The position numbers and the translations under genes were made by a program. DNA of 64,000 nt from positions 286,802-350,801 of the forward strand of contig JAZGFP010000002.1 of NCBI GenBank assembly GCA_036479555.1. The letters run 5' to 3'. Source of the DNA: Sphingorhabdus sp. (lineage in GTDB: Bacteria > Pseudomonadota > Alphaproteobacteria > Sphingomonadales > Sphingomonadaceae). The notes beneath the pieces were generated by a model. It was not told the origin of the DNA. It ran no database searches and saw only the letters and a list, made by a program, of their open reading frames with translations. Of the stretch, positions 1 to 64,000 are shown one piece after another; within the stretch, counting starts at the first letter, position 1, and the number at the start of each line of letters is the position of its first letter.

Positions 1-827
1 ACGCAGGTGAGCACCAGATCGGTCGCGGTGATCCCTTCGGCCATCGCGCCGGTAAGTTTGAAGCCAACCACTTCGGGGATCAGCATCGAAACCGGTTGCC
101 CCAGCATCGCCGCCTCCGCCTCAATCCCGCCCACGCCCCAGCCAAGCACGCCAAGGCCGTTGATCATCGTCGTGTGGCTATCGGTGCCAACGCAGGTATC
201 GGGGTAGGCGACCATATCGCCGCCAGCATCCTTGCTCGACCAGACGCCCTTCGCAATATTTTCCAGATTAACCTGATGGCAAATGCCCGTTCCCGGCGGC
301 ACAACGGAGAAATTATCAAACGCCTGCCCGCCCCATTTGAGGAATTCATACCGCTCCATATTGCGCGAATATTCCATCTCGACATTATGCGCGAAGGCAT
401 CGGGCGTGCCGAATTCATCGACCATAACGCTGTGATCAATCACAAGATGCACCGGCACCTGCGGGTTAATCTTCTCCGCATCGCCGCCGAGCGCCTTTAT
501 CCCGTCGCGCATCGCCGCGAGGTCAACAACAGCAGGAACGCCGGTAAAATCCTGCATGAGCACACGAGCAGGCCGATATTGAATCTCATGCGCGGATTTA
601 GCTTCCTTCTGCCAATCCACCACCGCCTGCGCGTCCGCCGCAGAAACAGTCGCCCCGCCATCCTCAAACCGCAGCATATTTTCAAGCAATACCTTCAGCG
701 TCATCGGCAACCGCGAAACATCGCCCAATTTCTCCGCCGCCTTGGCGAGCGAATAATAGGCGTAGCTCTTGGAGCCCACATTGAGCGTGTCGCGGGTGGA
801 AAGCGTGTCTTTGCCGGTGGCTGTCAT
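1..827 (-). CDS. acnA: Aconitate hydratase A, 5' portion (runs off left edge)
   Basis: Manual translation from ATG at 827: [27 protein letters not shown]...[19 protein letters not shown]...[24 protein letters not shown]...[25 protein letters not shown]. Not in ORF track because no stop lies in the window. Confidence 0.97.
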
Positions 828-916
828 GGGAGTTCCTTATGTGAAGAGAATCTTGTTTTTGTTAGTTCCCCGCCTGTTAGCGGATATCGCCGGGAGGAGC
901 AATAAGGGGGAGTGTT

Positions 917-942
917 CGGGGACATGCTGTTGCGTGTCCCCG
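917..942. repeat. Short REP-like hairpin CGGGGACA-N10-TGTCCCCG at left border of AT-rich island
   Basis: 8-bp perfect inverted repeat read directly. Confidence 0.5.
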
Positions 943-1087
943 TGGCGCGGCAGTCAGTTGAATTAAGGGGCAAAGTAAACAGTCACCGCAGTTTCGTAAT
1001 TGCTTAGCAGTTTTCAGTTTATGATACGCGTGAATTGAACTAGGTATCTAGATCATATAAATTGGTCACGTTAGGAGCGAATTTTCC

Positions 1088-1828
1088 ATGTCAACTATCA
1101 GCACAATAGAATGGACGGATGCTACGTGGAATCCAGTAACGGGATGTACAAAAATAAGCCGAGGCTGCGACAATTGCTACGCTGAAACGTTCTCTGAAAG
1201 ATTCAGGGGAGTGGAGGGGCATCACTTCAATTCTGGCTTTGATTTAACACTTCGAGCGGAGCGGCTGGAGCAACCACTTAAATGGAAGTTGCCTAAAATA
1301 ATATTTGTCAATTCGATGAGTGATCTCTTCCACAAGGACATTCCCACTGAGTTTATCGATAGCGTTTTTGATACCATGGAAAAAGCTCACTGGCACATTT
1401 TCCAATTACTGACCAAAAGAAGTTCATTGATGAAGAAATATATTAACAACAGATACGCGAGCAACCCTTGCCCAAATAACATATGGATTGGTGTTTCTGT
1501 TGAAGATTCTCCTGCAAAGAGTAGAATTAAACATCTACAAGATGCCAATATTTCTACGCGGTTTTTATCTATTGAGCCGCTGATTGCAGATGTCGGAGAA
1601 TTACAGTTGAATGATATCAATTGGGTGATTGTCGGAGGTGAAAGTGGAAATCAGGCACGACCCATGAACCCAAAGTGGGCAATCGGTGTAAGAGACCAAT
1701 GTATGGCAAGCGGAGTGGCATTTTTCTTCAAGCAGTGGGGTAGGTTTGGGCAGGATGGTATCGCAAGAAGCAAGAAAGCCAATGGTCGAGAACTATTTGG
1801 TGAAGTTTACGATGGGATGCCAATTTGA
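1088..1828 (+). CDS. DUF5131 (phage Gp37/Gp68-like) protein with radical-SAM-like Cx6Cx2C motif
   Basis: IEWTDATWNPVTGCTKISRGCDNCYA, IFVNSMSDLFH, FQLLTKR, WVIVGGESG, FFFKQWG motifs. Confidence 0.93.
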   Translation: MSTISTIEWTDATWNPVTGCTKISRGCDNCYAETFSERFRGVEGHHFNSGFDLTLRAERLEQPLKWKLPKIIFVNSMSDLFHKDIPTEFIDSVFDTMEKAHWHIFQLLTKRSSLMKKYINNRYASNPCPNNIWIGVSVEDSPAKSRIKHLQDANISTRFLSIEPLIADVGELQLNDINWVIVGGESGNQARPMNPKWAIGVRDQCMASGVAFFFKQWGRFGQDGIARSKKANGRELFGEVYDGMPI

Positions 1829-3081
1829 CAAACCCTCCACCGACGAATTTTCTGTGGGAAGGTGAATTGCCTGAACGAATGATCCACAGTTCAATTAAGC
1901 ATGACCTTATAAGGCAATATATTCGCGACTACATTGCTATACTAACCAATGTTCCAAAACGAAGTAAGCTGCGGCTCACACTGTTTGACGGATTTGCCGG
2001 AGGCGGGGTTTTCTCGGAAAACGGTCTAATTGTTCCTGGAACATCGCTAATTCTCGGAGAAGAGATAATGCGAGCCAAGGCTGAATTTGGAGATGCGCGC
2101 AACATCGAGTTTGATATTGATCTTTGGGCGGTTGAAAGAAATAAGACGAATTATGAGCAGCTAAAGCACACCGTTGAGAATTCCGAATTCTACAACAATT
2201 TTCCGGGCAGAGTTCATCTTAGAAATTGCAGTTATGAAGAAGCGCTCAGAGAATCTATCGAAAGGATGCTAAAGGTACGCAATACCACTGGCCGTTCGAT
2301 TTTTTTGCTCGATCAAACAGGATTTGGACAGGTTGATTTCGATCATGTTAAATCAATTTTTGAGCAACTGAAATCACCTGAAGTTATCATGACAATGTCT
2401 GTAAGTTGGTTGGTCGACATTGCTGGAAACAACCCTACTTTTCTCAAAAAAGTTGCTTCACTTGGTATTGATAAAAACGAACTTCGTGAATTGTTGGAAT
2501 CCAAGCGAAGTCAAGCAAGCCGATATGGCGGTCAGAAGTGGGTCAGAAAATATATCACACAGCATATCGGAGCCGCATACAACACCTGCTTTTTCTTGAA
2601 ATCTCGACCTTCCAATAAGGATATTTGGCTGTTGCATTTCGCTAATAATTGGCGTGCGCGTGATGCGATGATGGAAGTCCATTATAAATTTGCAAATAAA
2701 ACACACTTTTATGGCAAGGCTGGGTTCGAAATGCTTGGATTCGATGTAAATTCTAATGTAGATCAAGTTGAAATGTTTAATTTTACCAAAACAGATGGAG
2801 AAAATTCAAGCATTGCTATGCTTGAGGACATTCCCCGGTCGCTGATAGATCGCGGAGGAGCAAACGGAATTTCATTAGGGGATCTGTTCGACCGTGAGTT
2901 GAACGATGCAACAACCACTCTTCGGCAATTTGAATTGGGCGCTGTTTTGGCAAGGGGTAACAAGGTTTTGGAAATTTTGACAGCTGATGGGAGGACTCGC
3001 CCTCATGCCAAATGGCTCCGCCGCGATGATGTTTTGAGAATACCTGATCAAAAAAGCCTTTGGACAAATTTTGCCCGATAG
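1825..3081 (+). CDS. tcmP: Three-Cys-motif partner protein TcmP family (SAM-dependent methyltransferase-like fold, probable C-terminal winged helix)
   Basis: HSxIKHxLIxxY N-terminus, LFDGFAGGG motif-I-like loop, FLLDQTGF; 4-nt TTGA overlap with DUF5131, its usual partner. Confidence 0.85.
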   Translation: MTNPPPTNFLWEGELPERMIHSSIKHDLIRQYIRDYIAILTNVPKRSKLRLTLFDGFAGGGVFSENGLIVPGTSLILGEEIMRAKAEFGDARNIEFDIDLWAVERNKTNYEQLKHTVENSEFYNNFPGRVHLRNCSYEEALRESIERMLKVRNTTGRSIFLLDQTGFGQVDFDHVKSIFEQLKSPEVIMTMSVSWLVDIAGNNPTFLKKVASLGIDKNELRELLESKRSQASRYGGQKWVRKYITQHIGAAYNTCFFLKSRPSNKDIWLLHFANNWRARDAMMEVHYKFANKTHFYGKAGFEMLGFDVNSNVDQVEMFNFTKTDGENSSIAMLEDIPRSLIDRGGANGISLGDLFDRELNDATTTLRQFELGAVLARGNKVLEILTADGRTRPHAKWLRRDDVLRIPDQKSLWTNFAR

Positions 3082-3763
3082 AAAGAATTCGATAACCCCT
3101 CTGATAAGAAACAGCGCCGACGCTCTGTTAAAAAAATTCGGTGAGGGAAACGCGACTCCCGGTTCAGGCAGTGCCGCCGCCTTTATGGGGTTGCTGTCTT
3201 GTAGTATGATTTTGGCGGTTGTCCGTAAATCAAAAACAAAATCAGTCAAAATATCAGAGAGTCGCCTCGACTTTATCGAAGAGAGAACGATCAAAGCCGA
3301 CTTGAGGCTGAAGGACTTGTTTCAAAAAGATTCAGATGAATTTGAAGAGGTTGTTCGACTACGGCGAGAAAGGGAAGAAGCAAAAAACGAACAGCAAGCA
3401 AGACTACTCCAACGAAGAGCTATCGACCGATTGGAAGAAACCAATAAGATAATATTTGAAATTGCCGAAACATGCTTGGAATTGGTTGATTACGCGACTG
3501 AACTTTTTGAAGTTGGCTGGCCTCACGTGAGAGGCGATTCAGGAGCCGGAATCAGTTCCGCTATTTCGGGTGCCATGTCGTGTATTTTCGTTGCTAACCT
3601 TAATCTAAAAAAATTCGAACGGCGGCTAAGTGCGGCAGGATATGCCGAAAAAATAGAGGGACTAACAAACAAGATATCTGCTTCTCATGATAAAGCACTT
3701 TCTTGCATTTCCCAACTATCTAGCGAAGCCGACGTAAGCCCGACCTTTTTTGACAACCGATGA
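3071..3763 (+). CDS. Cyclodeaminase/cyclohydrolase family (FTCD C-terminal domain-like) protein
   Basis: ATPGSGSAAA (family PGGGSxxA), LFQKDSDEF, GDSGAG...ANLNL; all-helical; TTG start overlaps tcmP stop by 11 nt (start uncertain). Confidence 0.8.
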   Translation: MPDRKNSITPLIRNSADALLKKFGEGNATPGSGSAAAFMGLLSCSMILAVVRKSKTKSVKISESRLDFIEERTIKADLRLKDLFQKDSDEFEEVVRLRREREEAKNEQQARLLQRRAIDRLEETNKIIFEIAETCLELVDYATELFEVGWPHVRGDSGAGISSAISGAMSCIFVANLNLKKFERRLSAAGYAEKIEGLTNKISASHDKALSCISQLSSEADVSPTFFDNR

Positions 3764-4093
3764 TGCGCTTCCCAATATCAGGATTACGGTGACAGGTGCA
3801 ATAACCCCTAAACCCCCGCTGTCCTACACGTCCTCATCCAATCACCCCCCTTGCAATGTAGGATATCGCCTGCAACAATCCTTGTTGACATCGGTAACCC
3901 GCTGACGGGCAGCAGCAGCCTTTCTGCCCGTATCCTCGCCGGAGAGCGCCTCACCGCCAGACGCACGCTCACTGGCCCGCAACATTCTTGCGCTTTCGCA
4001 ATATACCGCAATAGGCGTCACTCCTGTCACCCCGGTGTCTCCTTGGTGTAACCTTCCCTTGCCTTGCCGGGCAGAATTGCGGTGCCAGCTTAC

Positions 4094-4167
4094 CTCGTCT
4101 CCGCTCGAGGCGAACGGGAGAGGTTGCGCGCGCATCATTCATACTTCGCCCTTCGTCAAGCTCAGGG
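4094..4167. repeat. Remnants of two alphaproteobacterial REP families (CTCGTCTCCGCTCGAGGCGAACGG; CCCTTCGTCAAGCTCAGGG)
   Basis: Second motif matches the TTCGACAGGCTCAG arm at 46978-46991; partner arms are missing. Confidence 0.4.
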
Positions 4168-4267
4168 CCCGATGCGCAGGTGGATGATGCGCTCGCCGAG
4201 CAGGGGCTTTGTGCGCGCAGCATCGCGCTTTGTCCTTCGCTCTTTGACCGGCGCATGGCCTCAACCC

Positions 4268-4460
4268 GATTTATCTGTCAGGGTTGGCAGAGGCCAACCG
4301 CGACACCAGCCCGCACCCCCGCCCGAACCACCCATGACATTATACTGAATTGGGTGGTTCGGGCGGGGGTGCGGGCTGGTGCTGCACCAAAAAGGCGCTT
4401 CGAGCGCTTTTGCAAATAGATCGCCGAGGTTGGCCGGGGGCCAATCCTGACAGACAAATC
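4268..4460. repeat. Nested palindromic element: perfect 31-bp inner inverted repeat (4304-4381) inside an imperfect ~32-bp outer inverted repeat
   Basis: Inner arms ACCAGCCCGCACCCCCGCCCGAACCACCCA and exact reverse complement; outer arms 4268-4299 and 4428-4460. Confidence 0.85.
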
Positions 4461-4480
4461 ACCTCGATCTTTACCCGCTG

Positions 4481-4488
4481 TTAACCAT
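4481..4488 (+). promoter_or_regulatory. TTAACCAT motif (CtrA-type half site) upstream of DUF11-like gene
   Basis: Exact 8-mer about 67 nt upstream of ATG 4555; CtrA binding is inference. Confidence 0.4.
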
Positions 4489-4554
4489 CTTTGGGCGATA
4501 GCTGTTGATGCGATCCTTTTATGGTCACGAATAATGATAAGGGAAGCAAGGATT

Positions 4555-5160
4555 ATGACGAAGATTTTTACGCTGAAAACGGCTTATATGGCGGCGCTTA
4601 TGGCTGCTGCGGCATCCGGTTCGCTGGTCGCCATGGCGATTTCAGTAAAGGCGGAGGCGCGCACGGTTTCGGCCGCTGCAGCGCTTTTGCAGGGCGTAAC
4701 GCTTTCTAGCAAGGCGATGGTTGAGCGCGTGGAGAAATCCGCCGATGGCAGCGAGAATGTCGTGCTCAAAAGCCCCAAGGACGTGATTGTCATCCCCGGT
4801 GACAAGGTGATTTTCACGCTGAGCTATACCAATAAAGGTAGCGAAGCTGCGTCGGGATTTCGCGCGACCAACCCGATGCCCGCCCCGATCCGGTTTATCG
4901 AAGCTGCCGAGGGCTGGGCGCTGGTGTCGGTCGATGGCGGCAAGAATTTTGGACAGCTTTCCGATCTGACCGTGATCGAGCGGCACGAAGAAGCTGCGAT
5001 ACTTGACCCCGAAAGCGGCGAGACAGTGCAGAAGGCTTCCTCGGCAGACGTCACCCGCGCGGCTATTGCCCAGGACGTGACCCACGTCCGCTGGGCCTTT
5101 ACCAAACCAATTGCGCCCGGTGAAAAGGGCAGCGTCTCCTATCGCGGGGTGGTGAAGTAA
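4555..5160 (+). CDS. Exported DUF11/conserved-repeat-domain-like beta-sandwich protein
   Basis: Signal-peptide-like N-terminus; PGDKVIFTLSYTNKG...TNPMP, SVDGGKNFG, VTHVRW, VSYRGVVK; start moved to ATG 4555. Confidence 0.7.
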   Translation: MTKIFTLKTAYMAALMAAAASGSLVAMAISVKAEARTVSAAAALLQGVTLSSKAMVERVEKSADGSENVVLKSPKDVIVIPGDKVIFTLSYTNKGSEAASGFRATNPMPAPIRFIEAAEGWALVSVDGGKNFGQLSDLTVIERHEEAAILDPESGETVQKASSADVTRAAIAQDVTHVRWAFTKPIAPGEKGSVSYRGVVK

Positions 5161-5172
5161 GGTTGGGTATTA

Positions 5173-5346
5173 TTTGTCAGAATTTGCTAGCGCAAATCGC
5201 GGCGATTCATTTGTCAGACCCGACCTTCGTCGGACGCGGCACCAGCCCGCTCCCCCACCCGAACCACCCAATCAGTATAATGTCACGGGTGGTTCGGGTG
5301 GTGGAGAGGGCCGGTGCCGCGATTTGCGAAAGCAAATTCTGACAAA
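5173..5346. repeat. Second nested palindromic element (inner 5241-5315; outer 31-bp inverted repeat 5173-5203 / 5316-5346)
   Basis: Same inner family as 4304-4381 in inverted orientation (loops are near reverse complements); outer arms differ at 2 of 31 positions. Confidence 0.85.
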
Positions 5347-5466
5347 CAAAAAAACCCTGCCGCGATTTGAGAAAGTGAATTCACGTAAACAACCCCCCAC
5401 GCGCACCCATTTTGTTAACGCTTCATGCCGCAGCCTGTCCCGCGCTGACACAGGCGGAGCGGCGTT

Positions 5467-5502
5467 ATGGTTAACGGCCGGGAAATTCAGCGCGTTAACC
5501 AT
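5467..5502. promoter_or_regulatory. Inverted pair ATGGTTAACG-N16-CGTTAACCAT upstream of lipoprotein gene
   Basis: 10-bp perfect inverted repeat containing TTAACCAT on both strands. Confidence 0.5.
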
Positions 5503-5571
5503 TTTTTGGGCTAGATTTGCGGATTGGTTTCAGACAGCTTGGTCATCAACAAGTGAATTGGAGCATCGATC

Positions 5572-6384
5572 ATGCACAGCATCACCAAGACCTTATTGAC
5601 GGCAGCCGCCGCGCTTACGCTTCCGTTCGGCCTTGCCGCATGCAGCAGCGAACCCGACAATAGCGAAGCGGTTGCCCAGCTCGACAAGAAGCTGGCTGGC
5701 AGGGACGCGGACCCCGCGATGAATAGCGCGCTTAATGACCGCATCCTCGTCGATCCCGATCTTACCGATAGCGCGAATGTTACCGCAGTAAAGCCTGCCG
5801 ATGCTCCGCTTAATGGACAAACACCGCCGGACAATGGCTACCGAGGCGATACACCGGGCAAGGGCCGGGGCAATGGCAAGCGCGCGATCGTTTCTGCCGA
5901 AGAGCTTAACAATGCAAAACTGATGCGCGCGCCGAAGCCTACAGTGGTCGCGGCGCAAGATTGCAAAAGCTGCGGCAGCAAGCGCGCAACCACTTTGGGC
6001 GGACTGGCCAATGATCAAGGAATGCAGCGCGGTAAAGGTACCTGCGATGCGAAGCTACGATATGGCGCCAAATGGGCGACCCGTATGCCGACCGAATTTC
6101 CGGTCTATCCAAAGGGCCGCGTAAAGGAAGCCGCCGGTATAGATGGCGGCAAATGCGATATCCGCGTGGCCAGCTTTACCACCAGCGCAAAAATGCAGAA
6201 TGTCGTCGATTATTATTATACCCGCGCAAAACGTTCGGGCTATTCGGCGGAATATCAATTGCGTGCCGGCGAGCATGCGTTGGGCGGCGTGCGCAAAAAT
6301 GATGGCGGTGCCTTTTTTATCACATTCAACCGGCATCCGGGCGGGGGCACGACCGTCGATATAGTGGCCAATAACGGCCGCTAA
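5572..6384 (+). CDS. Hypothetical lipoprotein
   Basis: LAAC lipobox at residue 24; Cys-containing C-terminal domain; 270 aa with coding-like composition. Confidence 0.8.
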   Translation: MHSITKTLLTAAAALTLPFGLAACSSEPDNSEAVAQLDKKLAGRDADPAMNSALNDRILVDPDLTDSANVTAVKPADAPLNGQTPPDNGYRGDTPGKGRGNGKRAIVSAEELNNAKLMRAPKPTVVAAQDCKSCGSKRATTLGGLANDQGMQRGKGTCDAKLRYGAKWATRMPTEFPVYPKGRVKEAAGIDGGKCDIRVASFTTSAKMQNVVDYYYTRAKRSGYSAEYQLRAGEHALGGVRKNDGGAFFITFNRHPGGGTTVDIVANNGR

Positions 6385-6448
6385 ACCGCGTAAATTACAA
6401 GTAAGCACGACTATGACTAAGCAAGTACTACACAAGGGGAATACGACC

Positions 6449-7006
6449 ATGAAGAAACTGATTGCAACCGCGCTGTTTGGCGCAACAATGCTGACGGCAG
6501 CTACATCTGCCTCTGCTACCACATATATCTACAAACAGAATAACGGCGCGGTATTGACGCTTGATACAGCCAACAACCGTGGCACGCTGATCGGGCGCGA
6601 CATTAATGTCAGCTTTACCAGCAGCGATCTTGCCAATTTCACCGGCGGCGCGAAGCCGAGCGGTTCATTCACGCTCGATAACCTTGATGGATACCGCAAG
6701 ATCCGCGGTCGCCGCTATTATGACAATCCGTCGCATACGCAAAAGCTGATCATCTCAGACAATGGCCGCACCAACCTGTGGTCTCACTGGGGTACGACCC
6801 CGCGCTATGGCGACTATATCACTTATGTGCGCAAATATTATCCGCCCACAACCGGAAGTTCGGGCGGATCCACGAGCACCGGCGGCAGCACGGGCGGCGG
6901 ATCAACCGGCGGCACTGATGTTCCGGCACCCGGCATGCTCGCACTCTTCGGCCTTGGCGCAGGCGCACTAGCCTTCCGCCGCCGCCGGAACAAGAAAAAC
7001 GCATAA
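6449..7006 (+). CDS. PEP-CTERM (VPAP variant) sorting-domain surface protein
   Basis: Signal peptide MKKLIATALFG..., Gly/Ser/Thr linker, C-terminal VPAPGMLALFGLGAGALAFRRRR. Confidence 0.9.
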   Translation: MKKLIATALFGATMLTAATSASATTYIYKQNNGAVLTLDTANNRGTLIGRDINVSFTSSDLANFTGGAKPSGSFTLDNLDGYRKIRGRRYYDNPSHTQKLIISDNGRTNLWSHWGTTPRYGDYITYVRKYYPPTTGSSGGSTSTGGSTGGGSTGGTDVPAPGMLALFGLGAGALAFRRRRNKKNA

Positions 7007-7078
7007 GCCAGAAGTTTGACGGCCCTTCGAGGACCAGTATGTTTCGTTGGGGCCTTTACCGAAAGCCCCAAATAACTG

Positions 7079-7120
7079 AGCGCAGGAGACCAGCAATGGT
7101 TTCCTGCGCTTTTGTTTTTT
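7079..7120 (+). terminator. Rho-independent terminator after PEP-CTERM gene
   Basis: AGCGCAGGAGACC-agcaat-GGTTTCCTGCGCT followed by TTTGTTTTTT. Confidence 0.8.
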
Positions 7121-7229
7121 GTGAGGCGGAGAGGGTTTTCGGGCAGCGATATACCGACAGGTGTTTTTGGGTGTGATTGTCACTGAAGCTAAGAACGATT
7201 GCTGGGAAATGGCGCGCCATGCTCCAAAA

Positions 7230-7502
7230 TCAAACCTCCACACCCCGCACTAAAATCCGGTAGTCCTGCATCGGGATGCATAGCTGCGCTTCACTACCTT
7301 CGCCGCTTCTACCTCCCTCGCGGGCATAGTGGGCGTCGATCATGCGGCGTAGGCGGCCCATCTGGACGCGGGGGTAGCTGTCCAGTTGAGGATCGAAGTC
7401 GCAGGGCTTTCCAAGTGCTTCAACCGCGATTGTGTAGGATTTCAAGTGAAAGGGGCTGCCTGACATGCGGTGATCGACGGAGGTAATTTTTCCGGGTTTC
7501 AT
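7230..7502 (-). CDS. Cassette 1 gene E: stand-alone 90-aa homologue of the N-terminal (putative winged-helix) domain of the 17342-19045 receptor
   Basis: KSYTIAVEALGKPCDFDPQLDSYPRVQMGRLRRM is 23/34 identical to the receptor segment; ATG overlaps the JAB stop (ATGA). Confidence 0.7.
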   Translation of the reverse strand: MKPGKITSVDHRMSGSPFHLKSYTIAVEALGKPCDFDPQLDSYPRVQMGRLRRMIDAHYAREGGRSGEGSEAQLCIPMQDYRILVRGVEV

Positions 7503-8206
7503 AACGTTGCTCCTTTCTCTTGGCTGCGTGCAAACAGGCCCTCGCAACTGCGGCGCAGGCTGTTGCTGCCCCCACGTCCGACAATGATGTGATCGAGCAG
7601 CGCTATACCCATCAGGCTTGCAGCCGCGGCGATTTCTCTAGTCAGCCTCAAGTCTTCGTGGCTCGGCTGTGTGTCGCCTGATGGATGATTGTGGACCAGG
7701 ATCAGCGCGGAAGCATTTTCAGCGAGCGCATGGCGGATGATTTCGCGCGGATGGGCCTGCACCTTGTCAACGGTGCCCCGCCACAGCGTGTGATCGGCTA
7801 GGAGGTGGTTGGCGCTATCGAGGAAAAATACGCGGAATGTTTCAATCTCTAGGCCCGCCATATCAAGCTGCAGATAGGGGAATAGATCGTCAGGTGCGGC
7901 GATAACGTTGCCACCGGCGAGGCGATGCTGAGTGCCCGAGATAATGGTGTTGACCAAATATCGCAAGCGCGCGCCAATGCGCTGCGATGTGCCAAGGTTT
8001 TCGCCGCCGGTCGTTAACACTTTGGCAAATATGTGATCGAGCGAACCATGGCGCGCGATCATTTGCCGACTGGTGGACAATGCGCCGGCGCCGGCCGGGC
8101 CGGCAAGAAGGTCTGTGAGGACGGCTAGGTCGGTGTCTCGGCCTTGCTGCGCTGCACATGCCGATATGTCGCGATCAGCAGCATCAGCATCTGCGGATAA
8201 GACCAT
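7499..8206 (-). CDS. Cassette 1 gene D: RadC-like JAB/MPN-domain protein
   Basis: IETFRVFFLD, HPREII, LILVHNHPSGDTQPSHED, LDHIIVG; start inferred at ATG 8206. Confidence 0.88.
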   Translation of the reverse strand: MVLSADADAADRDISACAAQQGRDTDLAVLTDLLAGPAGAGALSTSRQMIARHGSLDHIFAKVLTTGGENLGTSQRIGARLRYLVNTIISGTQHRLAGGNVIAAPDDLFPYLQLDMAGLEIETFRVFFLDSANHLLADHTLWRGTVDKVQAHPREIIRHALAENASALILVHNHPSGDTQPSHEDLRLTREIAAAASLMGIALLDHIIVGRGGSNSLRRSCEGLFARSQEKGATL

Positions 8207-8547
8207 ATGCCCTGCATCACGCCGAGCGCGTAGGATTGGAGATTGTCGCCGAAATAGGCCACGAAATGCGCGCCTAGGGCGATGAGCTGGGTTGCGGCGA
8301 TGGGTAGAGGCCAAAATCGTTCACTCCGGAAGGCAATCCAGAGGAAGATCGCTGTGACCACCATCTCGTTGATTGCCAGTAATGGGCTGGGTTCAAGCCA
8401 GTTTCGGCCAGTTTCCCAGTAGATTATTGCGGTAGTGAAGCTGCCAAGATACAAGGTTATCATCACGATTTTCTGTGAGCGGCTTCCCCAGATGAGGATA
8501 GCAATCAAGCAGACTGAAGACAGAATATCGTAAATTGTACCGATCAT
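8125..8547 (-). CDS. Cassette 1 gene C: small 4-5-TM membrane protein
   Basis: Hydrophobic segments; SERFW, Q..H, W..P, ATYRH shared with 16277-16720; GGGGA SD before ATG 8547. Confidence 0.8.
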   Translation of the reverse strand: MIGTIYDILSSVCLIAILIWGSRSQKIVMITLYLGSFTTAIIYWETGRNWLEPSPLLAINEMVVTAIFLWIAFRSERFWPLPIAATQLIALGAHFVAYFGDNLQSYALGVMQGIWSYPQMLMLLIATYRHVQRSKAETPT

Positions 8548-8602
8548 TTTGGTCCCCAATATTAAGGGGCTGCAGCATCACCATCTTCACGGCGAGGTCA
8601 AG

Positions 8603-8947
8603 CTATGCGATACGTAAATGGGTTTCGCTTAACGATTGACCCGAAGGCTGATCTTTCCATTTGTCGCCTCCAGCTTTTGCCGGTATCCGCATCTTCTGGC
8701 GAACTTCGGCAAAACCGCCATGCGCGTCGATGACCGCATTCTGCGCTGCATAGAGCGCGGCGATGGTTTCGCCCGTTTTTGCTACTGCATCCTGTCCGAC
8801 AATCGTGGACGCCCTGATATCGCGCCGGGCGGTTGACGTGGCGCAAGTCAAATTTGCCGCACACACCAGCGCTTCATCGATTGCGGTCTCCAGCGCGAAT
8901 AGTTTTTCTGCGACCATCTGGGTCGCGGCTAATCTTTCATTCAACAT
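8603..8947 (-). CDS. Cassette 1 gene B: 114-aa 'MLNER' alpha-helical protein of unknown function
   Basis: GGGAGG SD before ATG 8947; 11/21 N-terminal identities to 15866-16231. Confidence 0.85.
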   Translation of the reverse strand: MLNERLAATQMVAEKLFALETAIDEALVCAANLTCATSTARRDIRASTIVGQDAVAKTGETIAALYAAQNAVIDAHGGFAEVRQKMRIPAKAGGDKWKDQPSGQSLSETHLRIA

Positions 8948-9010
8948 AAGCACCTCCCGCTTGCAAAGCGCATGCACGCCAGCAAGTTTGCTGGTTGGGA
9001 AATCAGTCGC

Positions 9011-9586
9011 TCAATAGAACTTGGAAAGATTCTCTGCGATGCCGACAAGTACTGCAAAAATAACGATAGATATTATCATCAATATTGAGATTGCCAGCGC
9101 CCTTCGTGCAAAGGACATTTCGTTCCGGCGACTATTCTCCCACAGAACCGAAAATGGAAACTGGATGAACTTTCCGCCTTCTTCGCCCGCAAAATACGCT
9201 GCTTGCGCTTCATGAGCGGAAAATGTCCCGTTATCCTCCGCCGGGTTCCATTCGCCGGGGGACGACCTTGTTTGAGGGTATTCAGGGGCAGCGGGCAACG
9301 CCGGAGATTGGTATACCAATGATTGGTCACTCACAGATTCGTCAGCATGCAGGCGATTCTCGCGGTATATGCGGGCTGCTTCGAAGCGTGAGCTGACGCC
9401 CAGCAATGATTGCACACGCTTTAGCCGCTGATCGACTGTATGCGGGGATATGCCAAGGTCACGCGCGATTTCTTTGCTATTCTTGAGCTGCTCGACACCG
9501 TTCAATACATCGAAATGGAGGTCATCCAGCAGGCTGAAGTCTGGCAAATCGCCATTGTCGGAATTTTTGATGCCGCCCCTCGTCAT
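9011..9586 (-). CDS. Cassette 1 gene A: LuxR/sigma-r4-type HTH regulator with C-terminal TM helix
   Basis: SKEIARDLGISPHTVDQRLKRVQSLLGVSSRFEAAR; C-terminal ALAISILMIISIVIFAVLVGI. Confidence 0.88.
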   Translation of the reverse strand: MTRGGIKNSDNGDLPDFSLLDDLHFDVLNGVEQLKNSKEIARDLGISPHTVDQRLKRVQSLLGVSSRFEAARIYRENRLHADESVSDQSLVYQSPALPAAPEYPQTRSSPGEWNPAEDNGTFSAHEAQAAYFAGEEGGKFIQFPFSVLWENSRRNEMSFARRALAISILMIISIVIFAVLVGIAENLSKFY

Positions 9587-9659
9587 AATATTGGAGTATC
9601 ATAGGTGGCGCTTTCTTTCCAGCCGCGCATTTGCACCTATTTCGAGATGTAACCGAATG

Positions 9660-10754
9660 TTATCTCACGTTAACTTGACGGCGAATGCTGCCAGGAATTG
9701 CCGCAAGCTTTGCCTGCGCAGCGCTTTCGTCTCCTGCTGCCCGGTAAGCGCGGATCAGGCCGCCATGATATTCGGGCAGGTCGGGACGGCTCCGAAGCGC
9801 GCCTTCCATCAGATGAATGGCCTTCCATGGCTGGCCGAGCTTGAGCAAAGTCTTGCCCGAAAGGAACATTGCTTCTGAGTCGCTTTCGACAAGATCGCGT
9901 GCGTTGGCAAAATGCGTGCGGGCATTGGCATAGCGCGCTTGCCGCACGGCGATTTTGCCTGCTAGCAATTGCATTTCGGGGCGCTGCACCACACCTTTCG
10001 GCAGGCCATGCAGCCGCTTGAGAGCGGCGCCGAATTTCTTTTGCGCATAGAGCGCGCCAGCTAGCCCGGCCTGCGCATTGTTGCTCCCCGGAGCAAGATT
10101 AAGTGCGGCAATAAATGCGGCTTCAGCGGCTTTATAGTCGCGCGCGCGCATGTCGATATCGCCTAGCGTTAGCGCAGCGATGATATTTTCCGGCTGGGCC
10201 TTTTGCACACGCCTAACTGCTTCCCGCGCTTCGGGGAAAAGCCCAAGTTCGCTCCGCGCTCTTGCCAGGTCGATGGCCAGGCGGTGGTTGGTAGAATCTA
10301 GCCTATAAGCTTCTTCGAGCGCTTCGCGCGCATCCCAAGGCTTGTTCGCGGCCCAAGCGTTGAGCCCCCGGACAAAGGCTATGGTTGCCTTGCGGCCGCT
10401 CTTTTTGGCACTGGCAATTGCCTTCTCTGGCCTTTGCTGACGAGCCTGTGCTTCGGCCAGTAAGGGCAGTATTGTCTTCTCGGCGATGCCCGCGGACTTG
10501 GCTGCATGCAGACTGGTTTCTGCACCAGTTCCATCGCCGCGCGCGAGATCAACTTGCGCCGCGATCAGGCGGATTTTGCCGTTGCTCTCCCCCGCCTTGA
10601 AGGCCGACGCGATTAACCCGCGCGCCTTGCCAAAATTTCCGCGCTCATAGACCTGCTCGATAAGCTGCGCATCGGGCGCGTTGGAACCGCCTATATTGCA
10701 GGCGGCAAGCAGGCAAGTCGCAGCGATGGCCAGCGGAAATCGGGTCACTTTCAT
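9660..10754 (-). CDS. TPR-repeat lipoprotein (PrsT-like)
   Basis: LAAC lipobox; tandem Ala/Leu-rich TPR-like helical repeats. Confidence 0.75.
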   Translation of the reverse strand: MKVTRFPLAIAATCLLAACNIGGSNAPDAQLIEQVYERGNFGKARGLIASAFKAGESNGKIRLIAAQVDLARGDGTGAETSLHAAKSAGIAEKTILPLLAEAQARQQRPEKAIASAKKSGRKATIAFVRGLNAWAANKPWDAREALEEAYRLDSTNHRLAIDLARARSELGLFPEAREAVRRVQKAQPENIIAALTLGDIDMRARDYKAAEAAFIAALNLAPGSNNAQAGLAGALYAQKKFGAALKRLHGLPKGVVQRPEMQLLAGKIAVRQARYANARTHFANARDLVESDSEAMFLSGKTLLKLGQPWKAIHLMEGALRSRPDLPEYHGGLIRAYRAAGDESAAQAKLAAIPGSIRRQVNVR

Positions 10755-10843
10755 GGCTCAACTCAATAGCAGCCAAGGGTAAATATATGGCTTATGCGCT
10801 GCCAAGCTTGCGCCGCTGCGCGCCGCTGCCTAATGACAGCGCG

Positions 10844-11227
10844 ATGAAAGCGATTTTCCTAGTTATGGCAGGCGGCGGTGTGGGCGCGGCTTTGCGGCAT
10901 TTGCTCGGGCGTGCCTTGGCGCAGCAGGCGGCGGCCACCGGTTGGCCATGGGGCACCTTTGCGGTGAATTTGCTGGGCGGATTTGCAATGGGTTTGCTGG
11001 TAGGCTGGTTGGCACAGCGCGGACAGGGAGATGAGAATTTGCGGCTGCTATTGGGCGTTGGGCTGCTCGGCGGCTTTACGACATTTAGCGCGTTTAGCCT
11101 TGAGGCGGCGTTGATGATTGAGCGCGGGCAGGCGATGCTTGCTCTCGGATACGCACTGGCTTCGGTGGTGCTCGCGGTATTCGCGCTATTTGCCGGACTG
11201 TGGATCGCGCGCGGGGTGTTTGCATGA
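10844..11227 (+). CDS. crcB: Fluoride efflux channel CrcB/FluC
   Basis: GGGVGAALR, PWGTFAVN, GLLGGFTTFSAF. Confidence 0.96.
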   Translation: MKAIFLVMAGGGVGAALRHLLGRALAQQAAATGWPWGTFAVNLLGGFAMGLLVGWLAQRGQGDENLRLLLGVGLLGGFTTFSAFSLEAALMIERGQAMLALGYALASVVLAVFALFAGLWIARGVFA

Positions 11228-12471
11228 GCACCTCGAAGGATGTGCGGCAGTTTAATGTCGGTATTGATGATGACGGTATCCGGCTTGATCGCTGGTTCAA
11301 GCGGCATATGGCCGATGCGCCCTTTGCATTGGTGAGCCGCTGGGCGCGCACCGGGCAGCTGCGGTTGGATGGTAAGCGCGTGCAGGTATCGGACCGGATA
11401 GCTACCGGCCAAACTATCCGCGTACCCCCCGTTTCTGCAGATGCGATTAAAAAACGCACGGCGCGCAGGCGGATCGAGCTTAGCGCAGAGCAGATTGAGA
11501 TGGCGCGCTCCTTGGTGATCCACCGGGACCGAGCGGCGCTTGTGCTCAATAAACCTCCGGGGCTGGCGACGCAGGGCGGTACAAAGATTTCCCAGCATAT
11601 TGATGGCCTTCTCGATGCTTACTGCGAAGAGGATGATGAACCGCGCCCGCGGCTTGTCCACCGCCTGGACAAAGATACATCGGGCGCGCTGCTGGTTGCT
11701 CGCTCACCGGGCAGTGCGGCCTATTTTTCGAAGCATTTTTCGGGGCGCAGCGCGCGAAAAACATATTGGGCGCTGGTGATGGGTGTCCCCGATGTGAAGG
11801 ACGGTGTCATCGAATTACCGCTGGCCAAACAGCCAGGCACCGGCGGCGAAAAAATGTATGTCGATGAGGTTGAGGGGCAGACCGCCAAGTCGCGCTACCG
11901 GGTTATCGAAATAGCCGGAGATCGTTGCGCCTGGGTCGAGCTAACTCCTTTCACCGGACGCACACATCAACTGCGAGTTCATATGGCAGCGATTGGCCAT
12001 CCGATTGTCGGTGACGGCAAATATGGCGGTAAAGAAGCGTTCCTGACCGGCAGTATCAGCCGCAAGATGCACTTGCATGCGAGGGCCATAAAAATTGGTC
12101 ATCCCGATGGCGGCAAAATTTATGTTCGCGCTGATCCGCCCAAGCATTTTCTGGCCAGCCTTGGTGCGCTCGGCTTTGACCCCGATGCCGGCGACTTGCC
12201 CGATGATGAGAAGCGCCCGCCGATGACGCGGGCAAAGGCGAAACAAGTGGCGCGCCACCATTCCAAACAGATCCGCAAGGAACGGCGCGGTGAACGGCGC
12301 GGGCGCGCCGATGCGAAGGCAGCAACAAAGGCCGGGACAAAGGTGGGAAGGGGCGCGAAGGCAGGCGCGCGCGCGAAGGATGAAAAGCCCAAAAGGCGGC
12401 CGCCCAGACCCACTGGGCCTGTCCACAAGAAGACCGCCGGCCAGCCGCGAAAACGCAAAAAGAAATTTTAG
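11224..12471 (+). CDS. RluA/RluC-family pseudouridine synthase with S4 domain and basic C-terminal tail
   Basis: GIRLDRWF, LNKPPGL, VHRLDKDTSG, TGRTHQLRVH; ATGA overlap with crcB. Confidence 0.95.
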   Translation: MSTSKDVRQFNVGIDDDGIRLDRWFKRHMADAPFALVSRWARTGQLRLDGKRVQVSDRIATGQTIRVPPVSADAIKKRTARRRIELSAEQIEMARSLVIHRDRAALVLNKPPGLATQGGTKISQHIDGLLDAYCEEDDEPRPRLVHRLDKDTSGALLVARSPGSAAYFSKHFSGRSARKTYWALVMGVPDVKDGVIELPLAKQPGTGGEKMYVDEVEGQTAKSRYRVIEIAGDRCAWVELTPFTGRTHQLRVHMAAIGHPIVGDGKYGGKEAFLTGSISRKMHLHARAIKIGHPDGGKIYVRADPPKHFLASLGALGFDPDAGDLPDDEKRPPMTRAKAKQVARHHSKQIRKERRGERRGRADAKAATKAGTKVGRGAKAGARAKDEKPKRRPPRPTGPVHKKTAGQPRKRKKKF

Positions 12472-12479
12472 GGAGCTAA

Positions 12480-13100
12480 ATGATGCATCCCGATCCGGCA
12501 TTCCGTACCAAACTCAGCCCCGCCGATGAAAGGCTGATGCTTGAAGCATTAGTGCGAGAGATCGGTTTTGGCACGATATTCCTGACCACGCCCGATGGGC
12601 CGCGTGTGGCGCATGTCGCTTTTTTTGGCAGCGGTGACGGTGCGCTCCAGTTCCATCTCGCAAATAGCAATGCGCTGACAAAACATCTTGACGGCAATGC
12701 CGCGCTGGCACTCGTCAACGGCCCCGATGCCTATATCAGCCCCGATTGGTATGAAGCAGACGATCAGGTGCCGACATGGGACTATGTTAGCGTTGAAATG
12801 GAAGGGCCGGTGCGCAAGATGGATCGAGAAGGGTTGATCGCGCTGCTCGATGATCTTGCCCGCGAGAATGAAGAACGGCTCGCCCCCAAAGCCCCGTGGA
12901 CGCGGGAACAGATTGATGGCGTAAAGATGGACCGTATGCTTGGCGCGATCACCGGTTTCGAGATGGAGGTAAAGGCGTGGCGGCCCACATTGAAGCTATC
13001 GCAGAATAAGCCGGCAGAGGTGCGCGAACGCGTGGCGGTGCAGCTCGAAGCGCAAGGCAAAGCTGCGATGGCCCACCTGATCCGTCAATGGGGCGGGTGA
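12480..13100 (+). CDS. FMN-binding negative transcriptional regulator (PaiB family)
   Basis: FHLANSN, GPDAYISPDWY, VPTWDY, KLSQNK. Confidence 0.9.
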   Translation: MMHPDPAFRTKLSPADERLMLEALVREIGFGTIFLTTPDGPRVAHVAFFGSGDGALQFHLANSNALTKHLDGNAALALVNGPDAYISPDWYEADDQVPTWDYVSVEMEGPVRKMDREGLIALLDDLARENEERLAPKAPWTREQIDGVKMDRMLGAITGFEMEVKAWRPTLKLSQNKPAEVRERVAVQLEAQGKAAMAHLIRQWGG

Positions 13101-13101
13101 G

Positions 13102-13764
13102 GTGATGAAGCGGCTGGCTCTTTTTGATTGTGATGGCACGCTGGTGGACGGTCAGGCGAATCATTTTCAGGCGATGGAGCAGGCATTTTTCGCCGCTGAC
13201 ATCGAACCGATACCGCGCAGTGAAACGCGGCGAGTGATCGGGCTTTCGCTACTTGAATCGATGCGCGTTCTGGCACCGGAAACCGGTGAAGATACGCGCC
13301 GCGCAATGGTGGAGAGCTACAAATCTGCCTTCCTTGAAATGCGCGGTAACGGGGCAATCGAAGAGCCGCTGTATGAGGGTATGCGCGAATTGCTGGTGGC
13401 GCTTGATGGTGACGGCTGGATGCTGGGTGTGGCGACGGGCAAGTCAGATCGCGGCCTGACAAAATGCCTTGCACATCACGGGATAACCGACCTGTTTGTT
13501 TCCTTGCAAACAGCCGATAGGCACCCGTCAAAACCGCACCCTTCGATGGTCTATCAGGCGATGGGCGATGCCGGTGTTGACGCTGACGGCACCGTGATGA
13601 TCGGTGATACCGTCTATGATATCGAAATGGGAAAGGCCGCCGGTTGCCGCACGATTGCTGTGGGCTGGGGCTATCACGGGATTGATGAAATGCACGCAGC
13701 GGGGGCGGGCGCGCTGGCGGAAACGATGGCAGAGTTAAAGCAGATTTTGGGAGAATTCACATGA
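13102..13764 (+). CDS. HAD-IA family hydrolase (phosphoglycolate phosphatase-like)
   Basis: FDCDGTLVD, ATGK, SKPHP, MIGDTVYD. Confidence 0.93.
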   Translation: MMKRLALFDCDGTLVDGQANHFQAMEQAFFAADIEPIPRSETRRVIGLSLLESMRVLAPETGEDTRRAMVESYKSAFLEMRGNGAIEEPLYEGMRELLVALDGDGWMLGVATGKSDRGLTKCLAHHGITDLFVSLQTADRHPSKPHPSMVYQAMGDAGVDADGTVMIGDTVYDIEMGKAAGCRTIAVGWGYHGIDEMHAAGAGALAETMAELKQILGEFT

Positions 13765-14000
13765 CGCCAGTGGAAAAGGAGCAGCGGGCTTTCGGGCGTT
13801 TTCAAATACTCAATATTTCGCGCTTTGTTGCGGTCGGCTTTGTGATGGCTGGGGCGGCCAATATTGTTGGAAAGTTTATGCCCGAATATTCCCCCATCCT
13901 TGGCTATACATTGCTGGTAATCGGCGTGGTTGATTTCTTCCTGATGCCGGTCGCGCTCAAAAAAATGTGGGCGCAGCAAGCTGGCGACGAACAAAAGTGA
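13761..14000 (+). CDS. Small two-TM membrane protein
   Basis: Two hydrophobic segments; 4-nt overlaps with both neighbours. Confidence 0.7.
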   Translation: MTPVEKEQRAFGRFQILNISRFVAVGFVMAGAANIVGKFMPEYSPILGYTLLVIGVVDFFLMPVALKKMWAQQAGDEQK

Positions 14001-14689
14001 AGCGTTTCTGGCAGGACGTCGTGGTTGAAGAGCGGGATGGCGGCCATGCCATCCTGCTCGACGAGCGCGTAGTGAAGACGCCTTTGCACGGCGAACTTAT
14101 CCTGCCCAATGAGGCGCTCGCCAATGCGGTGCTTGCCGAATGGGCCGGCGTGGGCGAGGAAGTTGATCCCGCCACCATGCCGATGACCGGCTTTGCCAAC
14201 GCCGCGATTGACAAGGTGGCATCGGAGCGGGCTACCTTCGTTGATACAATCGCTGCGTATGGCGAAGCAGACCTTTTCTGCTACCGCGCCGAAAACCCGC
14301 GGCCGCTTGTTGACCGGCAAGACGAGCAATGGGGCAAATGGCTACGCTGGGCGCAGGCGCATTATTCCCTCAGCTTCACTGTCATCTCCGGCATTATCCA
14401 TCAGCCACAGCCCGAGGATACCGTCGCGCGGCTCAAAGAAGCGGTGGAGGAGCTGTCTGACTGGCAATTGGCCGCCGCATCGAAGCTGGCGCATATATCG
14501 GGGTCGCTCGTTGCTATGCTCGCGTTGGTGGACGAGGAGGCGAGCGCAGCGGTAATCTGGCCAGACCTGATCCTCGACGAGCTATGGCAGGAAGAGCATT
14601 GGGGTGCGGATGAATTCGCGCTGAAAAACCGGCAAGACCGCGAAGTGGAGTTTATGGATGCCGCCAGGTTTATGACGATGTGCCGATGA
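13997..14689 (+). CDS. ATP12/ATPAF2-family chaperone
   Basis: KRFWQDV, LLDERVVKTP, EWAG, MPMTGFANAAID, LFCYRA, DELWQEEHWGAD; GTG start 13997. Confidence 0.92.
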   Translation: MKRFWQDVVVEERDGGHAILLDERVVKTPLHGELILPNEALANAVLAEWAGVGEEVDPATMPMTGFANAAIDKVASERATFVDTIAAYGEADLFCYRAENPRPLVDRQDEQWGKWLRWAQAHYSLSFTVISGIIHQPQPEDTVARLKEAVEELSDWQLAAASKLAHISGSLVAMLALVDEEASAAVIWPDLILDELWQEEHWGADEFALKNRQDREVEFMDAARFMTMCR

Positions 14690-15144
14690 TCGTATCGGTG
14701 CCGGATGTCCGGCCGCATTGATCACTATTGCACCTGGGTGGCTATCAATTGGCAATAAGCGAGTTTGCCAATTTTCGGGCCGGACCCAAGTGTGGGTGTA
14801 TTGGAATCCGGCCCGAATATGATAGTCAGACGAAGCGGCTTGGATGGTCAGTTTGCTTCATCTGCTAGGTCATGCATCCCAGCAAATTTGAGACATGGAC
14901 CAGAAGACCCAAATTTCGCTGGAGCGCAGTATGTTCGCAATGACGATGAACCGTCGCGGGGACCAGCCCTGATTCATCTTCGCTTCGAACGATCTGGGTT
15001 ATGGAGGAACAGCGCGGTTAATTGGAGTTACAACCCGTATCAGATACCGTGATCCGCGGTAACAAGTTAACGATGTTGGTTGAGTCGGCCTGAATTCCAG
15101 TTACTGTGGTGGAGCTTCTGTGTTCATAGTTAATATTTTGTAAC

Positions 15145-15163
15145 GGTAACACTGTTTGTTACC
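15145..15163. promoter_or_regulatory. Operator-like inverted repeat GGTAACA-N5-TGTTACC upstream of cassette 2
   Basis: Perfect 7-bp inverted repeat in an AT-rich stretch ~95 nt upstream of gene A2. Confidence 0.45.
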
Positions 15164-15258
15164 TACATCTTGATGCGGTTTGAGCGCCGAAAACCTCCCT
15201 TTGGCTGCGCCGGGAGCATGTAAGGCGGCATGCGGTATTTTTTGCTAAATATCTGAAA

Positions 15259-15804
15259 TTGGGCTATGGAAGCCAAATGGTTGGTTCGGATTTTGAAAGT
15301 CTGATGGAGAAGGAACGGGCAGCACTTCGTCTTGTGCTTTGTGGCTTTGACGCAAAAGCAGCTGCGCGCGAAATCAATGTGACGCCAAATGTCATCGTCG
15401 AACGACTGCGCTCAGCTCGCCAAAAACTAGGCGTTACCAGCAGCAAAGAGGCAGCTCGGTTGCTTGCCCAGCATGAAGGTATCGCACCCAATTTTCTTGT
15501 ATCCAAGAAAATTGGAATTGTTTCGCCACCCAAAACTATAGCAATAAATCCCTTGCCTGATCGACAGGCAGCGACATCCGATCAAAATGTGGTCAGAGAA
15601 ATACAAGCGACTTACCAGTCTTACTCGTCTTTCTCCAATCCGTTGGTATCGGTGCCGTTTCGCAAGCAGGGAGAAGTTGGTAATGATCTGAGTAAATCGG
15701 CGAGATTTTGGGCAATTGCTGACCTGACCGTCAAACTTGCCTTTGCCTTCGCATTTGTTTGCCTGGCAGCAATCCTCGTCAGCACTTTGATCAACCGCGC
15801 CTAA
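15259..15804 (+). CDS. Cassette 2 gene A: LuxR-type HTH regulator with C-terminal TM helix
   Basis: AKAAAREINVTPNVIVERLRSARQKLGVTSSKEAAR; REIQATY / PF...NDLS..AR matches HEAQAAY / PF...NEMS.ARR of 9011-9586; C-terminal TM; start uncertain. Confidence 0.85.
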   Translation: MGYGSQMVGSDFESLMEKERAALRLVLCGFDAKAAAREINVTPNVIVERLRSARQKLGVTSSKEAARLLAQHEGIAPNFLVSKKIGIVSPPKTIAINPLPDRQAATSDQNVVREIQATYQSYSSFSNPLVSVPFRKQGEVGNDLSKSARFWAIADLTVKLAFAFAFVCLAAILVSTLINRA

Positions 15805-15865
15805 ATTTCCTGCTAAACTTTGACCTGTAAAGTCGCGCCGATGTTGAACGGCGCAGGGGGAATGT

Positions 15866-16231
15866 ATGTTGAACGAACGTATAGAAGCAGCCCGGCCTAT
15901 CGCCGAAAAAATCAATGAAGTAGAAACTTCACTGAATACGACGATGATGCAAATGGGCGAATTGATGAGCAGTATCGCTGCTGCACGCCTATCGCCTGGA
16001 ACCAGGTTCGCGCTTTCGTCCGGTGTTGATGCATCGGAAAAACTGATCGACGCTGCAGCTACCACAGCGCGTAGCTATCGAGAGGTTGTCGCGGCGCATG
16101 AGCATTTGGTAGCTGACCGCAATGCGGCCGGCCTGCGTGCGGTAAGCTGGGGCCCAGCCGGATGCCCGCCAGAAAAAGGTGAGGCAGAATCTGCTCAAGG
16201 TGTCTACCTTGAAGCGGTCGCCAATTCCTAA
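15866..16231 (+). CDS. Cassette 2 gene B: 121-aa 'MLNER' alpha-helical protein
   Basis: GGGGGA SD; homologous to 8603-8947. Confidence 0.85.
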   Translation: MLNERIEAARPIAEKINEVETSLNTTMMQMGELMSSIAAARLSPGTRFALSSGVDASEKLIDAAATTARSYREVVAAHEHLVADRNAAGLRAVSWGPAGCPPEKGEAESAQGVYLEAVANS

Positions 16232-16276
16232 TGGACCCGCCTTGACCGGACTGAATTATTTTGGTTTGGTCAAGGC

Positions 16277-16720
16277 ATGTCCATCAACGGCTTGTTCGAG
16301 TTTCTGCTGATACTTTCCACGGGCTATGCTCTTGTTAAGGGCGGGATGCCTGAACGTGTTGCAGCCGTTACCATGCTTGCCGGTTATGTGCTTACCATAG
16401 CCGTCGTTTCACCAACGGCATCGAGATTCCTATACATGGAATATCGAATAATGTTGGTGGATATTATGATGCTGGCAAGCTTTCTTTTTCTAGCGTTAAA
16501 TGCAGAGAGATATTGGACAATATGGTTGTGCTCAATGCAAGTTGTACAGGTGTTCACTCACTTTCCGATAATGTTCATGCCGGAGCTGTTACCCCGGGCC
16601 TACGCTTTGGTGGTGGCAGTTTGGGCAATTCCAATGCTGGCAGTTTTAACGCTTGCAACCTTCCGCCACCGACGGCGTCTCAGACAATTCGGGACCGACA
16701 GATCCTGGAGCAGCTCCTAA
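16277..16720 (+). CDS. Cassette 2 gene C: small 4-5-TM membrane protein
   Basis: AERYW, Q...H, W..P, ATFRH shared with 8125-8547. Confidence 0.82.
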   Translation: MSINGLFEFLLILSTGYALVKGGMPERVAAVTMLAGYVLTIAVVSPTASRFLYMEYRIMLVDIMMLASFLFLALNAERYWTIWLCSMQVVQVFTHFPIMFMPELLPRAYALVVAVWAIPMLAVLTLATFRHRRRLRQFGTDRSWSSS

Positions 16721-17286
16721 CAGTTGCCAAAATAGCAACAGCGTCAAGCGTCGCAGACGATCTGCTCCACGAATATGGTACATTGGCAGCGGCCTTGTCG
16801 GCTAGCCTGGAATCTAAAGTGATCGATCCGGTGTCGGCCTTATTGTCTTCGGTTCAGCAGGCATTGATTGAATCGGTGAGGCCAAAGGTCGCCGATCGGA
16901 AACGCCTTTCAAGCGCCGCCGACGTTATCGAATATCTAATTGTCGCGATGGCAAATTTGCCGATCGAAGTGGTCCGCGTGCTCTTTCTTGATATCCAAAA
17001 CCGCCTGATACGAGACGAGATTGTAGGTCGGGGTTCGGTATCTGAAGCACCTATTTATCCGCGTGAAATTTTGAAACGGTCTTTGGCGCTAGGCGCTACT
17101 GCCCTGATCCTTGCGCATAACCACCCTTCTGGAGATCCTGAGCCTAGCGAAGCTGACATTCTGGCAACGCATAGATTGGCAACAGCTGGCGCAGAGCTTG
17201 GTATCGCTGTGCATGATCACATTATAGTTGGACAGGCTGGCTGGGTCAGCATGCGGGATAATGAACAATTTCAGGATCAGGGGTAG
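16621..17286 (+). CDS. Cassette 2 gene D: RadC-like JAB/MPN-domain protein
   Basis: IEVVRVLFLD, YPREIL, LILAHNHPSGDPEPSEAD, HDHIIVG; start inferred at TTG 16621 after GGTGG. Confidence 0.88.
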   Translation: MGNSNAGSFNACNLPPPTASQTIRDRQILEQLLTVAKIATASSVADDLLHEYGTLAAALSASLESKVIDPVSALLSSVQQALIESVRPKVADRKRLSSAADVIEYLIVAMANLPIEVVRVLFLDIQNRLIRDEIVGRGSVSEAPIYPREILKRSLALGATALILAHNHPSGDPEPSEADILATHRLATAGAELGIAVHDHIIVGQAGWVSMRDNEQFQDQG

Positions 17287-17341
17287 GCAAAAAGTAGAAG
17301 TAGCGCTTGGGGAAATGTCAACTGGTTGTGGGGACAAAGAC

Positions 17342-19045
17342 ATGACATCGCATTCAAACATCGAGCATGGATCCAAGCAGGTCATGTCAGAACTTGAAGA
17401 GGTTTTGAATGCTCGGGAGTTTGTCAGATCACCAGTGATGTCGCGGCTGCTGACTTATCTTGTCGAACAATCATTATCCAATCCGGACAATCCTCCAAAG
17501 GCATATCATGTGGCAGTTGAGGGGCTTGGCCGGGCCGATGACTTTGATGTGCAGGCTGACAGTTATCCGCGGGTGCAAGTGGGGCGGCTGCGCAAAATGC
17601 TCGCTGCGTATTATGCGGAAATTGGCATTGGCCAACGGATCTGCATTCCGACGGGACACTATGCTGTGGTCTTTGACCATGGTCAGGTGGGCGCGGCAGC
17701 CACAGAGAACCAAAACGCCGCCCAGTCGCCCTTCGAAGGTGCAGGCAACCGTAAGCAAAAAAATCCGTGGAAGCAAAAATTGATGCCCCATTTAATGGCC
17801 GTGGCGATAGTGCTGGTCGCCGCCATTTTGCTGCTACCATCGCTCATTAATGGCCTCGCCCATGATAGCAAATTTGCGTTCTTTTCAACAACAGACAATT
17901 TCCGAAAGCCGCCAATATTATACATCGGCGCGGTAAAGTATGATGCTGATGTGGAAGCGTCCAAAACTGCAGGAGCAATCACAACCTTTCTCACAGATGC
18001 GTTTCAACGCTTCCACTCAATCCGGGTTTCTTCCCAAAATAAGGTGGCGGTGACGAAAGATGGAATATCCAATGCCTATTGGCTCGATAGCGAACTGGTG
18101 GGCGCGGGAAGAAATTGGCTGGTCAGGCTTCAACTTGTGGCGCTTGATCGCAAAGAGATTGTTTGGTCGCGGCAAATTTCGATCCTCGAAGGTCGCCATG
18201 ATCTGCCAGCAAAATTGGAGCCAATAGTATCAAAAATCGCGAGTATTTACGGCGTGATCCCGGATGACCAGAGAGCACAGCTTGGATCACGTAGGCTGCT
18301 CGGATATTCGTGCGTACTCCAGTTTGAAGAATATCGCCGCATAAGATCGCCTGAAATGCTAGAAGATGTCCAGAAATGTATTGATGCTACTTTGGAAGTG
18401 GCGCCGCTCGATCCCGGTATTTTGTCGGCTGCATCCTTCCTAGAATATCTCGACAATGATGTGTCGCGGCGCGAAGGCAATGCAGAAAAAGGCACCAAGC
18501 TTGCCAGCAAAGCCCTTATTCGCGGAAAGAACAATGCCGTTGCAAATTTTGGAGTGGCCCGCGCTGCTTTTTTTGCTGGAAACTGCCAGCGGGGCGTGCA
18601 TTACACACGCAAAGCTCTGCGCCTCAACCCTCTTGAACATGATGTTTTGATCAACGCGGGAGCTTTTTTGCTAGCTTGCGAAAATCCCGATGGGGAAAAA
18701 TATTTGCAGCGCGCTATCACTCTCGACCCTGACGGGCTGGTTACGCAATATACTACGCTGGTATTTCTGAAAATATCGCAAGGAAAAGGCGACGAAGCGC
18801 TTGCGTTGGCAGAGAGCATGGTGCCGCCTGCCGGAAGGGCTGAACCACACTATCACCTTGCCATGGCCATGGTGTATGCAGAAAACGGCCAGAGGGAAAA
18901 AGCAAAAGACGCCTGGAAACATTTGGAAAGCCAGTTTGGCACATCTGGCGTGAGCGATCCGGAACAGATATTGGGCGCCTTCATCACATCCAAGCCTTTG
19001 ATCAAGCATGGCCTCCAAATATTGCGCAGCAAGGATGTTATTTGA
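17342..19045 (+). CDS. Cassette 2 gene E: single-pass membrane receptor-like protein (N-terminal putative winged helix, TM, TolB-N-like domain, TPRs)
   Basis: FVRSPVMSRLLTYLVE...AYHVAVEGLGR..DFDVQADSYPRVQVGRLR; TM LMAVAIVLVAAILLLPSLI; C-terminal TPR-like repeats; GGGGA SD 7 nt before ATG 17342. Confidence 0.85.
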   Translation: MTSHSNIEHGSKQVMSELEEVLNAREFVRSPVMSRLLTYLVEQSLSNPDNPPKAYHVAVEGLGRADDFDVQADSYPRVQVGRLRKMLAAYYAEIGIGQRICIPTGHYAVVFDHGQVGAAATENQNAAQSPFEGAGNRKQKNPWKQKLMPHLMAVAIVLVAAILLLPSLINGLAHDSKFAFFSTTDNFRKPPILYIGAVKYDADVEASKTAGAITTFLTDAFQRFHSIRVSSQNKVAVTKDGISNAYWLDSELVGAGRNWLVRLQLVALDRKEIVWSRQISILEGRHDLPAKLEPIVSKIASIYGVIPDDQRAQLGSRRLLGYSCVLQFEEYRRIRSPEMLEDVQKCIDATLEVAPLDPGILSAASFLEYLDNDVSRREGNAEKGTKLASKALIRGKNNAVANFGVARAAFFAGNCQRGVHYTRKALRLNPLEHDVLINAGAFLLACENPDGEKYLQRAITLDPDGLVTQYTTLVFLKISQGKGDEALALAESMVPPAGRAEPHYHLAMAMVYAENGQREKAKDAWKHLESQFGTSGVSDPEQILGAFITSKPLIKHGLQILRSKDVI

Positions 19046-19061
19046 TGTTGGGTTTTTCGCC

Positions 19062-19715
19062 CTAACGCCCCACCAATTCCCTCGCAAATCCGATCAGGCC
19101 TTTCTGTCTACTCCGGCGGAGCCGCTCGGCGGCTAGGATATGTTGCACGCTGGTAAAGCAGGCGTCGATATCATCGTTGATCAGCACGTAGTCATAGCCG
19201 TCCCAATGACCGATTTCAGCCCGGGCCCGGGCCATGCGGTCTTCGATGACTTCGTCGCTGTCGGTGCCGCGCGCGTGCAGCCGGCGTTCGAGCTCGGTGA
19301 TCGATGGTGGCAGGATGAATATGCGGACGACGTCGCTGCCAGCCTCCTGAAAAAGCTGCTGCGTTCCTTGCCAGTCAATATCGAACAATACATCCTTGCC
19401 ATTTGCCAGCATCTGCTCAACCGGCGCATTGGGAGTTCCGTATCGGTGGCCGAAAACATGCGCCCATTCGAGGAATTCGCCGTCTTTCACCATGCGTTTG
19501 AAACTGGGCACATCGACGAAGTGATAGTCTTTGCCATCGATCTCACCGGGCCGCGGTGGTCGGGTAGTGGTGGAAATCGAAAGCGAGATTGCGTCGTCCG
19601 AAGCGAGCAATTTATGCGCCAGCGTTGACTTGCCCGCGCCCGATGGAGAAGAGAGTACAAAGAGCAGCCCGCGACGTTCGAGCGATTTGCCAAGATCATT
19701 ATTTGCTTGAGCCAT
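19062..19715 (-). CDS. gmk: Guanylate kinase
   Basis: SSPSGAGKST, SISTTTRPPRPGEIDGKDYHF, DIDWQG. Confidence 0.98.
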   Translation of the reverse strand: MAQANNDLGKSLERRGLLFVLSSPSGAGKSTLAHKLLASDDAISLSISTTTRPPRPGEIDGKDYHFVDVPSFKRMVKDGEFLEWAHVFGHRYGTPNAPVEQMLANGKDVLFDIDWQGTQQLFQEAGSDVVRIFILPPSITELERRLHARGTDSDEVIEDRMARARAEIGHWDGYDYVLINDDIDACFTSVQHILAAERLRRSRQKGLIGFARELVGR

Positions 19716-19790
19716 AGCCGCACCTGCCGCAAACTGGGGGGCGGCGTCAAGATGTTTGGATGCACAGAGGCTTTTGGGGGGAGAAGAGCG

Positions 19791-20402
19791 ATGAATTGGC
19801 CGCTACGGATAAGCAAATTCAGCACGGTCATCGCGTTGCTGCTGTTTCTGGCGTTTGGCGCTATCTTGTTCAGCATGGGCCGGCCGCCTATCTGCGCCTG
19901 CGGCACGGTAAAGCTGTGGCACGGGATTGTGCAATCGAGCGAGAATAGCCAGCATCTCGCCGATTGGTATACGCTCAGCCATATTACCCACGGATTTCTG
20001 TTTTTTGGTGCGGGGCATTTGCTGCGCAAGAAATGGCCGCAGCTTTTCCCGCTCGGTGTCATTGTCTGCCTTGCGATACTATTCGAGGGCGCGTGGGAAG
20101 TGATGGAAAACAGCTCCGTCATCATTGATCGCTACCGTGAGGCGACAATGTCTTACGGCTATGAAGGCGACAGCATTATCAATTCGATGGCCGATATTGC
20201 CTGGATGATCATCGGTTTCTTTCTGGCATCACGATTGTCTTGGAAGGTGACGCTAGCGCTAGCGTTGTTTTTCGAAGTGCTCACCGCCTATCTGATCCGC
20301 GACAATTTGACGCTCAACGTGCTGATGCTGACGGTTCCGATTGAGAGCGTGAAAGAATGGCAAGCGGCCGGAACGGGTTACTGGCTGACGGGCAAGCAGT
20401 GA
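19791..20402 (+). CDS. DUF2585 family membrane protein
   Basis: MGRPPICACG, SQHLADWYTLSHITHG, WEVMENS, YEGDSIINS, RDNLTLN. Confidence 0.9.
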   Translation: MNWPLRISKFSTVIALLLFLAFGAILFSMGRPPICACGTVKLWHGIVQSSENSQHLADWYTLSHITHGFLFFGAGHLLRKKWPQLFPLGVIVCLAILFEGAWEVMENSSVIIDRYREATMSYGYEGDSIINSMADIAWMIIGFFLASRLSWKVTLALALFFEVLTAYLIRDNLTLNVLMLTVPIESVKEWQAAGTGYWLTGKQ

Positions 20403-20403
20403 C

Positions 20404-22293
20404 ATGACCGATTTTCTATTGTTGGCGTTTATTTTTCTGGTCGCGGGCGTTGTCGCGGTTCCGATTGCTTCGAGGTTGGGGCTAGGTTCGGTGCTCGGTT
20501 ACCTGATCGCCGGGATTATCATCAGCCCGGCGCTTGCGTTTCTAAACGTCGATGTCATTTCCATCCAGCATTTCGCCGAATTTGGTGTGGTGATGATGCT
20601 GTTTCTGGTCGGACTGGAGCTTGAACCAAAAGTCTTGTGGGGGATGCGCCACCGCTTGCTTGGCCTTGGCGGCGGGCAGATCGGCCTGACCGCGCTGGCC
20701 TTTATGACTGCAGCATTGCTGCTCGGGTACGATTGGCGGATGAGCCTGACGATTGGCTTGATCCTCGCGCTCTCCTCAACCGCGATTGTTCTTCAGACAT
20801 TGAATGAGAAGGGCCTTATGAAGAGCGATGGCGGCCAATCGAGCTTCTCGGTTCTGTTGTCTCAGGATATTGCAGTGATCCCGATGCTGGCGCTATTGCC
20901 CTTGCTGGCGATGCCGGAGTTGGGGGTTCTCGCTGGTGAGGCGGCACCACATGCTGGCGATGCAGGCGATCATGCTGAAACGTTTAATCTGCTTGCGGGC
21001 TTGAACGCATGGCAGGCCGCTTTGGCAACGCTGGCTGCAATCGCTACGGTCGTTCTCGTGGGCAATTATCTGACCCGCCCGATTTTCCGGTTCATCGCGA
21101 TGGCAAATTTGCGCGAATTATTCACCGCTACCGCGCTGATGTTTGTCATTGGTATCGCTTTGCTGATGACATTTGTCGGGCTTTCGCCGGCGCTAGGCAC
21201 ATTCCTTGCCGGTGTGGTTTTGGCAAATAGCGAATACCGGCATGAGCTTGAATCGGATATTGATCCCTTCAAAGGGCTTTTGCTCGGGCTGTTTTTCATG
21301 ACCGTCGGTGCAAGCATAAATTTCGGTCTGCTCTCCCAGAATCTCGGGAATGTCGCTGCGCTGACCGCAGGCTTGATGGCGACAAAGATCATAATCCTGC
21401 TTGTCCTTGGGCGGATATTCAAGATTGAAGGATCGGATCGCTGGCTGTTTGCGCTCGGTCTCGCCCAAGCTGGCGAGTTCGGTTTTGTGCTGCTTTCCTT
21501 TGCGGTCTCCAACGCCATTCTGCCCGATGCGGTGGCGGATCAATTGTTGCTGGTGGTGGCGCTATCGATGCTGCTGACGCCATTGCTGTTCATCCTGTAT
21601 GACCGCGTGATTGCCCCGTTTTACGACAAGACCCAGATACAAGAAGCAGATGAAATACTGGAAAACAGCCATATCATCATTGCCGGACGCGGACGGGTGG
21701 GCGGCATTGTTGACCGGATGCTGACCAATGCCGGGCATCAGGCAATCGTGATAGATTTCAGTTCGAAACAACTGGAAATTCTGCGAAAATTTGGAATGAA
21801 GGCCTATTTCGGCGATGCGACACGGCCTGATTTATTGGCTTCTGCCGGTATCAACGATGCCAAATTGCTGATTGTCGCGCTCGATGGCAAAGAGCAGATC
21901 AACACGCTTGTCAGCTATGCCGTGCAGAATTTCCCTAATCTCCATGTGATCGCGCGCGCGGTTGATCGGGACCATGCCTATCAGCTCTGGTCGAGAGGTT
22001 GCCGCGATATTATTCGAGAGACTTATGATAGCTCAATCCGCATGGGCCGATCGGCCTATGAGGCATTGGGTGTCTCAAAGAGTAAGGCCGTCAAAATGGC
22101 GCAGGCTTTTGAAGAAATGGATCGCCGGTCAATGGTCGAAGTCGCGGATGTCTATGACGTCAATATCCCGCCGATGGAGAATGAAGCGTTGATCACGAAG
22201 GTTCGCCAGCTAATGGCCGAATGGGACCCCAAACTGAGCGAGCAGATGAAGGACATCATCGGCATTGACGATAACGAATTTGAGGGAGAGTGA
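20404..22293 (+). CDS. Monovalent cation:proton antiporter-2 (KefB/KefC-like) with KTN domain
   Basis: LGLGSVLGYL, AEFGVV, YRHELESDIDPFKGLLLGLFF, GEFGFV, GRGRVG, YFGDATRPDLL. Confidence 0.95.
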   Translation: MTDFLLLAFIFLVAGVVAVPIASRLGLGSVLGYLIAGIIISPALAFLNVDVISIQHFAEFGVVMMLFLVGLELEPKVLWGMRHRLLGLGGGQIGLTALAFMTAALLLGYDWRMSLTIGLILALSSTAIVLQTLNEKGLMKSDGGQSSFSVLLSQDIAVIPMLALLPLLAMPELGVLAGEAAPHAGDAGDHAETFNLLAGLNAWQAALATLAAIATVVLVGNYLTRPIFRFIAMANLRELFTATALMFVIGIALLMTFVGLSPALGTFLAGVVLANSEYRHELESDIDPFKGLLLGLFFMTVGASINFGLLSQNLGNVAALTAGLMATKIIILLVLGRIFKIEGSDRWLFALGLAQAGEFGFVLLSFAVSNAILPDAVADQLLLVVALSMLLTPLLFILYDRVIAPFYDKTQIQEADEILENSHIIIAGRGRVGGIVDRMLTNAGHQAIVIDFSSKQLEILRKFGMKAYFGDATRPDLLASAGINDAKLLIVALDGKEQINTLVSYAVQNFPNLHVIARAVDRDHAYQLWSRGCRDIIRETYDSSIRMGRSAYEALGVSKSKAVKMAQAFEEMDRRSMVEVADVYDVNIPPMENEALITKVRQLMAEWDPKLSEQMKDIIGIDDNEFEGE

Positions 22294-22300
22294 ACGGATT

Positions 22301-22618
22301 ATGACCGATATTTTGGATGCGATGAAATTGAAAGCCAGCGAATATTCCGGGGTTGCCGAAGGCACAGCCTGCACGCAGAGCTCATTCAAGCGCGGCAAGA
22401 AGTCCTTCTTTTTTGCCGGTGAACAGGGCGGCCGTTACAAGGCGATGTTCAAGTTGAAAGATTCTATTCCCGAAGCCCAAAAATTGGCGGCGACGGCTCC
22501 CGATGATTTTCAAGCCGGAAAGCCGCCCTGGGTGACGACGCGCTTTACCAGCGAAGAACCGATTGCCGATGGCGTTTGGCAACGATGGATGGATGAGAGT
22601 TATGAGCTGAGTGGGTAG
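22301..22618 (+). CDS. MmcQ/YjbR-like protein
   Basis: FKRGKKSF, MFKL, PWVT, WMDESYEL pattern. Confidence 0.6.
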   Translation: MTDILDAMKLKASEYSGVAEGTACTQSSFKRGKKSFFFAGEQGGRYKAMFKLKDSIPEAQKLAATAPDDFQAGKPPWVTTRFTSEEPIADGVWQRWMDESYELSG

Positions 22619-22817
22619 GGCGAGCCGGCATTTTCCTGCGCTGATACAGCGTCCGCGCTACCAACGCTCCGCCGACTAGCACCGCGCCCGGGATTGAACG
22701 AGTGGCGATGCGGGTGGCGACTATGCCTATCCCGGTGCCGAGCAGTCCTGCGCGCGCGCTGCGGCGTTTGATCCTGCGCCCAATGGCGGCTTTTCCGATG
22801 TTTCTGATCAGGGACAT
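22545..22817 (-). CDS. Small basic membrane-associated hypothetical protein
   Basis: ATG just downstream of fumC stop; GIGIVATRIATRSIPGAVLVGGAL; converges and overlaps 22301-22618. Confidence 0.6.
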   Translation of the reverse strand: MSLIRNIGKAAIGRRIKRRSARAGLLGTGIGIVATRIATRSIPGAVLVGGALVARTLYQRRKMPARPTHSAHNSHPSIVAKRHRQSVLRW

Positions 22818-22829
22818 ATCGTAGGTTCC

Positions 22830-24221
22830 TTATACCATATCTTCCGCTTTGACATGGGCGTCGAAGGTGGCTTCGTCAACCAGGCCCATCTCCAGCGCGG
22901 CTTCTTTCAGCGTCTGTCCGCTTTCATGTGCGTGCTTGGCAATTTTGGCGGCATTATCGTAACCGATGACGGGTGCAAGCGCGGTGACGAGCATTAGCGA
23001 TCTATCAACCAGTTCGGCAATCCGTTCGCGGTTGGGTTCCAGACCGGCAACGCATTTTTCAGCGAAAGTTGCCATGCCAATGGACAGCAATTCGATCGAA
23101 CGCAGCACATTCGCGCCGATCATCGGCTTGAAGACGTTGAGTTCGAGATGTCCCTGCATCCCGCCCACTGTCACCGCCTGATGATTGCCGATTACTTGCC
23201 CCGCCACCATCGTCAGCATCTCGCATTGTGTCGGATTGACCTTGCCCGGCATGATCGAGCTGCCCGGTTCATTGGCAGGCAAATCAAGCTCGCCCAGCCC
23301 CGAGCGCGGGCCGGAGCCGAGCAGGCGGATGTCGTTGGCGATTTTGGTGAGCGATACGGCAAGCGTGTTTAACGTGCCGGACATTTGCACAAGCCCGTCA
23401 TTGCTGGCGAGTGCCTCGAATTTGTTGCGCGCCGGTTCGAAGGTTACGTCGGTAGCCGCGCTGATCTCGCTGGCGATGGCGCGATCAAAGCCCTCCGGCG
23501 CATTAAGGCCGGTGCCAACTGCTGTGCCGCCCTGAGCAAGCTTCTGGATATTGTGCTCGGCGGTGCCTTCGATCCGCGCTTTGGCGGCAATTAGCTGCGC
23601 GACATAGCCGGAAAATTCCTGCCCGAGCGTGACCGGCGTTGCATCTTGCAAATGCGTACGGCCGATCTTTACAATGTCTTCCCATGCCACAGATTTTTCG
23701 GCGAGAGCATCTGTTAGCGCGGTCAGAGCCGGGAGCAGAGCGCGCTGCACTGCGAGCGTCGTTGCCACATGGATCGCGGTCGGAAAGCTGTCATTCGAGC
23801 TTTGGCCCTTGTTGACATGATCGTTGGGATGCACGGGGCTTTTGCCGCCGCGTATGCCTTCCAGCTCTTCATTGGCGAGACCTGCGATCACCTCATTCAT
23901 ATTCATATTGGACTGCGTGCCGCTACCCGTCTGCCAGATAGTCAGTGGGAATTGATCGTCATGCCCGCCCGCCAGAATGGCATCCGCCGCCGCGACAATG
24001 GCATCCGCAATCTCTCCCTCCAGCGCGCCCGATTTCTTATGAATCAGTGCGGCAGCGCGCTTCACATGGGCAAGGCCGTGGATGATGCCGATGGGCATGC
24101 GCTCATGCGGCGGGAAGGGGAAGTTGCTTATGCTACGCTGCGTCTGTGCGCCCCAATAAGCAGAGGCGGGAACTTCGATAGGGCCGAGCGAATCAGTTTC
24201 GGTGCGGGTTTCCCCGCTCAC
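22830..24221 (-). CDS. fumC: Class II fumarate hydratase
   Basis: [50 protein letters not shown]. Confidence 0.98.
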
Positions 24222-24706
24222 TTTTTGTTGCCGAAATCTACGCTCACGACGTTAGAGCCGTCCTCCTGTGCCTCTGCAATTGCAGTGCTATCCTCATCAT
24301 TTTCGGCTTCTTCGTGCGGCTCGGGGCCATCATCGGCGTCACCGACATGGAATTGGAGTGCGAAATCAACCGCCGGATCGACAAAGGCCGTAATCGCGGC
24401 ATAGGGAATGACAAGATGCGAAGGAATTTGGCTGAAAGACAGGCCAACCTCAAAATGCTCTTCCTCAACTTTCAGGTCCCAATATTTATGCTGCAGCACA
24501 ATTGTCATTTCATCGGGGAAGCGTTCCATCAGATGCGACGGGATCGAAACATCGGGCGCCTGCGTTTTGAAGGTGATGTAGAAATGATGCTCGCCGGGCA
24601 GCCCATTTGCGGAAACCTCACCCAGCACACGGCCCACCACAGCGCGCAGCGCCTCTTGCACGATATCATCGTAAGGAATCAGGCTTTCGGGCGTTTCGTC
24701 GCTCAT
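24218..24706 (-). CDS. sspB: Alphaproteobacterial SspB (ClpXP adaptor)
   Basis: [25 protein letters not shown]-terminal VVSVDF. Confidence 0.93.
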
Positions 24707-24810
24707 GGCGTTGCTGGTGGACTGCTAGGCCGGCGAAATCAAGGGAGTTTGTTTTTCAGGCAGCTTCCTCATATCTTGCCAAAGTCGTTGGCTGGCTTAT
24801 AGCCGCTGTC

Positions 24811-25404
24811 ATGCGGACGGCGAAGATAGAGCGGAAAACCAAAGAAACCGAAATTTCCGTTGAGGTCAATCTCGACGGAACCGGCAGCTATGATATTTCC
24901 ACCGGCATCGGTTTCCTCGACCATATGATAGAGCAATTTTCGCGCCACTCGCTGATTGACGTGGCGATGCAGATCAAGGGTGACTTGCATATCGATCAGC
25001 ATCATACCGCAGAGGATAGCGCGATTGCGCTGGGGCAGGCATTGATGCAGGCGCTTGGTGACAAGGGCGGCATCATGCGCTTTGGCAGCGCTTATTCACC
25101 GATGGATGAGACATTGACCCGTGTGTCGCTCGATATTTCCGGGCGACCCTTTCTGGTGTGGAATGCGGATTTTAGTCAAGAGCGGCTAGGTGAGATGGAT
25201 ACTGAATTGTTCAAACACTGGTTCCACTCGCTAGCTGACAGTGCCGGGCTGACGCTGCATGCGCAGCTGCTTTATGGTGAGAATAACCACCATATTGCAG
25301 AGAGCTTGTTTAAGGGGTTAGCGCGCGCCATGCGCCAAGCGGTGGAGATCGACCCGCGCAAGGACGGCGCTGTGCCTTCGACAAAAGGTCAGCTTGGTGG
25401 CTGA
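24811..25404 (+). CDS. hisB: Imidazoleglycerol-phosphate dehydratase
   Basis: [34 protein letters not shown]. Confidence 0.98.
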
Positions 25405-26017
25405 ACGTGTCGCGCTTATCGACTATGGTGCGGGCAATCTTCATTCTGTGCATAATGCGCTAAAGGCTGCCGGTGCGGTCGATGTAGCAGTGACTTCGGA
25501 TCCCGATAGCGTGGCGAAGGCCGACCGTATTGTGCTTCCCGGCGTAGGGGCGTTTGCGGCATGTATGGGCGCTCTGTCGGCAATTGACGGCATGGTGGAG
25601 GCTATGCACCGCCGCGTGCGCAGCGTGGGCGTTCCCTTCCTTGGCATCTGCGTGGGTATGCAGCTTCTTGCCGACCAAGGGACCGAGCATGGCAAAACCG
25701 CGGGGCTTGGCTGGATAGGCGGCACAGTGCGCGCGATTGAAAGCGATGATGCGAGTATCAAAGTGCCGCATATGGGCTGGAATGATGTGCGCGCGCGGGC
25801 CGGCGCACCTTTGCTGGAAACGGGCGAAGCTTATTTTCTGCATGGGTTTCATTTTGATGCCGCCGATGATGCCGATATACTGGCGACAACGGATCATGGC
25901 GCCGCGCTTGTGGCGGCTATTGGCCGCGATAATATAGTGGGTGTGCAGTTTCATCCGGAAAAGAGCCAAGCATACGGTATCGCGATGTTACAGCGTTTTC
26001 TGGAGTGGAAGCCATGA
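25397..26017 (+). CDS. hisH: Imidazole glycerol phosphate synthase glutaminase subunit
   Basis: [34 protein letters not shown]. Confidence 0.98.
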
Positions 26018-26045
26018 GAGTTATGTGCTCGCTCGCGCTCGATTT

Positions 26046-26124
26046 CCGCACCGGCCCGCTCCCCCACCCGGCCACCCAACAAGGTATCGTCATGGGTGGT
26101 CGGGTGGGGGAGCGGGCCGGTGCG
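26046..26124. repeat. Third copy of the ACCNGCCCGC(T/A)CCCCC...CCACCCA palindrome family, between hisH and hisA
   Basis: Arms CCGCACCGGCCCGCTCCCCCACCCGGCCACCCA / TGGGTGGTCGGGTGGGGAGCGGGCCGGTGCGG. Confidence 0.85.
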
Positions 26125-26150
26125 GACGCGCTTCAACGCGAGGATAAGCC

Positions 26151-26879
26151 ATGATCGTCTTTCCCGCAATTGACCTGAAGGCCGGTCAAGTGGTGCGCCT
26201 TTCGAAAGGCAAGATGGACAGCGCGACGGTTTATGCCGATGATCCCGCCGCGCAAGCGCTGGAGTTTGCCGAGGCTGGCGCGGAATATCTGCATGTGGTG
26301 GATCTGGATGGCGCGTTTGCAGGCAAGCCTGAAAATGCCAGCTCGGTGGAGGCGATAGTCGCTGCTTTCCCCGGCCATGTGCAACTTGGCGGTGGTATTC
26401 GCAATGCCGAAACGGCGGCGCGCTGGTTCGATCTGGGCGTGTCCCGGCTGGTGATCGGCACGGCGGCGCTCAAAGACCCCGATTTTGTCAAAGCGGCGGC
26501 GAAGCGGTGGGAAGGCGGCATTGTGGTTGCGCTTGATGCGCGCGACGGGATGATTGCGACCGAAGGCTGGGCAGAGAAATCGGATATGCCCGTCATCGAT
26601 CTGGCGCGACGGTTTGAGGATGCAGGTGTCGCATCGCTGCTGTTCACCGATGTCGGGCGCGACGGAATGCTCAAAGGCTGCAACATTGATGCAACGGTGG
26701 AATTGGCGCGGCAGGCGAGTTTGCCGGTTATTGCCAGCGGCGGAGTGAAGGGGATTGATGATATCCACATGCTGAGCCTGCATGCGAATGAGGGGATTGA
26801 AGGGGTAATTGTCGGTCGTGCGATTTTTGAAGGCCGGCTTGATTTGGCGACGGCAATTGCGATGGCTGCGCGCAGATGA
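26151..26879 (+). CDS. hisA: ProFAR isomerase
   Basis: [35 protein letters not shown]. Confidence 0.98.
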
Positions 26880-27640
26880 GCGTCCGTATCCGCGTTGTCC
26901 CGTGCCTGGATGTAGCAAATGGCCGCGTGGTGAAGGGTGTTAATTTTGTCGATTTGCGCGATGCGGGAGATCCGGTCGAACAGGCGAGGGCCTATGATAC
27001 GGCGGGGGCCGACGAGCTGTGTTTGCTGGATATTACCGCCAGCCACGAGGCGCGCGATACCATTTTGGACGTGGTGCGTCGCACGGCGGCGGTTTGTTTT
27101 ATGCCGCTAACAGTCGGCGGCGGCGTGCGCGATGCCGATGATGCGCGCGCGCTATTGCTGGCGGGCGCCGACAAGGTGGCGGTAAACAGCGCTGCCGTTG
27201 CCCGTCCCGAAATCGTCGCCGACATTGCTGATCGTTTCGGCAGCCAATGCTGCGTTGCTTCGATAGATGCGCGCGCCCGCAAAGATGGTGGCGGCTGGGA
27301 GATATTCACCCATGGCGGACGTGAGGCTACGGGTATTGATGCGCTCGATCATGCGGCGAAGCTTGCCGAGTTGGGCGCGGGGGAATTGCTGATAACCAGC
27401 ATGGACCGTGATGGCACACGCGATGGCTATGATCTTGAGCTGACTCGGGCAATTGCCGATGCCGCGTCGATCCCGGTGGTGGCAAGCGGCGGCGTCGGAA
27501 ATTTGCAACATTTGGTGGCTGGGGTAAAAGAGGGCCATGCCAGCGCGGTGTTGGCGGCGTCGATCTTTCATTTTGGCGAGCATAGCATTGCAGAGGCGCA
27601 TGCGGCGCTAAGAGCAGCAGGATTGCCAGCGCGGAGGTAA
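26876..27640 (+). CDS. hisF: Imidazole glycerol phosphate synthase cyclase subunit
   Basis: [37 protein letters not shown]. Confidence 0.98.
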
Positions 27641-27694
27641 CTAACCTCTTTGGGCAATGGCGCAATTTGGGTATTTGAGGGGGAGGACAAAATT

Positions 27695-28099
27695 ATGGCC
27701 GAAAGCAAAATGCGGATGATCTGGCGCTGTTTAATGGCGTTGTTCTACCTGCTCGCTGGCATTGCGCATTTGCGCGTTCCTGACGGTTTTCTAGCGATTA
27801 CGCCGGGCTGGGTGCCATACCCTGAAACCGTGATTATCGTTACCGGTATCGCCGAAATTGCCGGAGCCATCGCGTTGATGATACCCCGGCTGCGTTATGC
27901 AGCCGGATTGGGGTTGGCATTATACGCATTGTGCGTGTGGCCAGCCAATATCCATCATGCCTTTGCCAATGTCGCAGTCGACGGGCAGACTTTAAGCTGG
28001 TGGTATCACGCCCCGCGGCTTTTGTTGCAGCCGGTGATTATCTGGCTCGCGCTATGGGTTGGCGGAGTGACCAACTGGCCGTTTCGCCGCCGTGTGTGA
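27695..28099 (+). CDS. DoxX-like membrane protein
   Basis: AGIAH, TGIAEIAG, WPANI, RLLLQP; GGGAGG SD. Confidence 0.8.
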   Translation: MAESKMRMIWRCLMALFYLLAGIAHLRVPDGFLAITPGWVPYPETVIIVTGIAEIAGAIALMIPRLRYAAGLGLALYALCVWPANIHHAFANVAVDGQTLSWWYHAPRLLLQPVIIWLALWVGGVTNWPFRRRV

Positions 28100-28101
28100 T
28101 A

Positions 28102-28749
28102 TTACCAGCGAATGAGCTTCGGCACGATCAACCGTCCTGCAACCGCGCAGACGGCTACCGTGCAGCCATACCAGACACCGGTATAGACAAGGCTGTCATA
28201 GGGGCAGTGGAAATTATAGGCCAAGGTACCAAGCCCGCCCGATGCCACGCCGGTCAACCAGCCTGCGCGCTCGGGTGAGGTCGGTGCGCCCTTACGCAAT
28301 GTAACAACCATCGGGATGGCCGTCGCGGCGGCGGTGACCGCGCTGTAAAATAGGCAAGCAAGGCCAGAGCTAAGCGGCGCGTCGGTTAGTCCGGTATCAC
28401 CCGTCGCCAACGCAACGATCCCAGCAAGCGGGAACAAAATCGCGCCGACCAAGGCCATTTGCCAGCTGCTATGATGCTTGCCAACCGATGGGCTTGCCAT
28501 CGCAAGCACGCTGTATGCAGACGCAAAGCCAAGTAGCCCCAAAATGCCCGAGCGCAGCAGGAACAGGGCCTCTGGCTTGCCAGCAAGAAGATCCGCGCGA
28601 ACGCCAGTAATCGACACAATAATTGCCAAGGCAACCATCGTAATAATCGCCGCCGTCACGATAATATTTCTCGGACTAATCGGCTTGACGGGCTCAAGCT
28701 CGTCAACCAATGCCGCTATATCAAAGCTCCGCTGTGTCATCTTCATCAT
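28102..28749 (-). CDS. nrsF: NrsF/DUF1109 family anti-sigma factor
   Basis: Multi-TM; CLFY, LRKGAPT.P..AG, YNFHCP, WY; follows ECF sigma. Confidence 0.9.
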   Translation of the reverse strand: MMKMTQRSFDIAALVDELEPVKPISPRNIIVTAAIITMVALAIIVSITGVRADLLAGKPEALFLLRSGILGLLGFASAYSVLAMASPSVGKHHSSWQMALVGAILFPLAGIVALATGDTGLTDAPLSSGLACLFYSAVTAAATAIPMVVTLRKGAPTSPERAGWLTGVASGGLGTLAYNFHCPYDSLVYTGVWYGCTVAVCAVAGRLIVPKLIRW

Positions 28750-29270
28750 TCGCTTTCAATTAGAGCGGTCAGTTTTTTAAGACCGCGGTGTACGTTTACT
28801 TTGACCAGCGATTCAGACTGGCCGGTGCGCGCGCAGGTTTCTGCCACGCTATGCCCCTCGATTTTGGTTAGCCGGATAGCTTCGGCTTGATTTTCCGGAA
28901 GCTGGAATAGCAATCGGTCAATGCTAATTTTCGCGCCGACAACATCTTCGTGACCCTCTGTGGCAACGTCGAAATCAAGCGCGCTCGCTTGATGTTTGTA
29001 TGTCTGCCTAAGCCGGTCAACCCAGCGATAGCGCGCTATCGCGGCCAGCCATGGCAGAAAGGGGCGCGAGGGATCATAGCTCGAAAGCTTCCGGTGTACC
29101 GACATCAACGTATCCTGCACCAGATCATCAACCGCATCGGGCGCAATTTTATGCGCGTAAAAGCGCGAAAGCCACCTGCCAGCCTCTGTCAGCAGCGTTG
29201 AATAGGCGCTTTTGTCCCCCCGTTGGGCGAGGCGCATCAACTGGCGCAGGCTTTCCTCGTTCGATTTCAT
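28746..29270 (-). CDS. sigF: ECF sigma-70 factor (SigF/ECF16-like)
   Basis: GDKSAY, DDLVQD, YDPSRPFLPWL.AIARY, VKVNVHRGLK; cognate promoter upstream of operon. Confidence 0.9.
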   Translation of the reverse strand: MKSNEESLRQLMRLAQRGDKSAYSTLLTEAGRWLSRFYAHKIAPDAVDDLVQDTLMSVHRKLSSYDPSRPFLPWLAAIARYRWVDRLRQTYKHQASALDFDVATEGHEDVVGAKISIDRLLFQLPENQAEAIRLTKIEGHSVAETCARTGQSESLVKVNVHRGLKKLTALIESE

Positions 29271-29752
29271 CCAGCAGGCATTCCGGCAGCGGTTGTGCGC
29301 TTACCAGCCAGCAAACGATCGAGCGACAATGCTCCGCCGCCGCGCACGATCAAGACAAGCGCAAGTGCGACCCACAAAATATGCACCTGCCACCAGGCAT
29401 CGGGTATTACAAAGAACTGTATCACCAGCGTCATCACCAGCAAGGCTGTCGCTGAAAGCCGGGTGAACAATCCCAATATTAGCAGGATTGGAAAAAAATG
29501 TTCGGCATAGGTCGTAACATATGCGCCAAGATCGCCATTGAGGATTGGCACATTGTTGAACGGTTCATCGCTGAATTGGTAACGCGCATTTTCGCTGACC
29601 GAAAGCAAGCTTCCTTCTTCCACCTTTGCCCGGGCAGACCGCCAGAAAATACCGGCAAGCGCAACGCGCACAAAAAGGAGCGTAATCGCTTCACCGAAGC
29701 TTCCCGAAACAAATGCAACGGCCCTGTCATATAGTCCAACCAATTTCTTCAT
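29267..29752 (-). CDS. bufD: DoxX family protein (BufD-like)
   Basis: RVALAGIFWRS, EHFFPILLILGLFTR, HILW, RGGGALSLD. Confidence 0.88.
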   Translation of the reverse strand: MKKLVGLYDRAVAFVSGSFGEAITLLFVRVALAGIFWRSARAKVEEGSLLSVSENARYQFSDEPFNNVPILNGDLGAYVTTYAEHFFPILLILGLFTRLSATALLVMTLVIQFFVIPDAWWQVHILWVALALVLIVRGGGALSLDRLLAGKRTTAAGMPAG

Positions 29753-30507
29753 CTCTCGTCCCCTTGCTTTGACCCTTGTTGTGGCATCTGAATGAGTGCG
29801 CCGGCATTTATCACCGAAATGACGGGGGCCAGCGCATCGTTCTCCCCCCCCTGTTCGATAACAAGTTTCAGGAGGTTACCGATGGTCGCATTTTTTTCTG
29901 CATGCGTACAAATACTGGCCTCAAGTGCATTTGCCGGTGTTAGCAGCGGCTGCGTATCGGGGCGGGTGATAATCACCGCATCGGCGTCTGCATTGTCTTG
30001 CAATTCGGCGATAGCGGGCGATAGCGGCGCAGATAGCGTCAGGCAGCAGGTCGCCGGATGCAATGTCACCGGCAGATCAAGCAGCGCGCCTTCATCAAGC
30101 CCGGCAAGATCAGCCAGCTTGAGCGTTTCCGCTTCACCAGCATTGTAGCTCGTGAGCCAGAGCCATTCGATGCGCGCCAGATCAATGTTCGCTGCGGCGA
30201 TGCCTTCAGAAGCGAGATGACCTGGAAAATGCGCGCCGATGCCATTGCCATCGCTGGCACGCGCCGTCTGCGTGTCGCAAAAGCTCCGGCTCAGGCGGTT
30301 AAACTCAGCTTCACCGATGGTCTGGCGGCAGCGCGGAAAAGTATCTTCCAATGCCACCAGGCGGGCATGGCTTATGGTGTTGGCATGCGCCTTTAGGCCC
30401 AGGATCGCACGGTCAGGGCTACCGGCAAACAGAGCTGGGTCAAGCGCATCTGGGCCATCATTGATGGTAGCGATAAAGTTTGCCTGCGCCTCAACCAGTG
30501 AGGGCAT
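29749..30507 (-). CDS. bufC: DUF2063 partner protein (BufC/HvfC-like RRE protein)
   Basis: AHANTI...LVALEDTFP, GEAEF, LARIEW...SYNA; follows DUF692. Confidence 0.85.
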   Translation of the reverse strand: MPSLVEAQANFIATINDGPDALDPALFAGSPDRAILGLKAHANTISHARLVALEDTFPRCRQTIGEAEFNRLSRSFCDTQTARASDGNGIGAHFPGHLASEGIAAANIDLARIEWLWLTSYNAGEAETLKLADLAGLDEGALLDLPVTLHPATCCLTLSAPLSPAIAELQDNADADAVIITRPDTQPLLTPANALEASICTHAEKNATIGNLLKLVIEQGGENDALAPVISVINAGALIQMPQQGSKQGDER

Positions 30508-31405
30508 GGTGCTTTTCCTGCGGTACCGATTGGGCGTCCAGAACGGCCTGCGCTTTGGCGGCTTCGGCCATCAAGACATCATAGGCGGGGATATCGGTAT
30601 CCCATTCGATAAGCACGGGAAATACCCCGGCACGCGCGATGAAGCGTTCAAACAATTTCCAGGTGATCTCGCTGACGATGCTGCCATGATCGTCGATGCG
30701 TAACGGCCCGCTATCATGTTTTTCGACCGAGTGGCCGGCGAGGTGGATTTCGCCGACCCAGGCGGGGTCAACGGCGTCGATATAGTCTTCGGCGCAAAGC
30801 CCCAGATTGCTGCTGGAAACCTCCACATTGTTGATGTCGAAAATAATGCCGCAACCCGACTTGCCGACGAGACGCGCGATAAATTCAACCTCATCCATTT
30901 CGTCGTCTGCAAAGGCCAGATAGCGCGACGGATTCTCGATCAGCATCTTTCGTTTCAAGCGTGATTGCACGCGGTCGATCTGCCGTGCGAAATGATCGAG
31001 CGCTTCATTTGTGTATGGGATCGGAAGTAAATCGGCAAAGCGGTCATGCGCGTTGCCCGAAAAACTCAAATGATCGGAAACCATCGCCGGATCATAGCGC
31101 TCGCAAAGCGCAGCGAGCTTTTCAAGATCGCCCTCATTCAGGCCGTCTGCACTTCCCAGTGACAGGCCGACTGAATGAAAACTGACAGGATAAGTTTCGG
31201 CGATGGCGGTCAGCCAGCGATGTGGCGGGCCACCATCACCGAAATAATTTTGCGGGTGCACCTCGAGCCATGCCGGGCTTTGGGAAGGTATGGCACGGCT
31301 TTCCTGGACAGTGCTGTAATGCTCCGGTTTCAGACCGATGCCAGTGGCGGGAGGTAAGTTGCCAAAGGCGCTATCGCTCGTCAGAGAATTAACAGCATGG
31401 TGCAT
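30491..31405 (-). CDS. bufB: DUF692 multinuclear non-heme iron oxidative enzyme (MNIO, BufB-like)
   Basis: GIGLKPEHY, WLEVHPQNY, FHSVGLSLG, SDHLSF, IENPS, FDINN, EIHLAGH, IDDHG, IEWD. Confidence 0.95.
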   Translation of the reverse strand: MHHAVNSLTSDSAFGNLPPATGIGLKPEHYSTVQESRAIPSQSPAWLEVHPQNYFGDGGPPHRWLTAIAETYPVSFHSVGLSLGSADGLNEGDLEKLAALCERYDPAMVSDHLSFSGNAHDRFADLLPIPYTNEALDHFARQIDRVQSRLKRKMLIENPSRYLAFADDEMDEVEFIARLVGKSGCGIIFDINNVEVSSSNLGLCAEDYIDAVDPAWVGEIHLAGHSVEKHDSGPLRIDDHGSIVSEITWKLFERFIARAGVFPVLIEWDTDIPAYDVLMAEAAKAQAVLDAQSVPQEKHHALTG

Positions 31406-31424
31406 TTACGCAAAACTACAGCAG

Positions 31425-31712
31425 TTAGCCTTTCTTGGGAACAGGCTTATGATTGCCCTTTTTCGCGCTCAGCGATCCGCCCATTTTCGCGCACTTGCCT
31501 TTGCCCACATATTTCCAGGCATTACCCTGATAGTTGACAGTCGATGAGCCCGAACAGCTTGTGCCCGGCCCAGCAGCACAATCATTCTTGCCTTTCAGCG
31601 AAACGCCGTAGCATTTTTCTTTGCTGGCGGCGGCGGCAGGGCTAACGGCGATGCCAGCAGCAGCGGTAAGAGCGGCGGCGGCAGCGGCGACTTTGATTAG
31701 GTTATGGGACAT
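31425..31712 (-). CDS. bufA: DUF2282 bufferin-type RiPP precursor (BufA1-like)
   Basis: Signal peptide; [25 protein letters not shown]...AWKYV.KGKC; AGGA SD before ATG 31712. Confidence 0.92.
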
Positions 31713-31784
31713 GATTTTCCTCATTGGGTTCTGGGGTTGTATTGACCTGTGAAGCGGGCAGCTTCGCCTGCTCACAATGCCCTG

Positions 31785-31810
31785 TTCGCCGCGACCCCCA
31801 AGATGGTTAC
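31785..31810 (-). promoter_or_regulatory. SigF (ECF16)-type promoter GTAACC-N16-CGAA for the buf operon
   Basis: Minus strand reads GTAACC atcttgggggtcgcgg CGAAC; matches the Caulobacter sigma-F consensus as recalled. Confidence 0.85.
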
Positions 31811-31842
31811 GCGGTCTGGCTCAAAAAAATCGCGGCCGAAAG

Positions 31843-31870
31843 CTTGACCCTATGTCAAATAAGCCCATAT
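31843..31870 (+). promoter_or_regulatory. Sigma32 (RpoH)-like promoter of groESL
   Basis: CTTGAC-N15-CCCATAT immediately upstream of CIRCE. Confidence 0.7.
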
Positions 31871-31878
31871 GGGCGCCG

Positions 31879-31905
31879 TTAGCACTCGCATTTGATGAGT
31901 GCCAA
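31879..31905. promoter_or_regulatory. CIRCE element (HrcA operator)
   Basis: TTAGCACTC-N9-GAGTGCCAA, one mismatch to consensus. Confidence 0.93.
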
Positions 31906-31975
31906 TAAGAGATTCGTGACGCGCGCTATTGCGCAATCGAAACCCAAATATTCTTGAGAAGAAGGAAAGCAAGGT

Positions 31976-32263
31976 ATGAAATTTCGTCCATTGCATGACC
32001 GCGTTCTCGTCCGCCGCGTAGAGGCTGATGAGAAAACCGCTGGCGGCATCATTATTCCCGATAGTGCACAGGAAAAGCCGCAAGAAGGCGAAGTCGTCGC
32101 TGCAGGCGCTGGTGCCAAGGCCGAAGATGGCAAGGTAACACCGCTCGATGTAAAGGCTGGCGACAAAATCCTGTTCGGCAAATGGTCGGGCAGCGAAGTC
32201 ACCGTAGACGGCGAAGAACTGCTCATCATGCAGGAAAAAGATATCCTCGGCATCGTCGAGTAA
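31976..32263 (+). CDS. groES: Co-chaperonin GroES
   Basis: [25 protein letters not shown]-like QEKPQEG. Confidence 0.99.
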
Positions 32264-32303
32264 TCAGCGCCTCATCTAATTGAATTCAAATATAAAGGAA
32301 TAA

Positions 32304-33959
<1,656 letters not shown>

Positions 33960-33990
33960 GCCAGCCAACCATTCGTTTGAAAAAAACGTA

Positions 33991-34024
33991 AAAAGGGCCG
34001 GAGGGGAAACCTTCCGGCCTTTTT
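33991..34024. terminator. Intrinsic (probably bidirectional) terminator after groEL
   Basis: AAAAGGGCCGGAGG-GGAAA-CCTTCCGGCCTTTTT. Confidence 0.85.
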
Positions 34025-34069
34025 CTTTCGGCTCAATCGCTTTATGATGCGGCGCGTGGGGAGGCGGCC

Positions 34070-34515
34070 ATGTTTGACCGAAGATTGTTTTTGAGCGGCG
34101 CGGCTGTTTTGGGCGGCGGGATGCTGAGTGGCTGTGACATCTCTTTTGGCGAAGGTAACCGGCAGGGCCAAGGGCCGCGTGAAATACCGCATGCCCGACG
34201 AGAGCGCCCCGCATCTGCGCACATTCATGCAATGGCCTTCGAGCAGGGTCGTTTACACCCATGAAGGCGATCTGGAAGCGATGCAGGAAAGCATTGCCCT
34301 CATCGCCCGGACGATAGCGCAGTTCGAGCCGGTGGTTATGCTGGGCAGGGCGGAGCATGCAAGGCAAATCGATGAATGGGCCGGCGGTAACGCTGAGCAT
34401 TGGGAGATGCCTACCGAGGACCTATGGTGCCGAGATGCTCAACGTCGATCCTATCGGCGAGGCGGGCGGCGGCATCCACTGCGCCACCCAGCAACAGCCG
34501 AAAAACCTGTTATAG
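34070..34515 (+). pseudogene. aguA: Agmatine/peptidyl-arginine deiminase pseudogene (Tat-type leader; frameshift plus large internal deletion)
   Basis: DRRLFL leader in one frame; YRMPDESAPHLRTFMQWP...DLWCRD in a second; jumps at GATG (34434-34437) to MLNVDPIGEAGGGIHCATQQQP in a third. Confidence 0.85.
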
Positions 34516-34563
34516 CACCGTTTATGTTTTAGATGCTGATAGCAAGATTGAGGTTAAGCAATA

Positions 34564-35124
34564 GTGATTGATCGATTGAAAGTAATAGCGGCCGTCTGCG
34601 GATTGATGATCGCGGTGTATATCGCCGATCTATTGTCGGGCGGATATCTCAAATCATTCGGGATCCATCCACGCGAGATAGGCAGCATATATACCATTTT
34701 CACCTCGCCCTGGCTCCATGGGGACATATTCCATCTGGCAAACAACTTGTTCGGCCTGGCCATTTTCGGCGCGCTATGCCTGATGAAAGGCGTGCGATAT
34801 TTCTTCAGCGCCAGCGTGCTGATTATATTGCTGACGGGTATTCTGGTCTGGTTGTTTGCACGCGATGCCAACCATATCGGCGCCAGTGGCTGGATATTTG
34901 GATTGTGGAGTCTAACCATTGCGCTGGCATGGTTTGAGCGGAGTTTTCAGAGCATCGCGATCGGTATTGCCGTTATTTTCTTTTATAGCGGCATGGCGTT
35001 TGGCGTGCTTCCGACGAACTCCGCCATATCGTTTGAAGGGCATCTTTTTGGTGCGCTATCCGGTATCTTGGTCGCTGCTCTGCTGGAGAAGAACGAGAAG
35101 TTTGCGCGTTGGGCTGGTTCCTAG
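34564..35124 (+). CDS. Rhomboid family intramembrane serine protease
   Basis: WLHGDIFHLANN, IGASGWIFG, SFEGHLFGA. Confidence 0.92.
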   Translation: MIDRLKVIAAVCGLMIAVYIADLLSGGYLKSFGIHPREIGSIYTIFTSPWLHGDIFHLANNLFGLAIFGALCLMKGVRYFFSASVLIILLTGILVWLFARDANHIGASGWIFGLWSLTIALAWFERSFQSIAIGIAVIFFYSGMAFGVLPTNSAISFEGHLFGALSGILVAALLEKNEKFARWAGS

Positions 35125-35138
35125 GCTCCCCCAGTGGT

Positions 35139-36590
35139 TTAGCTGGCAGTAGCAACCCAATTGCCGTGGAAGCCGGTGGGCACGCGGTGGGGTAGGGTGA
35201 TGATGGCTTGCGGCGTGCCTTCAAAATCTTGGGCGTCCAGAATGACGAGATCGGTTGTGTCATTGTTAGAATTGATGACCAGGCCCATCATCCAGCCGCT
35301 ATCTTCGTTGGCGCCTTCCGCTTCTGCTCCGGCTTTGGGAACGAACACAAATTCGCCGGGTATCCGGCCCTCGCCGAAATCATGCACCTGCTTTTTGCCT
35401 GTTTCCAGATCATGCTTGAAAAGCCGCGTCTGGCGGGGTGATGCTTCGAAGCCGTCGCGCAAGGCGATCGTATAGGCATAGCGATAGGGCTTGCCGGTAT
35501 AGGCTTCGTTGGGGCGCGGGAATTCCTGACTGTCGCTGTCGATTACCTTGCGCGCAACTTTGCGCTGCGCGGGATCAATCGTCCAGCGTTCAAACGGGAC
35601 GCTCGTTGATTCAGGGCCTTGCAGGCTGGTTTCAAACATATTGTTGTGGACGCAGGCATCAAATGTGATCGTACCATCGGCATTCTCATACGCATTGCAC
35701 GGGTGGAAAACGTAGCAAGGCTCGATATCGCACCAGACGATGTCTTCTTGTGTTCCTTCTTTCGGCAACAGGCCGACGCGCGCCTTGTGATCTGCATTCC
35801 ATCTATAGGGGAATTTATGCCCGGCGAGCAGCGTCTTCATCGAGAAGGTGACCGGCAGATCGAGGATGATGACGTAGTTTTTGGTAATCATGCAATCATG
35901 GATCGACGGACCGTCTTGCACCGCTATAGCCTCTTCACGGCGGACTTTGCCATCGGTGCCGAGCACAACATGGCGGATGGTGTTGGCATCGGTTGCCTCA
36001 TAACAGATGGCGTGCATTTCGCCGGTATCGGTATCAAGGTGGGGATGCGCGCTGAAGCTTTGTTTGAGCGTGCCGCCAAAGGGATCATGCGCGATGGTGT
36101 TTAGTTCCTCGTCGATACGCACCGGATAGCCGCCCGCCTCTACAATGGCCCAGGTTGCTCCGGCAAAGCCAAGGATGCTGGTGTTTACCGTGTCGCTATC
36201 GCCATTGCGCGGGCCTGGGGCTGCGTCAATTCCCATCGCCCTTGTCACTGGCGTGCTGCGTATCCAGCGGTTGCGATACCACAGCGCTTTGCCGTCTTTC
36301 AAACGCACACCGTGCACCATGCCGTCGCCAATGAACCAATGGTAGGCCGCTTCAACGGGCGGGACGATCGGGTTGGGGCCGATGCGCAGATAACGCCCGT
36401 CAAGCTCTGCGGGGATCGAACCGGTCACGCTAAGGTCGGTCAGCGTCAGTTCTTTGTTCACCGGCGCATGAATGCCATGCAGATAAGGATTTTGCTCATC
36501 AGATTTCAAGCGGGCTGCGTTATGCTCGGCGACCTTTGTGACGCCTTTGGTCACAGCCTTGCGGATGAGGGTTTCTACTTTGCTGGGCAT
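35139..36590 (-). CDS. Carotenoid/stilbene cleavage oxygenase family protein
   Basis: IPAELDGRYLRIGPNP, GDGMVHG, four Fe-ligand His motifs (AHPH, IHDC, FHPC, FHGNW), EFPR, GEFVFVP. Confidence 0.95.
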   Translation of the reverse strand: MPSKVETLIRKAVTKGVTKVAEHNAARLKSDEQNPYLHGIHAPVNKELTLTDLSVTGSIPAELDGRYLRIGPNPIVPPVEAAYHWFIGDGMVHGVRLKDGKALWYRNRWIRSTPVTRAMGIDAAPGPRNGDSDTVNTSILGFAGATWAIVEAGGYPVRIDEELNTIAHDPFGGTLKQSFSAHPHLDTDTGEMHAICYEATDANTIRHVVLGTDGKVRREEAIAVQDGPSIHDCMITKNYVIILDLPVTFSMKTLLAGHKFPYRWNADHKARVGLLPKEGTQEDIVWCDIEPCYVFHPCNAYENADGTITFDACVHNNMFETSLQGPESTSVPFERWTIDPAQRKVARKVIDSDSQEFPRPNEAYTGKPYRYAYTIALRDGFEASPRQTRLFKHDLETGKKQVHDFGEGRIPGEFVFVPKAGAEAEGANEDSGWMMGLVINSNNDTTDLVILDAQDFEGTPQAIITLPHRVPTGFHGNWVATAS

Positions 36591-36625
36591 GGGAAACGTC
36601 CTTTTGCTTGAAAACCGACTCGGCG

Positions 36626-36671
36626 ATGTTTACGGTGTTAATATGAGCAGCAAAGATAACAGTGTCAACAT
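36626..36671. promoter_or_regulatory. Tandem TetR-type operator-like palindromes
   Basis: ATGTTTAC-GGT-GTTAATAT (36626-36644) and AAGATAAC-AGT-GTCAACAT (36653-36671). Confidence 0.6.
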
Positions 36672-37254
36672 CAAACAAAAGGCGCGCCAATATCACCATG
36701 GTGATTTGAGCGCCGCGCTCGTCAAAGCGGGCCTGGAACTGCTCAAAAACCGGGCGGCGGATGATCTTTCGCTGCGCGAGGTTGCGCGTCATGTCGGCGT
36801 AAGCGCAACGGCGGTTTATCGCCATTTCCCTGACAAGCAGGCGCTGCTCTACGCGATGTGCCGCAAGGGGGCGGAAGAGCTGGCCCGCGTGCAGACGGCA
36901 GCGACGAAAGAGGCGGGCGGGGGTAAACCGGGGTTTCGGGCATCGGGCCGGGCCTATATCTATTTCGCGCTCGGCAACCCGGCGCTTTACCGGTTGATGA
37001 TGGCAACCAAGCCGCCGCAAGGAGGATATGAGACAGGCGGCGCTGCGGTGCAAGGCGCGATGCAATTGCTGAACGAGAATGTGGCAGACATCCTGTCCAA
37101 ACAGGCTGGTTCGCTAGACCACAGGGTTGCAACGCTTCACAGTTGGGCATTGGTGCACGGTGTTTCGATGCTTATTCTGGACGGGCTTGTTGCACCAGAC
37201 GGAGAGGTCATTGATGCGCTGCTGAATATTCCGACAAAGCCGAATGTGTACTAA
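36643..37254 (+). CDS. TetR/AcrR family regulator (WHG-like C-terminal domain)
   Basis: YHHGDL, LSLREVARHVGVSATAVYRHFPDK, WALVHG; divergent from the oxygenase. Confidence 0.93.
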   Translation: MSSKDNSVNIKQKARQYHHGDLSAALVKAGLELLKNRAADDLSLREVARHVGVSATAVYRHFPDKQALLYAMCRKGAEELARVQTAATKEAGGGKPGFRASGRAYIYFALGNPALYRLMMATKPPQGGYETGGAAVQGAMQLLNENVADILSKQAGSLDHRVATLHSWALVHGVSMLILDGLVAPDGEVIDALLNIPTKPNVY

Positions 37255-37292
37255 CCGCTAGCGGCAATGTTAGCAGATAGGCGCAGTTGCCT

Positions 37293-37787
37293 TCATTCGC
37301 TGCAATTGCCAATCTCAGCATCCTTGTCGCCCTTGGCCACATAAAATTCGCGGACCAGTTTGCAGGGAATGCTGTCATTCGGGGCGACGATCTCGACGTA
37401 GCTATCACCCGATTTGCGGAAGAAATTGGCGGCCTTGTCATTGACACCATTGATGGTGAAATTGACGATCACCATGGCATGGTCGCCTGCCACTTTCTCG
37501 CCGTGGATATTTGATTTCAGCGTGGCATTCTTCATATTCTGCTGAAAGCGCTCTTCGCCCAGCCGTTCGACCGCTATCGTCATTTGCGCGGTGTAGCTTT
37601 CGGGATCGTCGGTCAGCTTGGCCGCAGCGGTGATATCACCCTCGCCTGCAAGTTTCCGGATATTGACATAAACGTTGGTGGCACTTTCAGTTTCCACTGC
37701 ATCGGCATCCGGTTTGGCCTGTTCAGCTGGGCTGCAGGCGGCGAGCGCGAGCAATGAAACGGTGAATGCAATGATGCGAGCGCGCAT
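37293..37787 (-). CDS. Hypothetical lipoprotein
   Basis: LAAC lipobox; GGGGA SD. Confidence 0.75.
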   Translation of the reverse strand: MRARIIAFTVSLLALAACSPAEQAKPDADAVETESATNVYVNIRKLAGEGDITAAAKLTDDPESYTAQMTIAVERLGEERFQQNMKNATLKSNIHGEKVAGDHAMVIVNFTINGVNDKAANFFRKSGDSYVEIVAPNDSIPCKLVREFYVAKGDKDAEIGNCSE

Positions 37788-37856
37788 GGAAAGTCCCCTA
37801 TATTGTCCTCAATATCAAAGGCTGTCTAGCCGTTCAGCGCGCGCAAATCCACGCGG

Positions 37857-38540
37857 TTAACCTTCAAATGCGTAGCCTACCGAACGGATGGTACGAATTG
37901 GGTCTTTTTCGCCGGGCCGGGTAAGCGCTTTGCGCAGCCGGCGGATGTGGACATCAACGGTGCGCAGTTCGATGTCGCTGTTATGGCCCCACACCGCATC
38001 AAGCAAATGCCCGCGCGTTTGCGCCCGGCCTTCGCGCTCCATCAACACGCGAAGCAGGCGAAATTCGGTAGGCCCCAGCGCCAACGGGTCGCCGCTGCGG
38101 GTGACGCGGATTGCAGTCAGGTCAAGTTCGATATCACCCGATTTTAGCACTTCTTCGGTCGCGCCGGGACGCGTGCGGCGCAGGATAGCATTCACCCGCG
38201 CCTTCAATTCGCCGGGGCTGAAGGGCTTGGTGACATAGTCATCAGCGCCCGTTTCCAGCCCGCGAATGCGCTCATCCTCCTCGCTCCGCGCGGTCAGCAT
38301 AATAATCGGCAGTTCTTTGGTTGCCGCATTGCGGCGCAAGCGGCGGCAAACCTCAATTCCCGAAAGACCTTCGATCATCCAGTCGAGTATCACGATGTCG
38401 GGAATTTGTTCAGCTACCAGTAGCATCGCTTCTTCGCCGTCGGGCGTATGCGCTACTTCGAAGCCTTCGCTTTCAAAATTCCACGTCAGCAACTCGGCAA
38501 GCGCGGGATCATCTTCGACTATGAGTATCCGCGCCTTCAC
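37857..38540 (-). CDS. phoB: Phosphate regulon response regulator
   Basis: ILIVEDD, LDWM, MLTAR, GADDYVTKPFS, RTVDVHIRRLRK; in pst operon. Confidence 0.96.
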   Translation of the reverse strand: MKARILIVEDDPALAELLTWNFESEGFEVAHTPDGEEAMLLVAEQIPDIVILDWMIEGLSGIEVCRRLRRNAATKELPIIMLTARSEEDERIRGLETGADDYVTKPFSPGELKARVNAILRRTRPGATEEVLKSGDIELDLTAIRVTRSGDPLALGPTEFRLLRVLMEREGRAQTRGHLLDAVWGHNSDIELRTVDVHIRRLRKALTRPGEKDPIRTIRSVGYAFEG

Positions 38541-38567
38541 TTGGGTCGCTCCCGAGAGTCTTGAACT

Positions 38568-39260
38568 CTAATTGTTGGACTCGCCCTTTTCGTGACGATC
38601 ACCATCCGAATAATAGGCGCCGGTGGCGGCGAAATAAACCATCTCTGCAACATTGGTGGCATGGTCACCGATGCGTTCGAGGTTGCGTCCGACAAATAGC
38701 AACTGCGCTGCGCTGCTAATCGTTGCGGGGTTTTCCATCATGTGGGACACTAGCGTGCGGAACAGCGAATTATACAGATTATCGAGCTTGTCGTCGCGAA
38801 GGATCACCTCAACCGCCAGTTCGGCGTCGCGCGCTGCATATGCGTTTAGAATGTCATGCACCATGCTTTTGGCGATGTCTGCCATTGCCGGTACAAGCGC
38901 AACGGGCGTGATTTTGGTGCGGCTTCCCACTTCATCAACGCGCTTGGCAATATTTTTGGCATAATCACCTATCCGTTCGACGATGCCGGAAATTTTAAGT
39001 GCAGCAATGACATCGCGAAGATCGTCGGCCATTGGCGCGCGCAGCGCAATGACACGGACGGCAAGGCGGTCCACCTCTGCCTCCAATTTGTCGAGTTTCG
39101 GGTCGGCATCAACTACCCTTTGCGCTTTATCGGTATCATCCTCGATAAGCGCGGCAATGGCCTCGGCAATGGCAACTTCGGCAAGCCCGCCCATTTCCGC
39201 AATCAGGCCGCGAAGCCTGCCGATTTCGTCGTCGAATGATTTGACTGTATGTTCAGCCAT
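38568..39260 (-). CDS. phoU: Phosphate signalling protein PhoU
   Basis: EHTVKSFD, PMADDLR, ERIGDYAKN, LERIGDHATN. Confidence 0.97.
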   Translation of the reverse strand: MAEHTVKSFDDEIGRLRGLIAEMGGLAEVAIAEAIAALIEDDTDKAQRVVDADPKLDKLEAEVDRLAVRVIALRAPMADDLRDVIAALKISGIVERIGDYAKNIAKRVDEVGSRTKITPVALVPAMADIAKSMVHDILNAYAARDAELAVEVILRDDKLDNLYNSLFRTLVSHMMENPATISSAAQLLFVGRNLERIGDHATNVAEMVYFAATGAYYSDGDRHEKGESNN

Positions 39261-39271
39261 GCGATTTGCTC

Positions 39272-40039
39272 CTAACCGTAACGTCCGGTGATATAGTCTT
39301 TGGTACGCTCTTTTTCCGGATTGGTAAAAATATGTGATGTTTTGCCATATTCGACCATAGATCCCATATGAAAAAAGGCAGTGCGCTGCGAAACGCGGGC
39401 GGCTTGTTGCATCGAATGGGTAACGATGACGATGGCATAGCGGCCCTTCAGCTCATCGATCAACTCTTCGATGCGTGCGGTGGCAATTGGGTCGAGCGCC
39501 GAACAAGGCTCATCCATCAGGATCACCTCGGGGCTAACCGCGATGGCGCGCGCGATGCAAAGCCGCTGCTGCTGCCCGCCCGATAACGCTGTGCCAGGAT
39601 CACTAAGCCGGTCTTTAACTTCGTCCCAAAGCCCGGCGCGCGTCAGCGATTTCTCTACAATTTTGTCAAGATCATCCTTGGATGGTGCAAGCCCGTGGAT
39701 GCGCGGACCATAAGCGACATTTTCATAGACTGATTTGGGGAAGGGGTTTGGTTTCTGGAACACCATGCCGACGCGCGCGCGCAGCTGCACCACATCCATC
39801 TGCTCGGCATAGATATCTTCACCATCCAGCTCGATCTGGCCTTCGACGCGGCAGCTGGGAATGGTATCATTCATGCGGTTGAGTGCGCGCAGGAAGGTTG
39901 ATTTGCCACAGCCCGAAGGGCCGATGAAGGAGGTCACATGCTCCCTGGAAATATCGATCGAAACATCGTTGATGGCCTGCTTGTCGCCATAATAGACATC
40001 CACATTGCGCGCAGTGAGTTTTAGTTTATTTTTTGCCAT
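39272..40039 (-). CDS. pstB: Phosphate ABC transporter ATPase
   Basis: [37 protein letters not shown]. Confidence 0.98.
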
Positions 40040-40043
40040 ATAT

Positions 40044-40937
40044 CTACCAGCGGGTTTCGAAACGGTTGCGCAGATAAATAGCCAGGCCATTCATCGCGAT
40101 CAGGAATACAAGTAGGACGATGATAGCAGCAGATGTGTTCTGCACAAAGCCGCGGTCAATTTCATCCGACCAGAGGAAAATTTGCATCGGTAGCACCGTG
40201 GCATCGCTGGTAAAGCTGTCGGGCGGAGTGCCGATAAATGCGCGCATCCCGATGAGCAGCAATGGTGCAGTCTCACCCAGCGCGCGCGACATGCCGATGA
40301 TGGTGCCGGTCAATATTCCGGGTAAGGCAAGCGGGAGCACATGGTGGAATACTGTTTGCACCGGGCTGGCCCCAACCGCGAGTGCGGCATCGCGTATCGA
40401 GGGCGGCACCGCCTGAATGGCGTTGCGCCCTGCAATAACGATCACCGGTAGCGTCATCAGCGCCAGCGTCATGCCGCCGACCAGCGCCGAGGATCGCGGC
40501 AGATGCATGACTTGAATAAAGATGGCGAGGCCGAGGAGGCCGAAGATGATTGAAGGCACGGCTGCAAGGTTGTTGATCGAAACCTCGATAATCCCAATCC
40601 AGCGGTTGCTCGGTGCGAATTCTTCCAGATAAATCGCTGCTAACATGCCCATTGGGAAAGATAATACAAGCGTCACGCCCATCACAAAGAATGATCCCTT
40701 GAGCGCACCCCATATTCCGGCAAGGTCCGGATCTGTGGCGTCCGAATTGGTCAGGAAGTTCCAGTCTATACCGCCCAGCCCTTTGGACACCATGGTCACC
40801 AGCAGAAAGACCAGAAACGCCATTGAAATCACAATCGCGGCGATGCCGAATGCCTTGAAACGGCGCTCGGCCTTATAGCGTTTTTTGATGCGCGTCGCCA
40901 TTGCATCAGATTGCCAGAGGGATGCTGATTTATTCAT
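40044..40937 (-). CDS. pstA: Phosphate ABC transporter permease
   Basis: [25 protein letters not shown]. Confidence 0.96.
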
Positions 40938-42309
40938 AAGCCTCCCGGAAGCGATTGACGACGCGCAGTGCGATGATGTTGAGGATGAGCGTCACGATAA
41001 ACAGAACCAGCCCCAATGCAAATGCGGCAAGCGTTGCCGGGTGATCAAATTCGCCTTCGCTATTTAGCAGCTTTGCGATCTGGAATGTAACAGTGGTCAT
41101 CGAATCGAGCGGGTTGGCCGACAGGTTGGCGGCGGCACCGGCGGCCATATAGACGATCATAGTTTCGCCGATTGCGCGGCTGATGGCCAGCATGACCCCG
41201 GCAACGATGCCAGGCAATGCTGCGGGGATCAGAACGCGTTTGATCGTTTCCGATCTGGTCGCGCCCATCGCCAACGAACCGTCGCGCATTGCGCTGGGCA
41301 CGGCGGCGATGCTGTCATCGGCCATCGAGGAAACGAACGGGATGATCATGATCCCCATCACCGCGCCCGCCGCCAATGCGCTTTCGGTCGACGGATTGGC
41401 CATTCCGATTGAACTGGCAAAATCACGCACCAACGGTGCAGCGGTTAGTGCGGCAAAATAGCCATAGACCACGGTTGGAATTCCGGCGAGAATTTCGAGT
41501 ATGGGCTTTACCCATTTGCGCAGGCGCGGGTTGGCATATTGGGTAAGATAGATGGCACTCATCAGGCCCAATGGGATGGCGACGATCATGGCGATAATCG
41601 CGCCGATGAAGATCGTGCCCCAGAAAAGCGGGATGGCGCCATATTTACGGCCGATATCGTCGGTAACCGGCGCGAAGGGATCTGGCGCCCAATGCGTGCC
41701 GAACAGAAAGTCGATCGGGCTAACGAAGCTGAAGAAATTGGCGGTTTCGAATATCAGCGAGCCAATGATGCCAACGGTGGTCAGGATGGCAATCAACGAC
41801 GCGAGCAGAAGCGCAAACATCACCGAGCGTTCAACCTTTGTGCGGGCAGGGTAGGCTGCCTTTACACGCGTATACCCCCACGCTCCGCCGGCAAAGGCAA
41901 CCACCAGCGTTAGCGCGGTGCCGATCCAGTTAAATTTGGTTATTGCCGCCGCAAACGCTCCGGCAAGCTCCCTTGCCTTGGGATTGAATGCAGGCGCATC
42001 CGGGTTGAATGCAAGCTGCCGTGCTTCCGACAATATTGCCGTCCTTTGGATACCGGTCTCTGTAAGAATTCCTGTTGCCGGATCGCCCAAAACTGCGGCT
42101 TCGACTAAGCCCGGTGAGAATATCTGCCACAATGTCCAGATGGCAAGCGCCGGAAGGATCACCCAAGTCGCCTGATGCCAGCCATGATAGCCCGGCAGCG
42201 AATGGAGAGACCCCCGCCCGGTAAACAGCTTTTGCGCCTTTGCCCGTGCCGCGAACCAGCCAATCAGGCCAAGCCCGAGCGCAGATAGAAGAACGAAAAC
42301 AGGCGTCAT
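40930..42309 (-). CDS. pstC: Phosphate ABC transporter permease with N-terminal extension
   Basis: EILAGIPTVVYG, MGATRSET, RAIGETM. Confidence 0.96.
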   Translation of the reverse strand: MTPVFVLLSALGLGLIGWFAARAKAQKLFTGRGSLHSLPGYHGWHQATWVILPALAIWTLWQIFSPGLVEAAVLGDPATGILTETGIQRTAILSEARQLAFNPDAPAFNPKARELAGAFAAAITKFNWIGTALTLVVAFAGGAWGYTRVKAAYPARTKVERSVMFALLLASLIAILTTVGIIGSLIFETANFFSFVSPIDFLFGTHWAPDPFAPVTDDIGRKYGAIPLFWGTIFIGAIIAMIVAIPLGLMSAIYLTQYANPRLRKWVKPILEILAGIPTVVYGYFAALTAAPLVRDFASSIGMANPSTESALAAGAVMGIMIIPFVSSMADDSIAAVPSAMRDGSLAMGATRSETIKRVLIPAALPGIVAGVMLAISRAIGETMIVYMAAGAAANLSANPLDSMTTVTFQIAKLLNSEGEFDHPATLAAFALGLVLFIVTLILNIIALRVVNRFREAYE

Positions 42310-42316
42310 GTCAGCG

Positions 42317-43357
42317 CTATTTCAGCCCTTCGCCGGTCAAAATTGTGAGGCCCGCAACGATATCCGCGTTGGTTTTACGAACGTCCTCAGGCGATACGAC
42401 CATGCCTTTTTCTTTGAGCAAGCCGTCCGCACCCCAAGCCTTTGGCCATTCGCCGAGAAACTCTTTGAGTCCCTTGATGACCGGGAGGTGTGCCTTCTTC
42501 ACATATATATAAAGCGGACGGGAGCCGGGGTAGGAGCCGCCGACAATATTGTCATAGCTAGGTATAACTCCGCCAATAATAATGCCCTTCAGCGTGTCCA
42601 TATTCGCTTCGAGGAACGAGAAACCGAAAATGCCGATTGCCTTTGGATTTTCAGCGATTTTCTTGACGATCAGATTGTCCTGCTCGCCGCCATCGACATA
42701 GAGGCCATCTTCGCGCACTTCGGTGCAGATCGCCTTATATTTCGCTTTGTCGGTTTCTTTGAGCGCGCCCGTAGCTTCGTCGGTTTTACAGCCCTCGGTG
42801 AGGATTAGCTCGGCGAGCGCATCGCGCGTGCCAGAAGTTGTTGGCGGCCCGTAAACCAGGATCGGTTCAGCAGGAAGCGCGGGATTTACATCCTTCCAGG
42901 TCTTTGCTGTGTTTGGTTTGCCAAACGGGTTGGCGGCGATCGCCTTGTAGATATCAACCGGGGTGAGTTTTATTTCAGCAGCGCCTTTGGCTGATGCGAA
43001 GGCGATACCGTCAATGCCGACTTGAACTTCGATAATTTCCTTAACGCCGTTCGTCTGGCATTTTTCAAATTCGCTTTTCTTCATCCGGCGCGACGCATTG
43101 GCGACGTCGGGTGTGGCCGATCCGATACCAGCGCAGAATTGATCGATCCCCGCGCCGCTGCCGATTGATTCAACCTTTGGTGTTTTGATGCCCTTATTGT
43201 TCGCGGCGGTTACTTCGGCAACTGCCGATGCGAAGGGATACACGGTCGAGGAGCCCGTGACGCTAACCGTGGTGCGCGTACCCGAATCGCCGCTACCACA
43301 GCCCGCCAACGCAGCAGTGCACCCTACAATAAAGCTGTATTTCAACAATTTAAGCAT
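42317..43357 (-). CDS. pstS: Phosphate-binding lipoprotein
   Basis: LAGC lipobox, GSSTVYP, GSGAG, ANASR, SGTRD; AGGAGG SD before ATG 43357. Confidence 0.95.
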   Translation of the reverse strand: MLKLLKYSFIVGCTAALAGCGSGDSGTRTTVSVTGSSTVYPFASAVAEVTAANNKGIKTPKVESIGSGAGIDQFCAGIGSATPDVANASRRMKKSEFEKCQTNGVKEIIEVQVGIDGIAFASAKGAAEIKLTPVDIYKAIAANPFGKPNTAKTWKDVNPALPAEPILVYGPPTTSGTRDALAELILTEGCKTDEATGALKETDKAKYKAICTEVREDGLYVDGGEQDNLIVKKIAENPKAIGIFGFSFLEANMDTLKGIIIGGVIPSYDNIVGGSYPGSRPLYIYVKKAHLPVIKGLKEFLGEWPKAWGADGLLKEKGMVVSPEDVRKTNADIVAGLTILTGEGLK

Positions 43358-43392
43358 TTGAACCTCCTGCCCCATGGGATGCTCTGCGATTA

Positions 43393-43420
43393 GGACAGTA
43401 TGGTGACAGTTCTGTGACAG
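43393..43420 (-). promoter_or_regulatory. Triple Pho box upstream of pstS
   Basis: Minus strand CTGTCAC-AGAA-CTGTCAC-CATA-CTGTCC with 11-nt periodicity. Confidence 0.92.
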
Positions 43421-43456
43421 GGGCTGTGGATAAGCGCCTGTTATTTTCCCAAGCCG

Positions 43457-44455
43457 TCAGTCAGCTATCAGCGGAAGCATGATCGTGATGTTCGTGCCTT
43501 TCCCATCCCTGCTCGAAATATTGAGCCGTCCGCGATGATGGATGACGATATGCTTGACGATCGAAAGACCAAGGCCGGTTCCGCCCGCTGCCTTGCTGCG
43601 GCCCGGGTCGGTTCGATAGAATCGCTCGGTAAGGCGCGGAATATGTTCGGCAGGCACACCTTCGCCATCATTGCTGACCGAAAGACTTGCCCAGCCGCTC
43701 GCGGTTTGCGTTAGAGAGATTTCTATCTCGCCGCCTAATTTTCCGTATTTGGCAGCATTATCCACCAGATTGCGGAGCATCTGGCATAGCTGAGCTTCGT
43801 CGCCCCGGATAAAAATATCCTCATCCGGCAGCTTTCTGGTGATATTGGCGTTACCCGAAAATTCGTCGGCAATCTGGTTGCAGATGGCGGCCAGCCCGAC
43901 ATGTTTGCTGGGCAGCCTATGCTTGCTGGCCTCTATCCGCGACAATGACATGAGATCTTCGACCAGCGACTGCATCCGCTCTGCTTCGCGCCTTATTGTG
44001 CCCAGAAAGCGCTTCCGTGTTTCGGCATCGCTGCCTGCTTTGGTGTCGTTCAGCGTTTCGACATAGCCAAGTATATTCGCCAGCGGCGTGCGCAGTTCGT
44101 GGCTGGCATTGGCTACGAAATCGGCATGCACGCGCGCGATGCTGCGCTGCGCTGACATGTCCTGCATGGTGACGAGGCGCTGACGGTCGCCCAGCAATTG
44201 GCAATTTAATTCCCAAACACTGTCGTCTGTCCCGATGCTGGGAACCAGCGCGCGGCTCCCTTGCGGCGCCAGCATTGCCGATATCGCCGATGGCGCGCGC
44301 AGTGCCAGACGCACATTCGCGCCGACAATATGCTTGCCCAAAAGCTGCATTGCCGCGTCATTGGCATAGGTTATCTGTTCGCCGTCGATCAGCAATACTG
44401 GCTGATCAAGCAGCGCAAGCAGCGCCTCCTGCGCGTCGCGGTCATTGGCGGTCAT
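43457..44455 (-). CDS. phoR: PhoR-like sensor histidine kinase (PAS-HisKA-HATPase) without evident TM anchor
   Basis: FVANASHELRTPL, NLVDNAAKY, FYRTD, GGTGLGLSIVKH; AGGA SD before ATG 44455. Confidence 0.9.
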   Translation of the reverse strand: MTANDRDAQEALLALLDQPVLLIDGEQITYANDAAMQLLGKHIVGANVRLALRAPSAISAMLAPQGSRALVPSIGTDDSVWELNCQLLGDRQRLVTMQDMSAQRSIARVHADFVANASHELRTPLANILGYVETLNDTKAGSDAETRKRFLGTIRREAERMQSLVEDLMSLSRIEASKHRLPSKHVGLAAICNQIADEFSGNANITRKLPDEDIFIRGDEAQLCQMLRNLVDNAAKYGKLGGEIEISLTQTASGWASLSVSNDGEGVPAEHIPRLTERFYRTDPGRSKAAGGTGLGLSIVKHIVIHHRGRLNISSRDGKGTNITIMLPLIAD

Positions 44456-44474
44456 CCGGCGAGTTCCTGCCCGG

Positions 44475-45419
44475 TCAATATCCCAACTCCAGATTGACCT
44501 GTGGTTGGAGCGGTTCACCCTTTTTAAACCGCGCGAGATTTTCTAAGAAACGCGTTGCCGAGCGGACAAACATCTTATCCTGCGCACGGCCCGACAGATG
44601 CATCGAGACATGCGCATTTTCTACATCCCACAATGGGTGCTCTGCGGGCAATGGCTCGGGCGTTGTTACGTCAAGGAAAGCGTTGGCGATGCTCCCCGTT
44701 TTGAGCGCTTCGATGAGTGCATCCTGATCGACGACAGCTCCGCGCGCGATGTTAACCAGCGTTGCACTCGGTTTCATCGCGGCAAGTTCATCAGCGCCGA
44801 TCATGCCGTCGGTTTCTGCTGTCGCTGGGACCGCGAGAATAACCCAGTCAAATTCGCCAAGCTGCGCGCGCCATTGATCGGGCGTCAGCGTGCCCGGCCC
44901 CGGCGTGCGGCGCACGATGGTCACGTCGACATTGAATGCCTTAAGCCGCTCTTCGATAAGCTTGCCAATCGCGCCATAGCCGAGCAGCAGCGCCTTCGTT
45001 TCAAACAGCTCGACCTTGCCGGGCGAATCCATCAGCCATTCATTGCGCCCCTGCGCATGAACAACCTCGCGGTAGCCCTTGGCCACATTGAGCATCCCCA
45101 TGATGACATATTCGGCGATGGTGATCGCGTTGATACCCACGCCGTTGGTAACGACGGTTCCCTGCGCTTTCAGGTGATCGAGCGGCATCCAATCAACGCC
45201 GGCATAAATACTGTTCAGCCATTTTAGGCTGGTCGCGGCCGATATCACCGCGTGCATCTCATCCTTGTCATACATATCGAACCAGCCGATTTCAGCCGAT
45301 GGTGCGAGTTCCAGCGCTTCCTCTTTGGTCATGAACCATTGCGGCTCGATCCAGTCGGGTAATTGCGGTTCAACCAGCGGACGGATAAGTGATGATGCTA
45401 CGAGAGTGGTTTTGGTCAT
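44475..45419 (-). CDS. D-2-hydroxyacid dehydrogenase family protein
   Basis: AGVD, GYGAIG, VNIARGAVVD, LDVTTPEPLP, HLSG. Confidence 0.95.
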   Translation of the reverse strand: MTKTTLVASSLIRPLVEPQLPDWIEPQWFMTKEEALELAPSAEIGWFDMYDKDEMHAVISAATSLKWLNSIYAGVDWMPLDHLKAQGTVVTNGVGINAITIAEYVIMGMLNVAKGYREVVHAQGRNEWLMDSPGKVELFETKALLLGYGAIGKLIEERLKAFNVDVTIVRRTPGPGTLTPDQWRAQLGEFDWVILAVPATAETDGMIGADELAAMKPSATLVNIARGAVVDQDALIEALKTGSIANAFLDVTTPEPLPAEHPLWDVENAHVSMHLSGRAQDKMFVRSATRFLENLARFKKGEPLQPQVNLELGY

Positions 45420-46870
45420 ATGTCTAGTCTCCAGTCCCAACCGAGCGGGTCGCCATCCATAACCTCAACGCCCTTTGCGGTGAGTTCGTCGCGGATGGCA
45501 TCTGATGTGGCGAAGTCCTTTTCGGCGCGGGCCTCTTTGCGGGCGGCGAGTTGGGCTTCGATTTCGTCTTCGGAGATGGTTGCAGATTTGGGGCGGATGC
45601 GTAGGTCGGTGCGGGTGGTGGTGAGTAGGTTGAGGCCGAGGACGGCGTCCATGTTTTCAATGACTGCGAGCTTTAGGTCGGCTCCAGACGATTTCATTGT
45701 TGCGACATATTCGAGATGCGTAATGGCGATTGACGTGTTTAGGTCATCAGACACTGCCTGCTCGAACTCTACTAACCGGGACGATAGGCCGGGGTCTTGG
45801 ATTTCGCTGACGTTGTGGTTGGGGGGAATAGCGCTTTTGAATTTCTCAACACCCATCACCAACCGCTTCAACCGCGTAAACGCCGCCGCCAAATTGTCCC
45901 AGCTAAACTCAAGCTCGCTGCGATAATGCGCTTGCAGGCACATCATGCGGTAGGCGAGGGGGTGGAAGCCTTTGTCGATCAGCAGTTGCAGCCGCAGAAA
46001 CTCGCCCGATGATTTGCTCATCTTACCGGCAGAGTCTTTTGATTCTCTGGCGATCAGGAAATTATTATGCATCCAGATGCGCGCACCCGAATGATCGCAG
46101 TCTCCATGCGCCTGATTCTGCGCAATCTCGTTGGGATGATGGATTTCGCGGTGGTCGATGCCGCCGGTGTGGATATCAAAGGGATGGCCGAGCAGCGCCT
46201 CGCTCATCACGCTGCATTCAAGATGCCAGCCCGGCGCGCCGCGCCCCCACGGGCTATCCCACTCCATCTGCCGGGTTTCGTCAGCAGGCGTTTTGCGCCA
46301 GATAGCGAAATCGGCAGCGTTGCGCTTGCCTTCAACCGCGTCAATCCGGGCTTCACCTTCATCGGTAACCGCGCGGGCTAGGCGGCCATATTCGGGAATA
46401 GTCGATACGTCGAAATAGAGGCCGCCCTCCAGTTCGTAGCAATGCTTATCGGCAATCGCCTTGCCCCACTCGATCATCGCTTCGACATAGTCGGTCGCTT
46501 TTGGATGGGCGAGTTTTCGGATGTTCAGGCGATCAAGGTCGGTCTCAAAATCCTGCTGGTAATGCGCTGCAATATCCCATGCGGATTTGCCTGCCTTTGC
46601 CGCCGCCTTCTCCATCTTGTCGTCGCCTGCGTCCGCATCCGATGTTAGATGCCCGACATCGGTGATATTGACGACATGGGCAAGCTTAAAGCCTTTGAAA
46701 GAAAGCGTGCGACCGAGCGTGTCGGCAAAGATATAGGCGCGCATATTGCCGATATGCTGGTAATTATAGACCGTCGGCCCGCAAGTATAAACGCGCGCTT
46801 CGCCCTTATGGATGGGCTTGAAGGTCTCAAGCTCGCGCGTCAGGCTGTTAAAGAGTTTAAGGTCGGTCAT
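45416..46870 (-). CDS. cysS: Cysteinyl-tRNA synthetase
   Basis: TCGPTVY..HIGN, PGWHLECS, GGIDH, KMSKS. Confidence 0.98.
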   Translation of the reverse strand: MTDLKLFNSLTRELETFKPIHKGEARVYTCGPTVYNYQHIGNMRAYIFADTLGRTLSFKGFKLAHVVNITDVGHLTSDADAGDDKMEKAAAKAGKSAWDIAAHYQQDFETDLDRLNIRKLAHPKATDYVEAMIEWGKAIADKHCYELEGGLYFDVSTIPEYGRLARAVTDEGEARIDAVEGKRNAADFAIWRKTPADETRQMEWDSPWGRGAPGWHLECSVMSEALLGHPFDIHTGGIDHREIHHPNEIAQNQAHGDCDHSGARIWMHNNFLIARESKDSAGKMSKSSGEFLRLQLLIDKGFHPLAYRMMCLQAHYRSELEFSWDNLAAAFTRLKRLVMGVEKFKSAIPPNHNVSEIQDPGLSSRLVEFEQAVSDDLNTSIAITHLEYVATMKSSGADLKLAVIENMDAVLGLNLLTTTRTDLRIRPKSATISEDEIEAQLAARKEARAEKDFATSDAIRDELTAKGVEVMDGDPLGWDWRLDI

Positions 46871-46927
46871 CGCGTTAAGCCGATGCGCGATGGCGCGGCT
46901 CAGGTCAAGTACCAGAGGTCTCAAACA

Positions 46928-47004
46928 AAATACCGTAGTCTTGAGCCTGCCGAAAGGCGCTTCTCGGTGAGGCGTGCTTCGACAGGCTCAGCACTACGGT
47001 ATTT
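46928..47004. repeat. REP-like palindrome (TGAGCCTG(C/T)CGAA family)
   Basis: 27-bp arms AAATACCGTAGTCTTGAGCCTGCCGAA / TTCGACAGGCTCAGCACTACGGTATTT with 3 mismatches. Confidence 0.85.
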
Positions 47005-47019
47005 GTCGGCGGGTAATTA

Positions 47020-47691
47020 TCAAAACCCCTCCCAGCGCACCACCTGATCAACTGCAACGCGCGGCACATCGAAATTGTTGATCGGCGCGTCTGCATCGCG
47101 ATAGCCAATGGTCATGCCGCAAAAGAAGATATGGTCGTCGTTGATATTGAGCAACTCGCGCATATAGCCGCCATACATTGCCCAGATTTCTTGCGCGCAG
47201 CTATCGAGCCCCTCTTCGCGCAGCAGCAGCATAACCGTTTGCAACCACATACCCATATCGCTCCATTGCGGCGGGCCCATATATTTCGGGCAATAGGTAA
47301 ATAGCTGCACCGGCGCGTCAAAACTGTCCCAGTTTTTGGCCATCTGTGCGCTGCGTCCCGCGTTATTGTCGCGGCCAAGGCCGATGCTTTCAAACATTGC
47401 CCGGCCAACCCCGCGCCGTTGCTCCTCATACCGCCCGTCGAGATCGCCGGGATAGATCATATATTCGATGCCTTCCCCTATCGGTGCCGATTTGGCCTTC
47501 GCTTTGATTTTGGCAGTGATGTCGGCGAGCGCATCGCCGGTCACAATCACCGCATTCCACGGCTGTGTATTGCCGCCCGATGGCGCACGTTGCGCCTTTT
47601 CCAGAACGCGGCGTAGAGTTTCTTGGCTAACAGGCTTGTCGGTAAATTGCCGGATGGAGCGGCGGGTAGTGACGGCTTCGGTTACGTTCAT
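47020..47691 (-). CDS. Nitroreductase family protein
   Basis: TRRSIRQF, RAPSGGNTQPW, FDAP, GLDSCAQ. Confidence 0.95.
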   Translation of the reverse strand: MNVTEAVTTRRSIRQFTDKPVSQETLRRVLEKAQRAPSGGNTQPWNAVIVTGDALADITAKIKAKAKSAPIGEGIEYMIYPGDLDGRYEEQRRGVGRAMFESIGLGRDNNAGRSAQMAKNWDSFDAPVQLFTYCPKYMGPPQWSDMGMWLQTVMLLLREEGLDSCAQEIWAMYGGYMRELLNINDDHIFFCGMTIGYRDADAPINNFDVPRVAVDQVVRWEGF

Positions 47692-47711
47692 TTTATTCCC
47701 TCACTCACTTG

Positions 47712-47733
47712 GTCATTCCTGCGCAGGAATGAC
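47712..47733. repeat. Perfect 22-bp palindrome GTCATTCCTGCGCAGGAATGAC (collapsed GTCATTCC-type REP)
   Basis: Read directly. Confidence 0.75.
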
Positions 47734-47748
47734 AATATTTGGACGAAT

Positions 47749-49560
47749 TCACTCCTCCTCAAACAATCCGGCAAGCTGCTCGATCATTGTCCCGCCCAAC
47801 TGCTCGGCATCCATGATTGTCACTGCACGGCGATAGTGGCGGGTGACATCATGGCCGATGCCGATGGCGATCAATTGCACCGGACTGCGCGTTTCGATCC
47901 ATTCGATCACCTTGCGCAAATGCTGCTCAAGGTAGCCGCCATTGTTGACCGACAGCGTGCTGTCATCAACCGGCGCGCCATCGGAGATCACCATCATGAT
48001 GCGGCGATCTTCGCTACGCGTCATCAGGCGGCTATGCGCCCAGAGCAATGCCTCGCCGTCGATATTTTCCTTAAGCAGCCCTTCGCGCATCATCAGGCCG
48101 AGATTGCGCTTTGCATGCCGCCATGGTTCGTCGGCTTTCTTGTAGATGATATGGCGCAGATCATTGAGCCGGCCCGGATGGCTCGGACGCCCGGCATTAA
48201 GCCAGTCTTCGCGCGCTTGTCCGCCCTTCCACGCCCGTGTGGTGAAGCCCAATATTTCGGTCTTTACGCCGCAGCGTTCCAATGTGCGCGCCAATATGTC
48301 GGCGCTGATCGCGGCGATGGAGATGGGGCGGCCGCGCATTGAGCCGCTATTGTCGATCAATAGCGTCACCACCGTATCGCGAAATTCGGTCTCTCGCTCG
48401 ACCTTGTATGACAGCGAATAGCCTGGCGCGACGACGATACGCGCCAGCCGCGCGGCATCGAGCATGCCTTCTTCCTGATCGAAATCCCAACTGCGATTTT
48501 GCTGTGCCATCAACCGGCGTTGCAACCGGTTGGCGAGCTTGGTCACAGTGCTTTGCAGCGTCGCAAGCTGAGTATCGAGATAAGCGCGAAGCCGGTCCAG
48601 CTCTTCTTCGTCGGCCAGCTCTGATGCGGTGATTATCTCGTCATATTTTTCGGACCATGCTCTATATTCCGACGGCGGGGCATGGTCCCAATTGCGGCGT
48701 TGCGGGTTGACGGGCTGCATGCCTCCGTCGTCCATATCGCCCTCGGCCCCTTCTTCACCGTCGATGTCCGATTGCTCGGCCTCGCTGCCATCTTCGTCGC
48801 CTTCGCCCTCTTGCGGCTCTGCGCGGGCGTCGCTTTCGCCGCTATCGCCTTCTTCCTGCTCATCCTCGCCTTCGCCAGAATCGTCATCGTCACCATCATC
48901 ATCACTGCCGTCATCGTCCGATGGATCAATGTTGCCTTCGGTCAGGTCGAGATGTTCGAGCAGCGAGTGCGCTAGCGCTGCAAAAGCATTCTGGTCATCG
49001 AGCGCCAAGCCGAGCGCATCGAGGTCGCTGCCGGCTTTCTCCTCTATCCACTCGCGTAGCATAGATACGCCCTGCGCTGCGGCCTCGGGCACCGCCGCTC
49101 CGGTTAGCCGCTCCCGCACGATCAGCGACAGCGCGGTTGAAATCGGTACTTCTTCGCCGGATTGCGCGCGGGTGATCGGGTCGGTTTTGAGCTTCATTTC
49201 CAGCGCGTTATCCAGATTGGCAGCAACGCCCGACATTGACCGCGTGCCGAGCGCCTCTATCCGCGCAGTCTCTACGGCATCGAATGCCGCTGCTGCGATC
49301 GCTTCGCTCGGGCGGAGCGCGGCGTGTCTTGCGGCATTATGATATTTCAGATGCAGCGCGAAGCTATCGGCAAAGCCGCGTGCTTCGGCCACCTGTTGCG
49401 GCGGCAGACTGCGCCCCGGCATAGGCACGCGCATATTGAGGCCGCTTTGCGATGGTGCATCAGCAGTGAAGGCAAGCTCGACCTCAGCCTCCTGTGCCAG
49501 TGCGCGCGCTGTTCCGGTCAGCACCGATTTGAAATCATCAAGAGGCATTTTGTCGGCCAT
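47749..49560 (-). CDS. cobT: CobT (acidic linker plus VWA domain)
   Basis: LARRL-like [51 protein letters not shown]. Confidence 0.97.
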
Positions 49561-49629
49561 TGCGCTATTCCTAAGCGCATTGGCCGACGATTTGAAAGGG
49601 GTATTTTGCTACTCCTTGGTGGGCCGCGG

Positions 49630-49995
49630 CTAATCGAGAACGGTAACGCGTCCGTGGCGGATATAACCCTTCTCGATCATCTCTTTGCGGTAGTCTTTGC
49701 GCGCATCGATTAGCTCGCGGTTATATTCTTCCCATGCCTCACGGCGGTCCTGGCCGGTTTTTGCGCGGCGCAGATCCTTGCGCAGTTCATTTTCGGCCTC
49801 CAGCACATCGGATTGATAGTCATACCAGTAATTGTTACGCACACCTGCGATCGGCCGCTTCATTATCCGGTCGTGATGTTCGGGGCCGGGATGGGCTTTG
49901 GCCGATGGTATGCTGCCATCAGAAGACAGCGCCCCGCCACCGGCGGCAAGCAGCGCTGCAATAGTCAATTTTGCCAGATTGTTTCTATTTATCAT
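49630..49995 (-). CDS. Exported alpha-helical hypothetical protein
   Basis: Signal-peptide-like N-terminus; GAGGAG SD 7 nt before ATG 49995; charged helical C-terminus. Confidence 0.75.
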   Translation of the reverse strand: MINRNNLAKLTIAALLAAGGGALSSDGSIPSAKAHPGPEHHDRIMKRPIAGVRNNYWYDYQSDVLEAENELRKDLRRAKTGQDRREAWEEYNRELIDARKDYRKEMIEKGYIRHGRVTVLD

Positions 49996-50094
49996 GGTCA
50001 TTCTCCTCACCATCGAGTCGCCCCGAGTATGGGAATGCGCCATCAGCCTGTCGCTGGGATGAATAGCTTTGCTGTTTCAGCGCTGAACCGATTG

Positions 50095-52275
50095 TCAGTT
50101 GCGACCAGAGGATTCTTTTTCGCGAGGCCTTATATCAATACCGTCACGCCCGAGCCGAATATCAAGCGGCACACCATCAATTTCGGTAGTTACCGTCAGC
50201 CCATCTTCTTCATCTAGCTTCACATCCGATCCGCCAATATTGATGCTATCGGGTAGCTGCGGAATTTCGGGCAGGTCGAGCGGTTCCACTGGCCCGTCAG
50301 ATTTCGGCTTTGGTGCTGGTTTGGCCGGCTTAGCCGGAGCTGCGCCCTTTAGCGCGCTATTCATAAAGTCGCGCCAGATGCGCGCCGGCGTTGTCCCGCC
50401 ATTAACGCCCTTTAGCGGGCTATTGTCATCATTGCCCACCCACACGCCGACGATGAGGTCGCCAGCATAGCCGACAAAGATCGCATCGCGGTTATCCTGA
50501 CTGGTGCCGGTCTTGCCATAATTTGCAATGCGCAGCCGGGCATTTCGCCCGGTGCCGCTATTGACGGCATAGCGCAGCATTTCCTCCATGTCGGAATGAA
50601 CGCGTTCGCTGAAACTGCGCTGCGGGCTGAACAGCCAGTCGAACCAGCCTTCTTCTTCGGCTTCAAATGCGCGCGGTGCAACCGGGTAGTTATCCGCAGA
50701 CAGCGCGGCATAGGCAGATGTCAGCTCAAGCAAAGTCATCGTCGAGGTGCCGAGCGCCAGGCTTGGATCGTCCTTGGCCAGTTTGCTCTTTATGCCCAGA
50801 TCGCGGGCTACGCGGATGACCTTGTCATCGCCGAGATGATTGAACAGCCCCACTGCAGCCACATTGCTTGAGCGCGCAAAGGCTGTCTTCAACGTGATTT
50901 CTCCGCGATAGCGACCGCCGGAATTTTTGGGGCGGTAACTGCCTTTGGTAATCTCGCTGTCATCGACCACGCTATCGGGCCGCATCCCCGATTTGAGGGC
51001 AGCCAGATAAACGAATAGCTTGAAGGTGGAGCCGGGTTGCCGCCGCGCCTGCGTCACGCGGTTGAAAGATGACTTGGCATAATTCCGCCCGCCAACCATC
51101 GCCACCACTTCGCCCGTGGGCCGCATCGCAACGAGCGCAACCTGCGCCTTGCCAAGCCCCGCCCGTCCGATGGCGCGCCGCGCCGCCTTTTGCAGCTTCG
51201 CGTCGAGCGTCGTCGCGACCGTAAGCTTGCTATAGCTATGCTCGCTAAATGCGCGCGCTTGCGGCATTGCCCAATCGGCGAAATAGGTTCCCGTTGGCAG
51301 TGTGTTTCGGGTGCGCACGTCGATCTGCGCGCGCGGCAACGCGTTGGCTTTACCAGCATCCATAAAGCCGGCATTGATCATCGCATTTCTAACCAGCTTT
51401 GCCCGTTTGCGCGCCAGCCGCAGGTTTCTGGTAGGCGCGAGGCGCGAAGGGGCTTGCACCAGTCCGGCGAGCATCATCGCCTGCTCGGGTTTCAACCTTT
51501 CGGGCTGGCGATAGAAATAATGCAGCGATGCAGCGCGCAGCCCGTACATATTGTCGCCGAAATAAGCGTTTGAAAGATAGCGTTCGAGTATCTCGTCCTT
51601 GGAAAGCCGGGCCTCCAGCCAGAAAGCGATCAGCATCTCGCGCGCTTTGCGAGTTAGGCTGCGTTCGGGCGTCAGGAAAGTGAATTTGGCGAGCTGCTGC
51701 GTAATCGTGCTGCCGCCCTGAGTACCGCTGGAGCCCGAAATATTCGACCATAGCGCGCGGGCCAGACCGCGCGGATCAACGCCAATATGCGAATAGAAAC
51801 GCCGATCCTCAATCGCCAAGAACGCATTCACAACATGGGGGGGTAGGTCGGCAACTTTGACTGGTCGGTCAACCACGGCCCCGCTGCGCGCAATCGGTGT
51901 ACCGTCGCTCGCCGTCAAGGTCAGCTGCGGCGGCGCAATAGGTTGCAGGCTTTTCGACATTGGCGCGGTTATCGCCAGCCAGACCAGCAGGATGAAAAAG
52001 AGGAGTAAAGCTGCGCCAAAGCCCCGGCTAAACCACCACCAGCGCGACCGGCGGGGTTTTTGCGGAAGGGGGGCGTCGATTGGGCGCGCGTCATCATAGC
52101 CGCCATCCGCCTCCGCACTGGCCCGGGCATAGACCGGATCGTTTTCGTCCGCCTCCCAACCTATATAGCCATAGTCCCGGGAGGTCTCACCTTGCGAACC
52201 AGCGCGCCGTCCAAATGGCCACCAGCGGTGCTTTGGGGCGCTGCCCTGCGCGGAACGTGTGGTGAAATCATCCAT
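50095..52275 (-). CDS. Class A penicillin-binding protein (PBP1A family)
   Basis: AIEDRRF, GGSTITQQL, RKARE; transpeptidase PGSTFK, SSN, KTGT. Confidence 0.96.
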   Translation of the reverse strand: MDDFTTRSAQGSAPKHRWWPFGRRAGSQGETSRDYGYIGWEADENDPVYARASAEADGGYDDARPIDAPLPQKPRRSRWWWFSRGFGAALLLFFILLVWLAITAPMSKSLQPIAPPQLTLTASDGTPIARSGAVVDRPVKVADLPPHVVNAFLAIEDRRFYSHIGVDPRGLARALWSNISGSSGTQGGSTITQQLAKFTFLTPERSLTRKAREMLIAFWLEARLSKDEILERYLSNAYFGDNMYGLRAASLHYFYRQPERLKPEQAMMLAGLVQAPSRLAPTRNLRLARKRAKLVRNAMINAGFMDAGKANALPRAQIDVRTRNTLPTGTYFADWAMPQARAFSEHSYSKLTVATTLDAKLQKAARRAIGRAGLGKAQVALVAMRPTGEVVAMVGGRNYAKSSFNRVTQARRQPGSTFKLFVYLAALKSGMRPDSVVDDSEITKGSYRPKNSGGRYRGEITLKTAFARSSNVAAVGLFNHLGDDKVIRVARDLGIKSKLAKDDPSLALGTSTMTLLELTSAYAALSADNYPVAPRAFEAEEEGWFDWLFSPQRSFSERVHSDMEEMLRYAVNSGTGRNARLRIANYGKTGTSQDNRDAIFVGYAGDLIVGVWVGNDDNSPLKGVNGGTTPARIWRDFMNSALKGAAPAKPAKPAPKPKSDGPVEPLDLPEIPQLPDSINIGGSDVKLDEEDGLTVTTEIDGVPLDIRLGRDGIDIRPREKESSGRN

Positions 52276-52287
52276 TAGGGAACTGTG

Positions 52288-52564
52288 TTATCTCAATAAC
52301 ACGCAATAAGCGAGAGTGAAAATACAGCCCCGTGCCCTCCCCCTTGATGGAGGAATCTGCTTGCGCCAGCGCCACTGAGAGAAATTTTCTTTAAGCAGAT
52401 ACCACATGGTGCGCTCTGCCTCGGTCATGCTTTTGCGAAGTTTTCGTGCTCTTGCGGTTGCGCCCGGCGGCGGATGGCGTTTCATTTCGAGAGATCACCC
52501 GCATCCAAGTTCGCGTAGCAGACAAGCTGCAACGCTACCTATCCTTCCCCCATCAAGGGGGAAG
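52288..52564 (-). pseudogene. Truncated DUF559 (Vsr-like endonuclease) gene between inverted CCCCC-N5-GGGGG hairpins
   Basis: ARARKLRKSMTEAERTMW...WRWRKQIP then runs into hairpin arm at 52335-52352; intact hairpin CTTCCCCC-ATCAA-GGGGGAAG at 52544-52564. Confidence 0.75.
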
Positions 52565-52580
52565 CGGGACAGGTTATCAG

Positions 52581-53573
52581 CTAGGTCGCGCCAACCACAC
52601 TCTCCGGCAATTCAGTACCAAACACGCGCTGGTAATATTCGGCGACGAGCATCCGTTCTGCCTCATCGCATTTATTGAGGAAGGACAGGCGGAAGGCGAA
52701 GCCGATATCTTTGAAGATCGCGGTGTTCTGCGCCCAGGTGATCACCGTACGCGGGCTCATCACTGTGCTTATGTCGCCGTTGATGAAGCCCTGCCGGGTC
52801 ATGTCGGCGACTTTCACCATATTTTCGACCACCGCAGGATCGGTGCCTTCGGCCTTTGACAAGACAATCTCGCTTTCCACCTTAGCGGAGAGATAGTTGA
52901 GACCAACGACGATATTCCAGCGATCCATCTGGCCCTGATTGATCGCCTGCGTGCCGTGATACAGTCCGCTAGTATCGCCGAGGCCGACGGTGTTCGATGT
53001 CGAGAAGAGCCGGAAATAGGGGTTCGGGCGGATCACCCGGTTTTGATCGAGCAAAGTCAGCTTGCCTTCAGCCTCCAGCACGCGCTGGATCACGAACATC
53101 ACATCGGGGCGGCCGGCATCATATTCGTCAAACACAAGCGCCGTCGGGGTCTGCAACGCCCAAGGGAGCAGGCCTTCGCGAAATTCGGTAACCTGCTGAC
53201 CATCGCGCAGCACAATCGCATCGCGGCCTATCAGGTCGATACGGCTGATATGCGCATCCAGATTGATCCGAATGCAGGGCCAGTTCAGCCGCGCGGCGAC
53301 TTGTTCGATATGGGTTGATTTTCCGGTGCCGTGATAGCCCTGCACCATCACCCGGCGGTTGAAGGCAAAGCCGGCAACGATCGCGAGTGTGGTATCGGGA
53401 TCAAAGACATAGCTGGCATCATGATCGGGCACGCGCTCGTCGGCTTCGCTAAAGGCCGGGCATTCCATATCGACATCAATGCCAAACACCTCACGCACGC
53501 TGATAGTCTTGTCAGGCGCGTCCATAAGGGTCGTTCCGCTGGTTCCGGCGGAGATGTTGGGTATGTCGGTCAT
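52581..53573 (-). CDS. cobS: CobS (AAA+ ATPase)
   Basis: [29 protein letters not shown]. Confidence 0.97.
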
Positions 53574-53650
53574 TGGAAAACTCTTGGTCTGATTGCTTGG
53601 ACGATGCAATAGTCATTATTAGAGCAAAGAGTCGAGAGGGAGATGAACAG

Positions 53651-54031
53651 ATGGGTTATATTGATGGATATGTTTTTCCGGTTCCAGAAGAGAACAAAGA
53701 CATGGTCGTTGAACATGCGAAGCTCATGGACGCGTTGATGATTGATTGCGGAGCCATCCGCGTGATGGAATGCTGGCAGGATGAAGTTCAAAAAGGCAAG
53801 GTAAACGACTTCTTTACGGCGGTGGGCACCAAAGAAGACGAAAAGATAATGTTTTCCTTCGTCGAATGGCCGGACAAGGAAACCCGCGATGCGGCAATGC
53901 AAAAAATGCCCCAAATGATGGATGCCCCCGAATTCAAGGCGCATTTTGAAGAGCTAGGCGAGCAGATGCCATTTGATGGAAAGCGGATGATTATGGGCGG
54001 TTTCCGTCCGGTTTTAGTGCTGGAGAGGTAG
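53651..54031 (+). CDS. DUF1428 family protein
   Basis: YIDGYVFPVP, EWPDKETRD, MPFDGKRMI.GGF. Confidence 0.9.
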   Translation: MGYIDGYVFPVPEENKDMVVEHAKLMDALMIDCGAIRVMECWQDEVQKGKVNDFFTAVGTKEDEKIMFSFVEWPDKETRDAAMQKMPQMMDAPEFKAHFEELGEQMPFDGKRMIMGGFRPVLVLER

Positions 54032-54066
54032 AGATTCACTCTGCTCCCAATCCGAATTACACAACA

Positions 54067-54090
54067 CTCCTGACAACACGCTGTCAGGAG
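54067..54090. promoter_or_regulatory. Operator-like inverted repeat CTCCTGACA-N6-TGTCAGGAG upstream of VOC-yafY
   Basis: Perfect 9-bp inverted repeat. Confidence 0.65.
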
Positions 54091-54136
54091 GGGTATGCCA
54101 GTAGGGGCTTGTTCAACCAAACAAAGGAACAAGCAA

Positions 54137-54514
54137 ATGACCGAAGCAACACAAGGAAACATAGTATTTACCGAAATTCCCGCCACCGATCCAAAGCGCG
54201 CCTGCAAATTCTATGAAACTTTGCTGGAGGCTCCGCTGACCAAGGATGACAACGGCCCTAATCCGATCTGGATGTTTCCTCACTCCGAGGGTGCCTCCTC
54301 ATCGGGACATCTATACCCCGGCGCACCCGCCAAAGAAGGTGAAGGGATGACGGCCCATTTCGGGATAACCGGCGAACTTAATGACGCGATGGAGCGGGTC
54401 AAAGATGGGGGCGGCGAAGTCATTTCCGAAGTGATTGATATCTATGTCGGCTCCTTCTTTTATGCCAAGGATACCGAAGGTAATTCGCTCGGCATCTTCA
54501 AGTCTAAGAGCTAG
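54137..54514 (+). CDS. VOC (glyoxalase/bleomycin resistance-like) family protein
   Basis: FTEIPA, FYE, GGEV, KDTEGNSLG. Confidence 0.9.
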   Translation: MTEATQGNIVFTEIPATDPKRACKFYETLLEAPLTKDDNGPNPIWMFPHSEGASSSGHLYPGAPAKEGEGMTAHFGITGELNDAMERVKDGGGEVISEVIDIYVGSFFYAKDTEGNSLGIFKSKS

Positions 54515-54526
54515 GCCCTGACCCTG

Positions 54527-55219
54527 ATGCGCAGAGCCGACCGCCTTTTTCAGATTGTTCAATATCTGCGTGGCGATCGGCTCATTACTGCGGCAATAAT
54601 GGCCGAGCGTCTGGAAGTGTCGGAGCGTACTATTTACCGCGACATTGCCGATCTGCAATCCACTGGAGTACCGATCGATGGCGAAGCGGGTGTCGGCTAT
54701 ATCATGCGCAGCGGCTTTGATCTGCCGCCGCTGATGTTTACCCGCGAAGAAATTGTCGCGCTGGTGACGGGAGCGCGAATGGTGAAGGCCTGGGGCGGCA
54801 CCGCGATGATCAGCGCTGCCGAAGAGGCGCTGGTCAAAATACAGGCGGTGCTTCCGGAGGAAGATAGGGCGCGTGTAGCGGGGACCACGGTTTTTGCACC
54901 GCAAATGGGGCTCGCGGATCAGACCCGAGATTTGATTGATCGCTGCGAAGCAGCGGTTGAGGCGCGTCAAATTCTGTCCTTTGAATATAGCGACAAAGAT
55001 GGTTCTGCAACGAAACGGAGCGTAAGGCCGCTTGGCCTTTGGTTCTGGGGCAAGGTGTGGACGCTGGTTGCATGGTGCGAATTGCGCGAAGATTTCCGGA
55101 TGTTCCGGCTGGACCGCATTTCCGGTCTGGAACTTTTGGGGCGCAGATATGAGCCCGCGCCTGAGCGCTCTCTTGTCGAGTTTCTGTGCCAGATCGAAGC
55201 CAAATATGGCAAGCAATGA
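54527..55219 (+). CDS. YafY-family HTH-WYL transcriptional regulator
   Basis: MRRADRLFQIV, SERTIYRDI, GEAGVGY, RSVRPLGL, WCELREDFRMFRLDRI. Confidence 0.95.
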   Translation: MRRADRLFQIVQYLRGDRLITAAIMAERLEVSERTIYRDIADLQSTGVPIDGEAGVGYIMRSGFDLPPLMFTREEIVALVTGARMVKAWGGTAMISAAEEALVKIQAVLPEEDRARVAGTTVFAPQMGLADQTRDLIDRCEAAVEARQILSFEYSDKDGSATKRSVRPLGLWFWGKVWTLVAWCELREDFRMFRLDRISGLELLGRRYEPAPERSLVEFLCQIEAKYGKQ

Positions 55220-55328
55220 TCTGTGTAGTTCGCGTCCGCTGAAATGCTGATGGCTTGACTCATTACGGCTGAACGCCGACGATTGAAGCGTATTGTGCCG
55301 TAGCGGCGAAATTATCGAGAGAGAAAAA

Positions 55329-56081
55329 ATGAAAAACCATCTTTACGCGCTTGCTGCGCTTTCGCTTGCGGTCGCGGCTACCGGCTGCGCAACTGCGGGT
55401 CAGCACGACGCGCCCGCTATTGACAATAGCGCGCGCCCTGCCGCTGATGTCAAGCGCGATGCCGTGCGGCAACCCGCCGAGATGATGAAGTTTGCCAAGA
55501 TAGGAGCCGGTCAGACGGTGGTTGATATGCTTCCGGGCGGCGGATATTTCACGCGTGTGTTCTCGCAAGCCGTTGGGCCAGAAGGTAAGGTGGTGGCGCT
55601 GGTTTCCGAGCAATATGCGAAGCGCTTCCCGAAGATGGGCAAAGCTATCAAGGATCTGGCCGCCGAACCAGCCTACAGCAATGTCGAGGCGGCAATCCGA
55701 TTCCTAGGCAATGTTGGCGCGCCGAACAGTGTTGACCGTGTGTGGACCGCACAAAATTATCATGACTTGAAAAGCAGCAAGCTGCCCGCCGGAACCGCCG
55801 CGGCCATAAACAGTGCGGTTTTTGCCGCACTCAAACCGGGCGGCTATTATGTCATTCTCGATCATAGCGCTGAGGCTGGCTCCGGCGCGCGTGATGTCGA
55901 TACGCTTCACCGGATCGATGCAGAAGCGCTCAAGGCCGAAGTGGTAGCCGCTGGGTTTGTATTTGACGGCGAAAGTAAATTGCTAGCCAACGCGGCAGAT
56001 GATCGCTCGGTGATAGTCTTTAACCCTGCAGTTCGCGGCAAAACCGATCAGTTCGTCTTCCGCTTCAAGAAGCCGGAATAA
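55329..56081 (+). CDS. Exported predicted class I SAM-dependent methyltransferase
   Basis: Signal/lipoprotein leader (ATGC); RQPAEMMKF, DMLPGGGYFT, NYHD, LKPGG...DH, TDQFVFRF. Confidence 0.85.
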   Translation: MKNHLYALAALSLAVAATGCATAGQHDAPAIDNSARPAADVKRDAVRQPAEMMKFAKIGAGQTVVDMLPGGGYFTRVFSQAVGPEGKVVALVSEQYAKRFPKMGKAIKDLAAEPAYSNVEAAIRFLGNVGAPNSVDRVWTAQNYHDLKSSKLPAGTAAAINSAVFAALKPGGYYVILDHSAEAGSGARDVDTLHRIDAEALKAEVVAAGFVFDGESKLLANAADDRSVIVFNPAVRGKTDQFVFRFKKPE

Positions 56082-56093
56082 GTGGGAACCATC

Positions 56094-56369
56094 ATGTCCG
56101 AAGGTTCAGTCCAGCAGGAAATGGAAGAATTACTAACCGCGGCCTTTGCGCCGGAGCATCTTGCCGTCATCAATGACAGCGCCAAACATAGCGGCCATAG
56201 CGGCGATGATGGCTCGGGCGAAAGCCATTTCACCGTGGAAATTACCAGTGCCGCCTTTGCCGGGGTTGCCCGTGTCCAGCGGCAGCGGATGGTGAATAAG
56301 GCGCTCGGCGATATTCCCGGAGAGCGCGTCCATGCGCTGGCGATCAAGGCGAAAGCGGCTGGAGAGTGA
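56094..56369 (+). CDS. bolA: BolA family protein
   Basis: NDSAKHSGH, ESHF, RQRMV, VHAL. Confidence 0.95.
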   Translation: MSEGSVQQEMEELLTAAFAPEHLAVINDSAKHSGHSGDDGSGESHFTVEITSAAFAGVARVQRQRMVNKALGDIPGERVHALAIKAKAAGE

Positions 56370-56734
56370 TGGCTAGTAAGGTCAATCTGGAGGATGCCTT
56401 TTCCAAAATACCCGAAGCATGGCAGCCCAAAGTCGCAGGCGATATCAATGATATGCAGGTGAAGCTTGCCAAATTTTCCGGCAAGTTTGATTGGCATCAC
56501 CACGAGCAAGAAGACGAGCTGTTTCTGGTTGTCGAAGGCCGTATGCGGATGGGGCTACGCGACGGCGATGTCGATTTGGATGCGGGCGAGTTTATTATCG
56601 TTCCGCATGGCGTAGAACATTGCCCCGAAGCGCTATCGGAGGAATGTCATGTGCTGATGCTCGAACCGAAAACGACGCTAAATACAGGCAATGTCATCAA
56701 CGAACGCACGGTACAGGAGCCGGAGAGGCTGTGA
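56369..56734 (+). CDS. Cupin domain protein
   Basis: F.WHHHE..DELF, IVPHGVEHCP. Confidence 0.92.
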   Translation: MASKVNLEDAFSKIPEAWQPKVAGDINDMQVKLAKFSGKFDWHHHEQEDELFLVVEGRMRMGLRDGDVDLDAGEFIIVPHGVEHCPEALSEECHVLMLEPKTTLNTGNVINERTVQEPERL

Positions 56735-57633
56735 GCGATGTGACGAAACGGCGCCATGTGCTTCCCACCGGTGTCGACCTTGACGTTTTTACCGTTGGCG
56801 ACCCGGCCAATCCGCCGATAATTTTTCTGCATGGTTTTCCCGAAAGCCACCGGACATGGCGGCATCAGATGGCGGCGCTTTCTGGTGATTATTATTGTAT
56901 CGCGCCCGATCAGCGCGGTTTTGCTGGCTCTTCCAAACCGCCCGAGATTGGCGATTATACGCCTGACAAGCCGGTGGCTGACCTGTTTGCGCTCGCCGAT
57001 GCGCTGGGCCTGGATAGGTTTACCCTTGCGGCGCATGATTGGGGCGGAGCGATTGCCTGGATGGCGGCGCTCAAGCAGCCGGAGCGCATTGACCGGCTGA
57101 TGATGTGCAATTCGGCGCATCCGCTGGTGTTTCAACGCACGCTTTATGACGACATGGATCAGCGCGCAGCCTCGCAATATATGAATGCCTTCAAAGGTGA
57201 CCGGATAGATCGAAGTATTGCGGAGAAGGGGTTGGAGTGGTTCTATGACCACAGCTTTATGCGGCATCTGACGCCGGAGCAGATGGATCTGCAGGAGCGT
57301 GCGGCCTATCTTGACGAATGGAGCCAGCCCGGCGCGATGACGGCGATGCTCAAATGGTACAAGGCAACCAATATGATCGTCCCGCCGATGGAAGGCGAGG
57401 TAGAGCGACCGGCATTTCTGGACAAGCCTTTTCCGGTGATTGCTATCCCGACTTTGGTGGTGTGGGGCGTGCGTGACCCGGCGTTGTTGCAGTGTCAGCT
57501 TGATGGGCTGGAGGAGCTGGTCGAGGATCTAACGATACTGAAGGTGGATGCGGGGCATTTCGTCACTTGGGAAGCGGCGGATGCAGTGAATGATGCGATG
57601 GCCGGGTGGCTGGGGAAAACCCCTCTTGCCTGA
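56731..57633 (+). CDS. Alpha/beta hydrolase (epoxide-hydrolase-like)
   Basis: LHGFPES, PDQRG, AHDWGG, WGVRD, AGHF; GTGA overlap. Confidence 0.93.
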   Translation: MSDVTKRRHVLPTGVDLDVFTVGDPANPPIIFLHGFPESHRTWRHQMAALSGDYYCIAPDQRGFAGSSKPPEIGDYTPDKPVADLFALADALGLDRFTLAAHDWGGAIAWMAALKQPERIDRLMMCNSAHPLVFQRTLYDDMDQRAASQYMNAFKGDRIDRSIAEKGLEWFYDHSFMRHLTPEQMDLQERAAYLDEWSQPGAMTAMLKWYKATNMIVPPMEGEVERPAFLDKPFPVIAIPTLVVWGVRDPALLQCQLDGLEELVEDLTILKVDAGHFVTWEAADAVNDAMAGWLGKTPLA

Positions 57634-57646
57634 TGGGTGAGCGGGG

Positions 57647-64000: not shown

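What the first reader, a model, noticed from the sequence alone, without database searches (positions are those of the whole stretch)
1088..3763. DUF5131-TcmP-cyclodeaminase-like operon: candidate nucleic-acid modification or anti-phage system
Seen: three translationally coupled genes (4-nt and 11-nt overlaps) encode a Cx6Cx2C Fe-S/radical-SAM-like protein, a methyltransferase-fold protein (FDGFAGGG) and an FTCD-C-like protein. Established: DUF5131 and TcmP are recurrent partners, often in mobile or phage-like contexts, with no function known to me. Inference: radical-SAM-like plus methyltransferase chemistry suggests a novel base or nucleotide modification, and the compact AT-rich insertion in a housekeeping locus resembles a defence island.
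Basis: partly seen in the sequence, partly recalled or inferred. Interest (0 to 1): 0.75.

Follow-up and report, generated by a model that had tools for sequence, protein, structure and literature searches.

The report
Mobile DUF5131-TcmP cassette with folate-like accessory
A 2.8-kb foreign insert next to the aconitase gene carries a rare three-gene version of a widespread but unstudied enzyme pair (a radical-SAM-type enzyme and a methyltransferase-shaped DNA-binding partner), and its third gene belongs to a folate-enzyme-like family that turns out to ride along with many different bacterial anti-phage systems.

Summary
Three intact, overlapping genes (1088-1828, 1825-3081, 3071-3763) encode DUF5131, TcmP and an FTCD_C/FchA-like protein. 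They lie in a 43% GC insert within a 56-58% GC chromosome.

The DUF5131-TcmP pair is already catalogued as the untested PADLOC defence candidates PDC-M30/M41, so the pair itself is not new.

**New here:**
- In the TcmP clade closest to the window (at least 51% identity), four further distinct loci (plus one cut contig) keep the same three-gene order. One sister lineage has only the pair. The linked third genes form one clade (100/99 support).
- The wider third-gene subfamily is absent from 50,697 phage records and from 40 relatives.
- Its members sit beside unrelated defence systems: short pAgo/TIR-APAZ, Lamassu, PD-T7-5, type I R-M and several PDC candidates.
- About half of its diversity is fused to an ImmA/IrrE (M78) zinc protease, and a few members are fused to DHFR.

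**Structure:** the models show DUF5131 closest to spore photoproduct lyase. TcmP has a SAM-methyltransferase fold plus a winged helix.

**Best reading:** a horizontally moving, DNA-directed radical-SAM/methyltransferase-fold complex with a folate-type ligand-binding accessory, working in phage conflict or the DNA-damage response. The chemistry is unknown.

**Verdict:** new variant of a known kind, with moderate to high interest.

The parts
960..3790 (.). Low-GC (about 43%) foreign insert between acnA and the next core gene. The boundaries are approximate. No flanking direct repeats and no recombinase were found.
   Evidence: Composition profile. GC of cassette against flanks. Empty site of about 700 nt in G013 and G002. 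Repeat scan.
1020..1087 (+). Putative promoter and ribosome-binding site of the operon. TATAAAT lies about 25 nt and AGGAG about 13 nt before the ATG. There is no LexA box here.
   Evidence: Sequence. Comparison with the upstream region of L065 and the LexA-box scan. This part is an inference, not a mapped promoter.
1088..1828 (+). DUF5131 (Gp37/Gp68 family): a small, non-canonical radical-SAM-type enzyme with Cx6Cx2C (C20, C27, C30), Y31 and GGESG at 183-187.
   Evidence: Pfam E 1e-98. PADLOC PDC-M30B/M41B E about 1e-102. Invariant columns. AF2 pLDDT 92. Best PDB fold match is spore photoproduct lyase.
1825..3081 (+). TcmP: class-I SAM-methyltransferase fold with motif I DGFAGGG (55-61) and a motif-IV-like DQTGF (163-167), plus a C-terminal winged-helix-like domain (about residues 320-405).
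   Evidence: TIGR04474 at 139.7 bits. PADLOC PDC-M30A 9e-21. Alignment invariants. AF2 pTM 0.82. Foldseek matches to SAM methyltransferases, including Trm1 and the RlmJ-family entry 2oo3. A homologue hits PF22560 GMT-wHTH.
3071..3763 (+). Stand-alone FTCD_C/FchA-like protein ('P3'). It keeps PGSGSAAA (30-37), D87/F91, GDSG (155-158) and N178. It is translationally coupled to tcmP.
   Evidence: PF04961 5e-22. Family profile against PDB 7vg4 FchA, 4e-28. Below the FchA equivalog cut-off, 48 against 275 bits. Invariants. Clade analysis.

Best explanation
This is a horizontally acquired, self-contained three-gene operon. It is a rare subtype of the widespread DUF5131-TcmP module (PADLOC candidates PDC-M30/M41).

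**Shown:**
- DUF5131 is a small radical-SAM-type enzyme whose nearest solved fold is the DNA-repair enzyme spore photoproduct lyase.
- TcmP is a SAM-methyltransferase-fold protein with a winged-helix tail.
- The two occur fused in nature, so they work as one complex.
- The third protein is a stand-alone member of an FchA/FTCD_C-like subfamily. It was captured once into this operon and has been inherited with it since.

**Inferred mechanism:**
- TcmP docks on DNA through its winged helix. It presents a flipped base, or a second SAM, in a Rossmann pocket whose DQTG[F/Y] loop sits where amino-methyltransferases carry DPPY/DPFG.
- DUF5131 cleaves SAM on its [4Fe-4S] cluster and performs radical chemistry on that DNA site.
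- The third protein binds a reduced folate (of the methenyl- or formyl-THF type). It most likely acts as a plug-in ligand-sensing or modulating accessory, not as a dedicated cofactor supplier. The reason is that its relatives attach equally tightly to unrelated immune systems, and half of them are fused to an ImmA/IrrE signalling protease.

**Biological role:** a conflict or stress module (phage defence candidate, DNA-damage linked) that modifies or processes DNA.
For: **Family and catalogue hits:**

**DUF5131 and TcmP work together:**
- Natural DUF5131-TcmP fusions of 638-680 aa, in the same order as here.
- The 4-nt overlap between the two genes is conserved in L065, L069, L070 and L075.

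**DUF5131 is radical-SAM-like:**
- Invariant C20/C27/C30 and GGESG.
- The DUF5131 model (pLDDT 92) matches spore photoproduct lyase best, at TMq 0.47-0.51.
- RadicalSAM.org places DUF5131 in megacluster 5-2, beside SPL in 5-3 (PMC9477430).

**TcmP is a DNA-binding methyltransferase-fold protein:**
- The model has a methyltransferase fold, with Trm1, an RlmJ-family entry and Trm5a among the matches.
- A wHTH Pfam hit in a homologue.

**The three-gene unit is conserved:**
- It occurs in four further distinct loci beside different host genes (acnA, lepA, RusA gene, ParE toxin-antitoxin pair). One further cut contig holds a TcmP 3' fragment directly followed by P3.
- The operon-linked P3 proteins form one clade, 100/99.
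- The matching TcmP clade sits on a long stem, 100/100.

**The cassette is foreign:** it is 13-17 GC points below the host flank in every host.

**The P3 subfamily is a defence-island resident:**
- Neighbours include short pAgo plus TIR-APAZ, LmuB, a type I S subunit, PDC-M65, PD-T7-5, PDC-S42 and PDC-M19.
- 74 of the best 150 cluster representatives carry a C-terminal M78 domain, 69 of them with HExxH.
- DHFR fusions tie the domain to folates.
- There is no P3 in 50,697 phage records.
- DUF5131 or TcmP lies within 7 kb in 7 of the 49 P3 loci, which come from several P3 clades. It is also 2.4 kb upstream of P3 on the only plasmid hit. The base rate of DUF5131 is 34 of 301 genomes.
Against: - Nothing biochemical or phenotypic is known for any of the three families.
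- PDC-M30/M41 are predictions only.
- The fold matches are weak. SPL matches at E 6e-3 and TM about 0.5. The TcmP matches are generic methyltransferase hits at E about 1e-5.
- The window has no other defence gene beside the cassette.
- A target in RNA or a small molecule is not excluded.
- A stand-alone P3 has no DNA-binding or protease domain, so how it would regulate anything is unknown.
- P3 keeps the residues conserved across FchA and FTCD, so it may simply be an active enzyme.
- Perfect LexA boxes in relatives fit a repair role as well as a defence role.
- Phage copies of DUF5131 lack TcmP, so the pair is not universal.
Confidence: 0.5

Rival explanations
1. The third protein is a working cyclohydrolase or cyclodeaminase. 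It feeds, or removes, a one-carbon unit (5,10-methenyl- or 10-formyl-THF) for the DUF5131-TcmP reaction. The operon would then be a folate-dependent radical C1 modification of a nucleobase, comparable in logic to class D radical-SAM methylases that take their carbon from methylene-tetrahydrofolate.
For: - P3 is tightly translationally coupled and inherited with the pair.
- P3 keeps the positions conserved in FchA and FTCD: the PG(G/S)G(G/S)AA loop, D87/F91, D156 and N178.
- DHFR-FTCD_C fusions next to thyA show that this subfamily deals with folates.
- P3 is repeatedly found near DUF5131/TcmP in several P3 clades.
- The class D precedent is from my own knowledge of the radical-SAM literature. 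RadicalSAM.org lists the class.
Against: - Thousands of DUF5131-TcmP pairs work without any P3. DUF5131 has more than 8000 hits, while the P3-linked TcmP clade has about 17 clusters.
- The same P3 subfamily is coupled just as tightly to short pAgo/TIR-APAZ operons and to other systems with no conceivable folate chemistry.
- Half the subfamily is fused to a protease.
- P3 scores far below the FchA equivalog cut-off.
Confidence: 0.2
2. The module is a DNA-repair device rather than an immune system. It would be an SOS-inducible, spore-photoproduct-lyase-like radical enzyme, guided by TcmP, that reverses or processes a particular DNA lesion, and it is carried by mobile elements and phages for their own benefit.
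For: - The best structural match is spore photoproduct lyase.
- A perfect alphaproteobacterial LexA box (GTTC-N7-GTTC) lies 21 nt upstream of DUF5131 in L070/L072 and 10 nt upstream in L074. A one-mismatch box is present in L003.
- Phage copies of DUF5131 lie in replication and recombination regions, beside RecT, RuvC and DNA methylases.
- P3 relatives lie near uvrA in five sphingomonads and are fused to ImmA/IrrE-type proteases. Characterised members of that protease family answer to DNA damage (the last point is established knowledge of ImmA, IrrE and CapP).
Against: - There is no LexA box in the window or in its closest relative L065.
- The distribution is sporadic (11% of genomes), the cassette is low in GC, and TcmP diverges fast. 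This looks like conflict genes, not repair genes.
- The pair was catalogued because it is embedded in BREX, DISARM and R-M loci.
- SOS control is also common for prophage and defence genes.
Confidence: 0.2
3. The third gene is functionally independent of the pair. It would be a one-gene defence or stress module that merely shares a transcript with DUF5131-TcmP because both accumulate in the same islands.
For: - Most P3 relatives lie behind unrelated genes, often with a gap of about 100 nt that could hold their own promoter.
- The sister lineage L073/L074 has the pair without P3 and without any P3 remnant.
Against: - Overlapping or near-abutting stop and start codons are kept in four further distinct loci, and the trees of P3 and TcmP agree.
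- DUF5131/TcmP is the commonest recognisable neighbour of P3 across several P3 clades.
Confidence: 0.1

Closest known systems
PADLOC phage-defence candidates PDC-M30 / PDC-M41 (TcmP + DUF5131; Payne et al., bioRxiv 10.1101/2024.01.29.577857)
   Same: The same two protein families in the same adjacent, overlapping arrangement. DUF5131 matches PDC-M30B/M41B at E about 1e-102, and TcmP matches PDC-M30A at 9e-21.
   Different: The catalogue entries have two genes. This locus has a third, co-inherited FTCD_C-like gene that matches no PADLOC model. Its TcmP is a long-branch clade that the PADLOC model matches only weakly. The main text names no experimental test of PDC-M30/M41.
Spore photoproduct lyase (radical-SAM DNA repair enzyme; PDB 4fhg, 4k9r)
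   Same: It is the best structural match of the DUF5131 model. Both have a partial TIM barrel, a three-Cys cluster site near the N-terminus followed by a Tyr, and a GGE-type SAM motif. Both belong to RadicalSAM.org megacluster 5.
   Different: The Cys spacing is Cx6Cx2C, not CX3CX2C. DUF5131 has 246 aa against 340. The TM-score is only about 0.5 at about 10% identity. SPL works alone, whereas DUF5131 needs TcmP. No lesion substrate is known.
Methenyltetrahydrofolate cyclohydrolase FchA (PDB 7vg4) and the cyclodeaminase domain of FTCD (PDB 1tt9)
   Same: Clear sequence homology over the whole domain (profile E 4e-28 and 2e-12). The Gly-rich loop, D..F, D156 and N178 positions are conserved.
   Different: It scores 48 bits against the FchA equivalog cut-off of 275. 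The family's 'LPK' stretch is replaced by R..R(D/N). It is never next to C1 or histidine-utilisation genes in the loci examined. Instead it lies in defence or mobile contexts, or is fused to an M78 protease.
CapP / ImmA / IrrE-type sensor proteases that regulate defence operons and mobile elements
   Same: Half of the P3 subfamily carries an M78 (ImmA/IrrE) zinc-protease domain with HExxH. As with the CapH/CapP regulators, the family is found beside many unrelated defence systems.
   Different: The window's protein has no protease domain. No partner repressor was seen. In the fusions, the sensor-like domain is FTCD_C-like and N-terminal, not the C-terminal GAF-like domain of IrrE (that last comparison is from my own knowledge).
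Amino-methyltransferases of nucleic acids with a (D/N)PP(Y/F) or DPFG loop (Trm1, RlmJ family)
   Same: TcmP shares the fold. An invariant D163-Q-T-G-F/Y loop follows the fourth strand, at the place of their catalytic loop. Trm1 (3axs) and an RlmJ-family entry (2oo3, TMt 0.49) are among the best matches.
   Different: The loop sequence differs. An extra hairpin and helix follow motif I. No methyl transfer has been shown. TcmP always pairs with a radical-SAM-type enzyme.

Membership tests
DUF5131 (PF07505, Gp37/Gp68) | Match to the Pfam model above its gathering score, over the full length | tested here: met
   329.9 bits against 28.9, covering positions 2-243 of 243.
DUF5131 (PF07505, Gp37/Gp68) | Three-Cys motif Cx6Cx2C near the N-terminus | tested here: met
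   C20, C27 and C30 are invariant in 30 sequences.
TcmP (NCBIfam TIGR04474) | Score above the curated cut-off | tested here: met
   139.7 bits against 53.
TcmP (NCBIfam TIGR04474) | Encoded next to a three-Cys PF07505 protein | tested here: met
   A 4-nt overlap with the DUF5131 gene. Natural fusions exist.
PADLOC PDC-M30 / PDC-M41 | Both component models hit adjacent genes | tested here: met
   The B component matches at E about 1e-102 and the A component at 9e-21 (M30A) and 8e-11 (M41A). PADLOC's own system rules and thresholds were not run.
PADLOC PDC-M30 / PDC-M41 | Anti-phage activity | not testable with these tools
   These are candidates by genetic embedding only. The main text names no test of them. 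The only other evidence is a weak strain correlation in P. aeruginosa.
Radical SAM superfamily | Canonical CX3CX2C cluster motif | tested here: not met
   The motif here is Cx6Cx2C. SFLD/RadicalSAM.org nevertheless lists DUF5131 as a subgroup.
Radical SAM superfamily | Partial TIM-barrel fold with a GGE-type SAM-binding motif | tested here: met
   The best fold matches are SPL, the EpeE radical-SAM epimerase and TIM barrels. GGESG at 183-187 is invariant.
Radical SAM superfamily | [4Fe-4S]-dependent reductive cleavage of SAM | not testable with these tools
   This needs anaerobic biochemistry.
FchA methenyl-THF cyclohydrolase (NF045657) | Score above the equivalog cut-off | tested here: not met
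   48.2 bits against 275. It is a member of the FTCD_C superfamily only.
FchA methenyl-THF cyclohydrolase (NF045657) | Context of C1 or histidine-utilisation genes | tested here: not met
   No such genes lie beside it in the window. None appeared among the families recovered from the neighbours scanned in the related loci, except the thyA-DHFR fusion locus L041.
Spore photoproduct lyase | Sequence membership and SPL-specific length and catalytic residues | tested here: not met
   There is no PDB sequence match. The resemblance is in fold only, at about 10% identity.
SOS (LexA) regulon member | LexA operator GTTC-N7-GTTC in the promoter | tested here: not met
   None lies within 250 nt of the start in the window. 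The nearest one-mismatch site is 209 nt upstream, beside acnA. Perfect boxes are present in relatives L070/L072 and L074.
Restriction-modification system | A DNA methyltransferase with a DPPY or PCQ catalytic motif and a partner nuclease | tested here: not met
   There is only a marginal MTase_II hit at 6.6e-4. The loop is DQTGF. The cassette contains no nuclease gene.

The most novel reading that the evidence does not exclude
The stand-alone and M78-fused FTCD_C-like subfamily is a previously unrecognised folate-pool sensor of bacterial immunity. It would detect the disturbance of one-carbon and thymidylate metabolism caused by phage takeover, or by thymine or antifolate stress. It would then gate very different effectors: in this locus a DNA-directed radical-SAM/methyltransferase-fold complex, elsewhere short pAgo/TIR-APAZ, Lamassu-type and other systems, or its own fused protease.
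Probability: 0.2. Interest if true: 0.85.

Novelty: new variant of a known kind. Interest (0 to 1): 0.6.

Why it matters
DUF5131-TcmP is among the commonest enzyme pairs in mobile DNA that still has no known function. It occurs in about 11% of genomes in this phylum, and in phages and archaea.

This three-gene subtype offers an extra experimental handle. It carries a small, soluble, probably folate-binding partner whose ligand can be identified by simple binding assays. That ligand could reveal what switches the radical enzyme on or what it consumes.

Separately, a folate-enzyme-like domain recurs beside many immune systems and is fused to an ImmA/IrrE protease in half of its diversity. No paper found in the searchable library describes this. 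It would link one-carbon metabolism to phage defence or DNA-damage signalling.

Tried and rejected
- **LexA/SOS control of this copy:** rejected. There is no box in the window or in L065, although relatives have perfect boxes.
- **Riboswitch (THF, SAM) or other RNA element in front of the operon:** none found. The only Rfam matches are hairpin artefacts on REP-like palindromes at 4302-4385 and 5236-5320.
- **tRNA gene, integrase, or flanking direct repeats as an insertion signature:** none found.
- **Sequence search of TcmP and DUF5131 against PDB:** nothing meaningful.
- **BFVD fold search with TcmP:** only generic methyltransferases.
- **A single conserved operon partner for the third gene:** rejected. 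Clustering of 692 neighbouring ORFs gave no shared partner apart from DUF5131/TcmP and lineage-specific synteny.
- **Phage origin of the third gene:** rejected. There are 0 hits in 50,697 phage records.
- **The HTH gene upstream of DUF5131 in Gordonia phage as a TcmP:** rejected.
- **The third gene as ordinary FchA:** rejected on score and context.
- **A decayed third gene in the two-gene sister lineage:** none found.
- **Literature on DUF5131, TcmP, PDC-M30/M41, and cyclodeaminase in phage defence:** nothing functional.
Full report
**1. Observation**

- The first junction is TTGA, so the TTG start overlaps the TGA stop.
- The second junction is an 11-nt overlap ending in TAG.
- The Cx6Cx2C motif (CTKISRGCDNC) and the FDGFAGGG motif are both present.

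The family matches are far beyond chance:
- PF07505 DUF5131, E 1e-98.
- TIGR04474 TcmP, 139.7 bits against a cut-off of 53.
- PF04961 FTCD_C, 78.9 bits against 24.5.

The cassette is 43% GC. The adjacent acnA fragment is 58% GC and the whole window is 55.6%.

**2. It is a foreign insert at a variable spot**

- Of 24 same-genus genomes, only one has any TcmP. That copy is a 26%-identical version elsewhere in the genome.
- None of 40 relatives has the third gene.
- In two same-genus genomes, the acnA start and the next shared gene (the homologue of 4534-5160) are about 700 nt apart and enclose a 61-aa gene. In the window they are 3.7 kb apart and that small gene is missing.
- I found no tRNA gene, recombinase or flanking direct repeat. 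The boundaries (about 960-3790) therefore rest on composition alone.
- The closest relative of the cassette is on metagenomic contigs L065/L066. It sits at the same place beside acnA but is followed by a Fic gene. A more distant two-gene relative, L073, is also near acnA. So this is a recurrent landing site.
- Between the window and L065, acnA is 80.8% identical in DNA but the cassette only 72.9%.
- In every host examined, the cassette is 13-17 GC points below its flanks.

**3. The pair is known as a catalogue entry, not as a function**

- DUF5131 matches PADLOC models PDC-M30B and PDC-M41B at E about 1e-102. TcmP matches PDC-M30A at 9e-21.
- These 'phage defence candidates' were predicted because they are embedded in BREX, DISARM, type I R-M and Hma loci. 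The nine systems that paper tested were Hma-embedded candidates; the added PDC candidates, of which M30 and M41 are two, are presented as predictions (also PMC10855318).
- The searchable literature holds nothing functional on DUF5131 or TcmP. It offers only annotations and the RadicalSAM.org placement of DUF5131 in megacluster 5-2, next to spore photoproduct lyase in 5-3.

**4. What the two proteins look like**

*DUF5131.*
- It is extremely conserved. There were more than 8000 hits, and the best 120 listed are 63-75% identical.
- Invariant residues are C20, C27, C30, Y31 and a GGESG motif.
- Its AlphaFold model (pLDDT 92) matches spore photoproduct lyase best (E 6e-3, TMq 0.47-0.51). Next come TIM barrels and the radical-SAM epimerase EpeE.

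*TcmP.*
- It diverges much faster, at about 30% identity for most homologues.
- Its model (pLDDT 79.6, pTM 0.82) has a class-I SAM-methyltransferase core and a C-terminal helical/winged-helix part.
- A homologue hits the Pfam GMT-wHTH domain.
- Foldseek returns generic SAM methyltransferases at E about 1e-5. These include Trm1, an RlmJ-family protein (2oo3, TMt 0.49) and Trm5a.
- Invariant residues are DGFAGGG (motif I) and D163-Q-T-G followed by F/Y, directly after the fourth strand. That is where amino-methyltransferases carry DPPY or DPFG. This positional reading is my inference.

*The two together.*
- Natural DUF5131-TcmP fusion proteins of 638-680 aa exist, in the same order as the genes here.
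- The 4-nt overlap is conserved in all close relatives.
- So the two act as one complex. This rests on gene fusion and gene order only.

**5. The third gene is a real, co-inherited component of this subtype**

I looked up the contigs for the TcmP clade closest to the window (51-86% identity). The results were:
- DUF5131-TcmP-FTCD_C occurs in L065/L066 (beside acnA), L069 (the same as L003, Allosphingosinicella, beside a ParE toxin-antitoxin pair), L070-L072 (beside lepA) and L075/L076 (beside a RusA gene).
- L067 holds a TcmP 3' fragment directly followed by P3 at the end of a cut contig.
- Only the sister lineage L073/L074 has the pair alone, with no remnant of the third gene.
- In a tree of 55 FTCD_C-like proteins, the seven operon-linked ones form a single clade (100/99) nested inside the wider subfamily.
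- The corresponding TcmP proteins form a clade on a very long stem (100/100), with the two-gene L073 as sister.
- The third gene was therefore captured once and has travelled with the pair since.

**6. What the third gene's family is**

- A profile of 42 homologues matches the solved methenyl-THF cyclohydrolase FchA (7vg4, E 4e-28) and the cyclodeaminase domain of FTCD (E 2e-12).
- It keeps the Gly-rich loop (PGSGSAAA here), D87/F91, D156 and N178.
- The window protein scores 48 bits against the FchA equivalog cut-off of 275. It is therefore a relative, not FchA.

Genomic context of the subfamily:
- In the 49 loci found in one-genome-per-species contigs, the neighbours are not folate genes. 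The one exception is L041, a DHFR-FTCD_C fusion next to thyA.
- Recognisable neighbours include:
  - Short pAgo with TIR-APAZ partners, in three loci, 16-28 nt apart or overlapping.
  - Lamassu LmuB.
  - A type I specificity subunit.
  - PDC-M65A/B, PDC-S42, PDC-M19 and PD-T7-5.
  - GHKL ATPases with a restriction-enzyme N-terminal domain.
  - A 1621-aa helicase-nuclease.
  - Integrases, resolvases and a Mu-type transposase.
- At least 14 of the 49 loci have a named defence or candidate-defence gene within about 2 kb.
- DUF5131 and/or TcmP lies within 7 kb in seven loci drawn from several P3 clades.
- It also lies 2.4 kb upstream of P3 on the only plasmid that carries a homologue.
- With DUF5131 present in 34 of 301 genomes of the phylum, a crude expectation is about 0.02 such loci. 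This is my own arithmetic, not a formal test.
- The subfamily is absent from 50,697 phage records and matches no PADLOC model.

Domain architectures of the subfamily:
- In a library of 1.84 billion cluster representatives, the profile finds 240 proteins at E up to 1e-30.
- Of the best 150, 74 carry a C-terminal ImmA/IrrE-type M78 domain (69 with HExxH), 69 are stand-alone, and a few are DHFR fusions.

**7. Mechanism**

*Shown:*
- The folds and motifs described above.
- The fusions.
- The co-inheritance of the three genes.
- The foreignness of the cassette.
- The defence-island ecology of the third family.

*Inferred:*
- TcmP binds DNA and SAM and positions a target.
- DUF5131 performs SAM-derived radical chemistry on that target.
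- The third protein binds a reduced folate.

I favour a sensing or modulating role for the third protein over a cofactor-supplying role, for three reasons:
- The same subfamily is attached just as tightly to immune systems that need no folate chemistry.
- Half of the subfamily is fused to a signalling-type protease.
- The great majority of DUF5131-TcmP pairs manage without it.

The cofactor reading, a folate-dependent radical C1 transfer, remains a serious rival.

**8. Defence or repair?**

Points toward a DNA-damage link:
- A perfect alphaproteobacterial LexA box lies 21 nt upstream of DUF5131 in L070/L072 and 10 nt upstream in L074. There is a one-mismatch box in L003.
- A perfect box in a 250-nt stretch is expected at well under 1% by chance.
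- This reproduces leads from earlier notes of this scan.
- The window and its closest relative have no box.
- DUF5131 is also present in 176 phage records, mostly actinophages. It lies among replication, recombination and DNA-methylase genes and has no TcmP there.
- Together with the resemblance to spore photoproduct lyase, this keeps a repair or DNA-processing role alive.

Points toward conflict:
- The distribution is sporadic.
- The cassette is low in GC.
- TcmP diverges fast.
- The pair is embedded in R-M-type loci.

The two roles are not mutually exclusive.

**9. Other checks**

- No riboswitch or other RNA family lies in or beside the operon.
- No PDB sequence relative exists for TcmP or DUF5131.
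- The viral fold library gave only generic methyltransferases.

**10. Verdict**

The pair itself is already catalogued.

The three-gene subtype is a new variant of a known kind. So is the picture of the FTCD_C-like subfamily as a plug-in companion of diverse defence systems, half of it fused to an ImmA/IrrE protease. Neither was found in the searchable literature. Interest is 0.6.

Noticed in passing
window 4268-4460 and 5170-5350: Two copies of a GC-rich REP/MITE-like palindromic element flank the 208-aa gene at 4534-5160. One has 31-nt perfect arms at 4304-4334 and 4351-4381. They produce spurious Rfam microRNA matches.
   Followed up: partly
L021, L030 (Aliiglaciecola sp. M165) and L048 (Methylobacillus): The FTCD_C-like gene is tightly joined to short pAgo plus TIR-APAZ (SPARTA-like) operons, either as the last gene (16-nt gap or overlap) or as the first gene (28-nt gap). 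One genome carries two such operons.
   Followed up: partly
L039, L042, L045, L046, L047, and 74 of the best 150 representatives: Proteins of about 465 aa fuse the FTCD_C-like domain to a C-terminal ImmA/IrrE (M78) zinc protease with HExxH. They lie beside transposases, resolvases, a type I S subunit and a 1621-aa helicase-nuclease. This architecture accounts for about half of the subfamily's diversity.
   Followed up: partly
L041 (Sphingomonadales MAG) 5448-7645; also P0304, P0330: A thyA gene is followed by a DHFR-FTCD_C fusion protein of about 393 aa. This metabolic-looking branch of the same subfamily ties the domain to folates.
   Followed up: no
L013, L017, L024, L035, L036 (five sphingomonad genera): A clade of the FTCD_C-like gene lies near a convergently oriented uvrA in all five loci. 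In L013, L024 and L036 a divergently oriented homologous gene lies on its other side, which is a P63C-domain gene in L013. It is either an island next to uvrA or a vertically kept gene.
   Followed up: no
L070/L072 (about 21 nt) and L074 (about 10 nt) upstream of the DUF5131 start: Perfect alphaproteobacterial LexA boxes are present: GTTCATAATTTGTTC and GTTCGCTATTCGTTC. L003 has a one-mismatch box. The window copy has none.
   Followed up: yes
window 828-4533 compared with L061 (G013) and L063 (G002): The acnA-proximal intergenic site is variable. Relatives hold a 61-aa gene there that is missing from the window. L065 has the cassette plus a Fic gene and a 58-aa gene. L073 has a DUF433 gene plus the two-gene pair.
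   Followed up: partly
P0070, P0073, P0080, P0109 and others: Natural single-polypeptide DUF5131-TcmP fusions of 638-680 aa are present in metagenomes.
   Followed up: partly
L080, L081 (Mycobacterium prophage prophi58-1, Gordonia phage Confidence): Phage DUF5131 genes lie in early, replication and recombination regions beside DNA methyltransferases, RecT, RepA and RuvC. They lack a TcmP partner. One is annotated 'RNA methyltransferase'.
   Followed up: partly
L079 (Burkholderia sp. FERM BP-3421 plasmid p2) 508-8717: An integrase is followed by two TcmP genes flanking a Gp37/Gp68 gene, then two H-NS genes, two hypothetical genes and the FTCD_C-like gene, all within about 8 kb. This is the only plasmid in PLSDB with a homologue of the third gene.
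   Followed up: no

Follow-up and report, generated by a model that had tools for sequence, protein, structure and literature searches.

The window, a stretch of 64,000 nucleotides, carries a 2.7-kb cassette in which a gene for an FTCD_C-like protein (3071..3763, + strand) follows the genes for a DUF5131 protein and its partner TcmP. This cassette is horizontally acquired, its three genes sharing a foreign GC and GC3 content, and the third gene belongs, judged by phylogeny and genomic context, to a separate FTCD_C clade that resides in defence islands and not in metabolic operons. With a probability of roughly 0.4, the encoded protein is an accessory subunit of the cassette that binds a folate-type ligand and acts as a sensor or regulator.

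The gene begins with TTG and encodes 230 aa; the N-terminal helix is conserved and is preceded by neither an ATG nor a GTG, and homologues start at the position equivalent to the TTG. As the preliminary description had proposed, the product is a stand-alone member of the FTCD_C family (PF04961, 78.9 bits, cut-off 24.5, E 5e-22, profile positions 3-179 of 182), the only PF04961 protein of the source genome. Pfam gives a single further match, weak (E 0.018) and under its cut-off, and detects no peptidase family and hence no Peptidase_M78 domain with HExxH. None of the PADLOC models matches, and neither a DNA-binding nor an effector domain is present in the protein itself. The predicted PGSGSAAA motif and helical architecture are likewise borne out: this glycine-rich loop (3158..3181, + strand; residues 30-37) is the equivalent of the canonical PGGG(G/S)AAA, and the AF2 model (pLDDT 91) is all-helical with six helices. 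Its top Foldseek matches are FchA 7VG4 (E 7e-8, TM 0.76-0.86) and TM1560 1O5H (TM 0.74-0.85), and a search with a clade profile likewise finds FchA 7VG4, with E 4e-28. The core residues P30, G31, G33, D87, F91, D156 and N178 are kept in common with the enzymes, and in the alignment the columns of the PGxG loop and of the equivalents of Asp87, Asp156 and Asn178 are identical throughout the clade and nine canonical sequences; as no assignment of active-site residues in FchA or FTCD was found in the literature, these positions are described as conserved by alignment and not as catalytic. An RGD stretch (3530..3538, + strand; residues 154-156) joins D156, common to the canonical enzymes, to R154, at whose position canonical enzymes carry I or L. 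R98 and R154 are both specific to the clade, where fused and stand-alone forms alike conserve them to 92% or more. On the FchA equivalog model NF045657 (cut-off 275 bits) the protein scores only 48.2 bits, and with the Pfam model canonical FchA genes from the same phylum reach about 230 bits versus 79 bits here.

The first gene of the cassette (1088..1828, + strand) encodes a 246-aa DUF5131 protein (phage Gp37/Gp68, three-Cys, radical-SAM superfamily; PF07505, E 1.2e-98) with a Cx8Cx2C motif and E values of 1e-101 to 7e-103 against PADLOC PDC-M30B/M41B. A likeness of DUF5131 to spore photoproduct lyase has been reported and was checked here only as far as the RadicalSAM.org megacluster table. 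That table places DUF5131 in megacluster 5-2 and is the only item on this family in the searchable literature (PMC9477430); sequence relatives of DUF5131 are absent from the PDB. The second gene (1825..3081, + strand), which overlaps the first by 4 nt, encodes TcmP, the three-Cys-motif partner (418 aa; TIGR04474, 139.7 bits, cut-off 53; PDC-M30A, E 8.7e-21). TcmP has a class I methyltransferase fold with an LFDGFAGGG motif and a C-terminal extension, and its AF2 model (pLDDT 76) resembles SAM methyltransferases. The DUF5131-TcmP pair corresponds to PADLOC PDC-M30 and PDC-M41, which are listed as untested phage-defence candidates (10.1101/2024.01.29.577857). In the literature, the TcmP and PDC names receive passing mentions in gene tables and defence-system listings.

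The overlap of the FTCD_C-like gene with the tcmP stop (3079-3081) amounts to 11 nt, and the AT-rich composition that it was said to share with its island is evident from GC contents of 42.8% for DUF5131, 42.5% for TcmP and 44.4% for the FTCD_C-like gene (GC3 39-42%), compared with 58% in the flanking genes (GC3 62-68%). The gene is missing from 20 relatives. In agreement with the preliminary description, the neighbourhood, consisting of DUF5131, TcmP and aconitase, contains neither hut nor folate genes, and of those ORFs around the cassette that were read, none is evidently an M78 or Xre gene. Searches for tRNA or direct-repeat borders of the islet gave none, and in a check for phage origin, tblastn against 50,697 phage records gave no match and BFVD no matching fold. 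The left junction (828..1087, strand not assigned; GC 46.9%), which extends from the start of acnA to the start of the DUF5131 gene and is presumed to hold the promoter, gives no alignment to L050, a locus with a related cassette. Within it, no alphaproteobacterial LexA box (GTTC-N7-GTTC, at most one mismatch) is present, and the nearest LexA-type match (865-879) is at chance level (27 found vs 36 expected).

The three genes travel together. Within the subclade of the window protein (98*), every member with known context, i. e. those of the window, P0002, P0003, P0004/L001, P0005 and P0006, follows DUF5131-TcmP closely, either overlapping it or starting no more than 9 nt behind it, and the same trio is present at L119. 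Altogether the trio was found at 8 loci, and the third gene accompanies 8 of the 9 loci of the corresponding TcmP subclade, a count that rests on few loci because a metagenome scan with the trio TcmP returned only 3. The TcmPs of the trios form one clade (100*), as do their DUF5131 proteins (92), with matching branching order; the cassette genes have been co-inherited and have diversified together. Outside this subclade, an FTCD_C-like third gene occurs at none of 26 other sampled TcmP loci. Hence, the trio is a rare three-gene variant that departs from the two-gene composition of the DUF5131-TcmP pair, and the earlier view of the third component as unusual for the pair is upheld.

The association is also not peculiar to the source genome but recurs in many genomes. 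Looser linkages of FTCD_C and DUF5131, with differing gene orders, exist in at least 6 other lineages from separate parts of the FTCD_C tree, exemplified by Cellvibrio japonicus, Collimonas (L018), Cupriavidus (L012) and the loci L021, L023, L029 and L038; the extra genes in the extended clusters of L018, L021 and Cellvibrio are mostly devoid of Pfam matches. The only plasmid match is linked to DUF5131 as well. A count of such neighbours, suggested in the preliminary description, yields DUF5131 within 8 kb at 7 of 49 species-representative loci, against a rough random expectation of ~0.01.

In the FTCD_C tree, 234 rows are set apart from FchA and rat FTCD by a single branch (100*), so that the window protein does not group with the ordinary metabolic enzymes. 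Clustered at 50% identity, this clade falls into 240 or more clusters. About half of the best cluster representatives (75/147) end in an M78 (ImmA/IrrE) peptidase tail, and so frequent a fusion favours a role as sensor or regulator over supply of a one-carbon donor. One of these fusion genes (L045) adjoins a type I R-M S-subunit gene, with Lamassu-type genes farther off. Two separate DHFR::FTCD_C fusions with few members are also found in the clade. One of them, the sole DHFR of its genome, lies downstream of thyA and overlaps it by 4 nt, and a folate gene adjoins a clade member at L039 only among 49 related loci. The DHFR fusions are the only direct genomic tie of the clade to folate chemistry. 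The remaining members are stand-alone genes near short pAgo, Lamassu, PDC candidates or DUF5131-TcmP, in part closely spaced with short pAgo and TIR-APAZ, a PIN-like gene or Lamassu LmuB. P0048 and P0080 carry C-terminal tails, each about 160 aa long, for which neither Pfam nor the PDB gave a match. Absent from the preliminary description was this large defence-island clade, which pairs with many other systems and is most often fused to ImmA/IrrE.

Taken together, the FTCD_C-like protein may act as a dedicated, translationally coupled third subunit behind DUF5131, a radical-SAM-type iron-sulfur enzyme, and the methyltransferase-fold protein TcmP, with which it would form a physical complex. 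It would retain the folate-type ligand pocket that its ancestors had as enzymes, and its role would be regulatory and not catalytic. Through this ligand-binding subunit, the activity of a nucleic acid-directed DUF5131-TcmP module would depend on the folate/thymidylate pool, whose state is perturbed by phage takeover or DNA damage, and the cassette as a whole would serve in defence. The FTCD_C domain of the ImmA/IrrE-fused relatives could function in the same way. The M78 tails and the stand-alone members close to unrelated systems speak for a sensor, and the DHFR fusions, one of them after thyA, for the link to folate. Some observations point the other way: the pair at L120, which belongs to the same TcmP subclade and lacks the third gene, means that the subunit is dispensable or a later addition, its absence from the 26 other TcmP loci shows that the core chemistry of the pair is independent of it, the protein lacks DNA-binding and effector domains, and the conserved Asp, Asn and Arg residues would suit catalysis as well as binding.

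This last point leads to the main rival, a somewhat unlikely but serious one, in which the protein would be catalytically active on folate one-carbon species, as a cyclohydrolase or cyclodeaminase or on a related folate, and would make, recycle or pass on such a species for base modification or repair by this divergent DUF5131-TcmP subfamily. All residues common to FchA and FTCD are kept and the fold is close to that of FchA, while folate chemistry is indicated for the clade by the DHFR fusions and the thyA neighbour. These fusions favour an enzymatic or cofactor role no less than they favour sensing. The TcmPs of the trios form a long-branched subclade (100*, branch length 2.25), which would fit an altered chemistry upon joining of the third gene. 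Radical-SAM methylases that use methylene-folates exist and constitute class D. Class D is listed in PMC9477430. Yet, TcmP retains its SAM-type motif, the score on the FchA equivalog model is far under the cut-off, and arginines specific to the clade occupy two canonical positions. Moreover, more than 95% of the sampled pairs do without the gene. The clade also occurs beside pAgo, Lamassu and PIN systems and in fusion with a regulatory peptidase, none of which needs a supply of folate.

The variety of these neighbours could also mean that the FTCD_C-like gene is merely an autonomous resident of defence islands, for example a single-gene defence or a metabolite-converting effector, which often lands beside other systems and in this lineage became fixed downstream of tcmP without cooperating with it. 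Compatible with this quite unlikely explanation are the 42 of 49 loci with known context that are not beside DUF5131, the high diversity of neighbours, many of them known or candidate defence genes, and the pair at L120. Furthermore, at five Sphingomonadales loci the gene stands by itself, flanked by two genes of the opposite strand, of which one has a P63C domain and the other encodes a UvrA paralogue. An autonomous gene would, however, hardly account for the start/stop overlap or near-contact with tcmP in all 8 trios, for the congruence of the three gene trees, and for a DUF5131 linkage that arises in at least 6 separate parts of the FTCD_C tree, far above the background of defence islands. 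An ordinary metabolic FchA or formimino-THF cyclodeaminase that lies next to the pair by chance, as the Pfam assignment and the annotation of homologues as cyclodeaminase or cyclohydrolase in the source would have it, is barely credible and was rejected in view of the separate clade, the low equivalog and Pfam scores, the foreign composition and absence from the 20 relatives, and the lack of hut or C1 neighbours.

An accessory ligand-binding subunit of the cassette could be one instance of a more general principle. In this broader and rather speculative extension, FTCD_C-like domains would form a widespread ligand-sensing module of bacterial immunity that reads the folate/thymidylate (one-carbon) state, as perturbed by phage nucleotide takeover or DNA damage, and switches on DUF5131-TcmP, short pAgo/TIR-APAZ, Lamassu or a fused ImmA/IrrE-type protease, and the cassette would be the form in which the sensor is fixed as a subunit of a radical-SAM/methyltransferase-fold machine. 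The clade represents a metabolic fold with a large, unannotated defence-island branch, with frequent fusions to DHFR or to a regulatory peptidase, and points to a possible tie between one-carbon/thymidylate metabolism and immunity or DNA-damage responses. Such a tie was found neither in the searchable literature nor in PADLOC. Literature searches also returned nothing relevant on cyclodeaminases in defence islands or anti-phage activity and nothing on FTCD_C in M78 fusions or R-M linkage, and a modularity-network preprint makes no mention of a cyclodeaminase-defence link. Genome annotation refers to all proteins of the clade as 'cyclodeaminase/cyclohydrolase family protein', which misleads metabolic reconstruction. 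DUF5131-TcmP is among the commonest gene pairs without assigned chemistry, and a third subunit provides a biochemical handle in the form of folate.

Compared with known systems, the cassette protein resembles FchA from Methylobacterium extorquens (7VG4), TM1560 (1O5H) and the cyclodeaminase domain of rat FTCD (1TT9/2PFD) in its PF04961 assignment and six-helix fold (TM 0.71-0.86), and shares with them the glycine-rich loop, D87, F91, D156 and N178. It differs from the FchA/FTCD enzymes in its identity of only about 20%, its position in a separate clade and under the FchA equivalog cut-off, and the presence of S32/S34 and R98/R154 in place of the enzymes' G and Y/I. Moreover, its setting is a foreign cassette instead of a hut or C1 operon. 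With regard to PDC-M30 and PDC-M41, the DUF5131 and TcmP genes of the cassette match both models strongly and, as is usual for the pair, are found in a foreign islet. In contrast to these candidates, the cassette has a conserved third gene, and its TcmP and DUF5131 form subclades of their own. The FTCD_C::ImmA/IrrE (Peptidase_M78) fusions share with the cassette protein the clade, the conserved pocket residues and the island settings, yet the cassette protein lacks a peptidase domain. Finally, the DHFR::FTCD_C fusions (L039/G421, P0064 and P0090) fall into the same clade as well, but there FTCD_C is joined to a housekeeping dihydrofolate reductase in a thyA operon, whereas in the cassette it is set behind DUF5131 and TcmP.

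The ORF at 3071-3763 on the forward strand of the window (230 codons, TTG start) encodes an FTCD_C-like protein that scores 78.9 bits on the Pfam FTCD_C model (cut-off 24.5), and covers nearly the full model; the genome has no other PF04961 gene. It is the third gene of a cassette that begins with a DUF5131 gene (1088..1828, +; PF07505, E 1e-98), followed by a TcmP gene (1825..3081, +; TIGR04474, 139.7 bits versus a cut-off of 53). The products of these two match the PADLOC phage-defence candidates PDC-M30/M41, while no PADLOC model matched the FTCD_C-like protein. The features on which the preliminary description had rested its reading were all recovered: the PGSGSAAA motif is read in translation at residues 30-37 (nt 3158-3181, +), the AlphaFold2 model (42 homologues, pLDDT 91) is helical with six helices, the gene overlaps tcmP by 11 nt with the tcmP stop codon at 3079-3081, and the three cassette genes share an AT-rich composition (GC 42.5-44.4%, GC3 39-42%) versus 58% GC and 62-68% GC3 in the flanking genes.

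Significant PDB fold matches of the model were restricted to the methenyl-THF cyclohydrolase FchA from Methylobacterium extorquens (7VG4, TM up to 0.86) and TM1560 (1O5H). At the sequence level, a profile of homologues matches 7VG4 (E 4e-28) and rat FTCD (E 2e-12). Based on these fold and profile matches, the protein genuinely belongs to the FTCD_C fold, and HMM, fold and core residues all agree with the superfamily. An FchA orthologue was ruled out, as the NCBIfam equivalog yields 48 bits versus a cut-off of 275. On the Pfam model, canonical FchA genes reach ~230 bits (seven genes, from 401 sampled genomes of the phylum), compared to 79 for the window protein, whose genomic context is not metabolic.

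When 1.84 billion cluster representatives were searched exhaustively by profile, 4,487 FTCD_C-type matches were obtained, and 240 of these have an E-value of at most 1e-30 against the profile built on the window protein's relatives. In a tree of 243 domain sequences, computed with FastTree only, a long, fully supported branch splits these relatives from FchA and rat FTCD. The phylogeny proposed in the preliminary description hence places the window protein apart from ordinary hut-linked enzymes. Clade and enzymes have P30, G31, G33, A35-37, D87, F91, G149, D156 and N178 in common, whereas the near-invariant S32, S34, R98, R154 and G155 of the clade correspond to G, G, Y/I, I/L and S in the enzymes. 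Among the best 147 representatives, 75 carry a C-terminal ImmA/IrrE tail (Peptidase_M78, HExxH), 65 are stand-alone, two have an N-terminal dihydrofolate reductase (DHFR) and a few bear unassigned tails. The polar pocket residues are conserved across all of these architectures, which speaks for a common ligand or substrate and against a role as scaffold alone. No clade matches were found among phage records or viral predicted structures.

Within the clade, the window protein belongs to a nine-row subclade (support 98), whose members with known context all follow DUF5131 and a TcmP of ~418 aa in the same order, the genes either overlapping or lying no more than 9 nt apart. Besides the window, these tight trios comprise the relatives P0002, P0003, P0004, P0005 and P0006 as well as the Allosphingosinicella locus L001; the metagenomic locus L119 has the same trio. 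P0002 is 71% identical to the window protein and is likewise adjoined by aconitase. The TcmPs of the trios form one clade (support 100) on a very long branch (length 2.25), the DUF5131 proteins another (support 92), and the branching orders of both agree with the FTCD_C tree. These matching clades and branching orders in three trees indicate that the three genes travelled and diverged as a unit. In locus L120, which carries a TcmP of the same subclade (52% identical), the tcmP stop runs directly into high-GC DNA without a third gene. The FTCD_C-like gene is therefore accessory, being present in 8 of 9 subclade loci, a count from few and partly related loci.

TcmP scores above cut-off in 27 of the 401 sampled genomes, and none of the 26 TcmP loci other than that of the window has an FTCD_C-like frame within its 1.5-kb flanks, which makes the trio a rare form of a widespread pair. 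Counted from the other side, as had also been suggested at the outset, DUF5131 lies within 8 kb of a clade member in 7 of 49 species-representative loci. Together with the tight trios, this shows that the association is not unique to this genome. The rough random expectation for 49 loci (the 6.7% share of genomes with the pair times the portion of a ~4-Mb genome that a 16.7-kb interval spans) is ~0.01, which is an order of magnitude only, and related genomes are not independent. Genomic context was available for a minority of clade members, and gene calls in the fetched loci follow a simple longest-ORF heuristic.

Among the loosely linked DUF5131 loci, gene order varies. Collimonas (L018, 1340-8687) encodes DUF5131, TcmP, a short TcmP, PDC-M65A, PDC-M65B and FTCD_C on a single strand, whereas L029 has the order FTCD_C, DUF5131, short TcmP. 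The Cupriavidus genes (L012) are divergent neighbours, one small gene separates the FTCD_C-like gene from TcmP in L021, and the partners are 5-6 kb apart in L023 and L038. In Cellvibrio japonicus (L102/L103, 3695-9508), DUF5131, TcmP, a TcmP paralogue, FTCD_C and HEPN (HEPN_Cthe2314) precede AbiH, which lies on the opposite strand. The Burkholderia plasmid NZ_CP117779 (L116, 1436-7717), the only plasmid match, carries integrase, TcmP, Gp37/Gp68 and TcmP 2.4 kb upstream of FTCD_C on the same strand. These extended clusters in Cellvibrio, Collimonas and Burkholderia carry a long TcmP together with a short or divergent paralogue, and further unannotated genes, with the FTCD_C-like gene at the end. 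The DUF5131-linked cases come from six or more regions of the FTCD_C tree that lie well apart.

Neighbours within two genes were surveyed in the 42 loci other than the seven DUF5131-linked ones. A short pAgo with TIR-APAZ is found near a clade member in three loci, with FTCD_C 16 nt after pAgo in L019 (5056-8732) and 28 nt before REase-TIR-APAZ in L046 (7980-12126). In these two and in L028 (5053-8732), the FTCD_C-like genes abut SPARTA-type operons at distances of 16-28 nt; one Aliiglaciecola genome has two pAgo-adjacent copies, and the frame is broken in two in L046 and L048. Other neighbours include Lamassu LmuB, MADS mad3 and mad8, PARIS AriA, PDC-M11 and PDC-M19, as well as HATPase_c_3, GNAT-PIN-EVE and HIRAN proteins and integrases. 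In P0011, the gene begins 1 nt after a PIN-like gene within an integrase-carrying islet. A subclade from five Sphingomonadales loci (L011, L015, L022, L033, L034) has a syntenic position, flanked by a P63C-domain gene on one side and a UvrA paralogue (~1000 aa) on the other, both on the opposite strand, and looks vertically inherited rather than island-borne. The only direct tie of the clade to folate chemistry are the DHFR::FTCD_C fusions, which arose at two places in the tree. In L039 (6448-8645, genome G421), the fusion gene lies downstream of thyA, which it overlaps by 4 nt, and this fusion is the only DHFR detected in the 3.8-Mb genome.

At the DNA level, 20 relatives, 12 of the same genus, match nothing of the region except its aconitase part. 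The slot between the aconitase gene acnA and the orf4534 homologue (window 828-4533) is variable within the genus; in the congener G403 (L113, C11:14000-21000) it holds a 748-aa GGDEF-EAL-PilZ gene and no cassette. Compared with the P0002 contig, the cassette is 72.9% and the adjoining acnA 80.8% identical. No tRNA, integrase or flanking direct repeat was found at the islet borders and no alphaproteobacterial LexA box in the 260 bp upstream of the cassette. In the closest related cassette locus (L050, 6935-7797), a Fic gene and, upstream of it, a small partner gene lie immediately after the trio on the opposite strand, unlike in the window, where neither is present. Just right of the cassette lie palindromic elements of ~150 bp (4269-4452 and 5169-5350) with a perfect 31-nt inverted repeat at 4304-4381. 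With >15 copies on several contigs and also in congeners, they look like REP or MITE elements. An ORF at 7499-8314 (-) has the HNHPSG(D/E) JAB/MPN motif typical of RadC-family proteins.

DUF5131 is a member of the radical-SAM superfamily; RadicalSAM.org assigns it to megacluster 5-2, next to megacluster 5-3 with spore photoproduct lyase (PMC9477430). For the window TcmP, the model shows a class I SAM-methyltransferase fold that is extended at the C-terminus, and its LFDGFAGGG motif is intact. Hence, the pair, catalogued only as a defence candidate, is plausibly a nucleic-acid-directed modifying or repair module. Any role for the third protein has to accommodate its co-inheritance and translational coupling in the window's lineage, the fact that most DUF5131-TcmP pairs do without it, and the occurrence of its domain joined to a regulatory peptidase in half of the relatives and beside unrelated immune systems in others. 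All three are accounted for by a ligand-binding accessory that retains the folate-type pocket and would act as a sensor or regulator of DUF5131-TcmP, a tentative reading to which we assign a probability of roughly 40%; folate binding, complex formation and any phenotype are what we infer. Somewhat more doubtful is a catalytic role, in which the protein would pass a folate one-carbon species on to TcmPs of a subfamily whose chemistry has changed. This would agree with the DHFR fusions and with the long branch in the TcmP tree, but not with the pAgo, Lamassu and M78 contexts. The diversity of neighbours would also suit an autonomous island gene fixed beside tcmP, yet co-diversification and repeated re-association make this unlikely. 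An ordinary metabolic enzyme is essentially excluded.

In the literature searched, no paper tying FTCD_C-like proteins to defence islands or DUF5131-TcmP was found. The cassette contains the PDC-M30/M41 pair but departs from its two-gene definition, and represents a DUF5131-TcmP candidate system of three genes. Along with it, a metabolic fold is recognised to have a sizeable branch in defence islands whose members are mis-annotated.

Follow-up and report, generated by a model that had tools for sequence, protein, structure and literature searches.

The conserved unit in this stretch of Sphingorhabdus sp. DNA is a three-gene module, A-B-C, that has never been characterised before. The two cassettes that carry it in the window (the whole 64,000-nt stretch analysed, along which all positions are counted) are best read as copies of a sphingomonad-specific regulatory module with a three-gene core. 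Judging by architecture and analogy, we give a probability of about 0.4 to a mechanism in which the module would act as a membrane-tethered LuxR-type transcription switch that B and C gate, equipped with variable co-transcribed nucleic-acid-binding partners. Database names for the genes are just 'helix-turn-helix transcriptional regulator', 'hypothetical protein' and 'tetratricopeptide repeat protein', which agrees with the view of an earlier note on this DNA that the arrangement is uncharacterised. The ORF coordinates likewise bear out its description of two diverged, oppositely oriented cassettes either side of a crcB-to-ATP12 block, cassette 1 on the minus strand and cassette 2 on the plus strand:

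9011..9586, minus strand: A1, LuxR/GerE-type HTH protein with C-terminal transmembrane segment (TM) (Pfam, hydrophobicity scan)
8603..8947, minus strand: B1, 114-aa 'MLNER' protein, helical hairpin plus C-terminal tail (BLASTP against B2)
8125..8559, minus strand: C1, 144-aa multi-pass membrane protein (BLASTP against C2, alignments)
7499..8206, minus strand: D1, RadC-family JAB protein (Pfam RadC, TIGR00608)
7230..7502, minus strand: E1, truncated remnant of the E N-terminal domain (BLASTP against E2, alignment)
15277..15804, plus strand: A2, LuxR-type HTH protein with C-terminal TM; ORF open from TTG 15259, likely start ATG 15277 (ORF, homology)
15866..16231, plus strand: B2, 121-aa helical-hairpin protein (AlphaFold2 model, alignment)
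16277..16720, plus strand: C2, 147-aa five-helix membrane protein with basic C-terminal tail (AlphaFold2 model)
16621..17286, plus strand: D2, RadC-family JAB protein (Pfam RadC)
17342..19045, plus strand: E2, 567-aa TM-TPR protein; ORF open from 17228 (ORF, Pfam, homology)

All five A-E pairs are paralogous (24–42% identity, E from 1e-6 to 8e-35, pairwise BLASTP), so each gene has the counterpart previously claimed for it, except that E1 is a remnant only. Direct reading of the sequence also confirmed the A-B spacers of 63 and 61 nt, the MLNER start of B (11/21 identical) and an E core with 23 identities. A third, partial copy on a different contig of the genome comprises A3, which lacks the TM, and C3, with no B.

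We drew 301 Sphingomonadales genomes evenly and sampled 80 loci from them. At 74 of these, A, B and C are immediate neighbours and collinear, and the flanking genes are unrelated housekeeping genes. The 3' side of the trio is empty at 28 loci; about 25 have a MarR-like gene (M) there and about 25 a dedicated RadC/JAB paralogue (D), and E was seen at none. The variants seen overall are none, M, D, D+M and D+E. Only the Parasphingorhabdus clade, where cassette 2 nests, has E as part of the cassette. The claim of a conserved functional unit thus stands for A-B-C but not for five genes, since co-occurrence of the full set fails for E and partly for D. C itself is present in 119/301 Sphingomonadales genomes (about 40%) and 32/86 genera, with one to four cassette copies per genome, and partial copies (AC, C alone) occur. 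Among 400 other alphaproteobacterial genomes C was found in one further family only, and B-C and A-B-C adjacency holds there too. Some genera have the module in single copy and conserve it strongly; in one of these (g15) all but one sampled genome carry it, and A matches at 1e-60 to 1e-70. Such single-copy conservation among housekeeping neighbours suggests vertical inheritance under purifying selection.

A1 is a GerE/LuxR HTH protein (PF00196, 30.2 bits versus a cut-off of 23.5). A2 scores 19.8 bits, under the gathering threshold of 23.5, and is homologous to A1 (BLASTP, 1e-7) and to 126 family members. In A1 the HTH (residues ~26–73) is followed by a low-complexity linker, a PF...N juxtamembrane motif and a TM tail anchor (~157–190); a C-terminal TM was present in 126/126 A proteins examined. 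No second Pfam or NCBIfam domain was detected in A (175–191 aa, HTH N-terminal). We considered and rejected A as a quorum-sensing LuxR/TraR-type regulator, as searches of both databases gave no N-terminal autoinducer-binding domain.

B1 and B2 are related at a BLASTP E of 1e-6. The AlphaFold2 model of B2 (pLDDT 83.9) is a hairpin of helices 2–42 and 54–83, and the tail beyond it is disordered yet conserved (GLRxV.WG...CPP...L..VA, alignment of 72 sequences); the tail motif of B1 is degenerate relative to the family consensus. B and C have zero matches in Pfam, NCBIfam, PADLOC, PHROG and PDB. The best match of the B profile against PDB was FliE (E 0.013), and all Foldseek matches of the B model had E > 1 (none at E ≤ 0.001), with TraM absent from the top 50. 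Membership of B in the TraM anti-activator family was accordingly rejected, there being neither sequence nor Foldseek similarity to TraM; B likewise resembles no other anti-activator in sequence or fold. The earlier note had cast B as a secreted signal or its precursor. A hydrophobicity scan found no signal peptide or hydrophobic segment in B1 or B2, and no transporter, Opp-type importer or peptide-maturation gene is linked to the cassette. Hence, with neither a signal peptide nor an export partner, the secreted-peptide reading is not supported; the confident cytoplasmic-type model of a conserved 85-residue helical hairpin contradicts it.

C1 and C2 match at a BLASTP E of 2e-14. C2 is modelled as a five-helix bundle (AlphaFold2, pLDDT 86, pTM 0.83), and the family alignment has about 11 invariant residues, polar ones among them; those retained in C1 include ERFW, Q, H, W..P and R. 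The family profile retrieved 2291 clusters among 1.84 billion representatives. Because the periplasmic loops predicted for C2 are only short, C does not look like the exporter it had been suggested to be.

D1 and D2 (BLASTP E 8e-35) score well above the RadC PF04002 cut-off (136.3 and 138.2 bits versus 22.1, Pfam) and pass that of TIGR00608 (147.5 and 134.7 bits versus 133.85, NCBIfam). The HNHPSGD...DHIIVG motif is intact in both, as reported earlier, and so is the metal motif H-x-H-x7-S-x2-D (read as HNHPSGD..PS..D). Like E. coli YicR and the prophage proteins YeeS/YkfG/YfjY, they are full members of the RadC (UPF0758) family with its N-terminal region, and like the E. coli prophage copies they are additional paralogues on mobile DNA. 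Every genome with an ABCD cassette, the source genome included, has another, higher-scoring housekeeping-type RadC. RadC membership explains little about D. Unlike its E. coli relatives, D is embedded translationally in the 3' end of a membrane-protein gene, within a LuxR-headed operon. D1 starts at ATG 8206 inside C1 (82-nt overlap) and D2 at TTG 16621 inside C2 (100-nt overlap), both in the –1 frame, the relation seen in 52/56 C-D pairs.

In E2 a conserved N-terminal domain is followed by one TM (residues ~183–213 of the 605-aa ORF) and about 390 further residues, comprising an alpha/beta region and C-terminal TPRs. It thus has the single TM before an extracytoplasmic domain that is typical of ToxR/CadC-type proteins (hydrophobicity, Pfam). 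The N-terminal domain gave no Trans_reg_C (PF00486) match at E ≤ 1 in Pfam, its profile had no PDB match, and hhalign against six Trans_reg_C domains of the same genome aligned only the V.(V/I).RLRK helix (12 columns, probability 3.6%); the ToxR/CadC-type winged helix suggested for E is unconfirmed. A Sinorhizobium medicae protein annotated as 'adenylate cyclase' is a full-length homologue of E2 (1e-31), and so are stand-alone sphingomonad proteins; E2 belongs with alphaproteobacterial 'N-domain, TM, FlgO/TolB-N-like, TPR' proteins, which often carry the name adenylate cyclase or TPR protein. E-like genes occur on their own in Blastomonas fulva, Sphingomonas colocasiae and one same-genus genome; unlike these relatives, E is attached to an ABCD cassette only in the Parasphingorhabdus clade and the source genome. 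E1 matches E2 at 9e-18 over 88 aa only and is a 90–105-aa fragment without the first helix, TM and TPR region. Its start overlaps the D1 stop (ATGA), and the next gene is just 224 nt away, which leaves no room for a frameshifted remainder. E1 was therefore wrongly taken for a counterpart receptor. Nor can E be the signal sensor of the module, because it is absent from 80/80 unbiased B-carrying loci and stands alone elsewhere.

Candidate regulatory sequences lie in two regions:

9649..9676, minus strand: operator-like motifs AAGTTAACG then GATAACATTCGGTTAC, upstream of A1 (motif counts)
15025..15276, plus strand: conserved non-coding region upstream of A2 (alignment with 12 Parasphingorhabdus-clade loci)

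A TATGAT...ATGAC start context lies further downstream of the A1 motifs. AAGTTAACG occurs twice in the 64-kb window, each time upstream of an A gene (0.11 expected), and TAACA-N3-7-GTTAC is confined to the two A upstream regions (0.10 expected). Upstream of A2 we found the blocks GAGTT(T/A)CAACCCGT, GGTAACAAGTTAACG and GTTAA..TTTTGTAACGGTAACA and the inverted repeat GGTAACA-N5-TGTTACC; non-coding blocks are conserved across the cassette-2 orthologues of the 12 loci. On the 3' side of the repeat stands TTGCTA-17 nt-TATGGA-6 nt-ATG, where TTGCTA-17 nt-TATGGA may be a sigma-70-like promoter giving a leaderless A mRNA. Clear TAAC-type motifs are limited to the cassette-2 clade and cassette 1, and the two plasmid copies that were read showed no evident ones upstream; enrichment against a coding background was weak.

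Synteny is conserved across the block that the cassettes flank, and the cassettes are inserted DNA. In six same-genus genomes the cassette is missing at both sites, with synteny uninterrupted across each (tblastx):

~6385 to about 10790-10900: insertion 1 relative to same-genus genomes, cassette 1 plus the two genes below (tblastx synteny, six genomes)
6413-7006, plus strand: PEP-CTERM protein gene, in insertion 1 (Pfam)
9660-10754, minus strand: TPR lipoprotein gene, in insertion 1 (Pfam)
about 14680-14690 to 19050-19061: insertion 2, cassette 2 plus its upstream region (tblastx synteny, six genomes)

The G+C content of insertion 2 is 0.48–0.52 versus 0.56–0.60 in the flanks, and C2 nests in the Parasphingorhabdus ABCDE clade (SH-aLRT 95–97). 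The two cassettes were probably acquired independently, cassette 2 from a Parasphingorhabdus-like source; cassette 1 would be an older, more diverged copy that lost most of E.

We found the module on 28 plasmids, beside VapBC, integrase and transfer genes, and it may travel on plasmid/ICE backbones and also settle in chromosomes. One could take it for a backbone regulator of trb/tra or replication genes, of which the chromosomal copies, both window cassettes included, would be targetless relics. This alternative ranks next after the switch, and we consider it unlikely. Blastomonas pBSY18_2 fits it well, as the cassette there (ABC plus JAB) is divergent from trbB and sits between the mating-pair (trbB-L) and relaxase/T4CP (mobF) operons, the classical position of a transfer regulator. 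ABC plus the MarR-like gene adjoins repC/repA, on three plasmids the cassette comes directly before these genes, and four chromosomal ABCD loci have T4SS or relaxase genes no more than 5 kb away; other plasmid copies adjoin strawberry-notch, ParB and integrase genes. However, most chromosomal loci have just housekeeping neighbours and all three genes intact. No transfer, replication or integrase genes were found in the 64-kb window, and the cassettes are bordered by neither tRNA genes nor repeats. Relics should decay, yet A1-D1 and A2-E2 are open frames that keep the invariant residues of the family.

Improbable, and third in likelihood, is what we regard as the main rival: a three-part addiction or abortive-infection-type module comparable to omega-epsilon-zeta or paaR-paaA-parE, in which C would be a small membrane-damaging toxin, B its proteic antidote and A an autoregulator, with RadC and MarR-like genes as the usual passengers of mobile islands. 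Patchiness, multiple copies, plasmid carriage and varied insertion sites fit an addiction or defence module as well, including the two sites that are empty in congeners, the fast divergence of paralogues and the partial copies. RadC-like genes also accompany the CbtA/CbeA toxin-antitoxin pairs of E. coli cryptic prophages. Against this, the well-packed model and invariant residues of C are unlike short pore-forming toxins, and a membrane-anchored regulator is not a toxin-antitoxin feature. PADLOC returned only generic HTH and JAB matches (E ≥ 9e-5) and none for B, C or E. The single-copy conservation in genera such as g15, among housekeeping genes, also speaks against addiction.

The RRNPP-like circuit of the earlier note, in which C and/or D would process or export a B precursor, the TPRs of E would sense it and A would control the operon, can appeal to the TPRs in E2, the Gly/Pro-rich variable tail of B and the hydrolase nature of JAB domains, but it is largely refuted by the co-occurrence data (D is missing from about two-thirds of loci), has no linked transporter, and places the TPRs beyond a TM whereas RRNPP receptors are cytoplasmic; we see no sign of a five-gene peptide- or protein-signal circuit.

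Overall, we favour the membrane-tethered switch. A would be a small DNA-binding protein whose C-terminal anchor keeps it on the inner face of the membrane. As a transcription factor it would act at other targets and at its own promoter, probably a leaderless one, through TAAC/GTTAAC-type repeats lying upstream of that promoter. B might bind A and block or adapt it, by analogy with TraR-TraM of Agrobacterium Ti plasmids, a LuxR-type activator with a helical-hairpin anti-activator. C, which is predicted to have almost no periplasmic exposure, might sense a membrane-intrinsic state and decide whether B or A is engaged. Genes 3' of C would be co-transcribed partners or outputs acting on nucleic acids: D, which may be coupled translationally to C through the 80–100-nt out-of-frame overlap; the MarR-like M, a putative winged-helix protein; and the TM-TPR protein E, which is confined to the Parasphingorhabdus lineage. 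The resemblance to TraR-TraM is one of logic, and includes a LuxR-type HTH gene beside a gene for a ~100–120-aa two-helix hairpin, on plasmids near trb. Unlike TraR, A is tail-anchored in the membrane and has no autoinducer-binding domain, and unlike TraR-TraM the cassette has an obligatory third, membrane protein, C. ToxR-ToxS, CadC and TcpP-TcpH similarly tether a DNA-binding domain to the inner membrane through one TM and have a small partner membrane protein, but ToxR, CadC and TcpP have an OmpR-type winged helix at the N-terminus along with a periplasmic sensor domain, whereas A combines a LuxR-type HTH with hardly any periplasmic residues. A tail-anchored A would need to be released, or to act on DNA from the membrane.

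ORF maps place two copies of the cassette where the earlier note had located them, on either side of a block comprising crcB and the genes for a pseudouridine synthase, a PaiB-like FMN-binding protein, a HAD hydrolase and ATP12. All five gene pairs are paralogous (pairwise BLASTP; A 1e-7, B 1e-6, C 2e-14, D 8e-35, E 9e-18), with 24-42% identity between cassette 1 and cassette 2 proteins (BLASTP, five pairs). Pfam and NCBIfam assign A to the GerE/LuxR HTH proteins and D to RadC with the JAB metal motif intact, and recognize TPRs at the C-terminus of E2; neither database has a match for B or C. Of E, cassette 1 retains only a stretch of 90-105 aa from the N-terminal domain (E1). Since the next gene begins 224 nt away, the remainder of E1 has been deleted rather than frameshifted.

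Genes of the two cassettes (from ORF maps) and additional genes of the cassette 1 insertion
9011-9586 (-): A1, tail-anchored LuxR/GerE-type HTH protein
8603-8947 (-): B1, 'MLNER' helical-hairpin protein
8125-8559 (-): C1, multi-pass membrane protein
7499-8206 (-): D1, RadC/JAB paralogue
7230-7502 (-): E1, piece of the TM-TPR protein
15259/15277-15804 (+): A2
15866-16231 (+): B2
16277-16720 (+): C2, five-helix membrane protein
16621-17286 (+): D2
17228/17342-19045 (+): E2, TM-TPR protein
6413-7006 (+): PEP-CTERM-anchored protein gene, absent from same-genus genomes
9660-10754 (-): TPR lipoprotein gene, 364 aa, absent from same-genus genomes

The conserved unit is A-B-C, and its 3' end is variable. 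A C-family profile search of 1.84 billion representative proteins (E<=1e-3) returned 2291 clusters (~2300, at 50% identity). Of 301 evenly drawn Sphingomonadales genomes, 119 carry C, mostly as a single copy, and they span 32 of 86 genera; among 400 other alphaproteobacterial genomes it was found in one further family only, where B-C and A-B-C adjacency is likewise kept. Two loci of that family (L088, L089) carry two tandem B-family genes 5' of C, and B can therefore be duplicated inside the module. Two sets of loci were read with HMMs built in this analysis: the 80 loci closest to C2, and 80 picked from ranked matches in the evenly drawn genomes. In the latter set the 3' genes vary, which identifies A-B-C as the conserved core. 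E occurs in 0/80 loci of the even-draw set, and in the C2-like set it is confined to Parasphingorhabdus/Sphingorhabdus orthologues of cassette 2. The neighbours outside the cassette are unrelated housekeeping genes (the pst operon with PhoR, rRNA methyltransferase, alkA, trpDCB, Ku). The five-gene signalling system proposed in the earlier note thus shrinks to a three-gene core with variable partners.

Architectures of the 80 even-draw loci (M, MarR-like winged-helix protein)
A-B-C alone: 28 loci
A-B-C-M: 22 loci, plus 1 with M between B and C
A-B-C-D: 14 loci, plus 2 variants (ABCDA, ACBD)
A-B-C with both D and M: 9 loci
A-C-M: 2 loci
A-C: 1 locus
C alone: 1 locus

Each of the 126 examined A proteins has a hydrophobic segment close to its C-terminus, with about 11 residues or fewer after it, and they have the juxtamembrane motif PF...N..L....RL.WI in common. 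B is about 110-122 aa long and has no hydrophobic segment. Its model (AlphaFold2, 72-sequence alignment, pLDDT 83.9) consists of two long helices, residues 2-42 and 54-83, followed by a tail of low confidence that holds the family's best-conserved motif, PGLRTV.(W/F)GD..(E/D)CPP...LR(V/I)VA. C is modelled as a five-helix bundle (pLDDT 86, pTM 0.83) with very short periplasmic loops; the positive-inside rule would place its basic tail and invariant ER(F/Y)W loop in the cytoplasm. PADLOC and PHROG scans gave zero matches for B, C and E. In sequence searches of the PDB, the B profile came no closer than FliE (E 0.013, not significant); neither a profile of the E N-domain nor the N-terminal domain of E2 had a significant match, and full-length E2 was matched solely via its TPRs. 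A fold search of the PDB with the B and C models (Foldseek) retrieved generic helical bundles only, all at E>0.9. In databases, A, B, C and E carry generic names only, and a full-text literature search found nothing relevant to the module. D belongs to the RadC family and A to the LuxR HTH family, and the remaining components can be assigned to nothing known. The logic of A-B-C is like that of TraR-TraM and of ToxR-ToxS, but no defining feature of either system was recognized in it. We class the module as a candidate membrane-tethered regulator with partner proteins, of which B and C are two orphan protein families.

D is an additional, dedicated RadC. All genomes in which an ABCD cassette occurs encode another, better-scoring RadC elsewhere, and we therefore rejected the idea that D is a housekeeping RadC placed by chance. 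The genome studied here has three RadC genes; the third (contig C2:367988-369403), about 17 kb past the window end, is presumably the housekeeping copy. D starts within C in the -1 frame in both cassettes, at ATG 8206 with an 82-nt overlap in cassette 1 and at TTG 16621 with a 100-nt overlap in cassette 2. The same frame relation holds for 52/56 C-D pairs, and this constancy argues for translational coupling of C and D. It also led us to consider a C-D fusion made by -1 frameshifting, which we rejected, as the internal starts at 8206 and 16621 suffice and no slippery site was seen. The best 150 of the 2291 C matches are all stand-alone proteins of about 120-225 aa, with no fused C-D protein among them.

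The commonest fourth gene after C is M (~150 aa; PF12802, 27.4 bits), which frequently overlaps the C 3' end (L113-L170; plasmid loci L187, L192, L193, L194). The family was recognized only via its plasmid copies; a relationship of the plasmid MarR-like gene to the E N-domain was rejected (BLASTP E 22). M comes after D in some loci, and in three (L131, L147, L161) RadC and M share one ~480-aa open frame that may be a RadC-MarR fusion. On contig C1 of the genome studied here (11379-12434, -) there is a strong family M match (6e-32) with no A, B or C adjoining.

Stand-alone E-like genes were found in Blastomonas fulva, Sphingomonas colocasiae and one same-genus genome. The latter (G266, L177:4901-6670) encodes a full-length protein of 589 aa and adjoins crcB, at the site that holds cassette 1 in our Sphingorhabdus sp. 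The position beside crcB is a hot spot of variation, and genes of the E type move separately from A-D. E2 matches 235 plasmid records and has a full-length homologue on Sinorhizobium medicae pMl3 (WQO69153.1, L195) annotated as 'adenylate cyclase'. Besides TPRs, Pfam finds in this protein just a weak FlgO-like match and no cyclase domain; hence the label is probably a misannotation propagated across rhizobial megaplasmids. Comparison of the E N-domain with OmpR-type winged helices of the same genome (hhalign) gave no significant match.

Three blocks of non-coding sequence 5' of A2 are conserved across 12 orthologous loci, and after them comes TTGCCA-17 nt-TATGAT-6 nt-ATG, a putative sigma-70 promoter that would yield a leaderless mRNA. 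Cassettes 1 and 2 have in common an upstream AAGTTAACG and a TAACA-N-GTTAC element, neither of which occurs again in the 64 kb window. In the trbB-A gap of Blastomonas plasmid pBSY18_2 (L189:5905-5935), GGTTTCAACAGG and GAGTAACGG resemble the cassette-2 orthologue blocks GAGTTTCAACCCGT and GGTAACA; the likeness may reflect a shared operator or chance. CtrA and EcfG motifs, searched for by eye upstream, gave imperfect matches that are not conserved.

Six same-genus genomes are syntenic with the window here but have little or nothing in place of two intervals, ~6385 to ~10900 and 14680 to ~19050. Because these sites are empty or nearly so, both cassettes are insertions relative to the six genomes; the first insertion also includes the PEP-CTERM protein and TPR lipoprotein genes. 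A third, partial copy (contig C4:2556-6205, locus L002) comprises an A3 of 152 aa that lacks the C-terminal TM and, after a gap of 265 nt in which no B is recognizable, C3; immediately beyond lie genes for an NfrB-like family-2 glycosyltransferase of 466 aa and a protein of 379 aa. The sole A-B-C copy of the six genomes is syntenic with this partial copy and retains B. A phylogeny of 166 C-family members groups C3 with the same-genus copies and puts C2 inside the Parasphingorhabdus ABCDE clade (SH-aLRT 95-97), whereas C1 forms a long branch of its own and shares no more than 33% identity with any sequence; the presence of D on this tree requires 7 to 16 gains or losses. The G+C content of cassette 2 is 0.48-0.52 versus 0.56-0.60 for its surroundings. 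A search of the cassette borders found no tRNA genes, and repeats at chance level only.

C-family genes reside on 28 sphingomonad plasmids, for which eight contexts were read. ABC with a JAB gene sits between trbB-L and mobF/T4CP on Blastomonas pBSY18_2 and adjoins strawberry-notch, ParB, integrase and VapBC genes in Sphingopyxis, and on three plasmids ABC with the MarR-like gene lies immediately 5' of repC/repA; two of the eight contexts lack backbone genes in the vicinity. Four chromosomal ABCD loci have T4SS or relaxase genes close by; the window has none. The adjacency of plasmid copies to transfer and replication genes suggests that the module controls the timing of plasmid movement or replication. 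That it serves as a regulator of the plasmid backbone and is present in chromosomes only as a relic seems to us rather unlikely.

We read A-B-C as a membrane-tethered LuxR-type transcription switch, the best but still tentative interpretation (probability about 0.4). To the established linkage, architecture, distribution, mobility and shared upstream motifs it adds binding and gating steps that we infer: A would be the DNA-binding output; B, by analogy with TraM and TraR, a hairpin protein of the cytoplasm blocking or adapting A; and C a membrane component setting the state of both. D, M or E would be co-transcribed, nucleic-acid-directed partners. That the three genes instead form a three-part addiction module we consider unlikely. 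A more specific proposal, which we hold to be distinctly doubtful, is a transcription switch of a membrane-anchored kind not recognized before, part of the sphingomonad plasmid/ICE backbone, in which a tail-anchored LuxR-type activator is gated by the TraM-like hairpin and the five-helix sensor C, and the embedded RadC/JAB paralogue is a dedicated processing enzyme that would, for example, free A from the membrane or trim the conserved tail of B; if true, this would be the first biochemical role assigned to any RadC protein. The peptide- or protein-signal circuit of the earlier note is highly improbable and was dropped, because B has no export signal, E is absent from the unbiased loci and no transporter is linked.

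The proposed membrane-tethered switch centres on a triad that is among the most consistently linked uncharacterised ones of Sphingomonadales, an order that matters for biodegradation and plant association, and two of its members, B and C, are protein families without annotation anywhere. The recurrent, translationally embedded RadC paralogue provides a defined genetic context for asking about RadC/JAB function, to our knowledge a question open for decades. The plasmid elements that carry the module are those spreading catabolic pathways among sphingomonads.

Follow-up and report, generated by a model that had tools for sequence, protein, structure and literature searches.

The window (the whole stretch of 64,000 nucleotides analyzed here) contains two gene cassettes, each including one gene for a small protein that we call MLNER-A or MLNER-B. 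The question raised by this locus is what these two proteins do beside the membrane-anchored HTH protein and the small multi-TM protein encoded next to them. The features are as follows.

9011..9586, minus strand: cassette A gene 1, LuxR/GerE-type HTH protein (191 aa) that is TM-anchored at its C-terminus (residues ~157-190)
8603..8947, minus strand: MLNER-A, 114 aa, with an ATG start at 8947, GGAGG upstream, and a hairpin as in MLNER-B
8125..8559, minus strand: cassette A gene 3, small multi-TM protein of 144 aa without a known family
7499..8314, minus strand: cassette A gene 4, RadC-family JAB protein (coordinates of the mechanical ORF)
7230..7547, minus strand: cassette A gene 5, 105-aa stub whose homology to the 605-aa protein of cassette B is confined to the N-terminal domain
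15259..15804, plus strand: cassette B gene 1, LuxR/GerE-type HTH protein (181 aa) anchored in the membrane by one C-terminal TM (residues ~150-181)
15866..16231, plus strand: MLNER-B, 121 aa, ORF present
15869-15991: helix 1 of MLNER-B (residues 2-42)
residues 43-53: loop of MLNER-B
16025-16126: helix 2 of MLNER-B (residues 54-87)
residues 88-121: tail of MLNER-B, ending in ...YLEAVANS
16277..16720, plus strand: cassette B gene 3, small protein of 147 aa with multiple TM segments (about 4), without a known family
16513..17286, plus strand: cassette B gene 4, RadC-family JAB protein (coordinates of the mechanical ORF; accessory)
17228..19045, plus strand: cassette B gene 5, protein of 605 aa that combines TPR repeats with one TM (~183-213) and an N-terminal domain that is conserved (accessory)

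MLNER-A and MLNER-B are homologous paralogues (29% identity over 78 aa, E 1e-6), and both match the profile of their family at 1e-28 to 1e-34. All components of cassettes A and B are similarly diverged (24-37% identity), such that each cassette evolves as a unit. The mechanical ORF of MLNER-A begins at GTG 8977; we set its start at ATG 8947 because of the family N-terminus (M1 in 97%, with the pattern 'MLN.R') and a GGAGG located 6 nt upstream. The ATG of MLNER-B is preceded by AGGGGG. No signal peptide or TM segment was found in either protein by Kyte-Doolittle analysis; the N-terminus is hydrophilic and the maximal 19-residue means are 1.2 (MLNER-A) and 0.68 (MLNER-B). This absence of an export signal suggests that both are cytoplasmic. 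Scans with Pfam, NCBIfam, PADLOC, and PHROGs gave no meaningful match for the two proteins, and Pfam gave none even at E ≤ 1. In the cassettes and the flanking genes scanned (five inter-cassette genes lay outside the scan), the only Pfam domains were HTH, RadC, TPR, or housekeeping.

The MLNER proteins are an unnamed family that is almost exclusive to Sphingomonadaceae. A profile search recovered 960 clusters at 50% identity, including 364 at E ≤ 1e-10, and almost all of the 960 have a length of 110-125 aa. Within Sphingomonadaceae, the GTDB family of the window, 110 of the 174 genomes have a member, compared to none of the 126 genomes from nine sister families; there is one occurrence elsewhere in the class. 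Sources that name the hairpin protein all give 'hypothetical protein', apart from two evident mislabels, and no relevant description of a sphingomonad LuxR-TM/RadC module came up in a full-text literature search.

An AlphaFold2 model based on a 101-sequence alignment (mean pLDDT 88.7; above 90 in the hairpin itself) has a single long antiparallel hairpin composed of helices 2-42 and 54-87 and the loop 43-53, with no strands and a non-helical tail. The pLDDT of this tail climbs to 57-75 with the deep alignment. Foldseek searches of two models against the PDB, and against viral structures, found no specific relative (best E 0.6-0.9, generic hairpins only). Glu20 and His78 are the sole 100% invariant residues of the family alignment, and R5, L16, R41, G53, R71, L90, and G96 are conserved in at least 90%. 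Conservation along the helices has a spacing of 3-4 residues and involves mostly hydrophobic or small residues. E20 and H78 are placed roughly opposite each other on the two antiparallel helices (20+78=98, compared with 16+81=97 and 24+71=95 for other pairs that are conserved). The preliminary description of the two window proteins, made from the sequence alone, had anticipated much of this: strong SDs, no signal peptide, two long helices joined at a central Gly turn (VGQDA/SSGVDA), and an H..(F/L) motif. All four features hold; the turn Gly is conserved in 93% of the family, the His of the motif in 100%, and L/F at +3 in 99%. As a side observation, the B clade has a block swap from D24/Q54/R71 to N24/hydrophobic/Y71; we considered this as covariation, and as the swap is confined to a single clade it represents one event and is weak evidence.

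The gene neighbors are strictly conserved. The related loci number 39 and come from 37 genomes. In 38 of them the 4-TM gene lies downstream of the MLNER gene (the sole exception is truncated by a contig end), and in 37 the HTH-TM gene lies upstream; order and strand never differ. The core is therefore an obligate three-gene module that encodes a tail-anchored LuxR-type HTH protein, MLNER, and a 4-TM protein, and one to three copies of it occur in ~60% of the sampled Sphingomonadaceae species. The ORFs of the 39 loci that were read or BLASTed showed only this triad, with or without RadC. The RadC/JAB and TM-TPR genes are optional additions; the former is present in about one third of the loci (13/39). 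MLNER and 4-TM genes form the tightest pair of the module and stay together in G403, a genome outside Sphingomonadaceae, where two tandem hairpin genes sit beside a 4-TM gene with no adjacent HTH-TM gene. For this reason, the HTH-TM regulator may not be the direct partner of MLNER. Fusions of HTH-TM and MLNER were found in two ORFs (P0111 and P0189) of the 149 representatives examined, and were set aside as evidence of a functional link; each occurs on one contig and has a junction that resembles a translated spacer, so these are probable frameshift or read-through artifacts.

The tail that follows the hairpin has a regular layout, namely G-L...G-D-x-x-K/C-P, a variable spacer of ~10 residues, an L-x-x-V motif, and a conserved end. 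The tail of MLNER-A reads GGDKWKDQPSGQSLSETHLRIA. Within the family, G96 is 99% conserved, L115 is conserved in 71%, and V118 is conserved in 79%. In a set of 141 representatives of the family, the last residue (-1) is A in 77%, the one before it (-2) is A in 60% and V in 26%, and 70% end in [A/V]-A. An Ala-Ala end occurs in 50% of these representatives versus 3.0% of the 1939 ORFs of at least 200 aa in the genome, and the ssrA tag of the host, ANDNEALALAA, ends in LAA. The two copies in the window lack Ala-Ala: MLNER-A ends in -RIA and MLNER-B in -ANS, and the majority of B-type orthologues terminate with -SA. Any degron in the window pair would thus be degenerate. The sequence statistics support a putative ClpXP-type degron in the tail at the level of the family, and the ends of the window copies do not. 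Such a degron had been raised as an alternative in the preliminary description, and it is this suggestion that the family statistics favor.

The explanation that we favor, with a rough probability of 0.4, is that MLNER is a short-lived cytoplasmic regulatory partner in a membrane-tethered transcription switch, of which it would be the soluble subunit, and that it carries an ssrA-like ClpXP degron. The hairpin would dock on the membrane-anchored HTH protein at its cytoplasmic part, on the 4-TM protein, or on both; alternatively, it would pair with itself into a four-helix bundle. Binding to either membrane protein is suggested by the gene linkage. The free C-terminus would act as the degron for ClpXP, MLNER would be short-lived as a consequence, and its level would set the state of the switch.

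Native degrons of this type have precedents. CtrA of Caulobacter is one regulator reportedly controlled by ClpXP via a native Ala-Ala degron at its C-terminus; the RseA(1-108) fragment, which ends in VAA, is reportedly another case. For the Streptomyces regulator sigma-AntA, control by ClpXP was predicted from a conserved Ala-Ala at the C-terminus and the prediction proved right, and the Ala-Ala-COO- was found to be essential for ClpXP recognition (PMC7142297). Like sigma-AntA, MLNER is a small and probably cytoplasmic protein, with a putative regulatory role, that has a family-conserved Ala-Ala-COOH on an unstructured tail. However, MLNER has no sequence or fold relationship with sigma-AntA, CtrA, or RseA; it is a bare hairpin and neither a sigma factor nor an anti-sigma domain. 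It also differs from the sigma-AntA type in that its putative degron has Ala-Ala in only half of the family, and IA and NS in the window copies. A screen in E. coli identified ssrA-like Ala-Ala tags as the only strong short C-terminal degrons, and Ala-Ala by itself was insufficient for degradation (PMC10862746).

For the arrangement of the module, there is a parallel with the Psp system. PspA is a helical-hairpin negative regulator that shuttles between the transcription factor PspF and the small membrane proteins PspBC. Both systems bring together the genes for a transcription factor, for a soluble hairpin protein of the coiled-coil type, and for a small protein integral to the membrane. The differences are that MLNER is half the size of PspA and that the transcription factor of its module is itself membrane-anchored. 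The MLNER proteins have no Pfam match to PspA_IM30 (PF04012), and no PspA, Vipp1, or ESCRT-III structure was among the best 50 Foldseek PDB matches listed.

A possible, though doubtful, alternative is that the tail is a docking peptide rather than a degron. L-x-x-V...A-COOH and G-D-x-x-K-P would then serve as short linear motifs for binding to another protein of the cassette, for example to the 4-TM protein at its cytoplasmic loops or to the HTH-TM protein at its conserved linker motifs. There would be no regulated turnover, and the hairpin would work as a scaffold or in assembly (e.g., as a chaperone for the tail-anchored HTH protein). The L-x-x-V motif and G96 have no role under a pure degron model, and conservation at L115, V118, and G96 goes beyond the needs of a ClpX tag. 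The pLDDT of the tail hints at partial order, the MLNER/4-TM pair persists without the HTH-TM gene in G403, and the absence of Ala-Ala from the window copies also fits. However, conservation of the tail is strongest at the last two residues by the free carboxylate, as is typical of ssrA-like tags, and the core module encodes no domain that reads C-termini, such as PDZ.

A broader model, which we regard as unlikely, is that the triad is a new sphingomonad-specific class of membrane-tethered switch. Here the hairpin would both read a signal through the invariant Glu/His and, as a ClpXP-timed anti-factor, shuttle between the 4-TM protein and the anchored regulator, and the paralogous A-type and B-type cassettes would be insulated parallel channels. 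The proposal that the hairpin is a sensor seems improbable. It holds that two hairpins assemble into a four-helix bundle, with a metal or other small ligand bound by the Glu20/His78 pairs plus Asp24, making MLNER the signal-sensing subunit. The invariance of E20 and H78 and their position on the conserved stripe are consistent with it, and a profile search of the PDB gave at best a ferritin four-helix bundle (E 0.051, not significant), the only weak match. However, one buried Glu-His pair can be purely structural, and the family lacks both an E-x-x-H and a Cys motif and does not match any metal-binding family significantly.

The preliminary description had favored a precursor of a RiPP or secreted peptide signal, with the hairpin as a long leader and the C-terminal segment as a variable core that is released (e.g., by the JAB protease) and exported. 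We consider this very improbable. The comparison with long-leader precursors of the NHLP and Nif11 types is apt in that a long conserved N-terminal part is followed by a less conserved C-terminal part, and both window cassettes have a JAB-family protease gene. Residues 104-114 are indeed less conserved than the N-terminal 100, but this variable stretch is limited to ~10 residues with 0.9% Cys and is not Cys/Ser/Thr-rich. Of the Gly/Pro segment that had been described as divergent, the residues after the K/C-P motif do vary, whereas the motif itself and the nearly invariant Gly do not, and the extreme C-terminus (L-x-x-V...[A/V]-A) is conserved again. The supposed leader is an 87-residue, confidently folded hairpin, and the proteins have no export signal and no Gly-Gly site paired with a C39 exporter. 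No modifying enzyme, C39-peptidase/ABC exporter, or other RiPP gene was found in the cassettes, in the Pfam-scanned flanks, or among those ORFs of the related loci that were read or BLASTed. RadC is missing from about two thirds of these loci and the tail type does not follow its presence, which also led us to reject RadC/JAB as a general tail-processing protease. The RiPP or quorum-peptide reading, tempting but unsupported, is thus removed. The other earlier suggestion, a WXG100-like (ESAT-6/EsxA) substrate of a specialized secretion system, is hardly credible: MLNER shares a helical hairpin of ~100 residues with that family and EsxA/EsxB appear among the Foldseek matches, but these are not significant (E above 3, TM-scores 0.3-0.5, values also obtained with the unrelated hairpins of Rad50, coronavirus S2, and chemoreceptors, among others). 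There is no W-x-G in the turn, where the sequence is V-G-Q-D-A or S-G-V-D-A, the Trp frequency across residues 1-85 is 0.000 in 141 members of the family, and PF06013 has no match at E ≤ 1 in the MLNER proteins or in the whole genome, in which no WXG100 gene was found.

Within the three-gene module, the HTH domain alone belongs to a known family; the MLNER family is defined here, together with its fold, the residues that are invariant, the genes that strictly accompany it, and its C-terminal signature. If the proteolysis reading is true, the module would add a case, specific to this lineage, in which a native ssrA-like tag controls a regulator, and would open the question of how a sensor-less, C-terminally TM-anchored LuxR-type HTH protein is controlled. 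Among the accessory genes, the stub at the end of cassette A was matched by the TPR-protein query with an E-value of 5.6e-15.

The window carries two gene cassettes, A on the minus strand and B on the plus strand, which are arranged in mirror orientation and diverge from a block of ~5.7 kb between them. Each contains one of two paralogues named MLNER after their N-terminus, namely, MLNER-A (114 aa) and MLNER-B (121 aa). The components are as follows.

7230-9586, minus strand: cassette A
15259-19045, plus strand: cassette B
9011-9586, minus strand: gene 1 of A, LuxR/GerE-type HTH protein with a membrane anchor (HTH-TM); Pfam GerE, E 3.4e-7
15259-15804, plus strand: gene 1 of B, HTH-TM (LuxR/GerE-type); GerE, E 5.9e-4, under the Pfam gathering score
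8603-8947, minus strand: gene 2 of A, MLNER-A, no known-family match
15866-16231, plus strand: gene 2 of B, MLNER-B, no known-family match
8125-8559, minus strand: gene 3 of A, ~145-aa multi-TM protein (4-TM), no known family
16277-16720, plus strand: gene 3 of B, 4-TM counterpart, ~145 aa, no known family
7499-8314, minus strand: gene 4 of A, RadC-family JAB protein; RadC, E ~1e-40
16513-17286, plus strand: gene 4 of B, RadC-family JAB protein; RadC, E ~1e-40
7230-7547, minus strand: gene 5 of A, 105-aa stub, the N-terminal domain of a TM-TPR protein
17228-19045, plus strand: gene 5 of B, 605-aa TM-TPR protein

Cassette GC content (0.52-0.54) is slightly under that of the surroundings (0.56-0.60). 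All four shared components are 24-37% identical between A and B, and judging from these sequences the cassettes are old paralogues that diverged as units. MLNER-A and MLNER-B are homologues, sharing 29% identity across 78 residues (E 1e-6), and neither had a match among the models of Pfam, NCBIfam, PADLOC, or PHROGs. Both genes have the strong Shine-Dalgarno sequences claimed in the preliminary description (GGAGG, 6 nt before ATG 8947, in copy A; AGGGGG before ATG 15866 in copy B). Copy A starts at 8947 rather than at the upstream GTG 8977, judging by the N-terminus shared across the family (M1 in 97%, 'MLN.R'). The absence of a signal peptide was likewise borne out, as the N-termini are not hydrophobic and both proteins lack TM segments (maximal 19-residue hydropathy 1.2 in A and 0.68 in B).

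A word-based search with copy B found 93 relatives (47-80% identity among those aligned), chiefly in Parasphingorhabdus and Sphingorhabdus and nearly always labeled hypothetical; one JGI record reads 'phage-related tail protein.' The same type of search with copy A found only five. A profile of both subfamilies, searched against 1.84 billion representatives, retrieved 960 clusters at E<=1e-3, of which 364 reached E<=1e-10; the length is almost always 110-125 aa. Every source that gave a name for these clusters used 'hypothetical protein,' except for one JGI mislabel (tRNA-modification enzyme). Of the 174 genomes sampled from the window's GTDB family, 110 carry MLNER genes (related genomes are not independent samples), with exactly two copies in the window's own genome. 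Nine other families of the order, represented by 126 genomes, yielded no copy, and a sample of 300 genomes across the class contained one positive genome outside the window's GTDB family.

For gene context, we compared 39 related loci from 37 genomes, which are related and not independent. The 4-TM gene lies downstream of MLNER in 38 loci, the remaining one stopping at a contig edge, and the HTH-TM gene lies upstream in 37. Across the 39 loci these genes are on the same strand with short spacers between them. RadC is downstream in only 13/39 loci and the TM-TPR gene is rarer still, which leaves three genes as the core module and makes the window's five-gene form an extended version. Loci with RadC do not differ from the others in tail type. 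In the sole occurrence outside the family (genome G403, locus L042, G403:C3:46564-49854), two tandem MLNER-like hairpin ORFs (1456-1872 and 1876-2259) are followed by a 4-TM gene (2326-2778), with thioesterase-like genes upstream and no adjacent HTH-TM gene. Since MLNER and 4-TM occur together there without HTH-TM, their link is the tightest, which suggests that this pair is the minimal unit. The cassette RadCs are additional paralogues rather than the housekeeping copy, because a canonical third radC is found elsewhere in the genome (G000:C2 ~367988-368700; L045 3489-4874, minus strand), ~17 kb past the window end, adjoining a ferredoxin gene and a large helicase-like gene. Two cluster representatives, P0111 (298 aa) and P0189 (303 aa), read HTH-TM and MLNER as one polypeptide. 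Each comes from one contig with a junction that resembles translated spacer, so these are probably frameshift or read-through artifacts; a true fusion would place the hairpin beyond the TM segment, on the far side.

The helical hairpin proposed in the preliminary description was recovered by structure prediction, and no specific relative emerged from the Foldseek search (best PDB match E 0.9, best viral E 0.6). With AlphaFold2, pLDDT rose from 74.8 with a 19-sequence alignment to 88.7 with 101 sequences (pTM 0.70). The model has helices at 2-42 and 54-87 joined by an 11-residue loop (hairpin pLDDT 91-98), followed by a non-helical C-terminal third (pLDDT 57-75). Among 101 diverse members, Glu20 and His78 are invariant, and conservation reaches 90% or more at R5, L16, R41, G53, R71, L90, and G96. 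Conserved positions in helix 1 recur at a spacing of 3-4 (2, 6, 9, 13, 16, 20, 23, 27, 30, and 33/34), beside a second, Ala-rich stripe. The residue numbers of conserved pairs total ~96 (16+81, 20+78, 24+71), which fits an antiparallel hairpin, and from this register Glu20 is inferred to lie opposite His78. In all seven members of the B clade, including copy B, D24/Q54/R71 is replaced as a block by N24/(M,V,I)54/Y71 (copy B numbering). The D24/R71 to N24/Y71 swap is consistent with a 24-71 contact, yet it represents a single evolutionary event. Position 54, at the start of helix 2, is far from 24 and 71 inside one hairpin, so the joint swap might point to an antiparallel dimer.

The segment after helix 2 follows the pattern I-G-L-x5-G-D-x-x-K/C-P (G96 99%, P101 69%), which is almost invariant in B-type orthologues as G-L-R-T-V-S-W-G-D-x-x-E-C-P-P. 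Variability in sequence and length is confined to ~10 residues past the K/C-P segment (His78 to C-terminus 34-66 residues, median 42), and conservation returns at the tail end (L115 71%, V118 79%). When the alignment was anchored at the C-terminus, position -2 was Ala in 60% or Val in 26% and position -1 was Ala in 77%. Of 141 representatives, 71 end in Ala-Ala and another 27 in Val-Ala. The genome background (1939 ORFs with a length of at least 200 aa) has 3.0% ending in Ala-Ala and 13% in Ala, and as the tail region is 16% alanine, composition alone predicts ~2.6% Ala-Ala. These data support the view that (A/V)-A at the free C-terminus is under selection in the family.

Ala-Ala-COO- is the essential element in ssrA-type ClpXP recognition, and in sigma-AntA, where a C-terminal Ala-Ala is kept in 67/71 orthologues, ClpXP control was correctly predicted from it (PMC7142297). 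In an unbiased E. coli screen, ssrA-like Ala-Ala tags were the sole robust short C-terminal degrons, although Ala-Ala by itself was insufficient (PMC10862746). The tmRNA tag of the window's genome is ANDNEALALAA. The earlier suggestion of a ClpXP-type degron is consistent with the (A/V)-A end of the family; the two window copies have atypical ends (A ...HLRIA, B ...EAVANS). We infer, for location, binding, regulatory role, and proteolysis alike, that MLNER may serve a membrane-tethered HTH/4-TM module as its regulatory subunit, soluble and short-lived (probability roughly 0.4), in which the hairpin would be the binding surface and the tail would set turnover. In the main rival, which is less likely, the tail would dock onto a partner instead of acting as a degron. 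The HTH-TM proteins of both cassettes have a C-terminal TM anchor as their sole hydrophobic segment, and the linker between HTH and anchor has motifs common to many cassettes (LVYQSP.L, GE.NP..D, and.Q..YFA; 9011-9586, minus strand; loci L006-L011), candidate sites at which MLNER or another partner may dock. A sensor role of the invariant Glu/His site is compatible with either the degron or the docking reading and is improbable. A WXG100-like fold shrinks to a generic helical hairpin, with no WXG motif, no WXG100 HMM match in the MLNER proteins or across the window's genome, and Foldseek lists that mix Rad50, coronavirus S2, chemoreceptor, FadA, and EsxA/B hairpins. The proposed RiPP or peptide-signal precursor fails, as the 'leader' is an 87-residue folded domain, the C-terminal end is conserved, the supposed hypervariable core is a short spacer not rich in Cys/Ser/Thr, no modifying enzyme, C39/ABC exporter, or the like was found in the cassettes or Pfam-scanned flanks (five inter-cassette genes lay outside the scan), and the ORFs inspected by reading or BLAST in the 39 loci likewise showed no such genes.

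In the block between the cassettes, the ORFs resemble housekeeping genes. A TPR lipoprotein (9660-10754) was confirmed with Pfam; others, judged by eye from translations, look like CrcB, pseudouridine synthase, PaiB-like, HAD phosphatase, and ATP12-like genes. A 212-aa antisense ORF (15427-16065, minus strand) reaches from the end of the HTH-TM gene into the start of MLNER-B; given its low-complexity sequence, rich in Arg, Ser, Ala, and Cys, this frame opposite real genes is most likely spurious. Just beyond cassette A, a gene at 6413-7006 (plus strand) has a secreted product of 197 aa, which contains a linker rich in Gly, Ser, and Thr and bears a PEP-CTERM sorting signal (PF07589, E 6.5e-5); a DUF11-like protein is encoded upstream of this gene at 4534-5160.
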